64,000 nucleotides of DNA, from the NCBI RefSeq assembly GCF_024521635.1, contig NW_026250403.1, forward strand, positions 868,001-932,000, in the 5' to 3' direction. Within the stretch, counting starts at the first letter, position 1; the number at the start of each line of letters is the position of its first letter. The notes under the pieces were generated by a model. That model saw only the letters and a program-made list of their open reading frames with translations. It was not told where the DNA came from and did not search any database. The stretch is from Tricharina praecox. Taxonomy: Eukaryota. Below, piece by piece: positions 1-64,000 of this stretch. Made by a program: the position numbers and the translations under genes.

Positions 1-920
1 GGATCCAGTACATACATAAGAAGTATCTACCTCCTTAGCTTGTGATAATTAGTTCCGCTGACCGAACACTACTATATACATAGGCCAGAAAGAGTGAGCA
101 TCTTCCCGGCCGCCTGGACGTCTTTGGGACAAGACCCGAGATGTGCTTACTGCTTGAGAGTCGAGCTTCCCCGACTACCGTACCTTCCTACCTACTTACG
201 GAACAAATTCGATATGTACATAGGATTTCCCCGGGGCTTCTCGCCGCTCGGTGGGGATCTCGCAGCTGGAGTTTCGCGCTGGACTCTTCCCCCTCCCCCG
301 ACCAGCGCCTTCCTCTCTGTTCGGATTGGATAGATTGATGTGCATTCATCAAGGCATCAGGAGTTGCACACGCAGGGGTTTGGTTCGGTTTTCGTTTCAC
401 GTTTCCGCTCCTGCTGGATTCTTGTCCACTCGTCTCGTCCGTCCATAAGGGAAGAAAAGAAGGAAGGAAGAAAGGGAAAACGAAAGAAAGAAAGAAAGAA
501 GGCATTAACTATCCCCCCAGGCAGTTGGTTACAGGCTTAGGTACTTTGGTCGCCCTGGGGCCTGGACGTGGAAGCCGCCCGAACACCTCCGCCTTTCGAA
601 ACACTCCGGCGCGGTAAACAATTACGGGTTTTGCGCCGCTTTTTTTTTTCTCTTCCATTTTTATTCGGTACCTGATTTGTCCGGTATTTGTTTTCGTTTT
701 TGTTTTTTTTGCTCGCCCTGCGCTTTCCTATCCTTTCCTCTTTCCTGTCTGCCGTAAAACTAACCATAGAGTGACCGTACCTAACCTACCTAGAGCACTT
801 CCGTACCTACCGTATGTACCCTGGTGCACTGCCTCCTCGCCGAGACATAGACATGCTCTGATTCGCCACGCAACTTGGTCCGAGTTTCAGTGTTGGCGGC
901 GGCGACGGCGGTGGTACCAT

Positions 921-975
921 GGTGGTGGTGGTGGTGGTGGTGGTGGTGGTGGTGGTGGTCACTGGTGGTGGTGGT
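921..975. repeat. (GGT)n microsatellite
   Basis: Run of GGT triplets with one short interruption; it explains the poly-G/W/V/H ORFs in the track. Confidence 0.95.
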
Positions 976-2898
976 AAGTTTAGCCCTGGAACACAGCGGA
1001 ATGCTCTGCAACCGGCAGAAAATAATAGGAACGCAGCGGGTGTGGAAATCTGTGGGAGTGAGGTGGCTGACTACGGCCAGACCAAAAAAATAGCGGTGAT
1101 TTTGCGGTGGAAGAGTGATGGCGAGTGAGTGGCTCGTCAACTCCAAGAAAAATGGGTATGTACAGTATGGAGTTATGTACATCGATTCCCTGGTGAAGCC
1201 GATGTTCAATATTTCTCACCAGCGGCATTCTTGCCCCAGGGCCGTGCAACCTCTCTCGTGGCCGCAAGTAGGTAGAATGGGTAGAAGCCCACATTTCTCA
1301 CGGTGACCTTTTTACCCCCCTTCGTTCCCCTTCGTTCCTCCACCCCCGGATCCGGACTGTTTGACGGGTTATCTTCCCATGGTCGCAGGCCGCCCCCCCA
1401 GGTAGAGTGGCTAGGTATGGGGCGGTATGTATGTACTAGTACTGACGACCGGCGGAGGCGGGGACGGCGACGGCGACGGTGATGGTGATGACCGATGGAT
1501 GGCGGGCACTCCCTTGCGAGAGACCTCACATATCTCACATACCTGATACAGAGTGCGGTACTTTACGTCACTGCGTCGAGCTCAGACCATCTTCGGAGGA
1601 ACTCGAATGGCTGGCTAGGTATGAGAGTGAAGTCCATAACTATGGCCAGACTGTAAGCTCATGGAGTAGGTACAACATCAAACCCTACAACTAACCGTGA
1701 CATGAGGTATCTGCATCTCGAGAGTGAGGATACAAGTGAGGTTTATATATATGGATAGTTTGAGCTTTGCGCCAGCTCGGGTGGAGATCCCCCCGCACAG
1801 GTGGAGTAAGTAGCTGGCTTCTGGAGTAATCGTACATAAATACTCTATTTACATAGTATCTATGCTGTACATACCGATCATGGGTCTCCACTTCCTCGGT
1901 AACTATGGGCCACGGCCGCCTTGTGGGGAGAGAGAGAGACAGCCTCCATCTGGAGTAGATAGGTATGTCGGTATCTAACAATTGACTTGACAAGTGGATT
2001 CTAGAGTGCGGTAGATCTTTGGGGGCTGTTTTCCTTCTTCGGCTCGGGATTCGAGCATATATATGATCTCGGGGAAGAATGATTTGGAAAAATGTCCCCA
2101 ATAATGATGCCAAGCAAGTACTTTAAAGTAAGAAGTACCTGAAAACACTTCGGATCCTCGCGCAGCTAGGCTGTAGGTGGAGAAGCCCCTCCCTCTCTCT
2201 CTCCTGTAAACAGCGTTTCCCCCCTCTCCGTGGTCGTCGGTCAGTCCTCCGCTTTTTGTTCCCTTATTCTACCGATTATCTATCGCTTTTAAGAGTTGCA
2301 TTGGGGCATTTTACTCTCGTAGTGGTGGAGAGCCTACTTTGTACCTACATGGAAGCATTTCTTCTCTCCCTATCTCTCTAGTAGTAGTTAATCGTTAGTG
2401 GAAACTTGCAAGCTTTCCCTAGAGTACCAGCAGCGACTTCCTACATACCGGTACTTACATCCAACTCACACACTCAACTCAACTTCACCCACGCTCGCTC
2501 TCTCTCACACCCCCCCAACCTTGAACACTCACCCTTCTCCCCCCATCACACCACCACCACCACCACCACCGCTACCGCCTTCAGCCCAACAACCACACTT
2601 AACCAACCGAATCTACCGACGTCTGCCACTGCACCCTCGCCACAAAACCAGCCCTCCCCTCTCCTCGAGTGTCCCGCTTCAACTGCGCTCCCCGCTTCGA
2701 CACTCACTCAACCCTGACAGTGCCCGCGCAACTCGTACCTCGCTTCGCCCTCTCCTGCGCTATTCGGACGAAAGAAAGAAGGAAAAAAACTCTAGCTGAC
2801 CTGTCGTGGTTGCGGAGCTCTCGGTTGACTCGATCTCAGACGAACAACTTCGTCTTTAACATCGGGGGTCAGCTGGGAATTTGACCGGTCGCCCCACG

Positions 2899-5564
2899 AT
2901 GGAAAATCGATTACATCTGAGCACGGATATCGTTGAAGACGAGTATCGCAGGCACTCGTTCGCTTCGTCCGTAGTCCCGCAGCGAGGTTCCGTCGCGTTT
3001 ACAACCCGCGATTTCACTTCGCCTGCCATTAGCATACAGGAGGCCGACAATGTATTCGACACACCGCCCGTCTCGCCAACTGTCGTCGGGCGGGACGACG
3101 TTTTCGCGACTCCGACAAATTCTCAACCCAGTTCCGCCAACGTTTCGCTCGTCGACTTGAGCGACTTTTCCACCCGTACACCGTCCGAAGTACCTCGAAG
3201 TTCGATATCGTCCGAGCCGAGGTCTCTCTCGTCTATAACAATAGCGGATGGAGGGTGGTCTTATGGGTTTGGGGGACATCGTCGGTCGGTGTCGTTATCG
3301 CGATCAATAACGCCCTCTTTGTCAGTCACAAGCGGAGTGAGCGGGTTACATCGGTCCAACACCGCGACTTCACACGGAACAAGTAATTCTTCAACTCTCT
3401 ATTCGATACCGTCAAATATTTCGGGGATATCGTCAAATATTTCGGGGATATCGTCGCCGCCTAGTCCAAGGCAAGTGGTGGCGCCGGTCAGGCCTCACTT
3501 CAATTATGGCGGCCACCAGCAGACTCTGTCCATCAACGGCTCGGAATTAGACGAATCGGATCCGTTTGGGGATGGGTTTGAGATACCGGTCGGCGATGGA
3601 TTCCGGCCACACATGCACAATCGGGTCCACATTATTAGTCAACGGCCTCCAACTTCATCGGCTGTCAGCCACAACGGTAGTTTTGGCAGCCTACCACCCC
3701 CTTACACGGAATACACGCTTCACACCAGATCACCGAAGCCGGATGACGGCGAGATTGATCTTGGTGTGGCCGTAAGACCTGTTTCGACAAATTCGGACTC
3801 CGGCATATCCATGGGTGACGGGGACGTTCGGCGAAGGAGCAGAAGGAGTGCAGCTGTTGTGGCAGGGGCGGGGATAGGAGTGGCAAATATGCGGAACGAC
3901 GAAGGCGGTGAAGATTCTAGCGGTGCCACGAAAGAATGGCGCGAAAGACGGATTTTTGGGAGTCGAGCGTGGCTGATTATCCTTTCGGGTGTCGTTGCAT
4001 TATTGGTTGGAGTCGCTGTGGGATTGGGTGTTGGTCTGGGAATTGGGGTTGCAAAATCGAAGGCGGAGTGAGTGGCCCCATCAGAGTCGTTGCGGAGGAT
4101 TAATCTGACTATTGAAGTGCTGCTTCTGAATCTGGTACTTCAATGACTACAGCGACTAACGTTCGGCCATCGCCCGAAGAAACTAGTCCCCCTAAGTCTG
4201 ATCCAAACAACGTGTATCCCGACATTCCGACAGGCAAAAACTTGATATCACCGCTCGAACTCAAGGACTCCCTAGGGGGATGCAGCATCGCTAGTGGCAG
4301 TTCACAGTCACCGCAATATTTCAGTCAGGGATCGAATGGCCTCTGGTCTTGCAACATGCCGGAGCAGAAACCGTTGCTGTGGGATATCGACGAGTGGCCG
4401 ATGAAATTCGCCGACGCCGAGCTTAGCAAGCTTGGCACTGTCCCGGACACCATCGTGTGCGCGGAGTTCGACAATGCCAAATGGGGAGGGTATTTGATTT
4501 CGAGTCAGGAGGGTGAATTCAAGGAGGAGCAGAAGAATACCGTGTTCGTTTCACCCAGCGGTGAAAGCGTCCAGTACGCACCTGGAGGCGGTTTTAGGGA
4601 GGGGATGCAAGCGCCGGCGTTTTACAACCAGCCACTCGCTTTCATGAATATCACCTGGCTACCGGACGAATCGGTCAACAAGAAGAGGGATGCGGGTCCT
4701 ATCACGACGCTGTCATACAAGTTTGGAATGCTATACAACAAAACTGTCATCTTGAAGGAGACAACCATGATTGAGACATTCAATTCTGCAGGAACCAACC
4801 CGCAGCGCTACGGGAATGGAACCGAATTGGTGGCAGGGGATAAGGTGTGGATGTGCATGTGGGAAAAGACGCTTCTCGAGGTGGAATTGATGGTCGACGA
4901 AGCCTCGTTAGCAGCAGAAAAAGTACCCACGAGGCACGCTCTAGGGAGTGTCGACGACGAAGAGGACGATACCTACAACAGCGGCAGCTTAACGACAACC
5001 ATCACTGTTAGTGATGTTATAACCGCATTGTCGACAACCGAGTCATCATCTTCTTCTTCATCTTCATCTTCATCTTCTCCATTCCCCTTTGAGCATGGGC
5101 CACACCCCCCTGGGGCGCCACATCACGGGAGACCACCTCCGCCACCACCTCCGCCACCAACACCAACACCAACACCCACGCCTATCGGCTTTGCAGACTT
5201 CGATTTTATCGAGCGTCTTGTTAAGCGTGGTGGTGCTACCGGCAAACCTCGTCGATACTCGCGGAGAGTGATAATCAAGGAGTATCGGCCCACGCAGGAC
5301 CGATTACGGAGGGTGTTGGGGATCGACAAGACGGACAGGGACGCCGAAGGCAGATCGATACCGGGTGCCGTGCACTGCCGCAAGATGATCGTGCAGACGG
5401 ACCGCGGACTTCGCGAGTACAGCTCCGATAACGAGGTCGTCAAGGTCACGATGCAGGAATTCGACACGAATTCGAAGCTGAAAAGAAGGACCGACGAAGT
5501 TACCGATACCGATACCGATGATGATGCCGATAACGACGGTTGTAAGTGTAGATGGGAGTCATAG
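2899..5564 (+). CDS. Single-pass (type II) membrane protein with Ser-rich cytoplasmic N-terminus and Cys-containing extracellular domain (DUF7820-like); exons 2899-4067, 4118-5564
   Basis: GTGAGT...CTGAC...AAG intron 4068-4117 joins ORFs 2881-4071 and 4143-5564 in frame. Hydrophobic segment WLIILSGVVALLVGVAVGLGVGLGIGV, PPPY motif, W-x-C motifs (WSCNM, VWMCMWEKTLLE) and C-terminal CKCRW. The DUF assignment is from memory of similar fungal proteins. Confidence 0.8.
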
Positions 5565-6582
5565 TCATACAGTTTGGGGGCGGAGAGAGAGGGGTCCGAG
5601 GGGAAGACGTGTTGGGTGATAAAATGGGTGCATAATTGTGCTTTTTCATTTGATTCCTTTTTTATTATTCTGGTCTGGGATGTAGTTGCGGTACGGGGGC
5701 TTGGCTTTTGGGCGTTTCTGGGGATCATTTTTCAACTGTGTATTTTTTTTTGCGGTACTTTTTTTTTTGCGATACCGTTGTTTTTTGTTTTACATTTTCA
5801 TCATACCATGTATCTCTTTGTTTTTTTCCTACTCTCTGGGGGGTGGGGGCGGGCTTTTTGGTTGCGTTCATTTATTCTCTACATTCTTGGGAGGCATCAT
5901 TGGGGCGGAGGGGGGGGGGGGGGGGGGGGGGGTGCTGAGCGGGAAGTAAATATTACCATGTTACTAACAGGTGATGTGATGGTGCTCACTCGGCTGCGTT
6001 TGTGCTGTGCTGTGCTGTGCTGTGTTTTGGTTGCTCGTGGGAGATGTGGAGATACGTTGAGCCTGGATGTTTGTTACCTGATGTGGAGGCTTGACTTGAC
6101 GAGTGATGACACACGGAGAAGTGTATGACGCGCTATTCTATAGTACGATTGTAGATGAGCGAGAGTGAATAGAACCAGCCAATTCCAATTCCAATCAGAG
6201 GCCGATCATTATCGTGGCAACGAGTGATATCATATGATGGCTTTTTGGAAATTCGGTATTCGTGCGAGTCCGTACGAGTCCGCGCACCAACTGGACACGA
6301 TTACGGGCCGGCGCTGCTCACGCCCACACTCACGCTTCGGAGGGACGGTATTGATGGGAAGTTCAACATATCTGGTATTCCCCTCCCCTCATACATGTCG
6401 TCCCGCTTCTGCTGCCCTCCTGCCCTCCTCCCGCTCATATCCATCCATCCTCCTCCATCCTCCAAGCTCTCGGCCATCACCATCACCATGTAAACCCACC
6501 GCCTACCTACTCTACATAATCCATCTCGAGTGGTCGGGTAGGTAAGTGGGTAAGTAAGTCCACTACACACACTGCACACGCC

Positions 6583-6704
6583 ACACACAGGACAGGACAC
6601 ACAGGACAGGACACACAGGACAGGACACACAGGACAGGACACATAGGACAGGACACACAGGACAGGACACACAGGACAGGACACACAGGACAGGACACAC
6701 AGGA
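6583..6704. repeat. Minisatellite, 14-bp unit ACACACAGGACAGG, about 8.5 copies
   Basis: Directly visible head-to-tail copies with one substitution and no spacers. Confidence 0.95.
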
Positions 6705-7419
6705 TAATCCAGGACACAATCCAGCGCTCTCATGCAACGGTATATAAAGGTTATGAATCAACAAGTTCCCGCAACTTACGAAAAGAAGAAGAGGAAAAGC
6801 CAACGTTTCCAAACCACCACCACTCCCACACCCACCGCACCCACCCATCCCCATCCGCATCCCACTCCCACCATCCCCATCCTCTCTCCTTTCCAAAACC
6901 CCACCCCCAAAAACCCCAAATCCAGCCAGATGTGCCAAAGAAAGAAAAAATGAACAAATGAAGAAGGCATAGGTGTGTAGGTAAGTAAGAAGTAGGTAGG
7001 TTGCGATCCCTTCCCGTCTCGTATCCTCTATCCCCCTTCCTTCCCTTCCCTCCACCGTCCCCTCCCCATGCCCATCCCATTTTTCCCACATGCCCTCTTC
7101 CCCCGCCATGACACCCGCCCAAACAGAAGAAAAAAACAGAAGAAAAAAAAAGTAAAAAACAAATCCAGCCCCATTGCACATAAAGTACGGGTCTAGGTTT
7201 AAAAGCCCCGTCTCGGGAAAAGGACCTGCAATGTTGTCAAGCCCTTTCCGTCAAGAATCAAGTCGAAGACGTTAAACATGCGAAGTGGAAAAAGCAGAAA
7301 AGCTAGTAAAAACGACAGGAACGCAACCAGGCACATGGAAAGGGTGGCCGATTGCCATTAAACACTCATTGTACACGCAGGAAAACAGTAAGTGACCGAA
7401 AATGAGGTGTCCTCATCTT

Positions 7420-8963
7420 CTACAACTCCTCCTCCTCCATGGCAACCAGAGGTGCGCCCAACAATCCTCCGAAGCCGTGGCCTCCTCTCTCCGGTGGTCC
7501 GCCGAAGTTCAGCCCGCGGGTCGGGGCGGTAGGACTCTTGACATCGCTGTCCCCGCTGCCCTTCCTCTTCTTGGCGGGAGTCTCGGGCTCCTTGTCGGGA
7601 AGACGTCCGGGCGTGAAAGCCGTAGGACTGAAAATGCTTGGGATCGTGTCGGTGGGTTGTGCCGGGGGTGTCTCGGGACCGTCCGACTTGAGCGACGTGA
7701 TCGAGTGGGACCTCTTGAGCTTGACACGGCTAATCTGTGCCGCCAGCTGGTCCTCCATCCGCACTTCCTCCTCGGTCTTCATGTGTTCCCTCGCCATATC
7801 CCGAGGATCACGGTTGAGTTCGTCTCCCAACAAGGGATCGTCGTCCTCGCTGAAGCCGTTGAGACGCTTGCCGTTGGACTTATTCTTGGTGGGCTGTGGG
7901 AGCGAATCTCGGAAATCGCCGAAGCTGTTGCGGCCCTTGTAAATGTCATCCCCCTTGGGAATGAGTTCGCCGGTTGTCGATCCGAGGAGCGACGAGAAGT
8001 CGGCTTGCTTGGGCTTGGCCGGGGTGTTCTGTGTTGAGCTTGCTCGAGCGGGGAGAGCCGGCGGCTTGATCAGCCCGATCTTCTTGAGCTGGTGCTCGGA
8101 TCGGTAAAAAAAGATGAAGCTCGCGAAAACAACACCGTCGGCATCGAGGTGGCTGACGGATTGGGTGGAAACGGTCTCCTTATCTAGGGGCTTCGGGTCA
8201 GAGAAGCTGTAATTGTTAGTAGTGAAGGGAAAACATTTTAAGGCGGACACAAAAGAGATGAATACCCAGCAGTGTGGCTGACATCGACGTCGCCACCAAC
8301 ATCGCCCTCGGGATTGCCGCCGTTTGCCAGATGGTCCTTGAACATGTCTCCCCACACGCCCCTGCGGACCGGGCCCTCACATCTCACGCGGAACAGATCG
8401 ACACGGATCTGACCGGCTGACTCCTTCGGCTTAGAAGCTTTGGTCTCGCCCTCATCCTCCATGTTACCAACGACGGATGCTGGCATGCTATGCCTCCGAT
8501 TCAGGGCGGCAGCATCGGACTCGGACTTCTTCTCCTTGGAAATGTCTAAGGTGTTGAAGAAATTCTCGAGGCCGACTTCACGGAATACAAATTCTCGCTC
8601 AGCCAGTTGACCCTCGGCGACTTCGATCCATCTGCTCGAAATCCAGGTCTCGACCCCGCGCCGCAGAAGAGTAGCAGTTTCCTCCTTGCTCTTGCCGTCG
8701 AAATAGACGTAGGCAGCCAATGACTCCCGGTCGTCTCCTTTGACCTTGGGCTCGTAGCTATCCAAGATGGTGATGGAGACGGCGAACGGGCAGTTGGTTA
8801 TTGCAGGGATATACGAAGTAATTTTCGGGGTATGACGGAGCTTGTAGGTACCGTGCTCGGAGACAGCGCCGTGCTGGACGTGGGCCCAGTTGAAGTTCTC
8901 GACATCGGTGGGCGGATCCTTGGGGCAGTGGATCTCGACAGTAACACCTTTAAACGTCGGCAT
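7420..8963 (-). CDS. Conserved fungal hypothetical protein (DUF7918-like); exons 8963-8266, 8206-7420
   Basis: Minus-strand intron 8265-8207 (GTATTC...CTAAC...CAG) fuses ORFs 8238-8963 and 7420-8355 (TAG-FSDPKP). Motifs ITSYI...FAVSI, LAAYVYFDG, GQIRVDLFR and FIFFYRS..L.KIGLI. Confidence 0.8.
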
Positions 8964-9088
8964 AGTTGGGTAGGTGGAGATATGGTGGTTCTCGGAGGGG
9001 GTTGTAGTGGACGGAAGAGGGAGAAGCTTGGTCGTGGAGGATGACTATGGGATTGGAAGATACTGTGTGAGCAGGTAGCGGCTTTGAG

Positions 9089-9283
9089 TGAGGAAGAGAG
9101 TTGTGAATGGGTAGCAGCGTTGGGAGAGGAAGAGAGTTTGAATGGGTGGCAGCGGGTGAGGAAGAGAATTTTGAACGAGTAGCGGCGTTGGACGAGGAAG
9201 GGAGTTTGAATGGGTGGCAGTGGGTGAGGAAGAGAGTTTTGAACGAGTAGCGGCGTTGGGCGAGGAAGAGAGTTGTGAATAGG
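9089..9283. repeat. Degenerate 32-35 bp tandem repeat (core GAGGAAGAGAGTT(G/T)TGAA), about 6 units
   Basis: Core recurs with alternating TGGGTGGCAG and CGAGTAGCGGCGTTGG tails, 125-320 nt upstream of the ATG at 8963. Confidence 0.8.
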
Positions 9284-12277
9284 AATAGCAACAGCTCGGG
9301 CAACGAACCGAAAGCAAGAGCTTGGAACTCGAAGCGATTAAGACTCACTCAAAATGCGGGATGCCAGCGACGGGTAACGAAGACGACAGCGAAGACGACG
9401 AGAATGACGTTACGTGGCTTGGAGGAAGAAGAGGGGCGACTGCTTTGCGGAGTAGATGGTATTGGAGTTGTATCTGTGAAGGGTGTCTGACCGAACCCTG
9501 TGTGTTCAACTCAGTAACTTTCAAATTACCGAACGCCAAACGCTTGCGACGTCACTCCAAGCTCTCAGGGGGAACGGGCTCTTCAATCAATCCGGCCACC
9601 GAGAAGCAAGCGGAAGAGAGAGCGGGCAGCGACAGGAAGCGGGGTGTCCGCGGCAGCCGTGGCCATAGGTATGCCCGGGCCGGGTCCATCGCCAGACCGC
9701 GCAACTCCACCACCACTACCACCGCTACCACCACCGCCACCTCACTAGCTGTTTCCCCGCCGCTTCCCACCTGCGATCAGGTACTGGAGCAACGCCAGAC
9801 AAACGAGCTCTCGGCCACCGGCAATGGAATCAAGAAAAAGTTGAGACCTACTCCCGAGTAACGATAGCGTAGCTGGCGACAAAATTAGCCGGAGTTGATA
9901 AGGTCTCTGGTTGTGTGGGGCTGGGGGGAGGGGGGAGTGGTGGTGGTGGAGGAGGCGGTGGTGGTGGAGGAGGTGTTGGAGGCGAGGAGAGGAGTTCGTG
10001 CGAGTTTGTTGGAGGTAGTTAGTGAAGAAGAACGTCACCCCCTGGCTCTTTCACTCTGGCTTTTGCCCAGCCGGCCAGCAAGGGCCAGCCAACCAGCCAA
10101 CCCGCCGTCTCCATCGCCGTGCTCCTTCAAGCTTCGGGATCATGTCAGAGCAGCCATTCGGTCGGTCAGCCAGTCAAGTCACGATCAGTTTCATAGTGCT
10201 CTGGAGTAGTGTGAATGCCTAGCCACGGGAAAGAAAGGGAAAAAAACACAACTTGCTCAAGCTGGAAGTCGCATCAACGGAAGCAGAAGAATTTACTATT
10301 CTGCACGAATAAGTATCATAGGCACGTAGGTGGTTTGTATATGTACTCTATGTACTCGATAGATAGAGTATGTAAACCCATAACATTCAATCAAATCTGA
10401 ATTGTTGGCTGGTGGGGAGAATGAAGAGGAGTCCTCACTCGCTTTCCAATCATATCCGCCGGCGACCGAAGTGAGTTTCGAAATTCGAATCATATCATAG
10501 TTACCGGACAGCCGCTGCTCCTCTCTCTCTCCAGATGTCAATATAATTGTCAGCCATCAGCCATGCAAACATCGCTTCTCCGCTGTGCCCATTAGACAGG
10601 TTTCTGGGAGCTTCATATCATAATTCCTTTTCCCCCCTTCGTTTGAGTCCATCTTATGAGGACCCTCTCTCTCTCCGCCATCTCCCCATCCACCCACCCT
10701 CTCCATTCCCCCCACCCCCAACTTTGAACTCACTCACTCACGCGCTCTCTGCTCCACTCGATATCTTTTTTTTCCCACAGCCGCTTTAAGGCCCCCATGC
10801 CCGTGCCTATTTCCCCCCATGCCTATGCCTATGCCCATGGATGTCGGCTCGCTCCCTCACAAAGAAACTTGTGTTGCGTTGCGTAGTTGCCGTACCTGCG
10901 CTATGAGTACCGTATTCACTTCCCAGAAGTTGTGTCGTGAGCTCATTGGCCCGCAGTGCGCAGTTGCGGCTCTTATCGTCTCGGATGCGAGAAAACCGGC
11001 GGAGGTGCTGCGGGTCGAAGGGACTCCTTCTGGTATATACTGGGAGATAGATGTGTACTCTGGAGCTCACAAAACCATAGGTCTTCCGTCCATTTCTCCC
11101 TCTGTCCGTACATGTAGTTAAGTGGCGGTGTTATTGGTGTTGGTTGGTCGATGCACGAATGTATGCACGTATTTGTATTGTACACAGTGGTTAGGTACCG
11201 TATACCGTGGTCCGTGGCGTGGACATGCCGCCTTTGACAGCGTAACGGTTGCTCTCTCCACCCCTCTTCTCGGAGAGGAAATAACCACATACGCTCTCGG
11301 TGCTTTCGGAAGCTCGAAGGGGAGCACTGCGATTGGTGTCCGAGTAGTTGCCACGGACGTTCGAATAAACGTGGCCGAGTCACGATCCGTAACCAACTAC
11401 ATACAGTGGTGATAGTGGTGGTGGCGGCGGCGGCGGTGGTGGACTCGGCGATCGTGCGAGCCAGCCAGGCCAGCCAGTTCTGGGGCCGTCCAGCCCAGCC
11501 CGAACTGCTGCGGGGTGAAGAATTCCATTCCACCCCCCACCCACACTACCCCGTTGTAGGAGAGAACACACGAGGGCTATGATACTAGGCTGTGGGCAAG
11601 ACATAAAGCGAATAAACTCGGTGTTCCTGATCATCGGATAGGTACTCGAGCGGTAGTCAGTCAGTGGCACGTGAACTCGTCACGAGTATTGTTTGTCAGA
11701 GGGGCACCGTGGGCTAGTTATTCGCAGAAACGAAACAGCGGCCCGTGGAGAGATCACTGGGATACCGATACACTACTAGTACATAGAAGAATCATGGTAT
11801 GATGTGAGTTGGAGATGCACACGCAGTGGCTGGTCGTGGTGGCCATGACCATCCTTCGAAAAACGGCCTAGACATCAAACAAACATCGAGAGAGGTATGT
11901 ATGAGTACACCCAGACAATTTAGGCCTACGTTTCGGTCGTGGGGAATTTCTGCGACGGCCACGCACAGCGATTGGCGCCGCACGCGGTGGCCATTCACTA
12001 GATATCACCCATCCATCCATCATAAACAAAGGTGTTGTGACCTCGAAGATGACCATCAACTCTGCATATAGATCGAAATGTATAGTTATCGCGGAAGATT
12101 GCCAACTTGCCATGGAAAGCTTCTCGGGAGTCGGCCACGTAAGGTGGCGCTACTGTTAGATTCCATGCATATATCGTGTTTGTACGTACAATACACACAT
12201 GCCCAAAATAATAAATGGTTGTAACTATGCCGGAATCCGACTATTACGTCCGTTGATCTGTCCTATAGGTAACTACA

Positions 12278-13794
12278 TCACTGCTGGCCCTTGGCCCACT
12301 CATCCCATTCGACAACTCTCTTCTGCAGCCTTGCCTGTTCCGCCCAAAACACCACCTCGTGCGCCCTGACCGCATCCTCTGTGGTACACTTGATATACTT
12401 CCGTTGTGCCTCGTCCACCGTAGCCTCACCATTCTTTACCGCAACGATAGCATCCACAAAAGCCATGGCCAGGCTGACATCGCCGCCACCGTGGCCGGAG
12501 TCAGTGTGCTGCTGGGGCGTGTAAACCTTCGTCAAAGCTGTTCGAAAGTCATACACGGTGATCGTCTCCGAGTCCGCCGTCAGCTCACCGAGCGTGCCAT
12601 ACACCTTCGTCTGTCTCTCGCAGATGCGCTGGGTATGCGCGATCATCGTGAGGGTGGCCGTTTTCGGCCCGTGGCGGGGCTCGTTCTCGTCGTCCCAGGA
12701 AAGCACCACAACCTGGTTATCCACCACGTCGTTCCCCGCGTCATATACGCAGCGGCCATATTGGCCATCTCCCTCGAGCCGTCGCTCCAGCACCTTCACT
12801 GCGTCGGCAACGTCGACGCAGTCCTCGATCTCTGGCGCGACGATCTTGTTGGGCCAGCCTGTATTGCCGTGGGAGCGGAGGTTTTCGTCGATGTAGATTC
12901 GTTTGGCGCTGTAGATACACTCTGGCTCCGCGGGGCAGCCGAAACAGTTTGTGGCCGAGCCGGCGAGGAGCGGTTTGTTGGCCCGGCGGTAGTGCACCAG
13001 TGAACCGTGCGAGGACACGGAGGTGGGCATGTGCGGCGCTGTGAGCCATAGTAGGAGATCAATGTCGTGGCAGCATTTTGTGAGGAGGGATGGTGCGCCG
13101 TTACGCCAATTCCCACTTGAATCCACAACATCAGGACCAGTTAGCTCTGAAGAGGAGGAGGAGGAGGTGCATTATAACATACCGGACATAGGAATGTGCG
13201 AAATGCCAATATCCCACAGGTTCGGTGTGATTGATATTTACCACTTCACCCACAACTTCATCTTCCACCAGGAGCTTATGAAGAAGCATATTATGTGGCG
13301 AGTACCGCAGCACATGGCCGATCGCGAACAACACCGACGGCCCGGCCGTGATCGAAGCCTGCATAGCCCGACAGTCTGCCAGGGTGACAGCCAGCGGCTT
13401 CTCGCACAGGATGTGAAGATTCAGAGGGCGTAGCGCAAGGACGATCTGCAACCGTTATAGACCCCGCGGTGCCTTGCCCAGTGCCCCTCCTCCCTCCCAG
13501 GGCGACGACGAACGGATATAGTACCTCGGCATGGGTCTCGTCGAGGGTACAAACGCACACGCCATCGACCTTCGCCCCGATGGCCTCGCCGGCAGCGACA
13601 AAGTCTGACCACGACGAGAACGCGAGCGAGTCGGCGATGCCGAATCGCCGCTGGAACTCGCGGCGCTTGTACGGCAGCGGTTCGGCGACTCCGACGATCG
13701 CTCCGTGCCCGTTGGAGTGCTTGGCTATCGCTTTGGCGTAGGCATACCCGCGGGATCCGGCGCCGATGATGAGGATGCGTGCGGGTTCTTGCAT
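12278..13794 (-). CDS. Gfo/Idh/MocA family NAD(P)-dependent oxidoreductase; exons 13794-13525, 13445-13183, 13115-12278
   Basis: ILIIGAGSRG Rossmann motif, HILCEKP, GHVLRY, HSYVRGNWR, LLTKCCHDIDL and GHGGGD. Introns 13524-13446 and 13182-13116 restore the frame. Confidence 0.92.
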
Positions 13795-15039
13795 CGCTGT
13801 CGGTGGATGTTTGCAATTATGGAGGAAGCTTGTGCGGTGTTTAGTTACAAGTGACAGCTAGCAACCGAAGTCTAAGTGCTGTAGGTAGGAGCTATCCATG
13901 AGAGCGGGGTGCGCTGCTGGCGTTGTGTAACAGGGCCGGACACCGGGCTATCGATCGCCGTGCCAAGGTTCCTGCCGATAAGCATAAGCATGGTCGATGT
14001 GGCCAGTAACGCGGGTCGGTTTTTGAGGAGCTTCCGGGTAGGTTTAAAGCGAGCCTGATTATGAGATGATCTGAGCCATGTGCTCGAAAAGTGGCGGGCT
14101 ACTTGACTCATAAGAACTCACTCGGCGAGCTCCTCACGGACCGTGCTGAAAAATATCATTCGTTTGTATGTACTTTGCCGTGCTGTTGCCTCATCTTCGG
14201 GGGGTTTACTCCTTACTTCTCAGCATTCTCAACCTCAAGTATCCAATGATCTATGTACCTCTTTATTAACACCAGTCATTTCTTCATCATATTTTTTGAC
14301 AGACCAAGCTGACAGAGAGATGGTGACGGTCCAGTTCAGTCCAGTCCAGCAACTTCGAGGACGGTCCCGGACCAGTCTATGTACCATAGGTACTTGTCAG
14401 AGATAAGGACGGAATACAATTATGTCAGACAGCTAAGGGCATGTATCATATCATATCTGATAGATCGGGGGCAGTAGTGATCTTGAACGCCTCGGACGGC
14501 CCGATGTCTTCCAGTCCCGTCTAGTCCCGTCCAGGCCAAAAACCCGAATCAACGTGGCCTTGAGGAGCGCTGGCTACACTGCATTCTGCCCCATACCACG
14601 TTTATTTACTGCAGTTTCTGTCATTTGAGCCTGGCGGATGGGAGGGGTGAGCGTCACACCCAGTTTTACATAAGCCCCCAAACTTGACCACTGCCCTCCC
14701 GTCGTCTCTATAAACTTCTGCGCTCTCTATACATAATGAAATCCTCGTAGGCCCTATCCAGGGCGATCCCCACTGCCTAGGTAGTAGAACCTCATATTTG
14801 TCACGATCAACCTCCTTCCTGGATCTCCAATCCCTCGATGGACCGGACAGTCTACAGACTACAGTAAGAAAATACCCAAAGAAGAGAAAGAAAAGAAGAG
14901 AAGGAATCCAACGCATGGTAGAAATCAACAAAACACAATCCATTACTCATCACGCAGGGTAACAAAAAAAAAACCTACACCCCCATGCTGCCTCAAATAA
15001 CGCCGTGGAACGGGCTCGCTTGGTTGGTGATAGCAAGGA

Positions 15040-17698
15040 CTACCACCCTCTCCTCTTCCTCAGGTACTTCTTCCTCTTCCGAGGAGCAGCCGCAGCAGGC
15101 AGAGGAGAGACTGGCTCGTCCACCACTTTCGCCCAATCTGCAAGGCCACGAAGCCGCTCCGCCTTATCTTCCTGTGCCCTATATGGCAGGGGCTTCCACT
15201 GGTGATGGCTCCCCTCATCCTCTTCCATGAGCTGTTTCGAAGCTTCGTCTGTAGCGATCTCCGTGGTAAACTGCAACTTCCGTTGCGAATACATAGCTCG
15301 CGTGGCAGCTACCGCGTCGAATAGCTGCCAGCCTGATGGAGGAGATCCAGACACCTGCTGGGCATTGTCCGTCTTAACTTTCTTCGACTTCTGCTCTTGG
15401 AGCTCGTCGGCGATATCGCGCTCCTGTTGTTTCAACAGGGTGATCTCTCTCTGACGGTGTAAGAACCGCAATTTAGCCCGGTCGCCGCGGGCCGCAGCGA
15501 CATATTCGAGCGGACGAGTGGAGTTCCAAGCATTTCGCTGCCATATGAGTCGTTGCTCGTAAAGGTAGTCATCGGAGAGAGACTCTTTTGCAGTGCTGCG
15601 CTTTCGTTTGCGCGGTTTCTTGTTACTGGCAAGAGGTATTTCCTCCTGCCCTCCATGAGGGTCCTCGTTCTCTCCATCCACACGCAATTCTATATTCGCC
15701 TCCGATGCAGGCCCCTGTGCCACGGATGGGCTGGTAGCTGCATCCACAGATCCTACAGAACTCTCGGTTTCCGGTGTTGGGTCCGGTGTGGGAAGACCTT
15801 GGGGGCTAGTCGTTCGGTAGAAGTCTGGCCCCGACAGGTGGTGCGAAAAGACGCTCTCCAAAAAAGCCCCAACCCGAATAACCGACACCCGGACCGGCTC
15901 ACAGAAGTTTGGGAACTCCAGCAAGAACTCGCGAGCGAGTGCCTTGGGAGTGAACCCCAGCCCCCGGATCTGAGAATTGTTGTGCGGCTGGGGAATATTG
16001 AGACGATCACACAAGGTGTGAAAGCAGGATTCAAGGAGAGCGCCTCGCTTGATACAGTGGTCTCTGAGCCTCTCATTCTCGGCCCCTGTTAAGCCATGCA
16101 GTTCGCGGTCTGCCTCTTCGGTCTCCCGGGTGGGTGAGGACCGCGTGCTTGAATGGTCCTCATCGGACTCGTTCGGGTCCTGGCTGTCCTGGCTGTCAAG
16201 ACTGTCGTCGACCACGATGGGACTTTTGCTACTGGTCCCCGGAACCTCGGTCGTATCAGGAGGTGTGGTAGATGCTGGCTCCTTTCCTGAGGTATTTGCA
16301 TGTGAGGTAGGCTTGCCCGAGGTGACATTCCGAGATTTTTTCGACCCTTCCTCGATGGGTTCCCAACGAGGCACAGGTCTTGCCAGCACTGGGATCCCAT
16401 TAAATTGTGGGCATCCATTTTTCTTCCAGGCCTTGTACTTGACGGTCGTCCCGTCATGGCAGTATGCGGCAATATTGTCGACGAGAAAATCGAGTTTCTT
16501 GGTCAGACTAGCCTTTTTGTTCGCAAAGTACTGCTTGAAAGGGGTCTCTGCAATCGACGATCCATCTTGCCTGGTGGCAAGCAAGTAAGTGAGGGTTTCG
16601 TCGAGCCTGTGGACGCTGCCTTCTACTTGGTTGAGTTAGTAAAGTTCATTGGGGTAGCTGGATGGATATTCCTACTGTTGGACTCCACTTTGCTGTAAAA
16701 TTCGTGGCTTACGCCCGCTTTGACCAACTCGGGTGCTAAGAAAAAATAAATTATGACAACCATCTTCGAGTGTTGGGGACTTGGTGGATGCACTTACTTT
16801 CGAGGGTACTGTTGGTACATCCTTTCTCTGCAATGCCTTTACTGCTTGGTGCATGGTAAGGCTGTCGTTTGGTGCCTTTAACGGGGGACCCCACCCAGAG
16901 CATGGTTTGTTTCCGAACCGAAGGTGCTCCGGTACTGGATGATCTAGCATCTGCTTTTATTGTCGAGGTCTGGCCTTGCCCGAATGTTGATGGCTCACGA
17001 AGCCGGAAATCGTAACGAACTCTGTCATTGTCCCCAGGCTGGACAGTGTCCGAAGCCGCGGTCCCTGTCGGTCTTTGATTTGACCGCCATAATGACTCGT
17101 TGAGTGAGTCCTTGGTCTTGCTGACCTTCAAAGGCTTCTTAGAAACACCGGAACCGTGTTTCACTTCAAGATCTGACAGCTCCTCAGATTCACTGTCCAT
17201 GGGTTCATCCTTAAACTTCCGTTTCCCAAGCTTCGATGGGGTGTGCACTCCTACAGCCCTTGCTGTGGTAGTTTTTTGCCGTTTCGGCTTGCTGAATATA
17301 TTCAGCTCTACAGCTTCAATGCCTCGCTTTGCACCAATTTTGGATGTTCCTTTCGGTAGGTCCTATGTTGGGTTAGTCCAAATGATCTTGTAATGCAACT
17401 TTTCTGTGGACATTCCAGGAATCCAGATATTCGTTCGCAGGCATCGTGAACACAGATAGCGGAAAAGCAGGTGACTTGCCTTATTCGCGGTCTTGTTTCT
17501 TGAGGTACGCCGTATCGCTCTCAGACGAGGAGAATTTGAGTCTGACTCCAATAGGTCTGTCATTGCCTTGCCAGGAGCAGCAGAGCCATCCTCTACCCTA
17601 CCCTTATTATTTGCACTCAGGGTGACTTGCAGCCGAGTCATTCTCGGATTCTGAGGGGTCATGTTTGTGGTGTGAGTGTCTCCCTGTGACAACGACAT
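15040..17698 (-). CDS. Large Lys/Ser-rich hypothetical protein (about 788 aa) with NLS-like basic clusters; predicted exons 17698-17480, 17362-16798, 16622-15040
   Basis: Three long same-strand ORFs join in frame through introns 17479-17363 (GC-AG) and 16797-16623 (GTAAGT...ACTAAC...TAG). Basic clusters KKPRKRKR and PRKRKKYLRKRR. No recognised domain. Confidence 0.65.
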
Positions 17699-18399
17699 GA
17701 CTTCAGTTCCCTCTGAGCACAAAACAAGCTTCGTGAAGATTGGCGGTAGTGTCTAATTCCCTCGTCTTAGTCTCAAGAAAATAATATCAAGATGTCGTTA
17801 TGAGCGCCTTGATTCACTCGAGATTGAGCAGACCGACTCAAAAATCCGACAAAGCAAGATAAACTCACAATTAAAGGAGGTAATTACCAAGATGCAAGGG
17901 GTCGAGAGTGGATGTGAAGACTCTTTGAGAATGAAGAAACTGTTGAGGTGTTTTGAGGGTGAACAGTATTGATAGATCTAACCCTCCTCTTAGACCCCTT
18001 TCAGAGGGCGACTTCTAAGCCTATTTGCGCGCTTCCTAAGTGTCGTAAGAAAACAAGAGTCGCCTGTCGGGGTAGAGCAGATTCTAGCGATCGGTTGGAG
18101 GTATTGAACAAAGTACTGTCGAACGTGGTTGACGATGCAAGAGAGCGAATTGTCGAATTGTGGGCGAAGTTGTATTCGAGAAGAGAAGAGAAGACGCGAC
18201 GAGAGAAATGTGTTGGAGCTAAAAGATGAGGAGCGAGTTTACCGGACGTTGGCTAACCGAAGGGAGGCTTTAGCCCTGTTTTGCCCCGTCATTAGTTATC
18301 TATCGGCATCTGATAACCTTCCGAGGTTACATCACCACTTCCAACGTCGACCCCTCCACCTATCAATTACCCACCGCAACGATTCGCTGCTGTACCGAG

Positions 18400-19526
18400 A
18401 TGCGCTCCCGTGCTCTGTTGGTAACGTTTGATGCCTGGAAGACGTTGATTACGCCGAGGGAAGCGCCGGCGATGCAGTACACCCGGCTGGCTCGCGAACA
18501 CGGTGTCAATGTCAAGGAACACGAGGTCGCCGAGGGATTTGCGAAAGGTACTTGATTAATTTCCCTGTCGACGAATCCAAGCTCTAGGCCTGTGAATGCC
18601 GAAGTTTTGGTTGCCATCACCGATACGATTCACCAGGGAGACGATGTGGGGAGGCTGTTGCATTTACCGCACACCTGTTCTTAATATATATGCCACAAAG
18701 ACTGCGAGATGTTGCGTGTAACACTCGAAGCTAGGGGTGTTCCCCGCCCATGGGAAGCGGTGTCCAAGGGTTATGTTTGCAGAGGGGACAGAGTGGAACA
18801 ATGTTCAGCCATCACGTTATGAGTCTTCGTCTTTTCGCCTTCGCTAACGGTTAGATCAGCCTTTAGGGATGTGTATAAGAAGTATCCAAACTACGGGAAG
18901 AATGAAGGGCTGACACCAGAAGAGTGGTGGACTAAAGTATGGGCCCTAGGTTTCTTCCCGTCTTGCAATGGTCGTCGATGTTAGCAACTAATCCTTCACC
19001 GTAGATCATTCACGATACCTTCTCTCCGATCTCCCTACCTCCAGCTTTGCCCCCAGCTTTGCTGTCTCACTTTGCCACTAGGAGGGCCTACATCTTGCAC
19101 ACATCGATCCCGTTCCTGTTGAAGTCCCTCAAGGCCAACAACCAGTACGACCACACCGTCATCGGCCTGATTTCCAACTCGGACTTTCGAGTGATATCTG
19201 TTCTCCGATCTCTGGGCGTGGCTATCAAGAGTTACCCTCCAATGAAAATTGAGGATGAGTTGGACGGTGAGAACGGGACGATCGACTTTGTAACACTTTC
19301 CTACGATGTAGGGGTGGAAAAACCACAGCAGAGAATCTTCGAGGCTGCCTTCGAAGAGGCAAAGCGAAAGACGTCTGGAGGTGAAGGCCATGAGTGGGTC
19401 AAGGTGCATATTGGTGATGATATGGAGAAGGATGTTCTGGCAGCTCAAGGTGCGGGGTGGGCGGGTGTTTTGTGGGATGGCGAGGCAAAGCCTGGTGTCC
19501 TATTGGACATGATTTTACGCAAGTAG
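18400..19526 (+). CDS. HAD-superfamily hydrolase (HDHD3/REG-2-like); exons 18400-18547, 18860-18936, 19005-19526
   Basis: Motif I LLVTFDAWKTL, YPNYG...EEWW, motif II LISNSD, motif III VEKPQQRIF, motif IV HIGDDMEKDV. Both introns keep the frame. Confidence 0.9.
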
Positions 19527-21253
19527 ATGGTGCGGTTCTGGTGGTTCATGTTGCTTCCAAATTTGGGTCGCCAGGTTTATAAATGATTGCTTTCCGTCAA
19601 ACCCACAAACCCATCGCGCATGTGTGATTGCCAGATGAGAACTGCGGGTCCGCAGTGTAGTGCATACTTTGTTCGTTACTTGCAAACGATTCTGTCTGTC
19701 GGGATATACTCTCACTACTATCCATCTGTGCTATGATTTCCCCTTGCTAATGTGGCCCACATTGCTGCAAGCTTGCTTTTCCATGGTGGCGAAGCACGCA
19801 GTCGGTGCGCGTGTACCGCAAGAATGTTTTTTTATCTCGTACGTATACAATGCGGCGTCCTAGTTTCGCCCATCTATTGACATGGAATCAGTGCGTCCGA
19901 TACTCCAGTCCAGTCCAGTCAATTTTTGGACATTAGTCGGACTGGACTGATAGGTGTAGTCTGCGCTGCTGGTAGAACTGGACGGACCGCAGTCGACTGC
20001 ATGGACTGGTACGTTGAATTGAAAATGTTGGAAATCAGTAGTATGCTACCTATTCAATCTTCCGGAAGCCTTATATGAATTGGTTGAACGTCCCTTCAGA
20101 CCCGGCTTCTTTGCATGAAACACATCTGGAACCGTGGAGCTTTCGTTGGCACGGGCCAAGGGTTTCATTTTTCTTCTCATTGAATACGGGGACGAGGCAT
20201 CGGTGGTGGCAGATACGAGTCCATATCTCGGTAGCTGTTGAGAATGGTCTTGAAATTGATAGGGTGCACTGGTAGAAGGAAGGATACTGGAGTATTATTG
20301 CAAAACGGGTGGAAGAATGGATTTTGAAGGGTTGAAAGAGTTGCGGTGATGTTGCTTCTAAAGGTTTAAGGATTCGGCGGGGTTTTAAGATATCAGCCAG
20401 CCACATGGTTTGACCGCCAGAATTCTGTTCCTGGGGTGCAGACGAGCTCCTTTCACTGTGTGGGTTGAGAGGGAGAAGGTGGTCCAGTTTCGAGATGTTG
20501 GGGGCTTCGTCTACAGTACCTACTGGGACAAAGGTGTTCGCCACCGTCCAGATTTACGCCATAGATTGCCATATTTGCTTTGTAGATATATCCACCCCTA
20601 AATAGCACTTGATATGTTCTGCAACTCACAAGACCCATCGAGTACCGTAGTTCTCATCGGCGAATCAGGATTAGAATCGGGGGAACCGGAGGCCCCGGAG
20701 GCGTGCAGCACGGTTGCGATGAAGACCTCTATATGTACGAACTTCAGTATCGGGCATCGAACGGACTGCAAACAACGACTATTCCAGCGGGACAACCACG
20801 AATTTCCATTTCCAGAGGCTGGGTTTTCCGCAGATAGAAACTAGGGTGGTTCTAAAGATACGCGGCGTATGATCCACAATGGCATCCGGATTCCGGATAG
20901 GTCAAGTTGATACTTGAGATTTCACGGCGCAAACATGACAATTTTGGTGAGCGTTTGTGGGAAACGAATAGCGACTGCTGTGCGTTAAGTACATGGCAAC
21001 GGGCTACAGTTCTTAATCTACCAAAGAGCTTGGATCAACAGTCAACCACGTACCGTACATGTCATGGTGGTTTGCTTCGGTAGACTTACGGTATTCTCCC
21101 CTCAAATCGCCGGATCAATCCAGTAGTCGTTGGTTACTTAGTTGTCGCTTTCCTCCGATAGCAATCACACCCCGTTCTTTTGGTGCTAGAGCCGTGGACG
21201 CCCTGCCGTCAAAATCCAGAACGTCCTGGAAAATATACTAGTAGTGTTGAATA

Positions 21254-21471
21254 CCGTATCTACTCGTAAATAAGACACAACCGTTGAGTATTGTGGATGA
21301 GCTTGCCGAGTGGAAACGGGTGACACGAGCGCGGCGACGGAGGGCTGTATGGTGCTTTGTACAAGTGATCGTGCTCAAATGGCGACAAAAGTGGTTAGTG
21401 GACTTCCATTGCCAGTCGGCAAGCTCATTCACAATGCTTAGCGGTTGTGTCTAATTTACGAGTAGATACGG
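21254..21471. mobile_element. MITE / foldback element, Tc1-mariner-pogo(Tc2)-like, about 66-bp imperfect TIRs, TA flanks
   Basis: TA|CCGTATCTACTCGTAAAT... at 21252 and its reverse complement ...ATTTACGAGTAGATACGG|TA ending at 21473. Eight mismatches over about 68 bp; non-coding 86-nt core. Confidence 0.8.
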
Positions 21472-24400
21472 TAACAAGTAAAGCTGACATTCATGCAGCC
21501 AATCACAGCCGCGAATTTTAGATGTCACGTTTCAAACCCTTCCGAGTTTTCACAGGATGGTCTAGTCTACTATATTCTATAGGAGCTCTAGAGTAGTTAC
21601 CGTAGTCTAACTGCGGAGATATGGCATCAATACTGTCAGTACTCAGAATACGGGGTTTTGATGCCATGATAGACAAGAAGATTAATGCTCAAATTCAGCA
21701 CGCTCCCATGGGCCGGCCACGCATTTACTCAATAAATACACCCTCCTTCCGAGCAACAGTAGGCTACTCTACCGAAAAGCAAGCCAGCATAACCACTACC
21801 TATGGGACATAGCAACACCGCAGAAAAGGCATTCATATCGACACCGGTATGTAGAGCAAGGCTCAGTATCCAGGGCTCTAATATAGACGTTACCACCCAC
21901 AGCCTACTCTAGAGTTGCCTACGCTGGGTCGACAAGACTTTATGGAATACCTCATGCGGCGTGAGAGCTTTCGCCGCAGAACTCACATGATATCACTCGC
22001 TCACAAATCCGACTTCCGGGCTTTCCGGGCTGGAGTCGCTGGAAAATACCTGGGTGCACTATAGCATAGTACATGGGCTGTGAATATGCGAAATAAATTG
22101 ATGTTCTTTCGCCTTATCTTTCTTTTCCTCTCTCGCTGGGCTGGAAAACAGATGGTGCATAAGAACATGCGAAACTAGGTAAGCCATCTAAAAATGTTTT
22201 TGGTCTTGGAATACTCCAGGTATGTATAGTAAAGAGTGTATTTGATACCGTATTCTTACGTGGTTTTTGTGGACCACTTGGACCTTGGGTGCTCTATCTT
22301 TTCTTAGTGGTTCACCGGTCCATCCCTAGAACTTCCGAACGAGGGATCCTCTACCGGTAGTACCCGGGAACGACGTGAAGCTCCATCTGTAGAAAAGTTA
22401 CCATCCAGTCATATTTCAATCAATTGAGGTCGCTGTCAACGTTGTGAATTCGAGGCGCACCGATACCGGTAATACTGACAGGCGCCTGAGGCGCCTGTCT
22501 AGCCAGTAGTTCACATACACAATATCTGCAACCTGCAGCTATATAGTAATATATCAGCTCACGCCGTTGTTGCAATGCCGGAGACTCGGAACCACGTTGG
22601 AAACAATTGGTCAATGGCGGTCCGGGGAAGCAGCTCTTCTAGACATCTGCATGCCGAGTATATGTACTAGGAGCAGCCATCTGTTATCTGGGCAATTCAT
22701 GTGCCTACGGAGGCTAGTTGTATTCTGCAGATTAATCTTGAGCACTGTGAAATTCTTTTGAAATGTAGAGTAGAGTAGAATATAGCAGATTCGACGCAGG
22801 GCAATCAACACTTGCAGATGCCGCGTCTTCCTGTAGATAGATACCACCAGATACCTATGATATGTGCATTGTGCGGTCCGGATGGGTATTGAGTGGTAGT
22901 AGTCCAATCCTCGCAGATTACATACCTGCTCGCATGCAGACCGTCCTAACGGATTTATTGTAGAATCGAACGGCTGGCTTGCGTACGTACGATAGGTCTA
23001 GAGTGGAGTACCTAGGTTGGCCCAGGCCCTCAAGCTGGGATCTGGATTGCCCATTTGACGAAAACGATGTTTGGCGCAAGGCCCAAGTGTAGGTACTCCA
23101 CGCATGATGAGTGCGAGGCCGTTAGTTAGTTAGCGGCGATTTCGCATCGGAACGAGCCGAGCCTGCCGAGTTCAATCTACATGACAAAGGTTCGGCATCC
23201 GGAATTCTCCTCGGCAGTGCGGAGGCAAACATACTCCGTGGGTATGATGGGTACGGGGAATGCTTAATTTGTAGAGACAAAATTCGCCGATACAGGCTCC
23301 TGCCGCACGTCGATGCGGAGTTTATATGTGGGAAATACATTAGGTACCTAGGGGCTGCTTCGTCACGGCTTTTGAGTAGAGTGGACTTTTGAGCAGACTT
23401 TTGAGTAGAGTAGCTGTGGAGATCTTCGAAACGTGGAACGCAGCAAAGTTGCTGATCGGATGGAGCAGGCCTGGACGCGCAAGAGCGATGCCAAAATTGG
23501 TAATGCCATTATCCATATGCACCCGGTGCCGGCAGCACATCCGGAGTCCGGGGCTGGGAGTGTGGGGGACATGAAGATCTATGTAGAGTGGGTAGCTGCG
23601 CTTTTCCAATCCATCCCGAGTGGTGGCCTACCTAGCGGCATGGCTGCGAACGACTCCCGTGTCCCGAGCGTTGGCTGCGGTTGTTCGTATGTATGATGGC
23701 TGGGCCGGAGTAAACTTTAAAGCCGTGGCTAGGGCATGTTTGATTGACTTTTCCGTAGGCAGGAAGCCGCGGGATAGGTAGGTATCGTGCGCGATTAGGC
23801 ACACAATGATACCTATGGCTGCCAATGTTTGAGCTTCAGGCTTCCAGAATCCAGGCTCGTGCTGGGAGGAAGTTCTCGCCACCAACCGTCCCGTAAACTC
23901 GGCTGCATACTTCGTTAGTTAGCAGGTCGTCTTCGCAGCCAATAGAAATTAGTAACAGACCTCCAGAGTCCAGAGCGGTGACATCGTCTTCGCCCAAGTC
24001 CGGCCGATCGCAACCATCTCAACCGAAAAGTTAGATACACAGGAAGGACTTTTTTTTCACAGCATCGAACGGTGGGTAAGAAGCATGTAGAGTACGTACT
24101 TGCACTTTGCGCTTGTCTCTTCACACCCTCTTCGTCGCAAGTGTTGGAATCCCTTCACACCCTCTTCTGCGGAAGTATCGCTCGGCACCTTGGTATGATA
24201 CCTAGCACCGTATGATTCTATGAACATTCGAGTTTCGAGCTGGGAGGCAGTGAGACTCGAAAGCTCAAGAGGCGCGGCGCGGATATAGTAGGACATCCTC
24301 GATGCCTGACAGCCTTGCCCCGCCCCCATTACCAGAAGTTAGGGGTTGATCCGAGCGAACCAGTGGATTCTCGACTACTCTGGAGTCTAGCAGCTACTAA

Positions 24401-25260
24401 TAGCTCCAATTATAAACCGGTCCGTGTGTTTTTCGTGCCTGCCCGTCCGTCGTCCGCAGCATTCGTCGCCGCGGCCGGATCATGGCCCTCGGATTGTCGC
24501 ACAAACTTCAAGCCCACCCGCCTAGGAAATATATAAATCAGTCGATTGGGAACTCTATGCTCTTTCGCTCTGTCTCCGAGGCTTCTGCAAGATGTCATCA
24601 CCTGGCCATCACCTGGCCATCACCTCGAAGTTTTTTTTCATGATTTTCGGTCTTTCATGCGCGGTTTCAGGTGAGGCATATCTCCACGTTACACCGGAGG
24701 AATGTTCCACACAACACGCCCGTCGCCCGGATTCCTTCAGCATGCAAGGCATGGAAGTCCCCCCCTAGGAATATGCTGGACGCTAGATGGAGAGTGTGGG
24801 AATTCTCGGTTCCAGCGGTGCGGGTGTCAGTGGGCGCTCACCTCATCGCATGCTGGATGTGCATGTTTGCTTGTTTGCTAGTTACTACGGTAGTATTTAG
24901 TTATGCCCCACACGGAATCGAAGCGCCAAACAAATTGCCAACTTCCGGGAAGGGCCTGTGTTGGTGCTCGGAAACTCTTCCCCGGAGAAATCCGGTGGAC
25001 ACGGGAACTTGCTTTCGCTCTCGTATCACCGGGAAGGGAGTGGGTGGGTGAGGGAGAGTTTTATACATGGCCTGACCTGATAAGCAGAGGAGGATCCTCT
25101 TCGCCTAGGACACTCCTTGCTCGCTGTCTGCCATCGTCACCTCGACTCGATCCTGCTCTACTACATATACCTGCTGCTCTTCAGTCCGGCACGCTGAATC
25201 TCCCTTCAGGCCCCTCCACCCCACTAATCGGTCGGCTAGTCGCCAGCTACCTCCCCAGTC

Positions 25261-27405
25261 ATGGCGGAACCCCTACAGCAACCTGCATTACTAGGTGCAG
25301 AGCCAGTGGTACGTGCCTACAGGCCTTCCGCTCGCGTGGTGATGACGATATTTGGTGACAGACAAAGAACGGATACATCTGACATTTCGCATAGAAGTCA
25401 CCCTCTAGGTCGGCGACGCCGCTTAAAGGGACCTCCTCCCAGCGGCAGTATCAGTCCGGACGTTCACCTCAACAGAGACCTGCACGGATCGTACAACCAA
25501 ACACTACCACCATGCCACTCGGAGAATCAAGACTCAAGCCACCGACATCACCGATGTCTGCTCCACGCGTCGCCCCGCCAGTTCGCGTGCAAACGGAACC
25601 CTCCAAACCTGCCTCTGCGATGGCTACCATCAGCCCTGTACAGCGACAGAGAACCGCCGTCTTGCCGCCCACCTCACCGAGACCACTCCTCCGAGCTTCG
25701 TTCAAGGTTGGACCTACCCTAGATAGTCTCGTGACGGTTCGTCGATCCGATTCGGGCTCCGTTGTTGGTGGTTCCGGTGGTTCCGTCGTCGGGGGCTCAG
25801 TTGTTGGAGGTTAGTGAATCCGATCCCCTCGCGAATCAATACGGGTCACTAATGTTGGAAACTTTCTGCAGGCCCAAGATCGCGCCCAAAAACCAGCGCA
25901 TCTAAAGTCCTCGCGACTTCTCCCCTCGGCGCCAGGCCTGGATCGAATGGCTCTTCAGCACCATTCAATACTGGGAGCCAGTTGACAGTTCGCGTACCAA
26001 GTCATGGAGGAACTCCCGGTTCCAAGCTTGGATCCAGTCCCCCACTCCCCACCACGAGCCCTGTCTACTTTGCACCGCGAGCTTCACCGAACCCTGAAGC
26101 GAGGATGCCCTCTCCAGCACCTCAAAAGTTCTTCGCCCTTGGCGCTAACCCTGCGGCAAGCACCGTGGGTGCACGCCCAACAGGTGCACGCCCAACAGGT
26201 GTTTTGAAGCACTCTGCCAGTTTCGAATCCACCTCTGTACCGAAGCCGACGTCAGGAAACAAGAACATGGCCATCGCGTTTACCATGTCGTGGGACGCGG
26301 CCGGCGAGGTCACGGCCCGGTGTTTGCTGGACCCAGGTGCCTCGGTTGCCTTGTTATCCAAGACATTTGTGAAGGAACATTCCGTGCCGAAAATCAAACG
26401 AAATATTCACATCACGGTTTACGACTTGGAGAAGAGGGTTGTTCCGGATGCCGGTGGCGCTTACACGCAGCCGCTGGTTCTCCGGCACCAGGACCACTTT
26501 ACGAAAGAGACATTCGAAATCGCAGCGCTGGACGAGCGCATCGATGCCGTACTACCGCTCGAATGGATCGAAAAACACGAACTCGTTGGACTTCGCTCGG
26601 GCCAGGTGTACTTCGGTTCGACATTTTGCATGCAGAACTGCACCAAAAATAGGCTAGCACTACCGAAGGACTCCTCGGCAGCATCAACCGCCGAAAAGCC
26701 GTTATCATCAAAGTTTAAGAAGTCTACTCCTGTCCCTGTGAAATCCTCAATCCCATCGCCCAAGTCTCCAGCCCCAGGGAAGGCCAGAGCTATAACAGGC
26801 ACCAAGATCACCGCACCGTCTAAGCCAACAGCGCCTCAAAAGCCAGCTACCATACTGACGAAACCGCCCCCAAAGTCTCCTTTGCCCGGAAAGGCGGGGT
26901 TCTCCAAGCTCGTGATTCCGAGTGTTGCGAAAACAACCACAGCCGAACGCAAAATTTTGACTCCTAGGAAGTCATCTGCCACTATCAAGCCGACGAACAA
27001 GCCAATGGACACACAGCTGGCTAAACCGACTGGTCCAGCCCGTAAGCTGATATCTCCGAATTCCCTCAAGATTTCTACCATCAAAAACACCCCGAAGATG
27101 GATTTGCACAAGGCTCGGGATGCACCTGTGCCTGCTACTGAGATTCCTGGTATGCTACTATTTCGATTCCCCTCTGGCTTCCATGACTAATAAGTGCCAA
27201 AGATTTGATCCATGACGAGGATGGATACGACTCGACCGCCAGCTCTGAGTTTGAGGAGAACCCGGGGGTACCACTTACCCCCAACGGACACTCGGACAAA
27301 TCTCACCAAAACGAATCCCCTGATGTCGACCACGCCCACGAGAGTCCTTCTGGAGTGATTGGCAGTGAAGTGAGGGGAGTCGAAGTTGTCGGTGAAATCC
27401 AATGA
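25261..27405 (+). CDS. 647-aa Pro/Ser/Lys-rich protein with an internal retroviral-type (Ty3/Gypsy) aspartic protease domain; exons 25261-25308, 25395-25809, 25872-27149, 27203-27405
   Basis: Three canonical introns with branch sites join four ORFs into one 1944-nt frame. The domain at about 26267-26650 reads ARCLLDPGASVALLSKTFV...DAVLPLEWIEKH...C-x3-C. Confidence 0.82.
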
Positions 27406-28254
27406 CCAGCAACTTGCCCGGTGGGGCCATGCAAGAGCTAGTCAGGACTCAGTAGCTAAAAGGAGGGTTGACGTTTACGGTGGGACAGGACATGGTAAAG
27501 CTCACTGTAATGGCAGGTATTTTTTTTTCTCTTCGTTTGGTATGGGCATTTCTAGGTGTTATCGTATGGGCTTTGACCACTTATTTCTCTTCTCCGGTGC
27601 GATGCTTTTTTTTTTATCCTTTTCCTTCGTGTCTGTATCAATATGTGGTGAGAATAGCTGTACGATTATCTCTACTCAAAGAGGGGCCACTGAACAGTGG
27701 TCCGCTGGATTCCTGGGCGAAATACATTCATTTGGACTTGCATGCATTTCGGCATGTCAAACTTCTCAGGACTCCTCTCCAGTGTACACAAAGATCCAAA
27801 CTGTATTCTTTATCTCCCCTAATAGCTATCAATATCATTATTACTCTTTGATAAGGCTTGCCATAATGAATATTCCTTTCGTGGGAGTCCATAGTAGTGA
27901 GTGGAATCAAATTTCACTCAGTCAACACTTGCATGTCTCTATTGAGGTTACTTACCTCTATACGTACATCTTTGCAGTAGCTTGACAGCCTTGTGTCGCC
28001 GAGCAGCTTTATTCCCATCTCTTAGCAGTCTTGCCGTCAATATCCCAGAATTCGAGACTTGACCCTCCCATAGTCCACGGCTACCGAACGCTGCAGCACT
28101 ACTGACATTCGCAACAAATCCCTTCTCATTGAACGCTTGATATACCTACTTGATATTGCATTGAAATACATACTTCAAGGGGCCGGCGAATACTTCCGAG
28201 TGAGTCAACCAGTGTCACCGCTGCGCCGAGTATCGATCACACCCCACTTCACAC

Positions 28255-30689
28255 ATGGCTCGGACAGTGGCGGAGCACCATGTCGACGAGCAACCATTAT
28301 CCACGGCGACATCTTCCGCACTGGAAGACTGCACTGTCATTCCGCCCGAGCCGATACCGGACGACGGCAGCGGGGACGACACTCGGGATCCGTTCGGGTT
28401 TCGGGGGGTTGCAGCGGACCCCGAGCTTATCCGGCAAGCCGAGGGGGTAGTGCTGCGACGGAAGGGCTGGGGCAAGCTGGCGCGGCTGTGTCCCAACTGC
28501 AGGTGGCTGTTCACGGCGGCCGATAAGGTCCTGCGACTGCTGTCGGCGAAACCGAAGGTTATTGGGTGGAATTCCGAGGAGAATCGGGTCCCGGCGACGG
28601 CGCAGAAGGAGGAGTTTGGAGTTAGGCAGGCCGCGGGCATGACGAAGAGTTGGACGAGGCCGGAGCTTGTTGCTTGTTATGTTCTGTTCGTTCCTACCCC
28701 CAGGTCTCCGATCCGAAGAGCTCCTAAAGAGTTGCTGAACATTGTGCTCTTAGGCTGGTACTCCTCTGCAACCTCCTCCACCTCTACTCCGAGCTCTACC
28801 CTGGTGCCGTGGAAAACGCTCTGGCACATTATTCCGTTCAGCGGAAAATTTCGAGTTGGCAGCTGGAGATTCCCTGGCTCTTCCTCGACACCATCGGAAT
28901 CATAGCTTTAGTAACCTGTGGGGATCTCCACCGTTCTTTCTGGGGTTGTTTCTAATCAGCGAAAGTTGTCAAGATTGCGAATTCCTATTCTCGGCCGTGG
29001 GGTCTGTTCCTAGGGTCCCTTCTCTGCATCTCGGGTATGAGTGTGGCTGTCGTCAGTGAATGCGTCACTGTCTACACTCTGGGTATGGGACTGGTGGAGC
29101 TGGGAAAGAACGGCCTCTTTGCTGTGGCCACCGTCGTGATTGCCGATAGCAGTGACCTGGTCTGGAGAATGTTCTTTATTTGGTGCGGTAGTTGCACGAT
29201 ACCCCTGTGGGCGTGGTCGGGACTTTGGATTCGGCTTCAACTCTCTTCGTGGGGGCATGACGTCTCGGAAAACTGGTGAGCAGGATCATAAGTACGTGGT
29301 ATGCACCTTACTAACTTCCATTTGGGCGAAACGCTACCTGGGTCTTTCTTGGATGCGTCACGGCGTTTACAATTCCTAATACCATGGCCTTCTATATCTT
29401 CATACGGCGAGCAGCAAACAAAGGATACATCCCAGTATCGCACAGACATTACGAGTGGAACATCTTCAATCCTCGCAACTTCCTGAAGAACCTAGATCTG
29501 TTTGGCGCACGGAACGACTTTTTGGGCCTGCTGACATTCAACGTTGCACTTGCGGCACTCTCATTAGCACTCGTCACACCTCCTACAGCTAATTTCGTGA
29601 CGTGGAGGAACTGGTTTTTTATTGTTGGCCTAGTCGTTTTGTTTCTTTTCGTCGTGTGGGAGCTCTACTTGGGTGGTCAATTCCTGGGGAGACGTCGAGA
29701 GGATATTGGAAGCATTGACGGCTCAGAAACCCTTAGCAGTAGTCTTTCGATTCCATCTGATCTAGTGCTGGCACCGAATCCATATACAGCTCCCGGTGAA
29801 GACTTGGATGCGCTGGCCGGCCAGACAGCAGCCCGCTTGAGAGGAAGATACGAGCCCGAGTCCTTCCGGAAACGCTGTCATGCTCTGATACCGGAGTCGC
29901 TTGTCCGCAATCAGCAGGCTATCGTGTGTACGCTTTGCTTGTCGTTGGAGTCGTTCGCGTACACCTCGAGCTGCTGGGTCGTCTTCCGCGTCCCGGTCTC
30001 CGGCGTGGAAACGGAATGGCAATACTGGTTTTACTGTGTCCGTCCTCCTATATTCATCCGTTGTAGCTACTAACACGTGTCACAGGTGCATATTACTTGC
30101 ACGGTTGCTGCGAGCTTGATCGTGTCGTTATTTGTTCCGTACCTGCGGCAGCTGAAGGCCTTCGTCGTCGCCGGCCTCTTGCTCGAGCTCATCTCGTCGT
30201 TAGTAGGTTGCCAGTCAGTTTCTCCCAATACCTGGTGAAAAGGTTCGCTGACGCATCAAGACCATGTTGGGAGTGTGCCTACGGGGCAGCCACGTATCGG
30301 ACAGTATTTACGTTCCACTGGTCCTGCTCGGAGTGGGCAACGGCATGGTCGACATCCCGCTGCTGATCACCGCGCACGCGAGCTGCTCGAGACGCTCAGA
30401 TGTCGCTATCGCCACCGGCCTCATGATGACGGCCAAAGGCATGGCGATGCAGATGGGTAGGGCAGTGTGCAATGCCTTGATGGGCTACTACGATCCGCTG
30501 GAGTCTTTCTCGGTCATGTATCCCGCCGCCGAGTCTACCCTGGATGGAGTGGAGCGCGTTGGGCTTGTCTGGTGGATGTTGATCGTGGCAGGTATCGTAC
30601 TGCAAGCAGTGGGCGTTGCGGCGGCGACCGTCTTGCTACGGAACGTAAGCTCCATAGTGCACCGATGGGATGGGAAGAACGAACACTGA
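28255..30689 (+). CDS. Divergent MFS transporter, siderochrome-iron transporter (SIT/ARN/MirB)-like, several introns (internal boundaries not fully resolved)
   Basis: FGVRQAAGMTKSWTRPELVACY (typical SIT N-terminal motif), KIANSYSRPWG, VVIADSSDLVWR, LDLFG, DVAIATGLMM and many hydrophobic segments spread over consecutive ORFs. Confidence 0.72.
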
Positions 30690-31161
30690 CTTTTATGTAC
30701 CTGCGAAGTATGATCTGCCATCGATCCGGCAGCACGTCACGGGAGTAATATTCGGTGTTGCAGATGATGCACCCGAGCCTCCTCCTCGGCACGATCCGGA
30801 AGAGTCGGTGGGAAGTGGCACGTCGGTTGGTGAGTTGGGCGGGAATTGGTGTTGAGATTGGTGCGTGCCGATTGTGTCTGGGTAGTGAGGTCGAAGATGT
30901 TTTGGACGGGGAATGCTTCATGGTTCATACCAACGGAAGTTGCATTATTCATATATTGGTGTAAGAATAGCGCTTCAACATCAATAAACCCTAGAGGTTT
31001 CAAGGCTCTTTTGAGGATTTCCTTTGAATGGGGTGTCATAGTTCCAAGACTTGGAACTTGGAAGAGTGGGCACCTCATCGTGTGGACGGGTTACGATGTC
31101 GGATCATGAACTATCACTCCGTTTTGACCCTAGGAGTCGCTATTGAAATTGGGAAATGAAC

Positions 31162-32000
31162 TTGACTCGATTGATGTAATGAATGAGAAAGACGAGTAAA
31201 GGGGACTACTCTTAAAGGTAAACAACCAGCTCGTGTAGACAAAGGAATGAAGCCTCAGAGAGAGAATACGACGATAGCCGTCGCCGGGCTGGGCTGGGCC
31301 CTGGGGACTTGAAGAGGCTTATTCTGCTGAGAAGCCAGAGACAATGCTCATTGCTGAGAAGCTACGAAGGCTACTTACGGTGACGATGAAAAAGTTCAGA
31401 GAAAAGTGCAAATAACCAGTGAAACAGACGGACCAGACAAGTAGAAGTGAGAGTGAGAGAGCATCAATTTACCGTCGCATGCGGCCTTACTAGACTAACT
31501 ATGGCGACCACCAACTTCCCTTCCTCTCCTGCCAGCTCCGCGGAGTAGAGAGAAAGCTCTACCACCACGGCCCGTTGCTGCGCCGCTAGCCCTGGCTCCT
31601 CGGCCTCGGCGCTCTCTCCCTCCTCCTCTCCTCGCCTCGCTTCCGTCCGCCTTTGTTCCCGCTACCTGAGCTTCCACTCTGATACCTGATACCTCACTTG
31701 CTGCGTCTTTCAAGTTCCCCAGCAACCACCAGGATACGTCTGCCCAATGCCCACACCAGTGGGAGCGAGAGAGCCCAAGAATCCAAGAAGGTCTGGCTGC
31801 ACTGCTCGTCTGAACCGCTTGTCTGCTGGAGGTCTCAGATCTCGATGTGCCCCTTGCCCTCCCCTCTCCTGTCGAACCTCTGCGTGCTGCTATCGTCTAG
31901 ATAATTCCAAGAGCCTAGGGGGTGGGATGATCCAGCGAGTGACATCGCATGATTATCTCCTCAACCACTGTTGGAAATTGTAACTTGGCCAGCCACATCC
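31162..32000 (-). repeat. Dispersed repeat copy 1 (block order B-X-A), homologous to 43860-44521
   Basis: Reverse complement of 31162-31431 aligns by eye with 43916-44220 (24-bp identical anchor 31177-31200 vs 44182-44205). Reverse complement of 31767-32000 aligns with 44231-44521. Confidence 0.85.
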
Positions 32001-34572
32001 GCCGCCAATGGACCGTTATCTCTGAGTCAATAGCTATGTAATCAACGCCACGGTGGCGTCCGGAATCAACGCGCTAGCTGTGGCGGAGGTCTATGTTTCA
32101 TCTCCATACAGACAGATACCTAGACCAGACAAGTTAGGGCCTGACGTAATCGCAGTGCAACGTCAGCGTCAAACAAACCCACAAGCTGCCAGAGTCTCGA
32201 GCGCTCTCGTCCCGCCTCGTCTCTCCCCACCCCTCCCTCACCTCGCGAAAATTCCCGGGTGACGGGTCCCAGGGGCCAGCCTCCTCCATCCTCCATCCTC
32301 CAGCCTCCGATGTGGAGAGCGGAGAGCTGCAGCTGCACCTCCATATTAACTACCGTACCATGCACTACCATGCACTACCATACCATGCACTCCGCGCAAT
32401 ACCCGACGGCGGCATGAATGCTTGTTTGTTTGTGGATGCTGATGGATGCTTGTTTGTCCGTGCCCGCCCGTGGGTCGGGGCCACGCAGGGAAGGGCCATC
32501 CATCCATCCTCACCAAGACGACCCGGAGACCTGTGCCACATATGGAGCACTCTGGATGCGGATGGTTTCCCCGGGAAACATCTTCCCCGCACTGCACACT
32601 GCGACACGTTGGTGGGTTTGGGATGGAGGGGAGAGGGGGGGGGGGGGTGGGGAGTTCAGACTCCTGGCGAGAATACCGCCCACAATATCACGATTCGCAG
32701 CTTCCCATGGTCTGGCCACCATACATATCAATCTGCCTGCCTGCCACCCACCGGACAAATCCCATGCCGCCTCTCCGTGATGCAGCACTGCTCACAAACG
32801 GAAGCTCCCATGCGCCGGTCTGGATTCTGGACCGTCGTCTTCATACATGGTGACACTGATTGGCGGTGCTGGATGGGATTCGCAAACATCATGGTGCACG
32901 ATGCCTATAGGTATACATAAGCAGCCAGTCGCCAGCTACCGTGGCGGTGAGTGCGGGTCGAGTGATGGTGATCACTCCAGTCGGAATACCAGTACCGTGT
33001 GCAAGGGAACTGCCGTGCCGATAAATGACTGGTCCACCGCCCGGGGCACCGGGTGAATCACCCGTCCATCCACCCACTGCGCGTCCTGTGGCTACTTAAA
33101 CCACCCTCCCGCAGCGACCGTCCTACACCGTCCTACACTGCCTCTCAGCTTCTCAAGCCTGCCGCGGCTGCCCGCAGGTGTGTATGCGGGTTCATATAAG
33201 CTTTTCAATTAGCTGGGCGTGCAGCGTATAGTGTAGGTAGTAGATTGCCGAGTCACCATCTGCTCCAGTGGTCCAGTGGTTCAATCAGCCGCCATGGATA
33301 TGACTCGGCCGTCCAGGTAACGCGGGAACGCGGGGGAGGGGGGGGTCCCATCCATGCGGCACGTTCATACCGGGGCATTCCCTCCTCCTCCCATTCCTCC
33401 TCTTTTGGCTCACGGCTGCAATCTGCAAGCTGCAAGCTGTAATGGCATCGCTGCCTGGTCCTGATGTGGGAGCGGGATCTAGAGCTCCAGCTCGAGCTCG
33501 AAATGCTCCGTTCGGAGCGCCAATTGGCCGGTCCGAAAGGCCTGGACATCCCACGTTTGCAACATCCCGCGTCCGCTATTCTCCCCCTCTTGATTCTATT
33601 CCGGGAAGGGAGGGAGGGGGATGGAGGTAGCCCCTCCACCTCCACCACCCATCCCCGTCACCGGCATCTCGCCCTCCCCTCATGCAGCGCATGCCGTATT
33701 TCCGGGCACGTGTATGTACCGTGTATGTACGTCCATGCAAAGCCGCACGATGGCTCACTCGCCACACTCTCGGCACTCCCACCATCCCATGGATGGGCCG
33801 AATCCGCGGCGCGCATATGCATGTATGCATGCGTGCCGCCCCCACTCCCCCCCCAGTTCAGCCAAGAAAGATGGAAACGATGGAAAGAAAGAAACACGAC
33901 CTGCCGCATGCGCGGCGATCACTAGGACGTCGGCCGTGGCCGGTCGCCGATTGCGATAGGTAGAGACGTCAGTGATTACCAGTCATGACTGCACTGCGGG
34001 AAACGAGAAAGGAGGGGAGGGAGAGGGGAAGATGCGCAAAGACAGAGGCACAGAGAGCCGCCTGACCTGTTCAGCTGGCTGGCCGCCCGCCGGATACAGT
34101 CGTGCACGCATACCTGCCTACCTACATCATGGTGATGAATATATGATTGTCGTCACCTAGGAATTGTCTGGTAGGTCTGTAGAGTATAGGTGGAATATCT
34201 ACTCTAACTACTCTACTCTACTCGCGCGGATCCCCTCCCCCCATCGACCATCGACATTCAACCATCGAGCATCGACCATGCTTCCATCGAAACCCGGGTC
34301 CCCGCCCCCGCCCCCCACCTCCTCTCCCCCCACCACTTACCTCAAGCCATCCAAGCAGCAAGCAGCAAGAAGCAAGCAAGCAAGCACGCCCGTGCGATCG
34401 CGAGCCGATCCCCTCGGAAAAAGCAAACACATCACCGAAAAGCCGTGTACTACTGTAGCATCACACACACACACACACACATACGCACCACACATCATCC
34501 TTGCGGTGCAACCGGTGCTTATCTGATGCGACGTTGGAGACTTGGAGCAACCAGCCAGCCCGCCACAGAGCT

Positions 34573-34619
34573 AGCCAACTAACCAGCCAACTAACCAGCC
34601 AACTAACCAGCCAACTAAC
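34573..34619. repeat. 12-bp tandem repeat AGCCAACTAACC x4
   Basis: Directly visible. Confidence 0.9.
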
Positions 34620-34759
34620 TAGCGCGCATGTTCCGGAGCACCCAACCAGCTAAGCTTTTTCCAGCGGCGCATGCTTCGATGCTTCGGGGAGGACGTCGCT
34701 GACTGCGTGAGCACTGCGTGGGGTGTGATAAAAGCTCGAGTCCCCGCCTCGTATGCGTG

Positions 34760-34875
34760 TGTGTATGCTAGAGGATGTGTATGCTAGAGGATGTGTATGC
34801 TAGAGGATGTGTATGCTAGAGGATGTGTATGCTAGAGGATGTGTATGCTAGAGGATGTGTATGCTAGAGGATGTA
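34760..34875. repeat. 16-bp minisatellite TGTGTATGCTAGAGGA x7
   Basis: Perfect head-to-tail copies without spacers. Confidence 0.95.
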
Positions 34876-36510
34876 TCGGCCGCCTAAATGCGTGCGTGTC
34901 TGCGACGTGCGTGCGGACAGATATAGCAGATATAGCAGATACATATAGCAGATGTGGATATAGATATAGCAGATACGGTGGGTGGGTAGGTTCACAACCC
35001 CAGCCGCCACGGCAGGAACGTCCCTCCAGAACTCAACTCAAATCTGGCAGGTGACGGAGTGGGGGTGGGGGAAGGTTAGTGGATGGCCCGGTCCGAGTTT
35101 GCGAGGAATGGCTGGCGAGGTAAAGGAACGAAGGAACGGAGGAAGGATGGACGATGCTCCGGAATCCGGATCCAGGGTCCCCAGCGGCCGTGATGCGCGC
35201 GCGGGGGCGGCGGGTGCGGGGTAGGTTGGGTGGCATATATACACTATGGTATGTGCTTAGGCAAGTGGGTGGAAGTTAGTTTGGCCTGGGGAGATATTAC
35301 TTTACCGTACCGCCGTTCTCTACTTACCAGTACTGGTATCGTAGGTACTTTAGATATGTAGATATGTGAAGTCAGTAGAGTACCGGCATTCCCAGAGCCG
35401 CCTCGTCCGTCCACCATCGCTCATGGCGGTTCGCCCGCTGGTCGGGGGGGGGGGGGAGCGGTTCACCAGGAGGGTTGCGGCTCGCCCGGGGGTGTCGGTT
35501 CGCCCGGTGTGGGGTTGTTGAGTTTCCAGAACCGCCCTACCTGCCACCTGCGGCTGCAGCGAATAAAACCACTTTACCACCCACGGTAGCGGCCAAACTC
35601 TTTTTATGTAAAACAAAAAACCATCCTCGTGACACCGCGCCGCCTAGTTGCCTACGCCTGTTGTTTCCAACGTGCGTCGTGTGTGTGTAGAGTATGTGTG
35701 TGCATGGACCGTGGGGTGGGGTGTGTGTATGGATGTGTGGGTGGGGTGGGGTGGGGTGGGATGGAAACGTGTTTATGATCTCCAGTCGCACTGCACCAAC
35801 CAGCGGGCGGAGACATCGTCAACTGAGGGTATGTGTATGTGCAGCGCAGCGCGTTCGAACTTTGAACTTTGAAGCACATATGATGATAGTCAGACTTGTT
35901 TAATTCCCAGTGTATTACTCCAACTCCCGCACACTGTCGAGATGGAGGAAAATAAAAAACGGAAACATAAAAAGGCAAGAAAAAAGGAACCATCTTCCGC
36001 ACTCCACACACACGTCTAGCCCATGTAGATAGCCCCCCTCTACAACTCTAACTCTTCCCGGCTCTCCCTCTAGAGTTGATGCATCGTGTATCAGAAGAGA
36101 TAAAAGAAGAAAGAAAGAAAGAAAGAAAGAAAGAGAGAAAGAAGAAGGAAAGTGAGAAAAGCACAAGTGCAGTTGTTGGTTGACTCGTGCCCCACTTGTC
36201 CGCCCCACTGCATGAGATCCACCATCGCAATCCCCCAGCCAGCCCGCCCGAAACGTACATAGAGAACGAAGACCAAAAAATGAAAAGTAAGACAAAAATG
36301 ACCAGACCCAGCAAGCATAAACCCCGAGCCCACCGCTGAACCGTAACAAGCGCAAGAACCAAGCAACAAAAACAAACAACAAATATCCAAAAACCCCCAG
36401 AACCCCTAAAAACTCCTAGAAAAAAGCAAAACAAGCAATAATCGAACCGAACCGAAGCAAAACATGCCCCTCCAAAAACCCCATAGTTGCAGATCTCACC
36501 CATCCAAAGC

Positions 36511-37882
36511 TCAATTCCGTAGGTAATCCAGAACCGTCTTTCCCCAGACGCCCCGTGCCTTGTATCGTCCCATATCGTCTCCCAGTCCCTCGACAGCCTG
36601 TGCCAAGCGCTCCGCCTCGCCGTCCTCAGCCTTGATCTCCGAGAGCGGCGTGGTGTACGTCTTGATGCCGAAGACGACCGCGCCCGTGCCGGGGAGCTTC
36701 CAGAGCGTCTGGCGCTCAACCCTGAGCACGCACTCCTCCGCACGGATATTCATGTCGTCGCCCACGACCTCGCCGTCGTAGACGTGAGTGCCAGCGGGGG
36801 TAAACAGCTCATCTGTAGCTGCAATCCCCCAGTTGACGCGCTGCACGCCGTTCTCGACGCCAGGGCGTAGCTTTGCCAGGAAGCGCTCGAGGCTCTTGCC
36901 GAGCTTCGCCTTGAACTCCGGCACGGGCGCGTGCACATCGCCAATCTTCCAGCCCAGCTTCTCGCCCAGGCCGAAGCCGTTGGGGAAGCACACGACGAAC
37001 GCGCTGACCGCCCAGCTGCCGTCGTCGGATGGCAGCAGAAACACAAAGTCCTCGTCGAGGTTCTCGCCGAGCGCCCGCAGCGCGTTCGGCGCCGACTGCG
37101 GGATGATCGGGTACGTGTTGCTCGTCGTGTGGTTCTGCACCAGCGTGCCAGATGGCGACTTGGAGAACTGGCATGGGAACCGCGTCGGTAGGTGCGAGTC
37201 GAAGATGTAGGTGTAGAACTCGGACACGGCGTATGAGGCATTGGGCAGGTGGCCGTATGTCTCGGACGGGTTAGACACGAGGAGGTGGCGCCGGTACGCG
37301 AGGCGTCTTCGGTACGAGTTGTCGAGCAGGATCAGGTCGTTGGGGGACATGGACTGGATGGCTGCGCGGGGGAAAGGGAGGTTAGCATTGTGATTTGATA
37401 GAGCGCGTACAAGGAGCAGTGGGCGGCTTACCCATCGTGAGGTGGAACTTTGGCTTGTAGGGGCGAAACCTGATCGGCGGGGTAGCTGCATAATTGAAGT
37501 TTGACAAGGGTTCGAGGGGTTGCTAAGCGGGCAAATACTATCAGCACCCTGGACCAAAATTGATGCGGATTGGGCCCTGGCCGCCGCCGCCGGGGGGGGG
37601 GGGGGGGGGGGGGGGGGTGGTGGCGAGCGGCGCGGCCGCGCCACGACGGAAGGAAAGAAAGAAAAAAGAAGAAAAAATTACCTTCTCCGGTTCGGGTCTC
37701 TGCTCCTCTATGATGACATCGCCGGGAGATGGAAGGTTTGCGAATCGCTTGTTCTTGAGGGAAAGGTAGATGAGGCCTCCGCCGAGGGCGAGGGCGAGGG
37801 CGTGAAGCATGCTGGAACTGTTGACCCCGCCACCGGCGAAGTCAAACTCGCCCTGAGACGTTCGGAAATCGGAGGTATTCAT
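36511..37882 (-). CDS. DUF3445 / heme-dependent oxidative N-demethylase alpha-subunit-like protein with N-terminal hydrophobic anchor; exons 37882-37682, 37522-37432, 37361-36511
   Basis: Motifs IRFRPYKPKFHLTM, YRRRLAYRR, EDFVFL, VCFPNGF, VHAPVP, RVNW and LRVERQTLWKLPGTGAVVFGIKTY. Introns 37681-37523 and 37431-37362 keep the frame. Confidence 0.88.
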
Positions 37883-40716
37883 ATCGACGATGGTTGATAT
37901 GGTAGATGTCGAGGAGATGTCGAGGAGTCTGGATTGGATTGGATTGGATTGGATTGTTGGATTGGGGAAGTCTGGTCAAGGTCGATGAGGATGAAGAGGA
38001 CGGAGAGAGGAGAGGGGAAGAGGATGTTTATGTGATTATTCTCTGGTGTGGTCCTTGTAATGTTTATCTAGGCGGTATGTAGAGTCCAACAGCTAAGTCC
38101 GGTCTGGCCCTTGGGGGAAGGGGGGGACTTTTTATCTTTCTATCTACCGAAGGTATGACCACTCGTCACTACGCAAGCAAAACCAAAACGCTACACTGCT
38201 AAGGGCCTGGTGGGGGGAGGGGGGCGGGCCATCTCTGCTTGGGATTGGGGGTGAATGGGGGGTGATTGGAGGGGGCATGAGGTATTGGAGGAACTGTTGA
38301 TGGTGGTGTGGATGTGGTTGGGTTTACGGCTGACTTGACTTGTATGTAGTCCGGGAGGGTTGCCTGTGGGTTAGGATTCTGTTGTGGTTCTTTTTTTCTT
38401 TTTTCTCTCCCAGGGAGCGTTCGTTCAGTTCTGTTCAGGGTTTCGGTGTCAGAAGCACGTTACTAGTAGAGTCGGTGCAGGGCCCGTAGGTTACAGAGAT
38501 ACTCGCAGTCGCCGCAGACGTTCGTGAGTCGCCGATTTTACATACATTGCGGATCTTACACGTAAAACACCACTAAAGTCCTGATGATTCTTGGTATCGG
38601 AGTGGATCAAAAGGTGGGTACTTTGATACATGGTCGTCATCTCCACATCAGCCCGCACAGACTGGCCGGCGCCAGACGCCTCGCGAAGCAGCCGGGAACT
38701 CGTCCGTACATATTTTAGGTAGTTTGGTGCTTACTTCTTGGGTACATGACGATGACGGGTTGTGGCCACCCTCGTGAGTATGGCCTGGCCACTGCCCTGC
38801 GCCACTAACTGGAGCAACCAAGTACCCAGCTCCTACAGACAAATAATGCAATCACAACAACCTAGAAGCACCAGCATCAGCACGAACACTCGCACCAGCA
38901 CCAGCACCAACACTTCACTTCACTCCACCCACCACAGCTTCACTCCACAAAGCACTCCACGCGCGCCCTGCTCGACGCGCATCCGTTGGTCTCCCCGTTC
39001 GTTCGTTCGCTCGTTCCCTCCGTTGCGCCTCCCTTTCCGCCTCGAGAGAGCCATACTTACCCTCCGTAGGTATCGACTCGGCAGTGCGGCTGCTGCGCCC
39101 TGATTCCGGCTTGCCATGCTCTCGCCGGCTCCGGATCCCCTCCTCACCCGCACGAGCACCGCGTTGAGGACGTTCGCTCCAGCCATGACCACCCATGCCA
39201 TGCTATGCGCTGAGGAGGTTCGTTCGTTCCAGCCATGGCCATCCATCCACCCATCCCCCCTCCCCATGCCATGCGCTGCCACTCCACCCCCTCCCCCTCG
39301 GCCCCCAGTTCGACAGCCCGTCCGGGCTGGTGGTGGTCGGATGGAAAGACGAATCACAGGAGCAGATATCCCCACGCAGGCCTGCCTCGCCTCGCCATTC
39401 CATCCTTTGCTTCCTTCCGGCTGCCACATCCCACACGCACATGTTCCCACCACCACGACCATCCCCCACCCGCCGCCAATCGAATAAACCACGTCTGCGG
39501 TTACTGCAAGGTGGCCCGCCCCCTCCCCCCTCCCAAGGAAATCGAACCCTGCGCATCGCGAGCACCTCCTCCTCCTCTCCACCAACGCGTGGTGGCGATG
39601 ACGACGTTGGAAGGTGACCATAGCTACCGTTCAATAATATCTGTTCCACCTACCTACATGCTATACTCTACGTAGCCAATATATCTGCTGCCACTCTATC
39701 TATCCATCTGCACCCAAGCATCTGCAATTGTACGGCTGCATGCGAATTCGATAGGAGGTGGTTGCGGTCGCGGTCATGGCCGTGTCGCGGTCGCGATGGT
39801 GATGGCTCACATAGGTAACCACATACATAATCTACTACTAGTAGCAGTATCTATCTATGGCCGGTGTGAGATGCGTCCGCCCCCGGCAGATCCGTTCGTG
39901 TGCAGCTGCTTCACCCGTTCATTGATCTCCATTCCTTTGGAACACGTTTTCCTTGTGGCCCCCGACGACGCGAGCGGGGATGCTCGAGGAACCCAGGACC
40001 GGTCGCCCGCCTGGGGTATTTTTAATTTCGAGTCAAACGTCGATAACCACATGCCCCGTGTGCTCTGCTGGTACTTGGTACTTACAGACGTCGATATGGT
40101 ACTCTACATGCCTCGTGTATGTCCTCTGTACTCTGTACTATCATACTCTCTTTACTCTCAGTCTCTCACCCCCGGAGCCAGCCGTCAATACTTGCCAAGT
40201 GTACCTATTCTGTGCTCTACTGTCACCGCCGAGCCAGACGTCGATAGGGTAGGTACTTGCCAAGTGCACTCTGTACCATACTCGACTCCGCTCCAGCCCC
40301 GAGCCCCGCTTCGCCGAGTTCCCGTCTCCGACGTGGGGCTGTGACTCGTCCTGTTTCCAGGCCCCGAGACCACCGCCAAGCCGGCGCCATGCGGTGTAGC
40401 TGGTTGGTTATCTCCGCTGCCCACTTGGCACACTATCGACAACTACCCTAACTGCTCTCTATATCACAGCAACGACGGTGGTTCAACCCAGAACCTCGAT
40501 CTGAACACCACGCGAAACACCGACCTGTCTGGTCGCTGATCGAGTCGATACATGGAATGGATGGATGCTTGAGGTTACTGCTATAGGTAGGGATACTATA
40601 CAGTAAGGTAGATACGCACACTACTACTACCTGGTATCATATGCACCCCGACGGGTCGCAGTCAAACAATCACTCCGGTGGGCGCATGTCTATACCAGTA
40701 ATACTCCAACAATGAC

Positions 40717-42669
40717 TCAAGGAGGCCCATAGACCATGTTGATGGACTTGGATTCGACCATTGAAGCCAGCCCTGTCCGAACGAACCAAAACTCGTCAGC
40801 CACCGGGTCTTCCAATTTCGCACCGGAGCACGCGAATGACAAAAGAATAACGGATGTGAGTGAGCGCAGCGATGGGGCTGGCTGGCGTGGTGTGGTGATG
40901 GTCTGGCTGACTGGCTGGCGTGGTGTGGTGATGATGGGTGAATGGGCTGTACATACCGTGACTCCATCCCTCCCTGCCATTCCCACTGGACTTCCAACCT
41001 CCGAACGTCAAACCCGTCGCGATATCTGGTGATGTGGTGTTCACACCGACCATCCCGGCCTCGAGCGCCCTGGCGACCCGGATCGATCGCGAGGCGTCCT
41101 GCGTGAAGACGCTTGCGTACAACCCGTACTCGGTGTCGTTTGCCAGCGCTAGCGCTTCCTCTTCGGTCTCGAAAGTGGTGACGCACACTACCGGCCCGAA
41201 TATCTCCTCCTTCATCAATGCGCAGTCGGGAGGCAGGTCAAGGAATATGGTGGGCGCAACAAAGAAGCCCTGCGTGAACGATGCGCGTGGACAGGCTGTC
41301 AGCAATCCACGGTCGCCATCAGGAGAACCCCCTACGTGTTGCTCTCCGCGAGAGTGTTGCTGCTAGTAGCTTACCTTATCACCCAACTTGTGGCCGCCGA
41401 TAAGTGGGGTACCATATTTCTTCCCTTCTTCGATGTAACCCATCACTTTCTTGAATTGGATTTCGTCGATCAGTGGCGACAGCCCCATCAATTCTTTGTC
41501 CGTCGGGTCCGTCAGGAGCTGGATCTCACCATTCGGGCCGACCTTCGAAAACGCGGCCTTGAAGTGGCTGGACAAAACAAACAAAGACACGGCATGTGAG
41601 CGATCGCGGACGCTACCATGTATACCAATAGTATACACGGACGAGATGGGGTAAAACAAACCGCATGAACTCGTCGACCGCACCCTTCTCGACAAAGATC
41701 CGGGTGTTAGCAAAACAAGATTGTCCAACCAGAAAATTCATGCTGAATGCGGTCCTTGCTGCCGCCATGGGCAGATTGGCATCGTTGAAGATGATGCAGG
41801 CGCTCTTGCCTCCCAGCTCGAGCTGCACCTTCTTCATGTTAGTGTCGGCGGCCACCTTCTGCAAGTGCCTGCCCGTCGCCGTGCTACCCGTGAACGACAG
41901 CTTCCTCACGTCGGGATGAGCCGCCAACGCGGCCCCCGTGGTCGGTCCCGGGCCGGAAAGCACGTTGATGACGCCGGGCGGAAACCCGGCCTTCGCGATC
42001 AGATCCGCCAGCAGCAAGCTGGTCAGCGGCGTCTTCTCGGACGACTTGATGACGATGGTGTTGCCTGCGGCCACCGCCGCGCCCACCTTCCACGCAAACA
42101 TCGGGATCGCCGCATTCCACGGACATATAGCGCCGACCACGCCGAACGGCTGCTTGATCTCCATCAACAGCTTCCCCTCCTCACACATCCTCGTCTCGCC
42201 GCGAATATCGAGCGCCGCCTCGGCGAAATACTCCAGCATCCCCGACACCGTGTAGTCCATCGCCTTGTCCGTCGCCTCGCGGTGCGACCGTCCCGTGTTC
42301 AGCCCCTCGAGCAGCGCCAGCTCGTCGGTGTGCTCGCGTATCAGCGCCGCAAACCGGAGGATCGCGCCCTTGCGCCCATAGACTCCGAGCCGCTCCCAGG
42401 CGGGCTGCGCAGCTTTCGCCGCGGCGACGGCGGAAGAGACGTGGGCGTGTGTTGCGGCGTGCACGCGCGCCAGTGGGGCGCCATCGAACGGTCGGTACAG
42501 ATCAAAGGTGTCGGTGGAGGTTACCCACTATTTGTGTGAGGGGGTGGACGGTCAGTTGTGCCGAAGTGGGACCGAGGTTATGGGGGGGACGGGGGCCTGC
42601 GGACTTGTGCATACACACCTCGTTGTTGATGAAGAGACGGGTCTCGATGTACTCTGGAAGCTTCACCAT
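40717..42669 (-). CDS. Aldehyde dehydrogenase (five exons)
   Basis: TRLFINNE, ICPWN, IKSSEKTP, FTGSTATG, LELGGKS, GQSC (catalytic Cys), EEIFGPV, YGLYASVFT and FGGWKSSGNGRE. The last exon ends ...MVYGPP* at 40717. Confidence 0.95.
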
Positions 42670-43428
42670 CTTGTAGATATCTTCGGATTGTGTTTTCGCT
42701 AGAAATTTTGGATATTTGTGTATCAATTCCCCGCCGTCGTCTCACCGCTTTTATATGTAAACAACCCTTCAGCCTTATCTCCTCGCCGTCACAGCTCCTT
42801 TCCATCTAGAGTCTACCGCCCATCATTCACCAAACCCGGGGAGGGATAGTTGCGAGTTTCGATTACATTACGTGATGCCGAGTCTGAATTCTGCAGAGCA
42901 TGGGGTTGTAAAAGCACAGAGCGCTCTATTCTATCATCGGTTTACATACAGTTGACTGTTTTACACGAGGGCCGGCGGCCTGATTACCTACCTGCATACC
43001 TACGTGATTACCTACGTTCGCGATTACCTACCTACCAGACTACCACGTCCGGGGCTCCGGGGCGCGGTCAATTCAATCCAATCCATATAGATACATAGTA
43101 ATCATCCGCGTTCCGGGCTCGCAGGCATCAGGATTCGGTACTTTATGTGGGGAATCGCCGTCGTGGAAGCTGGAAACTGGAAACTCCCGCCCTATTTACT
43201 ATGTATATGTAGGAAGTATGTATCCTGCACGACCCCCCACACTTACGAATCTAGGGAGGGCGGGGGGGATCATGGAGCATGGATCATCTGTATTGTACAC
43301 AAGCAGTGCGATTACTCGCGGATCGGGATCATGGGTGGGCACTCGGTCTTTGGTCCTCTTGACGCGGGTGGGGGGCCTAAAGAGGCTGTTTCTAATTTCT
43401 GGTGAGATGCCAGGGGGCATTGGACAAT

Positions 43429-43560
43429 GCTGAGATTCTGAGATTCTGAGATGCTGAGATGCTGAGATGCTACATGGCACAAAGGCTGCTTATGCGATTA
43501 TGCGATTATGCGGTAATACGATTATGCGGTAATGCGATTATGCGGTAATGCGATTATGCG
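43429..43560. repeat. Two adjacent 8-bp-based tandem arrays ((T/G)CTGAGAT; TTATGCGA/TTATGCGGTAATGCGA)
   Basis: Directly visible short tandem units. Confidence 0.85.
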
Positions 43561-43859
43561 AAAGGATAGGGAATAGTGCAAAGAAACAGTGATATCGGGA
43601 TGTTCAAGGGCAAGTATGTAGACGCATAATACTAATAGGAGGTGGTGGGGTGGCGGGGGGTCGGGTTGAGGGTTACACGAGGGCGGCCAGTGGACCCGTG
43701 GTGCACTGTTGACACGCGGGCTGGTGGTGGTGGTGCGTGCTTGCCCGGCTGCTGTGGTGGCTACTCTACCGATCCGCGGGCCGGGCTCAAGCGAAGAACG
43801 CCCCAGATCGTGCACGTAGCATAACCCGAGCCGCTGGCATCACGGTGTGGCACTCCGTG

Positions 43860-44521
43860 AAGGGTGGTTTGTTGTCGGTTATTTACAAGTCTAGGTACTT
43901 ACCTATGTAGGTTTTCCGTCGGTGTCACTGGTTCTTTGCACTGTTCTATGGCCTTTCCTTTCCTTTCGCATCGTCGCTGTATGTAAGCAGCCCTTGTGGC
44001 TTCTCGGCAATGAGCATTTTCCCTGGCTTCTCACCAGAATAAGCCTGTTTATAGTACCTATGCCCTCAGCCCAGTCCGGCATTGTCGAGACTCTGGTTAG
44101 AGTATCGTCGCATTCTCTGTCTGAGGCTTCATGCGCTCTTTGCCTACACGAGCTCGTGGTTTCCCTTCAAAAGATGTCTCTTTTACTCGTCTTTCTCATT
44201 CATTATATCAATCAAGTCAAATTTTTCTGCAGATTTGGCTGCTAAGTTCCAAATTCCAAGTTCCAAGTTGCAACAGTGGTTAAGGAGCGATAATCACTTT
44301 ATGTCACTCGCTTGCGCATCGCACCCTCTAGGCTCTTGGAACCCTCCAAGCTCTTGAAATTCTCCAGGCTCTTGGAAACCATCCAGACGATAGCGGCACG
44401 GTAGAAGACCCTGTGGTCGGCGGTGCGGAAGGAGACGGAGGGCCAAGGATCGCTTCGAGAACCGATACTTATTCGCAGACGAGTGGTGCAGCCATGCCAT
44501 CTTGAATTCTTGGGCTCTCTC
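43860..44521 (+). repeat. Dispersed repeat copy 2 (block order X-A-B), inverted and circularly permuted relative to 31162-32000
   Basis: Shared blocks such as GCAATGAGCATT..CTGGCTTCTCA.CAGAATAAGCCT, ATGTCACTCGCT, CTAGGCTCTTGGAA and ATTCTTGGGCTCTCTC. Contains a local 18-bp triplication at about 44330-44385. Confidence 0.85.
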
Positions 44522-46230
44522 CCCAGCTTCAGCTTTATCTCTCTGGTGCGCTATATGTATCTTTGAGGAAAGGCCATGGCGGAGGGCAGGGCAAGCAAAT
44601 AGATGAACAACCCAAAAACCTGCGAGACTTCACTCTCCATTGTCGGAGTGATTTTTCATGAGCGAGTGAGATACCTACCTACCTACCACTTAGAAGTTTA
44701 GGTAGACCTGGTGACTGCGCAAGTAACTGTTGAAATATATGGGTGAACAGATGATGATATTTTATTCGATACAGAAACAAGAAACCTATCGTCCACGGCG
44801 AAGGCCTCTATTTATGACTGAGCGCCCAACAAAGTTGGTCGCTCATCAGACTTCGCCGGGCCCGCCCATCAGAGTTTGCCTGGCCGCCGTCGAGACTCCT
44901 CCACCGCCAAACCTTAACTGAGATCTCCAGGTGACCAAAGTTTGACAGTAACTAACGTATCAGAGCACCGCTTTTGCAGACCGCTCTTCTTCCAAGTTGC
45001 CAACACCCCTCCAGAGTCCAGGCCAGAGGCGAGATCGAGAGGAGAGGACACACGGAAGAAAGACGAGACTTACTCCTCTCGCCGACAGCTCCTCCACCGC
45101 TTCCTCCTCTCGCTGATAGTTTCTCCTCTCACTAATAGTTCCTCCTCCTCTCGCTGGCAGTTCCTCCTCTCCCTCCCCTCGCTGCCAGCGCGGTAGCATG
45201 GCGAGGAGCAGTAAGGGGGATACAGTATGGTGAGTGGGGGAGTGTATGAGAAGGGAGAATGAGGGACAGTATGGGAATCGGAATGAGGGCGGGGGATTGG
45301 GGGGCGGGGGAAGGAGAGTAGTTTAGGTACATAAGGTGACGGAAGAAGAGCATCAAAAAGTAAAAGTTATCTCCAGGTGAAGAGCATCGATAAGTGATAC
45401 GTATTGCATGAGACATTATGTACTGCTTGGGATTTCAAGAATCCTTATGAGCGTATAAGCCTTACTAAACCCTATTTGTCCAATTCTTTATAGCATCCTT
45501 CTGTAACCACTATGAGCTCATAAGGCGTGGCAGCTTGTAGGCAATGCAGAAGGCTTACGGGTCGCGACTAATTCTCACAGCACTCAGGATTGAGCAAGCC
45601 TTATTCAACAATATGAGCTGGAATTCGAAAACCCTGACTACACAAGCCTTATTTTACGAAAAGAACTACAGAGAAAAAATAATACTGATATTGGTAAAAG
45701 TTTCTCATGAGGGTTGTGTCAAAATCGCCCTCATATAAGGCTGCCATAAGGCCTGTAACTTTATTACTTTGCTCAATATGGTATGTACTAGTACTGCCTA
45801 CATGAAGGAGACAGATGTTGGTGCCAATAAACCGGTTGCTGGGACGGCAGGACGGGTAGTTCGAAGAGTTTCAGCTTATGGAGCATCGAGAAGATATCGC
45901 TCGGTCGAGTGATGACGCGGAACTTTGGACTGATGGTACTCTAGTACGGTTATTGGCATTGTCATGACCCAGCTAGGTCACATGCAATCAATCATCAAAC
46001 ACACAATAATCTGGCACGGTTATTCGCTGCTCACAGGCCGTCACTCAGACAACGCACCGCTCATTGCCAACATTTGATACGGAGAGATTATTTGAGGCCA
46101 TAACATTCGATCATCCCGGGCTTTTTTTCATTGAGTTATCCATCTCCCAAGTCACTTAAGTTACAAGTTGAACTCATCCAAAACATTGCCGTGAAGAAAC
46201 AAAAAAACAGAATCCCAACATGCATATGCT

Positions 46231-47295
46231 TTACTCGTCATCGCCGAAGAAGACCTTGATCGGGAGCCTATGGGGGTGCATTCGTTAGTCAAGTCACGTT
46301 TTACTCTCTCCTCAGCGGGACAACATACCAAGCATCACCGCACACCTTGAACCGATCCTTCAGGCTGTTCAAAGCCTTAACATCCTCATCCTCCAAGTTC
46401 CATCCATTCAGGTCAAAATTCGACTTGACTCTGGACTCTGTAACGGTCTTGGGGATGACACTCCAGCCGTTCTGCAGGCCCCACTTGATCAGCACCTGCG
46501 CGCTGGTCTTTCCGGTCTTCTCCACGATCTTCAACAGCGCCGGGTCCTTGTGCAGCGGGGAGTCGGTGGATCCCAGGCACGAGTATCCGGTGGTGTGGAT
46601 GCCCTTCTCGGTGTTGTACGCCACCAGCTTTGGCGACGGATTGTTGGGGTGGAGCTCGATTTGGTTGACGGCGGGAACCACGGTGGTCGTGGGAGCATTG
46701 AGCAGGATCTCGAGGTTCTTGATTCCAAAGTTGCTCACACCGATCGCGCGCGCCTGGTCCTTGGGGATCTTCTGCATCTCCGCCCACGTCTTGACGAAGT
46801 CCCAGTCGTCGTGGTGCTTCTTGAGGTCATCGGGGCGGGTGGACGACGGCCAGTGCATAAGGTACAGGTCGACGTAGTCGACACCGAGAGACTTGAGCGA
46901 GCTGGCGATTCCCTCCTCGACGCGCTTGTGCCACGGGTTGTCGAGCTTGGTCGTGAGCCAGATCTCCTCGCGGGGGACTCCGGAAGCCTTGATTCCTTGG
47001 CCGACTTCGGCCTCGTTGCCGTAGGCGAGGGCGCTGTGGGCGATTAGCTGCTGTGGGAGAGACGAGGACGGACGGGAGAGAAGCTTACGTGTCGATGTGG
47101 CGGTATCCAGCGCGGAGGGCGGCCTCAACGGCCTTCTCGACAGCACCGGGAGGCGATTGCCAGGTTCCAAGACCGACCAGCGGGATCTGAGCACCGGTGT
47201 TGAGGGGAGCGGTTTTCCTGTTTGGTTCCCTCCATCAGCAAGAGGTCAATCGGCTAGGTGGGACAGGCAGCTGCATACTTGGTCCAGTCACTCAT
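46231..47295 (-). CDS. Aldo-keto reductase (GCY1/YPR1-like), four exons
   Basis: [45 protein letters not shown] and VIPKT; C-terminus [11 protein letters not shown]. Confidence 0.95.
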
Positions 47296-48189
47296 AGTTG
47301 CGATTGTAGAGTATCGGGTTGTGGTGGGGTGAGTAAAGTGAGATCGGATTGCAGAGAGGCGGAGACGAGCAAGCATACAGAAGTAGATGTGAGTGAGGAA
47401 GATGAAGAAAGAAAGAAAATCGGATTACGGGGACAGATGAGTAGATAAATATAAAATTAGATGGGAGGGAGTCGATCACGACGCGAAGCAATTGCGTTTT
47501 CTCCGGAGAATACCCAGGCACAGCAACGACATCAATGGCGGGGTTGAGTGGATATGGAATTTATCCGGTAGATCGAGCCGGATAAATTGAGCTGACTACC
47601 GTTTCACTAACTAGTGCCTTGTGGGGCGCGGGGAAAAAGAGAGAACGTCATGCTTGTGCGGGTGTCCGTTGTCCGTCCGCCTTCGACGCGCTTTCCGCGG
47701 TGAGGGAAGGTCCGGCAAACCGGTTGAGGTCCGGATAATTGGAAGAATTGGGTAGAGCACATAGAGAGTGGAGCTCAGAGATGATCTCGGCATCTCAAAA
47801 TAAGATGTGATGCGAACCACATGTGTGGATAAGCTATTTTGTGTTTGCCATTGCGTGGGTATGACTTGGGACCAGGGCCGACCCAGCTTCGAACGGATCA
47901 ATTCGAGCCCTGCTGGGACTCTTCCGAATGGGTATATTGCTGCCATTTTCCGTGTACTTCGGTGTCAGCGTGGTGAAACGCCGAAAGAGCCCAATCGTGC
48001 AGATATCGCGACCCTGCGTGGAACGCTCGTTTGCAGGATGACCTCTCATACAACCGGTACAGGCAGAACTTCTCGGTCTGGCTTCTATTATCCAGCGGAC
48101 CCACACGGTTTGGCCATTGTTTAGGCTTCATGGTTTTCACGCCTCGAGTGAAACCTTGTGAATTGACGATATCGACAGCAGCCAGCAAC

Positions 48190-49622
48190 CTAGAAAAGCC
48201 CCGTCGGCCCCCTCCCACCCAACCCTACAAAGCCCAAGCACTTCATGGCACCTTCATCCCAATTCTTTCCATCCAGAAGTCCATCAAGAACAACATATGC
48301 CTCCGCCCATGCTGCCAAAGTCCCAGCGACCCCCTCGTACAACGAGAATGGCGCATCGGGCTTCCGATACGCCTGATCCCCGATCGGTGGCATCTTACCA
48401 GCCTCGACCAGTAATGCAAGTGCGCGGCCGAGCCACTTTTCTTTCTCCTCTCGCCCACAGCCTTGGGCAAGCATCAACAGCACCCATCCGTTGCCGCCTA
48501 CACCATGACAGATTCCAAGTCCTTTCTTAACCAGCCCTTGCTCCCAGACTTTTTTGGCGGCTGCGTGAAGTGCATGGGAGTAGGCGGCGTACTCGTTGTA
48601 ATTTGCCGGGAAACGCTGTCTCAATGTCGTGAGGAGTAGGACAAGTCCTGGTGAGCCGTGGCAGATCTGAACATGGGGATTGGAGCGGTGCTGCGCACCA
48701 AGGGAGGAGGGGAGGAGACCATTGTTTTCGAGGGCGAGGTGGCAGAGCGCGGCTATCTCGGTTAAGATCTCAGGAAGGAATGGCTCGATCGTCTCGCGTG
48801 GGACCTGTAGAAGAACAGTCAGGATTCCGGCGGCGCCATGCATGCTGCGGAAGGTTAGCCAATCACAGGAGACAAGGGACGTATACATACGCTCCAAGAT
48901 ACATCTTGTCGTGCCATTCCCACATCAGTGTATTCAAGTTATGCTCCTTCTTCGCCTTGATCCTTCCTCGCCTCCCCGCATCAATAATCTTCTGCACAAG
49001 CACCTTCACGATGTCCTCGCCACCTTCCCACTCTTGCATGCGTTCCCTGACCGCGGGATCCAACTTCTGCAGATTCAAGAGTGCCCACAGCAGTCCGGCC
49101 CTTCCGTACAGCACTTCATCGCCTCCATCTTCATCGGACGCACACGCCATTCCGACCGCAAACTCGAGAGTTATCATCGCTTTCTCCCACCTCCCATCGT
49201 CTGCGTCAGACATGATGTACTTCGTGTACGCCCCCATAAATGCTGCGCCGGTTGGCGTGCCGATGGGCGAGAGCTTTCCGGCGTGCAGAGAGTGCTCATG
49301 CCGGTGAAGTCGGGGTTGGTGCTTCCGAATGAGCTCTTCGAACTTGATCTTCGACTCGAGATGCGGAAGTTGGTACCATATGCGGCAGTAGGCCCAGGCG
49401 ATCCCTCGTGCTAACTTAGAAGTTTCTCCGACTCAATGGGTGAAGTCGAGACGCACCTGAATGACCGGTGTAGAGGTTCTCATGGCTGTCACTTCCGGCA
49501 GGAGCAGTATTCTGTTCGATTAGCTGAATTCCTGCGAGGATCGAGTCCTCGAGGAGAGAAAGCGTGTGGACATCGAGAGAAGATGGTTGGAGAGTGTTTG
49601 GATAGTAAAGCTGCGCTGACAT
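48190..49622 (-). CDS. LanC-like protein (lanthionine synthetase C-like, eukaryotic LANCL type), three exons
   Basis: LYTGHSG, DEVLYGRAG, WEWHDKMYLGAMHGAAG (across intron 48890-48845), QICHGSPG, GLGICHGVGGN and PDAPFSLYEGVAG. Confidence 0.93.
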
Positions 49623-50195
49623 GGTTGGTCGGTGTTACAGAGCTGAGAGAGCTGTGAAGCACGGCGTCATCCAGGCGTTTTTACACAAAACGTACAGTCT
49701 GCATCAGAGTGACGTGACAGCACTTTATTCGAAGATGAGGCCTAGTAAGTCCACGTGCATACAATGAATCGAGAATCGAGAATTGAGGGTTGGGCCAAAA
49801 CGAACTCGCGGCAAATGTGACAGTCAAGGTAGACCTGCGATATGGACCCCTCACTGTGAGATACCCATGTACACAAATAGTCACTCGGAATGTCGAATGC
49901 TGCTGCTCAGATTGCCATTCGCTCTCACTGGAATCGCCGCACGGGTTCTCTAGGCGGTGGTTACCTGATCACTCCGCCTCGAATCATGCCTAATTTCTTC
50001 GATAGAGTAGCCAGCCGAAAAGCCACTCCTGCTGTCGTATAATAGTGGTAGGGTACGTACCGTAGGTATTGTGGCGATCATGTTGGCGCGTGGAGGGTGC
50101 TGGTGCTGGTCTGCGAAAGGCGGCCTGAGTATGCCGAGACTAGGCCTACCCACCGGACATTTCCGGTGGATAGTTTTGTTCGCAAAGTTTATTTC

Positions 50196-50797
50196 GGCCC
50201 AGTTTGGTTCGCAGCTGCAGTGTAGAAATCTGCAGTTTAACGAGTTGAAGGCTGCCCAAGCTGCAGTTCCAAACTCTCAACTTCCCTGATGACCGTTCGG
50301 CAACCCAGATATTCAACAGCACGCCACACTTGTACTTTTTTTTTGACTTCGGGGCTACGTCAGAAAACCATAACTGGCTTTTTACAGCGACGAGGTGGCC
50401 CTTCCGGTCACTTGGGGAATGCCCCCTTCCATCTCACAATGGCGGCTCCTCCTCTGCGCCGTACCAGCAAGTGACTCCTCCTATTCACAGTCACAACGGA
50501 GGAACCGTAGAACATGGCCGGTGTCGGACATCGTAGGCGTAATGAAGAGGGACGATGGTGAGGTCGACTACGGTGGGGTTGACTACGGGGGCGATACGGG
50601 CATGTACTACTGGTGGTTGTCCATATGTAAAGTTTATTTGTACTTACTGTGGCTTAGTCGACAATCTGCAGTTTCTCGAGTTGTCAACTTGGGGTGGTGT
50701 GACAAACAGGCACTCATTCGGGGAAGTTGACGGTTCGAAACTGCAGCTCACTTTTTGTGTGGTAGATTCAAACTGCAGCTGCGAACCAAACTGGGCC
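50196..50797. mobile_element. 602-bp MITE, PIF/Harbinger (Tourist)-like, perfect 26-bp TIRs, 3-bp TSD TTC
   Basis: GGCCCAGTTTGGTTCGCAGCTGCAGT (50196-50221) is the exact reverse complement of 50772-50797, and TTC flanks both ends. A second, imperfect inverted pair lies at about 50259-50286 / 50721-50748. Confidence 0.88.
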
Positions 50798-51229
50798 TTC
50801 AGTTTACGGGTTTCGTTGGAAGAAGATCTGGTTTGTTTTGTTTACAGCAGGTTGTTCTTCAGTAAAGGTTTCGTTTGGAGGAACTCAGTGATGAAGGGTT
50901 GCGGGCAAGGTGGAGGCTCATGGCAGTACATACATGGGTGATCCCATGGGAGTCGGCGCTGGGACGGAACACGAGACGGCGAAGAAATTCAAGAAATACT
51001 CGGCCCACCCCCGCCCACCACAGGTGTAGGTAATGGCCTTACTATGTGGCTGCTGCCCTCAGTATCTAGTGTGGCGCACATTTGGCCCCGAACCGCTCGA
51101 GTGAAGCCATCCTAACCTACATACTCGCCCCGCTTTTCATGCTCTCATATATCTTATACATTGCAGAAGATAAAAGAGATCTACTCATTACATCCAAAAC
51201 AACTTGCTCTCAGCCAAAATGTCCACCAT

Positions 51230-52474
51230 CTACAAGAACTTCCGGTATACATCCACTCCATTCAGGTTTCTCAGTCTCTCAGCCGCCTGCTCGGGAGTGA
51301 TATCTCTCTGGGGTTCCGCTAGGAGCTCATATCTATGGCCTTTGCGTTAACGACATCACATGCGTCACTCGCCCGGAAAAAGAAACTTACCCAACCAAAA
51401 ACTTCCTCACAGTTGCACTCCTCAGAAGGGGCGGGTAGAAATGAAAGTGTAGATGTGAATCCCCCTCTCCTTCACCATTAATCGGGGCTTGATGGATACC
51501 CATGCTATACGGAAACTGCGTTTCGAAAAGATTATCGTATCTCTTCGTGACCTGCGAAAGCACCTCTGCGAGTCCGTCCCGCTCCTCATCTGTCAATGAG
51601 GGAAGTGAGGCAACCTCGCGCTTAGGAATGACCATGATTTCAAAAGGCCATACGGCCCACCACGGACAGAGTGCCACCCATGTTGAGTTGGCGAAGACGA
51701 TTCGCTCCCCCTTGGAAACCTCAAGCGCGACGTAGTCCGCCAGCAGACCGCGACCATCGTGCTTCTTCTTGTAGGCAGCCATGTTCACAAGCTCTGTTGA
51801 CACTTCGTTTGGTAGCCCTGTTGTGCACCACGCCTGTCCGTGTGGGTGGGGATTACTGCAGCCCATCGCCGCACCCTTGTTTTCGAAGATCTGGAGGTAG
51901 TCGTACTGTTCCTTCGGCGCCGAGACGCCGAGCTCGGCGGGTGCGGGGGCATAATGGCGGTGCGTAGACGGGAGGTGTGAGGTGTAGAGCGCGGTCCAGG
52001 TGCGGATGACGGAGACGAGCGAGTCGTGCGGGAGATCCGCCAGTGTCAGATTGTGTGAGGGCGAGAAGGTGATTACATAGCAACGGCCCTTGACACCCTG
52101 TGCTTGCAGGAGGAAGTCCGAGGAGCCGGCGGTGGTCTCCGTAGTCGCCGTGGTATAGTCGGGTTGGTCCTCTTTTACGGCACTGTAGTCGTTCACGAAG
52201 ATGTACGTAGAGGTGTACGCGGGCATCATGTCCCCGGTTGCACGCTTATTGCTAGGGCAGAGAAAGCATGATGGGTCATAAGACGGCAGTGTTGTCTTCG
52301 AGGCAGTTTCCTGTGCGCCTCTGTGATGCGTCAGGGAGGGTGAAGCGGGGATGGAGGCGGGGTGAGCTACTGCCAGGGCCGCTTTGTGCGGTGCGGCGAG
52401 ACTAGGATCCACGAGCCTGTGAGCGGATTGAAGCGACGGTGGGAGATGTCATCGAGAATTCGTTCTTCGGACAT
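51230..52474 (-). CDS. GAL7: Galactose-1-phosphate uridylyltransferase (three exons)
   Basis: [69 protein letters not shown] and [17 protein letters not shown]. Confidence 0.98.
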
Positions 52475-52913
52475 GGCTGGTTCGCCTGACGGGAACTGAC
52501 TCGATTGCGGGGACTGACTCGTGGCGAGGAGCTAAATACTTGGTCGTCGTCCGGTGGCCGGCTCAATAGATATATCTCTCAGCCATCAGCCCTTTCGCGA
52601 CAGAAGAAGCCAGGCCCTCTCGCCCTGGTCCTCCCCGCTCCGTATAACGGCAACTAGATCCCGCTGCCCCGTCGCTGATCTGACAGCCATGTGATTGTTT
52701 CAATAAAGTGGTTGAAGCGGGGTGTTGGTGGGCCATCGGGAAATAAGGATGAGCTCCGGATAAACTCAAGATGTCACTCTCAACCATGTTTCACAGCGCG
52801 CTACCACGTGCATCCAGTTGGCCCCCATGCCCGAAAGCGGCTCGGAGCGGCCACGCAGCAACAGCTTCCCCAATCTAATCACCACCACCTCGAACCCACA
52901 TCCTGATGCAGCC

Positions 52914-55669
52914 ATGAACTTTCTACACCACCAAAGCGCTGAGTGGGACCCTCCGGTAGTCTCACCATCTTCTCCGGGAATCCGCTCCCCACTGACGGCC
53001 TCCGTACGCCCCTCAGATCCTCTCGACGCACGTATGTTCTTCCTTCAGGTTCCCTAGAGCTCCCGCTCGTCGACAACCGCTAAGTGTAACCCACGCAGCC
53101 GATTACGATCCCATCGACCACCTGAACGCGCTCTTCTCACACCCATCTACACTCGGCAGCGTTACTCCCGTCGCTCAATCCCTCGATAGCCACCTCGACG
53201 CGCTCGACGACGAGATCACAGATCTTGTCATCACCCAGTCCGCTACCAATGCCGACTCACTCGCACGGATCTCGGCAGCAAAGGCGGACCTCTCGGAGCT
53301 GTTCAAAAACATCGACACGGTGCGCACAAGGGCCATGCGCACCGAGGAAGCGATTACCGCCATGACGGCCGACATCAAGAAGCTTGATTCGACAAAGCGG
53401 AACTTGACGCTATCTATGACCATGCTCAAGAGGCTTCAGATGCTGAGTAGGGCTCTTGTCCTAGCTCCGGCTTTGCGGGAGCTCCTGAAAGCTAACATCT
53501 GGGGTTAGCGACGGCATTTGAACAGCTCAAGGCGAACACAAAGATGCGGCAGTACCGGGAGTCTGCATCGTTACTTTCAGCTGTGCTCGAGCTTATGACC
53601 CACTTCAAATCGTATCGCTCCATCACGCAGATCGCAACCCTATCTCGAAACGTCGCCGACCTCAGGGCGGAGCTATTGGAGCAAGTTTGCGAAGACTTCG
53701 AGCTTGCGTTTGTAAAAGACGAGGTTGCGTCAAGGAAGGGGATGTTGTCGGAGGCTTGCAATGTTGTGGATGCGCTCGGCGACACGGCGAGGCAAAGGAT
53801 CGTGAATTGGTACTGCAACACCCAGTTACGAGAATATCGGCAGGTCTTCCGAGGGAACGATGAGGCGGGAAGCTTAGACAACATTTCACGGCGGTATGCT
53901 TGGTTCAAGCGCATGTTGAAGGTTTACGATGAGGAACACGCAGGAATATTCCCACCAAGTTGGAAGGTCAACGAAGTGCTGGCGAATAGTTACTGTGATG
54001 GAACCAAAGATGACTATAAAGGCATTCTGCAACGGGCCATGAGAAAGGAGAGTGGTAAAAGTTTGGACGTCAACCTGCTCCTTAGTGCGTTGCAGGAGAC
54101 GTTGGACTTTGAACTCTACCTGGAACGGAGATTCGGTGCGGATGTCGGTCTTCCTTCCCAATATACCGTGATGATTGCTGATGGTTGCAGCCCAGGATGT
54201 CGATGGAGACAATGTCACCAAAAGACGACCGAGAGCGATCACCGACCACATTCAGCAAAACTATCTCGGAAGCCTTCGAACCATACCTTTCACTTTGGGT
54301 GGAAGCGCAAGAGAAGTACGTTTCACCGCTCTGCTTCTGACAGCCCTGGCTGACAAATGATAGAACCCTCTCGCAAATGATACCTCAATACCGCAGCCAA
54401 CCTTTGCGTCCTCCCAACTCTCCAGAAGAAGACTTCAACCCTGCCTCTTCCGTCCTTCCCTCAAGCATCGAGCTTTTCCACTTCTACCGTCAAACACTCG
54501 CCCAATGTGCCAAACTATCCACCGGCGCCAAGCTACTCGAGCTCTCCAGGATATATGGAAGGTGCCTCGACGAGTACGCCGACACAGTATTGGCATCTTA
54601 CCTCAACACATCTGAGCGCCTTCCTGTCGAAGAGATAGCAGTAATCCTAAACACCGCGGATTACTGTCACACTACAACTGCTCAACTCGAAGAACGCATC
54701 AGAAGTCGAATCGACAAACCACTGGATGAGCGGATCGACTTTGAGCGGCAAAGCGACAACTTCATGGGAGTAGTGAGCAAGGTGATTTTCACCCTAGTCC
54801 GCCGGGTGGAAGTTGCGCTGGAGCCCGGATGGCGGGAAATGCGCAACTGCCCTTGGGCACGCATGGAATCCGTGGGAGACCAGTCCGGATACGTCGGCGT
54901 CCTCCTGGAAAAACTGAAGGTTTCGGCTCAGGAAGTAATAGATGTCATCGGGAAGGACGTGTGGCGCCGATCCTTTTGCGACCGTGTCGTCGAGACTGTT
55001 GTGGCAGGATTCCTCGCGTCCATTGTGGCCTGTAGGCCGATAGGCGGTGTAGGTGCCGAGCAGATGCTGTTGGATGCGTATGTGATCAAGAAGGCGCTGG
55101 AGGAAGTCATCACGTTACGGAAACCTGCCGCCCACCCGGGCCATGAGGAGGCGTCTGCGCAACCCCCACAATCATACCTCAAGCATGTCACGCGGACCCT
55201 CGCAAAGTTGGATGGGCTCTTGAAGACCCTACAGGTCTCAACTTCGCCCTCGGAGGGTATCGTGCAAGCGTATCTCATTCACATTGCCGACTCCAACCCT
55301 GGAAACTTCAAGAAGGTGTTGGATCTGAAGGGAGTACGGAAGGTGGAGCAGGCGGCATTTGTAGAGTTGTTCAAGGTTCATGTTCCGGCACACGATGGGC
55401 TGGTGGAAAACAGTCCGGTGATGGCAGGATTAAACTTGGGCACTGTCTCATCGGTTGGGCAAGGGATGGTAGGAGGTTCGGGGCAGAGCAGTGCACCGGG
55501 AGGTAGTAAGGGCGGCTTCGAGAACCTGAGTGCTGTTCTGGCGGCTGCTAGAGATGGCGTTGATACATTGCGGAAGGAGGGAGACATCAAGGATGGTGGG
55601 CTTGGAAAGTTGTTCCGGAGAGATGGTAGTGGCGGGTTCAGATTTGGCAGGGAGAGAGAGGGCGGTTGA
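52914..55669 (+). CDS. VPS53: GARP complex subunit Vps53 (five exons)
   Basis: DYDPIDHLNALF, MTADIKKLDSTKRNLTLSMTMLKRLQML, EAGSLDNISRRYAWF, ILNTADYC, VGDQSGYV, GAEQMLLD and FKKVLDLKG. Introns near 53032-53098, 53447-53508, 54144-54190 and 54317-54363. Confidence 0.96.
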
Positions 55670-55723
55670 GCGTTGGATTGCCCGTTAGCTTTGCTTTGCT
55701 TATTCAAGTCTATTTCTTGTCAT

Positions 55724-56473
55724 TTACTCCATTATATGGACAGAGTCGCCGCGAGGCGCGAGTGATACTGGGTATGTCAAGAGGTGCAAACCACATCCGA
55801 ACATCAGCAGTCGATTGATCTTGGCTCCGGCGGCCACAGCTTGCACGGCGGCGTTACGACTACATACCACCACCACGAGGGTCAATGAGCAATTGTAGCG
55901 AGTCATTGCCTCTGTTCGCACCAGTCAATGAACCGAGATGATGCCCGATGTGCAAGTGGTAATGACAAAAGTCAATCCTAAGAATTCCAGTAGCAGCCAG
56001 CTCATCCACCGTCACCATTTTTCCAAGCGAACGAGGTAGGTCACTCGCACTATAAAACATGATAGGCCTAGGATTTTGAATTTCGATAACTTCATCTCGG
56101 AACTGTCGAGGGTTACTGATGACCTTGAAATGGAGCTGAGCCGATCGGTAGAAAACTCTGATGGGGCCATTCAGCGATGGAATAGGAGATCTGGCGATAA
56201 AGTCGATGAATGGAGGACGAACGATGAGTTGCTGTTGATAAGTAGACAAGAGGATAAGGAAGAATGGCATTCGAGGTCATTGTCGGTGCTTTTGGAAGGT
56301 CGATGTTGCTTAGAACCCGGAGCTTGGAAGGGTGTTGCGGTGAAGGAGGATCAAATTTAGCGGCACTGTGGAGAAGCAGTACCATAATTGGCGACGGATG
56401 GGAAGTGGTAAGAGTTATTTACTGTTGTGGGTGAAGTTGATTTGGTATCCAGCGAAGTGGGATGGATACTCAT
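55724..56473 (-). CDS. Possible small spliced hypothetical protein
   Basis: Overlapping minus-strand ORFs (55860-56270, 55724-55921) of protein-like composition, an ATG at 56473 and plausible splice signals. Structure not resolved. Confidence 0.3.
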
Positions 56474-56720
56474 GTAGCCGATATCTATTCAGTATCAGAT
56501 CATCTGACTGTTGAGCTTGGGACGGAAAGATCCCTGCGCGTCACGCAGTTCTTTGGAGTCCGGCACCTCTGACCAACTCAATTCCGCCGTAGTCTAGTCC
56601 CCTTTTTGTTGCTTCTCGGACTCCGGAGTACCTACTTCAAAAGCAACACATCACTCTCATCTGTCAATTCAACCTCGCCGCAACAAATCCACCCTCACCC
56701 ATACCACCACTACCCGAATC

Positions 56721-57346
56721 ATGTCTGCCATCCTCGACGTCGTGCTCAGCTACCTCCCGCAGGACAGCGGCTACCTATCGAAGTGGCTCCTTTTCGTGCG
56801 TGTCCGCCCACAGCCTGCCGTTCCCCCGGGCCGCATCCAAGCCGGCCACAGTAGAGTACTATACTGACAAACATCCCTCCCCTCCAGGTCTCCGCCGTCG
56901 CAGTCTTCAACTCGGTGCAAAACTTCGTCACGCTCAAGCTGACGCAGCGCGTGTACCAAGAGCGCCCACAAGACGTGACCTGGCTCTCGTCGCGCACCTT
57001 CGGCACGTGGACTTTCCTTAGCGCCGTCGTCCGCGCCTACGCCGCATACAACATCACCAACCCCCAGGTCTACGATATCTGCATGTGGAGCTATGCCATC
57101 GCCGGTTTCCACTTTGTCAGCGAGTGGTTGGTGTTCGGAACTGCCAGGTATGTGAAGGGGATGGAGGGGGACGGTGGGCGAGGGCGAGGGTGATCGTGTG
57201 GGCTTGGGCTAATGTCAATGTGTAGTCTCGGTGCTGGTCTTACCGGACCGCTTATTGTCAGCTCCAGCAGTTTAGCCTGGATGTTCACCCAGCGGGAGTT
57301 CTACGCTGGCGCTGCCAGTGTCGCCGCCAAGGTCGCCGGTGCTTAG
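56721..57346 (+). CDS. ERG28: Ergosterol biosynthesis protein Erg28; exons 56721-56795, 56888-57147, 57226-57346
   Basis: GYLSKWLLFVSAVAVFNSVQ, VTWLSSRTFGTWT, RAYAAYNI, HFVSEWLVFGTA and PLIVSSSSLAWM. Confidence 0.96.
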
Positions 57347-58123
57347 ATGGAGGGTACGAATGGGGTGTGTGAAAATGGATGGGAACTTGGGATTGTTTTC
57401 GAAGCTGTGGAGGATATACCTATTCTAAATCTAGACTACCTATACCAGGACAACTACCAATGGGAACATACGTTCTACAAAGCTTGTGAACCCAAGGAAT
57501 CTCCACATCTACCTACACGCGCTGTCAACAGCCTACATACATTAACCGCTTCACGAGAGACTGTGAACTGTTACGTGTCTTGATTTACCATAACTAGGGC
57601 GTCGACAGCGCAAAAGTGAAATTCGAGGCCGAGTGATGCGGTATGTACCCGGAAGTATTCGAAACTCTCAGTCTGGCACAGCCCCATGTCCAGCACGTCC
57701 GCCCAACACAGAGTCCTTTCTGTTGGGCGTATTGACATTGCTTGTCCCGATAAAACTACTGTCAAGACGAACTATGGACGTTGAACCTGCCTACATCAAT
57801 CCTACCTTGGACAGCTTGGTAGTTTTCTAGGCATCTGTGTTTTGGCCTGGTAAGTTATATTTTCGCACTTGACCCTGCGCAATGAAGGAATTTAAGCGTT
57901 CCAGAAGTCATATTGCAGAAGGTGAGGACAGAGTCAAATCAATTGGTCTTTATCTCGTTCTGAATTAAACTGTGTACCAAGACAATTACACGCCTCTTCC
58001 GCAACCTCCCAGATTTCCCCTGTTGAAATAGCCCTGAAAAGCTCATGATACTCTTCCCGTGCTACATATCGTCCCGAAAGTGCGATTCAATAAGCTTCTC
58101 ATAATACAGTACAGGCCTGTAGC

Positions 58124-58209
58124 AGTATCGATGGACGGCATGGTCTAATGCGCTGTTAGTGTCTGGTCCTGGGTAAGTGTGTGGGGGTATAGAATCCAAC
58201 CTACCTTCA
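58124..58209 (+). pseudogene. Degenerate tRNA-like (Leu/Ser-type, long variable arm) relic
   Basis: GATGGACGGCATGGTCTAATGCGC resembles a tRNA-Leu 5' half and A box, followed by TCTGGTCC, then GGTATAGAATCC resembling the B box GGTTCGAATCC, then a poly-T tract. Acceptor and anticodon stems pair poorly. Confidence 0.45.
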
Positions 58210-58429
58210 TGTTCTCTTTTTTTTGTTTTTTTGTTTAATCATCATAGCATTCGACCTTATCAATCATGGCTGTACACAAGTCCAGTTCCACCCGACTGTC
58301 TCCGACCGCTGGCCGCGAGCTCGATGTGGGTTCCCTATTGCACTCCACCCGGCCCATCCGCACATAAAAGGAAAGACAGAAAGAAATCAGAAACAATGAG
58401 ATGACAAAATGGAAAGGAAAAGAAAAGCG

Positions 58430-58829
58430 TCAGTCTTCCTCAAAACCCCACATTAAACCCGTATATGCCGGAATCTCCGGCCGACTAGCCCGTACTCTTT
58501 CCTCCGCTCTTGCTCTCACCGCGCCCCAGTGCATGTTCTCTATCGAGGCGGATTGTGAGTCGATTATCGACTTATGCAGTTGTGAGTTGAAGGTGATGAA
58601 TTGATACATGCTCTTCTGCTGGTTTTCGTTTGCCACCGCCGAGAGGATGGCCATCGTTAAATTCTTCTTTTCCGTTCGAGCCGATTGTCGGCTTATGCAG
58701 TTGTGAGTTGAAGGTCATGAACTGGTACATGATTTTCTGCTGGTTCTCATTCACTACCGCCGAGAAGATCGTCTTCTGGAGCTCCTCGTCGACCATTAAG
58801 TGTTCCGGCGTGATGCGCTGGTAGCTCAA
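58430..58829 (-). pseudogene. Coding remnant with an internally duplicated ~32-codon segment in two different frames
   Basis: IFSAVVNENQQKIMYQFMTFNSQLHK and ILSAVANENQQKSMYQFITFNSQLHK lie 121 nt apart. Confidence 0.55.
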
Positions 58830-61800
58830 GGAGGGTAGTTGTTCTCCCTTCTCACTTGCACATAGTGGGTGTTTGCGAACGAGAGGGATAGCGGCAGAGT
58901 GTTGTTGCTGTCTATTTCATTAGTGTTAGGTGATGAGGTGTAATGAACTTTGAGGGAACTTACCCGAGTATCATGACATCGTCGAAAGTATGCAGGCAAC
59001 TGGCGTTCAGTCTGCTCGCAGATGTTTTGACGGAAAGGTGAAGACTCCTCCACCTAAGTGGCAATAGCCGGGACTCGAAGGCAGGATTAGTTGGTGTCCC
59101 TAAGACCAGGAGCTAGAAGCCGTACGGCTTCGGTATCATCCTATTCGTTCCACCAAACGAGCAACCGGCAACGCGGACGATGTCGAATAGTCCGTAAAGG
59201 CTTGCCACAACTCGGTGGGGCTTCCGTAGTGCGTGCCGAGTTGCATCCTGGGGAGCGTCTGGCAGTTGAGGTCAGCAGAGAACTTGATAGTTCCGAAGGG
59301 ATCCAAGAGCTTAGGGGAAAGGTGAGGATACTTACCAGGGGCCACGCCCAATAATCCTCGGTCTGTCCAGATCCTCGGTGGACCATTGGTTTTGACCTTC
59401 CATACGTCGAACGCTCTAAACGTTGCCTTTGAGGGACCCGAGGGCCGGCGTCCGTCTGTATAAGTCAGCAAGACACATTACGCTTCATTAAGGTGGAGTA
59501 GTCATGCAACGCAAAGTGAGTCTCGAGGGCATACTAACGATGATGATTATCTTGCCGATACAAGAATAGGAGGTGAGAAGGTTGCCTATTGGCATCTAGC
59601 CGTTGCCTTTCTCTTAGCTTCCTCTCATAAAACAGCTGACAGGTAGTATCATCACGGGAAGGGGGAGGACGGGAAAGTTACCTTGAGATAGGATTGAATC
59701 ATCCGAAATATCTGATATCATCGCCGCTGGGGGCTGGTTGTAGTCTGATGTGATGTATGATGTGAGAGGAGGAAAAAAAAATAGAAAGAGAGGATGGAGA
59801 GAGAAGGAAGAAGGAAGAGAGGAGGGAGAGGTGGCGAGAGAGGGGTGGCGCATTGCCGCAACCAGGCAGGATCTGGCCGGTCCACGTAATAATTACCATA
59901 TTGGGCCGGGCACATCGAGGGTTTGTCTATGACAACTACGTCAAGTAGAGATTCTTCACGGAGGGGCAAGATATTACAGGTAATTCAATCATTTCCAGGT
60001 AATCTGGAATCGGGGAGGATCTCGTGATCCTCATGGAGTCTCACACGGAATATCTATACATCCTTCACCGCATGTCTGCTGGTTAGTAATCGCTATTGTT
60101 GTTGAAATTTCTTTCGGTATCATACATTGGACTGAAGCACGGGTCACCGCTGCCATCTCATGGTAAATTACTGATTTGACCCGACCGTTTCCAGATGAAG
60201 CAAACTGAGACCATCGTTTCCTCTCCCCACCGATCGTAGAGATAATGGTATACAGGCCCACTAACACTTGAGTGTTATCCACCAAGTTCAAGGGGATTAG
60301 CGTATTGGGTACCGTTGGGTGGTATCAAGTCATGGGCAGAAATCCAGATGGTGCCGGGCAGTCCATGACAAATAAGCCTACCGACATCGTGTGGATACAT
60401 ACCGTAACGTACCGTATTTTCTCACGAGCCGACTTCCGAACTCCGGATCCGCCAGGATGATGCATGCGAGCGACTGCTGATTTGTTTCGAACTACAAATG
60501 AGAGGCTTTCGCGGTGCAGCCTCACATGCATCGCATCACAATACAAGACGCGCAAAATACTTTTCTCCGATGACCGCAGCGTGTTGAAAACCCAGCTTGC
60601 AAAAATAGATCTATTGCCGTACGGTATAGTATGTTATGTTACCACCAGTACATGACATTGTAAGCACCGCACTGCCCGCCCGCACTAAATACCCGCTGTC
60701 ATTCGTACATAAGCTAGACCGACCGAATAGTTACTAACGATCCGGCGTGCCTGTCGAATATGCCGCCATGACCATCCACACTCGGTTCCGAACATGGGCT
60801 CAGGCCGCCCGGGCACGACCAACACACAAATAACTACAGTCTTCGGGGACCATTACAAATCCTCACCGAGCCGGCACGGCTCCGCAACCCAGCCAATGGC
60901 GGTGAGCCCCGGATGGTTAGCTTCTCAGTGGTCCGCATGTAATCATCGAGCGCCGTTGGGCCAGTGCGCCTGTGGCCCCCGCAGCTCCGGGTGGATGCAT
61001 ATATGATATGAGTGTAGGCAGATACACCGGACAGGCTCGGTACCAAGCTTGTTCAAGGTTCACACGCCGATATAGGCAGCTTGCCGTTGAGACGTCATCA
61101 CCACCAGTCGGTTTATTTCAATGATCGCTGTTATCAAGTGAAAGCTGGGTAATTTACCATTGCAGTGCGCAGTATCCCCGTGCAGCAGGGTGGACAGCGG
61201 TCCGTATCGATGCGGTGATCTTTAATGCCGGTGCATATGTAGTGAAATATACATTTAGTATCTGATCGGGGGCGTTCTGGGTTGGACCATATACCCCTGA
61301 ACACATGATTTGGAATTATCGGCGAGGTTCACCTTCTATGGACGTGGGAATACTGGCGCCTTTCGGAGTGCTTAGCCGCGCATATGGGCTCCACGTGGCC
61401 GGCTTGCCGCTGAAGAGCAGAAGTGGAGAAGAGAGAGCGCATCAGACTCCAAGCGACTGAGGAATAATGCTGTTCCATAACCAAGTACCCAACATCACCT
61501 GCAACTCGTAATCGTGCATAGACGTCACCGTCGGCCAAGTCGCGGGGGGAATCAAACTGACCGGGTCGGCTGGGATCGCGTCAGCACTGCCTCCTCCGCC
61601 TCTCCGCCCCCGCGCCGCTAACGTTGCGATTTCATAAAACGAAGAAGCTTCTAAGGAAGATCTTTATTTCTAGCGCATCGGAGATAATTTCGCCCGTCGG
61701 GAATAATCTAAGGACGTTTTGCGAACGGTTAGCGTGTGCATGGTTAATCACTCGACCACGTGACCGCACAGGGACGGGAAGGGTCCGCATCGGCGACGAG

Positions 61801-61849
61801 ATTTCAGAGAGATCGATTCCTACGAGCCCGTCTGCTGCTCTGCACCGAC

Positions 61850-62057
61850 TTTGATCAAGATCCGAGAATCTTGGATCGGCTCGCGGACGTTTTCGATCGG
61901 TGTTGAGACGTTGAATCGGTAGCCAGACGTGGTAGATCGATCACCGGGCGCCCTCAATCGGTACTCGGACGCTTCAGATCGGAGCTTGAACGTCCTGGAT
62001 CGGTTCCCAGACGCTTTTGATCGGAAAAGAGACGTGGCAGATCGGAATTCAGACGTA
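61850..62057. repeat. 21-bp-period degenerate array: (G/A)ATCGG-N6-GACG-N5, 9-10 units
   Basis: Motif starts at 61853, 61874, 61895, 61914, 61935, 61956, 61977, 61998, 62019 and 62040. Confidence 0.85.
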
Positions 62058-64000
62058 GACGTGTCGGGACGGGGGGATTTGTTCTGCCAGTCATGTGCTT
62101 ACGTCTGGCGTTGCTTCCGACGTTGAGTACGCTCCATACTGTAGCGTCGCCAAACCCAAATCTTCTGCACCCGTCCCCACAATAGACATCTCTGGAAGCC
62201 TCGGTGGAGGTGTAATAGCGTACCGGGTCTGAAAATACACTGTGGTCCCGGACGGACATCGACGAAGTGTTGAGGTCCATGCATTCTGGCGATAATAATC
62301 GATGAAGGCGAATCATGGCAGGCTAACAGTCTTATCCGTGCATCCGTCCAACTTCTTGCCCAACGAGCGGCCTGCAAGCCGACGAGTGTACAGGTTGAGG
62401 GTCGTGAACCAGCGGAAGGTTGGTGGGCGGGTTTTCGACGCTCTGGTAGGTAGGACCTCAGAAATGCCGCCCGGTGGACAGACCATTCTCCAGACTCCGT
62501 TCAATCATCGTTACGCACTTGGTTCGGTAGCACCTCTATTATTGCAGTTAGACACTATACGGTACTGCGTGGAGACGTAAAACTGCAAACAAATTTGAAT
62601 AGATTCGTGAATGCCAAAGGACAGAAGGGCCAACGTACATACCTTCGAACCTCCATGAGAGACCAGCCGAAATCGGTCAATATCTGGCTTGTAACCATGG
62701 TGGATTATCATCCGGTACATAGCAGAATGGACTGGGGGTTTTTCTGGAATGTGTACTTACTATGTGGAGGGAGATACGGCCTCGCGGTTGAAGAATCATC
62801 CGATTAGGTGCCCAACCTCGCGGCCCCCAAGGCAAAAGACTGGCAGCCTAAGGCCGGTGCTCGTATTCAGGTTGGAATGACCCCATCGTGAGTTCCACAG
62901 ATTCAGATTTCAAAATTCGGGGGGGTTGGTTAGCCAGTGCTGATCAGTCCGGGCAAATAGTAATCATCGAAGAGCTACATACAAGTCAACTTCAAACGAC
63001 ACCAACACCACCCACCTGATAGGCGTTCCGCAAGACGGAACCCACAGTGTCTCTCCAACTTTCGACACTTGCCCTGAAACCCCCAGTTATTCAGCCTCTA
63101 ACCCAACCTACAGCAAATCAACGGGAATAGACACCCCCTCGGCAGAAATACCATCGAGGTCCAATAGGTAGGTAGAGCAAAGTTGGGGCAGTGCAGCCTC
63201 CATACACATACGGGGGCGATCCGAAGCGTGGCATCCATACCTACATACATCCTATGTACCTACATACTACATGTAATGTGCGATAACTGCAGGCACTGAA
63301 ATCCCGCCGCTTCCGCATGCAATCTTAAGGTACCTAGACTTGTAGGTATTATACGAACTGAACTGGCCTCGCATGGATATCTGAGGAATATTGTAAACTC
63401 ACAACAGGATTGCGAACTTGAATCCCTCTCCCCCGCCGCCCCTCGAGAACCGAGGGAAAGCTTTCATGAATGATGACGGATCGGGTGTTTTTTTTACTGT
63501 GGTCCCTGCAAGGACCAGCAGGCATTAACCAGAGTAGGAACCGCTAGGACATCGGCGTCTCCCTCGCACTCCCACCGTCCCACGCGCCTAATCATACCAC
63601 ATCGAAACGCGGCCGGGCCGCAACGTTTCCAACCCGCCCCCGTGGAGAGCGGCAACGCCGATTAATTCCTTCCAGATCTGCCATTTCCCCTTCTCCTCTT
63701 CTCGTATCCCAACATACGGGGAAGAGGGGAGGGGTGTTATCTTTCCAGTCCCAGGGGCTCTTTTCTCTAACCCGTGATTGTACATAGATTTGTTTGGGGT
63801 TGGTTGGCTCATGCATACTTGTGCATAAGGCGGATCGCCAGGCGAACCGCTTGTTGACAACTCCACCCCAACCCTCCGCACCGGTACCGCAACCGGATGT
63901 GTCCGCCTAATCTTCAATACACACTGCGTATTTTCTATGAGCGATTGGTATGTACCTGTGTATGTACATAGGCGGGCGGGCTGCCCATTCGAAAAACAAC

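Follow-up and report, generated by a model that had tools for sequence, protein, structure and literature searches.

A transcribed and conserved fungal gene derived from a Ty3/Gypsy retrotransposon protease, with proline in the active-site triplet

Host genes derived from retroelement proteases are known in animals, as in the cases of Ddi1-like genes, ASPRV1, PEG10 and RTL1. According to the accessible sections of PMC7072860, the retropepsin consensus is D-T/S-G-A, the Ddi proteins carry this motif, its Thr or Ser is indispensable for dimerisation via the fireman's grip, and the FFV protease is active despite a third motif residue that is not Gly. The accessible sections of PMC11402058 describe ASPRV1 as a self-processing protein whose precursor has flanking regions. 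For fungi, the available text of a survey of LTR-retrotransposon co-option reports single-copy, syntenic gag genes from Ty1/Copia and Bel-Pao elements (PMC8321522). Here we analysed a stretch of 64,000 nucleotides of Tricharina praecox (the window), in which a sequence-only reading had pointed to a domesticated Ty3/Gypsy protease within an intron-containing gene. No published description of this gene was found in a search of the main texts of papers outside subscription journals. Our results indicate that it is almost certainly a bona fide fungal host gene from a single, old exaptation of a Ty3/Gypsy chromovirus-type protease; only the protease survives, and the gene is transcribed and spliced, keeps its synteny in related fungi and evolves under purifying selection, most strongly in the protease.

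The proposed model of four exons, three introns and 647 amino acids proved exact. The joined exons (Table 1) form a 1944-nt frame of 647 codons plus a stop codon, for a protein of about 68 kDa, and its start is the earliest in-frame ATG downstream of a stop codon at 25237-25239. Another 12 ATGs lie upstream of this start and may or may not belong to the leader. The 5' ends of the introns are GTACGT, GTTAGT and GTATGC, respectively, and all three close with AG and contain CTGAC or ACTAAT branch-like boxes. The runs X1 and X2, from two studies, each yielded one transcript contig covering the locus with exactly 86, 62 and 53 nt missing at GT..AG borders, so that all three splices were seen and spliced transcripts pass through exon 3, as the sequence-only reading would have it. 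Intron 1 was also absent from the X4 contig, and intron 2 from the X3 and X4 contigs, which brings the spliced transcripts to four runs from three studies. X3 and X4 are soil metatranscriptomes, and X4 is on record as RNA. Since X1 and X2 are only inferred to be RNA, the removal of intron 3 rests on these two contigs together with P0156, a continuous 635-aa protein of an orthologous lineage, which is encoded on a 2313-nt contig.

Table 1. Positions of the gene's features in the window.
Feature	Position	Strand	Remarks
mRNA, minimum extent	25000..27700	+	X1, X2 contigs; these extend ~368 nt further upstream and up to ~60 nt downstream
Exon 1, coding part, residues 1-16	25261..25308	+	Start codon 25261-25263; ATG context conserved in L001-L003
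Intron 1, 86 nt, GT..AG	25309..25394	+	Missing in X1, X2, X4 contigs; position conserved in L001-L003
Exon 2, start of basic disordered N-arm	25395..25809	+	Joined frame and transcripts; without Pfam domain
Intron 2, 62 nt, GT..AG	25810..25871	+	Missing in X1-X4 contigs; conserved in orthologues
Exon 3, remaining N-arm, retropepsin-like domain, Lys/Pro/Ser/Thr-rich C-arm	25872..27149	+	Frame and transcripts
Linear motif of 23 residues directly before the fold	26198..26266	+	Identical in window, L001, L003; candidate processing or regulatory site
Retropepsin-fold domain from Ty3/Gypsy protease, ~residues 285-417	26261..26659	+	HMMER matches to TE proteases, AF2, fold matches, dN/dS
Active-site triplet D308-P309-G310 (GAC CCA GGT)	26330..26338	+	Relatives have D-T/S-G
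C-arm, basic, disordered	26660..27149	+	Net +23; 16% Lys, 17% Pro; dN/dS 0.30-0.34
Intron 3, 53 nt, GT..AG	27150..27202	+	Missing in X1, X2; conserved in orthologues; P0156 reads through junction
Exon 4, acidic tail with conserved D-x-D-G/E-Y-D-S...S-S-E-F-E-E motif	27203..27405	+	Stop at 27403-27405

The protease is encoded without interruption inside exon 3 and is flanked by two long basic arms, the second of which leads into the acidic tail. All sequence elements that had been listed for it were found: LLDPGA, whose Asp codon (26330-26332) encodes D308, the S-x-x-F-V stretch, DAVLPLEWIEKH and the C-x3-C tail. An exhaustive HMMER search with the domain detected 185 proteins at E<=1e-3, 56 of them at E<=1e-10. 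The phmmer E values went down to 3e-23, with identities of 33-42%, against the proteases of fungal Ty3/Gypsy chromovirus polyproteins. In P0016, P0091, P0014 and P0039 the homologous domain lies immediately before RVT_1, and P0016 and P0091 also have RT_RNaseH; in P0166, a member of the P0091 cluster, the domain order is protease, RT, RNase H, integrase and chromodomain. The expected match to a Pfam retropepsin profile, on the other hand, did not materialise: none of RVP_2, gag-asp_proteas and Asp_protease_2 reached its curated cut-off in the window domain, and the sole and best signal, from Asp_protease_2, was below threshold (15.2 bits vs a cut-off of 24.3; E 0.037). The relatives of the domain in transposable elements (TEs) are likewise below the Pfam thresholds. 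The link to retropepsins therefore rests on the HMMER matches to TE proteases and on the fold.

AF2 with an alignment yielded a retropepsin fold with a pLDDT of 89.8 and a pTM of 0.82; on the single sequence the pLDDT was 32.9, and only the alignment-based model was used. Foldseek against the PDB gave 29 matches at E<=1e-3, with Ddi1 RVP domains and retroviral proteases on top. In VIA-align the Z scores were 10.3 to Ddi1 and 8.7, 8.7, 8.6 and 8.2 to retropepsins (range 8.2-8.7; the RSV, EIAV, M-PMV and XMRV proteases). There were 41 matches at E<=1e-3 in BFVD, where caulimovirid and retroviral proteases ranked first, and all 10 of the 10 best family-bearing matches in the ESM Atlas belonged to retropepsin families. 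The model and the structural matches agree with the fold that had been proposed, and we are confident in predicting a single-lobe retropepsin fold for the window domain.

A chance likeness of motifs in a domain unrelated to retropepsins might be argued from the absence of a Pfam match above cut-off and of a significant sequence match in the PDB, where phmmer with the domain found chance matches only and a profile of 62 sequences gave eight matches, all of retropepsin type and none significant (best E 0.063). Such a coincidence is scarcely credible and is already contradicted by the confidently predicted fold and by matches to domains located ahead of RT in pol proteins (E 3e-23 to 1e-10).

The rest of a retroelement was not detected around the gene, in line with what had been noticed from the letters. 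The window contains 41 ORFs of at least 180 aa, and the 20 that were scanned with Pfam contained ordinary fungal genes only, with no gag, RT, RNase H or integrase. When nine TE pol or gag-pol and domain queries were run by tblastn, they matched the window only at 26315-26695, which is the protease part, save one HSP that extended to 27118. A search for LTRs found no direct repeats of at least 60 nt within 15000-38000. The window and three syntenic loci contain one copy of the gene each, and none of these copies lies next to RT or integrase.

These three loci (L001, L002 and L003) come from metagenomes of related fungi and are syntenic orthologues with collinear matches on both sides; L003 is collinear with the window from 22592 to 30647, including the downstream gene. 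They share the three intron positions and have intact frames of 642, 636 and 636 aa, respectively. Pairwise dN/dS values by the Nei-Gojobori method were 0.19-0.22 overall and rose from 0.067-0.091 in the domain to 0.18-0.23 in the N-arm and 0.30-0.34 in the C-arm, at a dS between orthologues of 0.6-1.3. The suggested search for syntenic orthologues under constraint thus had a positive outcome, with intact frames and a domain dN/dS of 0.07-0.09. A decaying retrotransposon fragment, or a functionless TE-derived exon transcribed by chance, would also carry a TE-derived domain that falls below the Pfam thresholds. This origin is very improbable, however, and is already contradicted by the intact frames in three more loci at this divergence, by dN/dS values of 0.07-0.34 in every region, by the conserved introns and synteny, and by the spliced transcripts from four runs and three studies.

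In the tree, the six host-type rows formed one branch with a support of 100/100, present in 200/200 bootstrap trees, and this branch was nested among TE proteases; by sequence the window domain groups with Gypsy proteases and not with Ddi1. The placement of the host-type genes as one clade among Gypsy proteases accords with the origin that had been suggested. The gene had been called a lineage-specific exaptation. The exaptation is borne out by the TE homology, fold, synteny and selection; the lineage, however, reaches beyond a single genus, as a protein of Pyronema omphalodes with a D-P-S motif and a WW domain falls inside the host-type clade. A word-indexed protein search recovered nothing beyond the ORF of the window itself and two close orthologues, and the Pyronema domain as a query matched itself alone, so the taxonomic breadth is under-sampled.

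The regions around the domain fit their earlier description as low-complexity arms rich in Pro, Ser, Thr and Lys and an acidic tail. The N-arm (net +26) and the C-arm are both strongly basic, and the tail has a net charge of -13. Pfam scans of exons 2, 3 and 4 and of the full-length orthologue P0156 found no UBL, HDD or UBA, in keeping with the proposed lack of the Ddi1-type UBL and UBA domains, and no gag or zinc-knuckle match. A WW-domain exon as in the Pyronema protein was sought in the window and none was found. The AF2 model is of low confidence over the 23-residue motif. We also considered the C-arm as a relic of the linker between protease and RT and of the N terminus of RT. BLASTP runs collinearly into the C-arm and the best HMM match lies at a collinear distance, but the real arms scored -2.3 bits vs up to 6.0 in 1200 shuffles, and with a score no better than the shuffles this candidate is unsupported.

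The Asp, Gly and Ala of D-T/S-G-A are present in the window domain, whereas the Thr or Ser is replaced by Pro (A311 follows the triplet), so the motif is not canonical. Among the aligned rows that cover the motif, 77 of 127 have DTG or DSG. D-P-G is invariant across the window, L001, L003, P0004, P0005 and P0156. All host-type lineages in which the site is covered retain the catalytic Asp, even the Pyronema protein at 36% identity, and the host-type lineages likewise retain the flap Gly and each of the eight positions that are near-invariant in the TE relatives. His363, His390, Cys407 and Cys411 of the window protein might bind a metal. The second motif position also varies among TE relatives: the P0091 cluster, which has long intact pol ORFs, carries D-C-G, and D-P-G occurs in six TE-like fragments as well, which suggests that Pro may not be disabling in the TE clade.

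Proline offers no hydroxyl and no backbone NH for the inter-subunit fireman's grip, and proteolysis would therefore most likely be lost or attenuated. From the motif we lean slightly towards attenuated or lost rather than retained catalysis. Taken as a whole, our preferred account, which we put forward tentatively and at a little under an even chance, is that the exapted protease gene now works as a retropepsin-fold pseudo-protease module. The domain would dimerise or clamp peptides, with proteolysis lost or strongly attenuated, and the module might bring together or regulate the basic arms, which are rich in S/T-P. By their composition, the arms look like phospho-regulated regions that may bind nucleic acids or proteins. 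If they bind nucleic acids, the protein would be expected in the nucleus or nucleolus. The retained Asp, flap Gly and eight near-invariant positions are the pattern expected of an active enzyme and speak against a pseudo-protease. The domain dN/dS of 0.07 fits catalysis and binding equally well.

With the same origin, the D-P-G domain could instead be an active homodimeric aspartic protease that cuts itself from a disordered precursor in the manner of ASPRV1 and the retroviral proteases, cuts cellular substrates, or both; judged from the sequence, we regard this as quite possible but on balance doubtful. It would account for the conservation of Asp308 and the other key positions in all host-type lineages and for the very strong purifying selection on the domain. 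Three species have the same 23 residues directly ahead of the fold, and the junction at which the fold starts is of a hydrophobic-Ala type (Met-Ala for the window, Tyr-Ala for Pyronema), as in the sites cut by retropepsins. The variable second motif position in apparently intact TE relatives is compatible with activity too. However, to our knowledge no retropepsin carrying D-P-G has been characterised as active, and the motif Gly is also replaced in the Pyronema orthologue. Directly downstream of the domain, sequence conservation is lacking, which leaves no evident processing site on the C-terminal side. ASPRV1 offers a precedent for a self-processing domesticated protease in the accessible sections of PMC11402058, while the loss of a Thr or Ser described as essential for the dimer in those of PMC7072860 weighs against activity.

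The position of the altered residue is also relevant to an anti-transposon decoy, in which the host D-P-G subunit would pair with the protease monomers of related Gypsy elements; the heterodimers, missing half of the fireman's grip, would fail on Gag-Pol, and retrotransposition would be restricted. The sole consistently altered residue of the catalytic loop sits in an inter-subunit contact, the dimer-forming elements are kept, and the domain shares 33-42% identity with fungal Gypsy proteases. In engineered HIV protease, defective subunits are known to act trans-dominantly. Nevertheless, a dN/dS of 0.07 gives no sign of an arms race, and the long conserved basic arms and the acidic tail are left unexplained, which makes a decoy improbable. 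We consider it equally unlikely that the gene is an ancient fungal transposon-restriction factor that poisons Gypsy Gag-Pol processing, with the basic arms carrying the protein to element RNA or particles.

The preferred account, an exapted protease gene that may work as a pseudo-protease module, would add to the known systems a rare fungal case, in a soil fungus, in which an enzyme of a mobile element became a host protein. The gene would represent an independent domestication, of the protease only, from a Ty3/Gypsy chromovirus; it is old enough for Pyronema to share it, clearly expressed and strongly constrained. The fixed D-P-G makes it a natural experiment, either in retropepsin function without the fireman's grip or in the reuse of a protease fold as a non-catalytic module. 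It also illustrates that a TE protease clade invisible at Pfam thresholds can conceal host genes.

The closest relatives are the proteases of fungal Ty3/Gypsy chromoviruses (P0016, P0009, P0012, P0014 and P0166), which have in common with the window domain the catalytic Asp, the flap Gly, the L-P-x-x-W...H helix and the C-x3-C tail. In contrast to them, the window gene lacks gag, RT, RNase H, integrase and LTRs, has three spliceosomal introns, basic arms and an acidic tail, carries Pro next to the catalytic Asp together with host-specific substitutions, for example W385 to E/Q (P0001 W111), and is syntenic and under purifying selection. The RVP domain of Ddi1/DDI2 is likewise a cellular retropepsin fold and was the top structural match (Foldseek 8.7e-6; Z 10.3, rmsd 2.8 over 106 residues) as well as the best, though non-significant, PDB profile match; the window protein, however, has no UBL, HDD or UBA, and the identity is only 11-15%. 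Like ASPRV1 (SASPase) and PEG10/RTL1, the window gene is a host gene domesticated from a Metaviridae-like element with the protease domain kept. Whereas these vertebrate genes retain a Gag/capsid-like domain and the canonical motif, the fungal gene has the protease alone, with D-P-G, and its domestication is independent of theirs. As with the co-opted fungal gag genes in the available text of PMC8321522, an LTR-retrotransposon gene has become syntenic and is recognised by the same criteria; the cases in that text are gag only, and the word "protease" has 0 occurrences there, whereas the window gene derives from a Ty3/Gypsy protease.

The sequence-only reading had placed four exons and three introns in this gene; its coordinates proved exact when the spliced frame was rebuilt from the window, and all the motifs it had listed were found. 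The introns are 86, 62 and 53 nt long, with 5' ends GTACGT, GTTAGT and GTATGC, 3' ends AG and branch-like boxes (CTGAC or ACTAAT), a style which we take to be that of filamentous ascomycetes. Two transcript contigs from separate studies, X1 (2928 nt) and X2 (2867 nt), whose RNA nature is only guessed, span 25000-27700 and omit exactly the three predicted introns. In soil metatranscriptomes recorded as RNA (X3 and X4), intron 1 was supported by X4 and intron 2 by both, and metatranscriptome matches to the gene were at least 99% identical. Taken with the intron style and the neighbouring genes, these matches point to a filamentous ascomycete that occurs in soil. Since the RNA status of X1 and X2 is a guess, removal of intron 3 is based on these contigs together with P0156, a protein of an orthologous lineage with 635 uninterrupted residues on a 2313-nt contig, continuous across the intron 3 junction. 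The gene is expressed, and its splicing is demonstrated beyond prediction. X1 and X2 extend 368-369 nt upstream of 25000; if they are collinear with the genome there, the leader would be about 629 nt long and hold 12 upstream ATGs, which would hint at translational control.

No reverse transcriptase (RT), integrase or LTR had been visible nearby to the sequence-only reading, and the searches agreed: pol and gag-pol queries matched the 64-kb window only at the protease part, and LTR-like direct repeats around the gene were not found. Pfam searches of 20 of the 41 window ORFs of at least 180 aa returned ordinary fungal genes only and no transposable element (TE) parts; among these neighbours are genes for Vps53, GALT, an aldehyde dehydrogenase, an aldo-keto reductase and a LanC-like protein. 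Metagenome contigs yielded three loci (L001-L003) with relatives at 68-70% protein identity. L003, on a 112.7-kb contig, is collinear with the window; upstream the match comprises conserved blocks, and downstream it takes in the neighbouring gene. In each of the three loci the start codon is retained, all three introns (GT..AG) keep their positions and the reading frame is intact, with lengths of 642, 636 and 636 aa; since L002 and L003 are almost the same in sequence, the three loci represent two further species-level lineages, not three. Pairwise Nei-Gojobori dN/dS was 0.067-0.091 in the protease-like domain, 0.18-0.23 and 0.30-0.34 in the N-terminal and C-terminal arms, and 0.22-0.38 in the acidic tail; domain dS was 0.88-1.3, so saturation may blur the exact ratios, which leaves the conclusion unaffected. 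The domain is under strong constraint, and neutral evolution was not seen. The gene is a host gene and not a retroelement.

Coordinates of the gene, its sites and neighbouring features
Feature	Position	Strand	Remark
ORFs with fungal unknown-function domains	4116-5564, 7420-9044		DUF7820, and DUF7918 in two adjacent reverse-strand ORFs
Segment collinear with L003	22592-30647		
Leader, if collinear	24632-25260		
Exons	25261-25308, 25395-25809, 25872-27149, 27203-27405	+	joined, 1944 nt: 647 codons and stop
Catalytic Asp codon (D308)	26330-26332	+	
His363	26495-26497	+	
His390	26576-26578	+	
Cys407	26627-26629	+	
Cys411	26639-26641	+	
Conserved island of C-terminal arm	27023-27094	+	
Downstream neighbour	28204-30647		conserved in L003 and L002 (76% identity, nucleotides); large ORFs without Pfam match

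The best Pfam match of the domain, Asp_protease_2, scored 15.2 bits, under the cut-off of 24.3, and comparison with PDB sequences gave no match. Run exhaustively against 1.84 billion representative proteins, phmmer returned 185 matches at E<=1e-3, 56 of them at E<=1e-10, with 26-42% identity outside the window lineage. In matches of sufficient length (P0016, P0091, P0014 and P0039) the homologous domain sits directly before RVT_1, and P0016 and P0091 also contain RT_RNaseH. Reading of P0128 placed a gag-type zinc knuckle upstream of the domain, where the Pfam match is weak. P0166, from the P0091 cluster, has the order protease-RT-RNase H-integrase-SH3_Tf2-1-chromodomain, and it is therefore a chromovirus of the Ty3/Gypsy group; the further partial matches inspected were TE-type in appearance. 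The column of the D-P-G motif is occupied in 127 of 151 aligned rows, with DTG in 50 and DSG in 27. The TE relatives are also under the Pfam thresholds. Given the DTG/DSG majority, the source family is a working-type retropepsin, itself sub-threshold in Pfam. Its ancestry places the domain in the Ty3/Gypsy protease clade.

An AlphaFold2 model built with a 62-sequence alignment had a pLDDT of 89.8 and a pTM of 0.82. Foldseek matched it to 29 PDB chains at E<=1e-3, with Ddi1 RVP domains and the EIAV, HTLV-1, XMRV and RSV proteases on top, and VIA-align against 48,161 chains gave Z scores of 10.3 with a Ddi1 RVP domain and 8.2-8.7 with four retroviral proteases. Caulimovirid and retroviral proteases led the BFVD matches, and the best ten named matches of a protein-language-model look-up all fell in RVP_2 and gag-asp_proteas clusters. 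As modelled, the domain is a retropepsin by fold. His363, His390 and the C-x3-C pair are 87-98% conserved across the TE protease clade, are present in every host-type protein (the window protein and its orthologue-like relatives) and lie in or near the C-terminal helical extension of the fold; they could form a candidate metal site.

Two more distant host-type proteins have a comparable architecture. P0006, with 59% domain identity, shares the Lys/Pro/Ser/Thr arm and the acidic tail motif and begins past the active-site motif. P0028, a hypothetical protein of Pyronema omphalodes (Pezizomycetes), matched at 36% identity (E 2e-25) and has disordered arms, an acidic end and a WW domain near the N-terminus (residues 54-83, Pfam E 4e-9). 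The window protein has no WW domain; in its lineage a P-P-L-P stretch is conserved in the N-terminal arm instead. A quick tree was built from 106 rows, namely P0006 and every match aligned over 95 or more profile positions; it omitted P0001-P0003, two repeat proteins (P0125 and P0142) and 45 fragments of lesser length. It put the seven host-type rows on one branch with an SH-aLRT of 100. A careful tree of 74 rows did without P0005, whose sequence is that of L003, without 13 rows on long branches and without any row shorter than 110 residues; in it the six host-type rows formed one branch (100/100; 200 of 200 bootstrap trees), which sits inside the TE proteases, with sampling of four or five host-type lineages only. 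The branch of P0028 is long (1.56), a known risk in tree placement. Its common descent with the host clade is argued independently of the tree, because the architecture, the Pro after the Asp and the first strand A-[MI]-A-F-T-[MI]-S-W are shared. The closest TE rows (P0009, P0012, P0037, P0113 and P0100), most with D-S-G, joined the host clade weakly (88/75).

The active-site motif reads D-P-G-A in the window protein, L001, L003, P0004, P0005 and P0156, and D-P-S-A in the Pyronema protein. Loss of the grip residue is fixed, with the Asp kept. The Pro codon is CCA in all three loci with DNA, and a single T-to-C change would suffice to make a TCN Ser codon into Pro. Proline has neither a hydroxyl nor a backbone NH. 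As leads only, the T26A mutant of HIV protease is mostly monomeric, and iRhom pseudoproteases have a conserved Pro in the former active site. PMC7072860 has D-T/S-G-A as the consensus and describes its Thr/Ser as essential for dimer formation and stabilisation via the fireman's grip. Failing both this motif and the Pfam thresholds, the domain was not classed as a canonical A2 peptidase. Among TE-like relatives, D-P-G also occurs in six fragments (P0020, P0030, P0064, P0075, P0100 and P0107), D-C-G in nine rows, including the P0091 cluster of intact polyproteins of 1100-1190 aa, and D-W-G in five, so this clade is less strict than retroviruses about the second residue of the motif.

All other near-invariant family positions are kept: D34, G75, E96, L108, P109, W112, H116 and C133 in domain numbering, or D308, G349, E370, L382, P383, W386, H390 and C407 in the protein. 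The protein may be a still-active protease that processes itself as ASPRV1 does (PMC11402058); we regard this as plausible, if on the doubtful side. The reading we prefer, itself tentative and close to an even balance, is that the domain would act as a putative module that dimerises or clamps peptides, with catalysis lost or strongly weakened. That it serves as a decoy subunit poisoning the proteases of related elements seems very improbable.

Both arms are disordered, S/T-P-rich and strongly basic, with net charges of +26 and +23 and 12 and 7 S/T-P sites for the N- and C-terminal arms, respectively; the acidic tail has a net charge of -13, and the 23 residues that lead into the fold do not differ between three species. 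The conserved island of the C-terminal arm aligns with a motif at the RT N-terminus in TE relatives, and its distance from the protease domain is the collinear one. In a shuffle test of this match, the real arms did no better than shuffled arms, and the island may be a pol relic or chance.

With regard to known systems, the absence of the UBL and UBA domains noted from the sequence was upheld by Pfam, and the HDD is absent as well; with none of the three, the protein is not Ddi1. Nor does it belong to the ASPRV1/PEG10 type, because a gag-like part was not detected. Full-text searches of the openly accessible articles turned up no account of a Gypsy protease domesticated in fungi. A survey of co-opted LTR-retrotransposon genes reports three events in fungi, all of gag and from Copia or Bel-Pao, and makes no mention of proteases (PMC8321522). 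In the present fungal gene the protease was domesticated by itself and independently, and its catalytic loop is changed.
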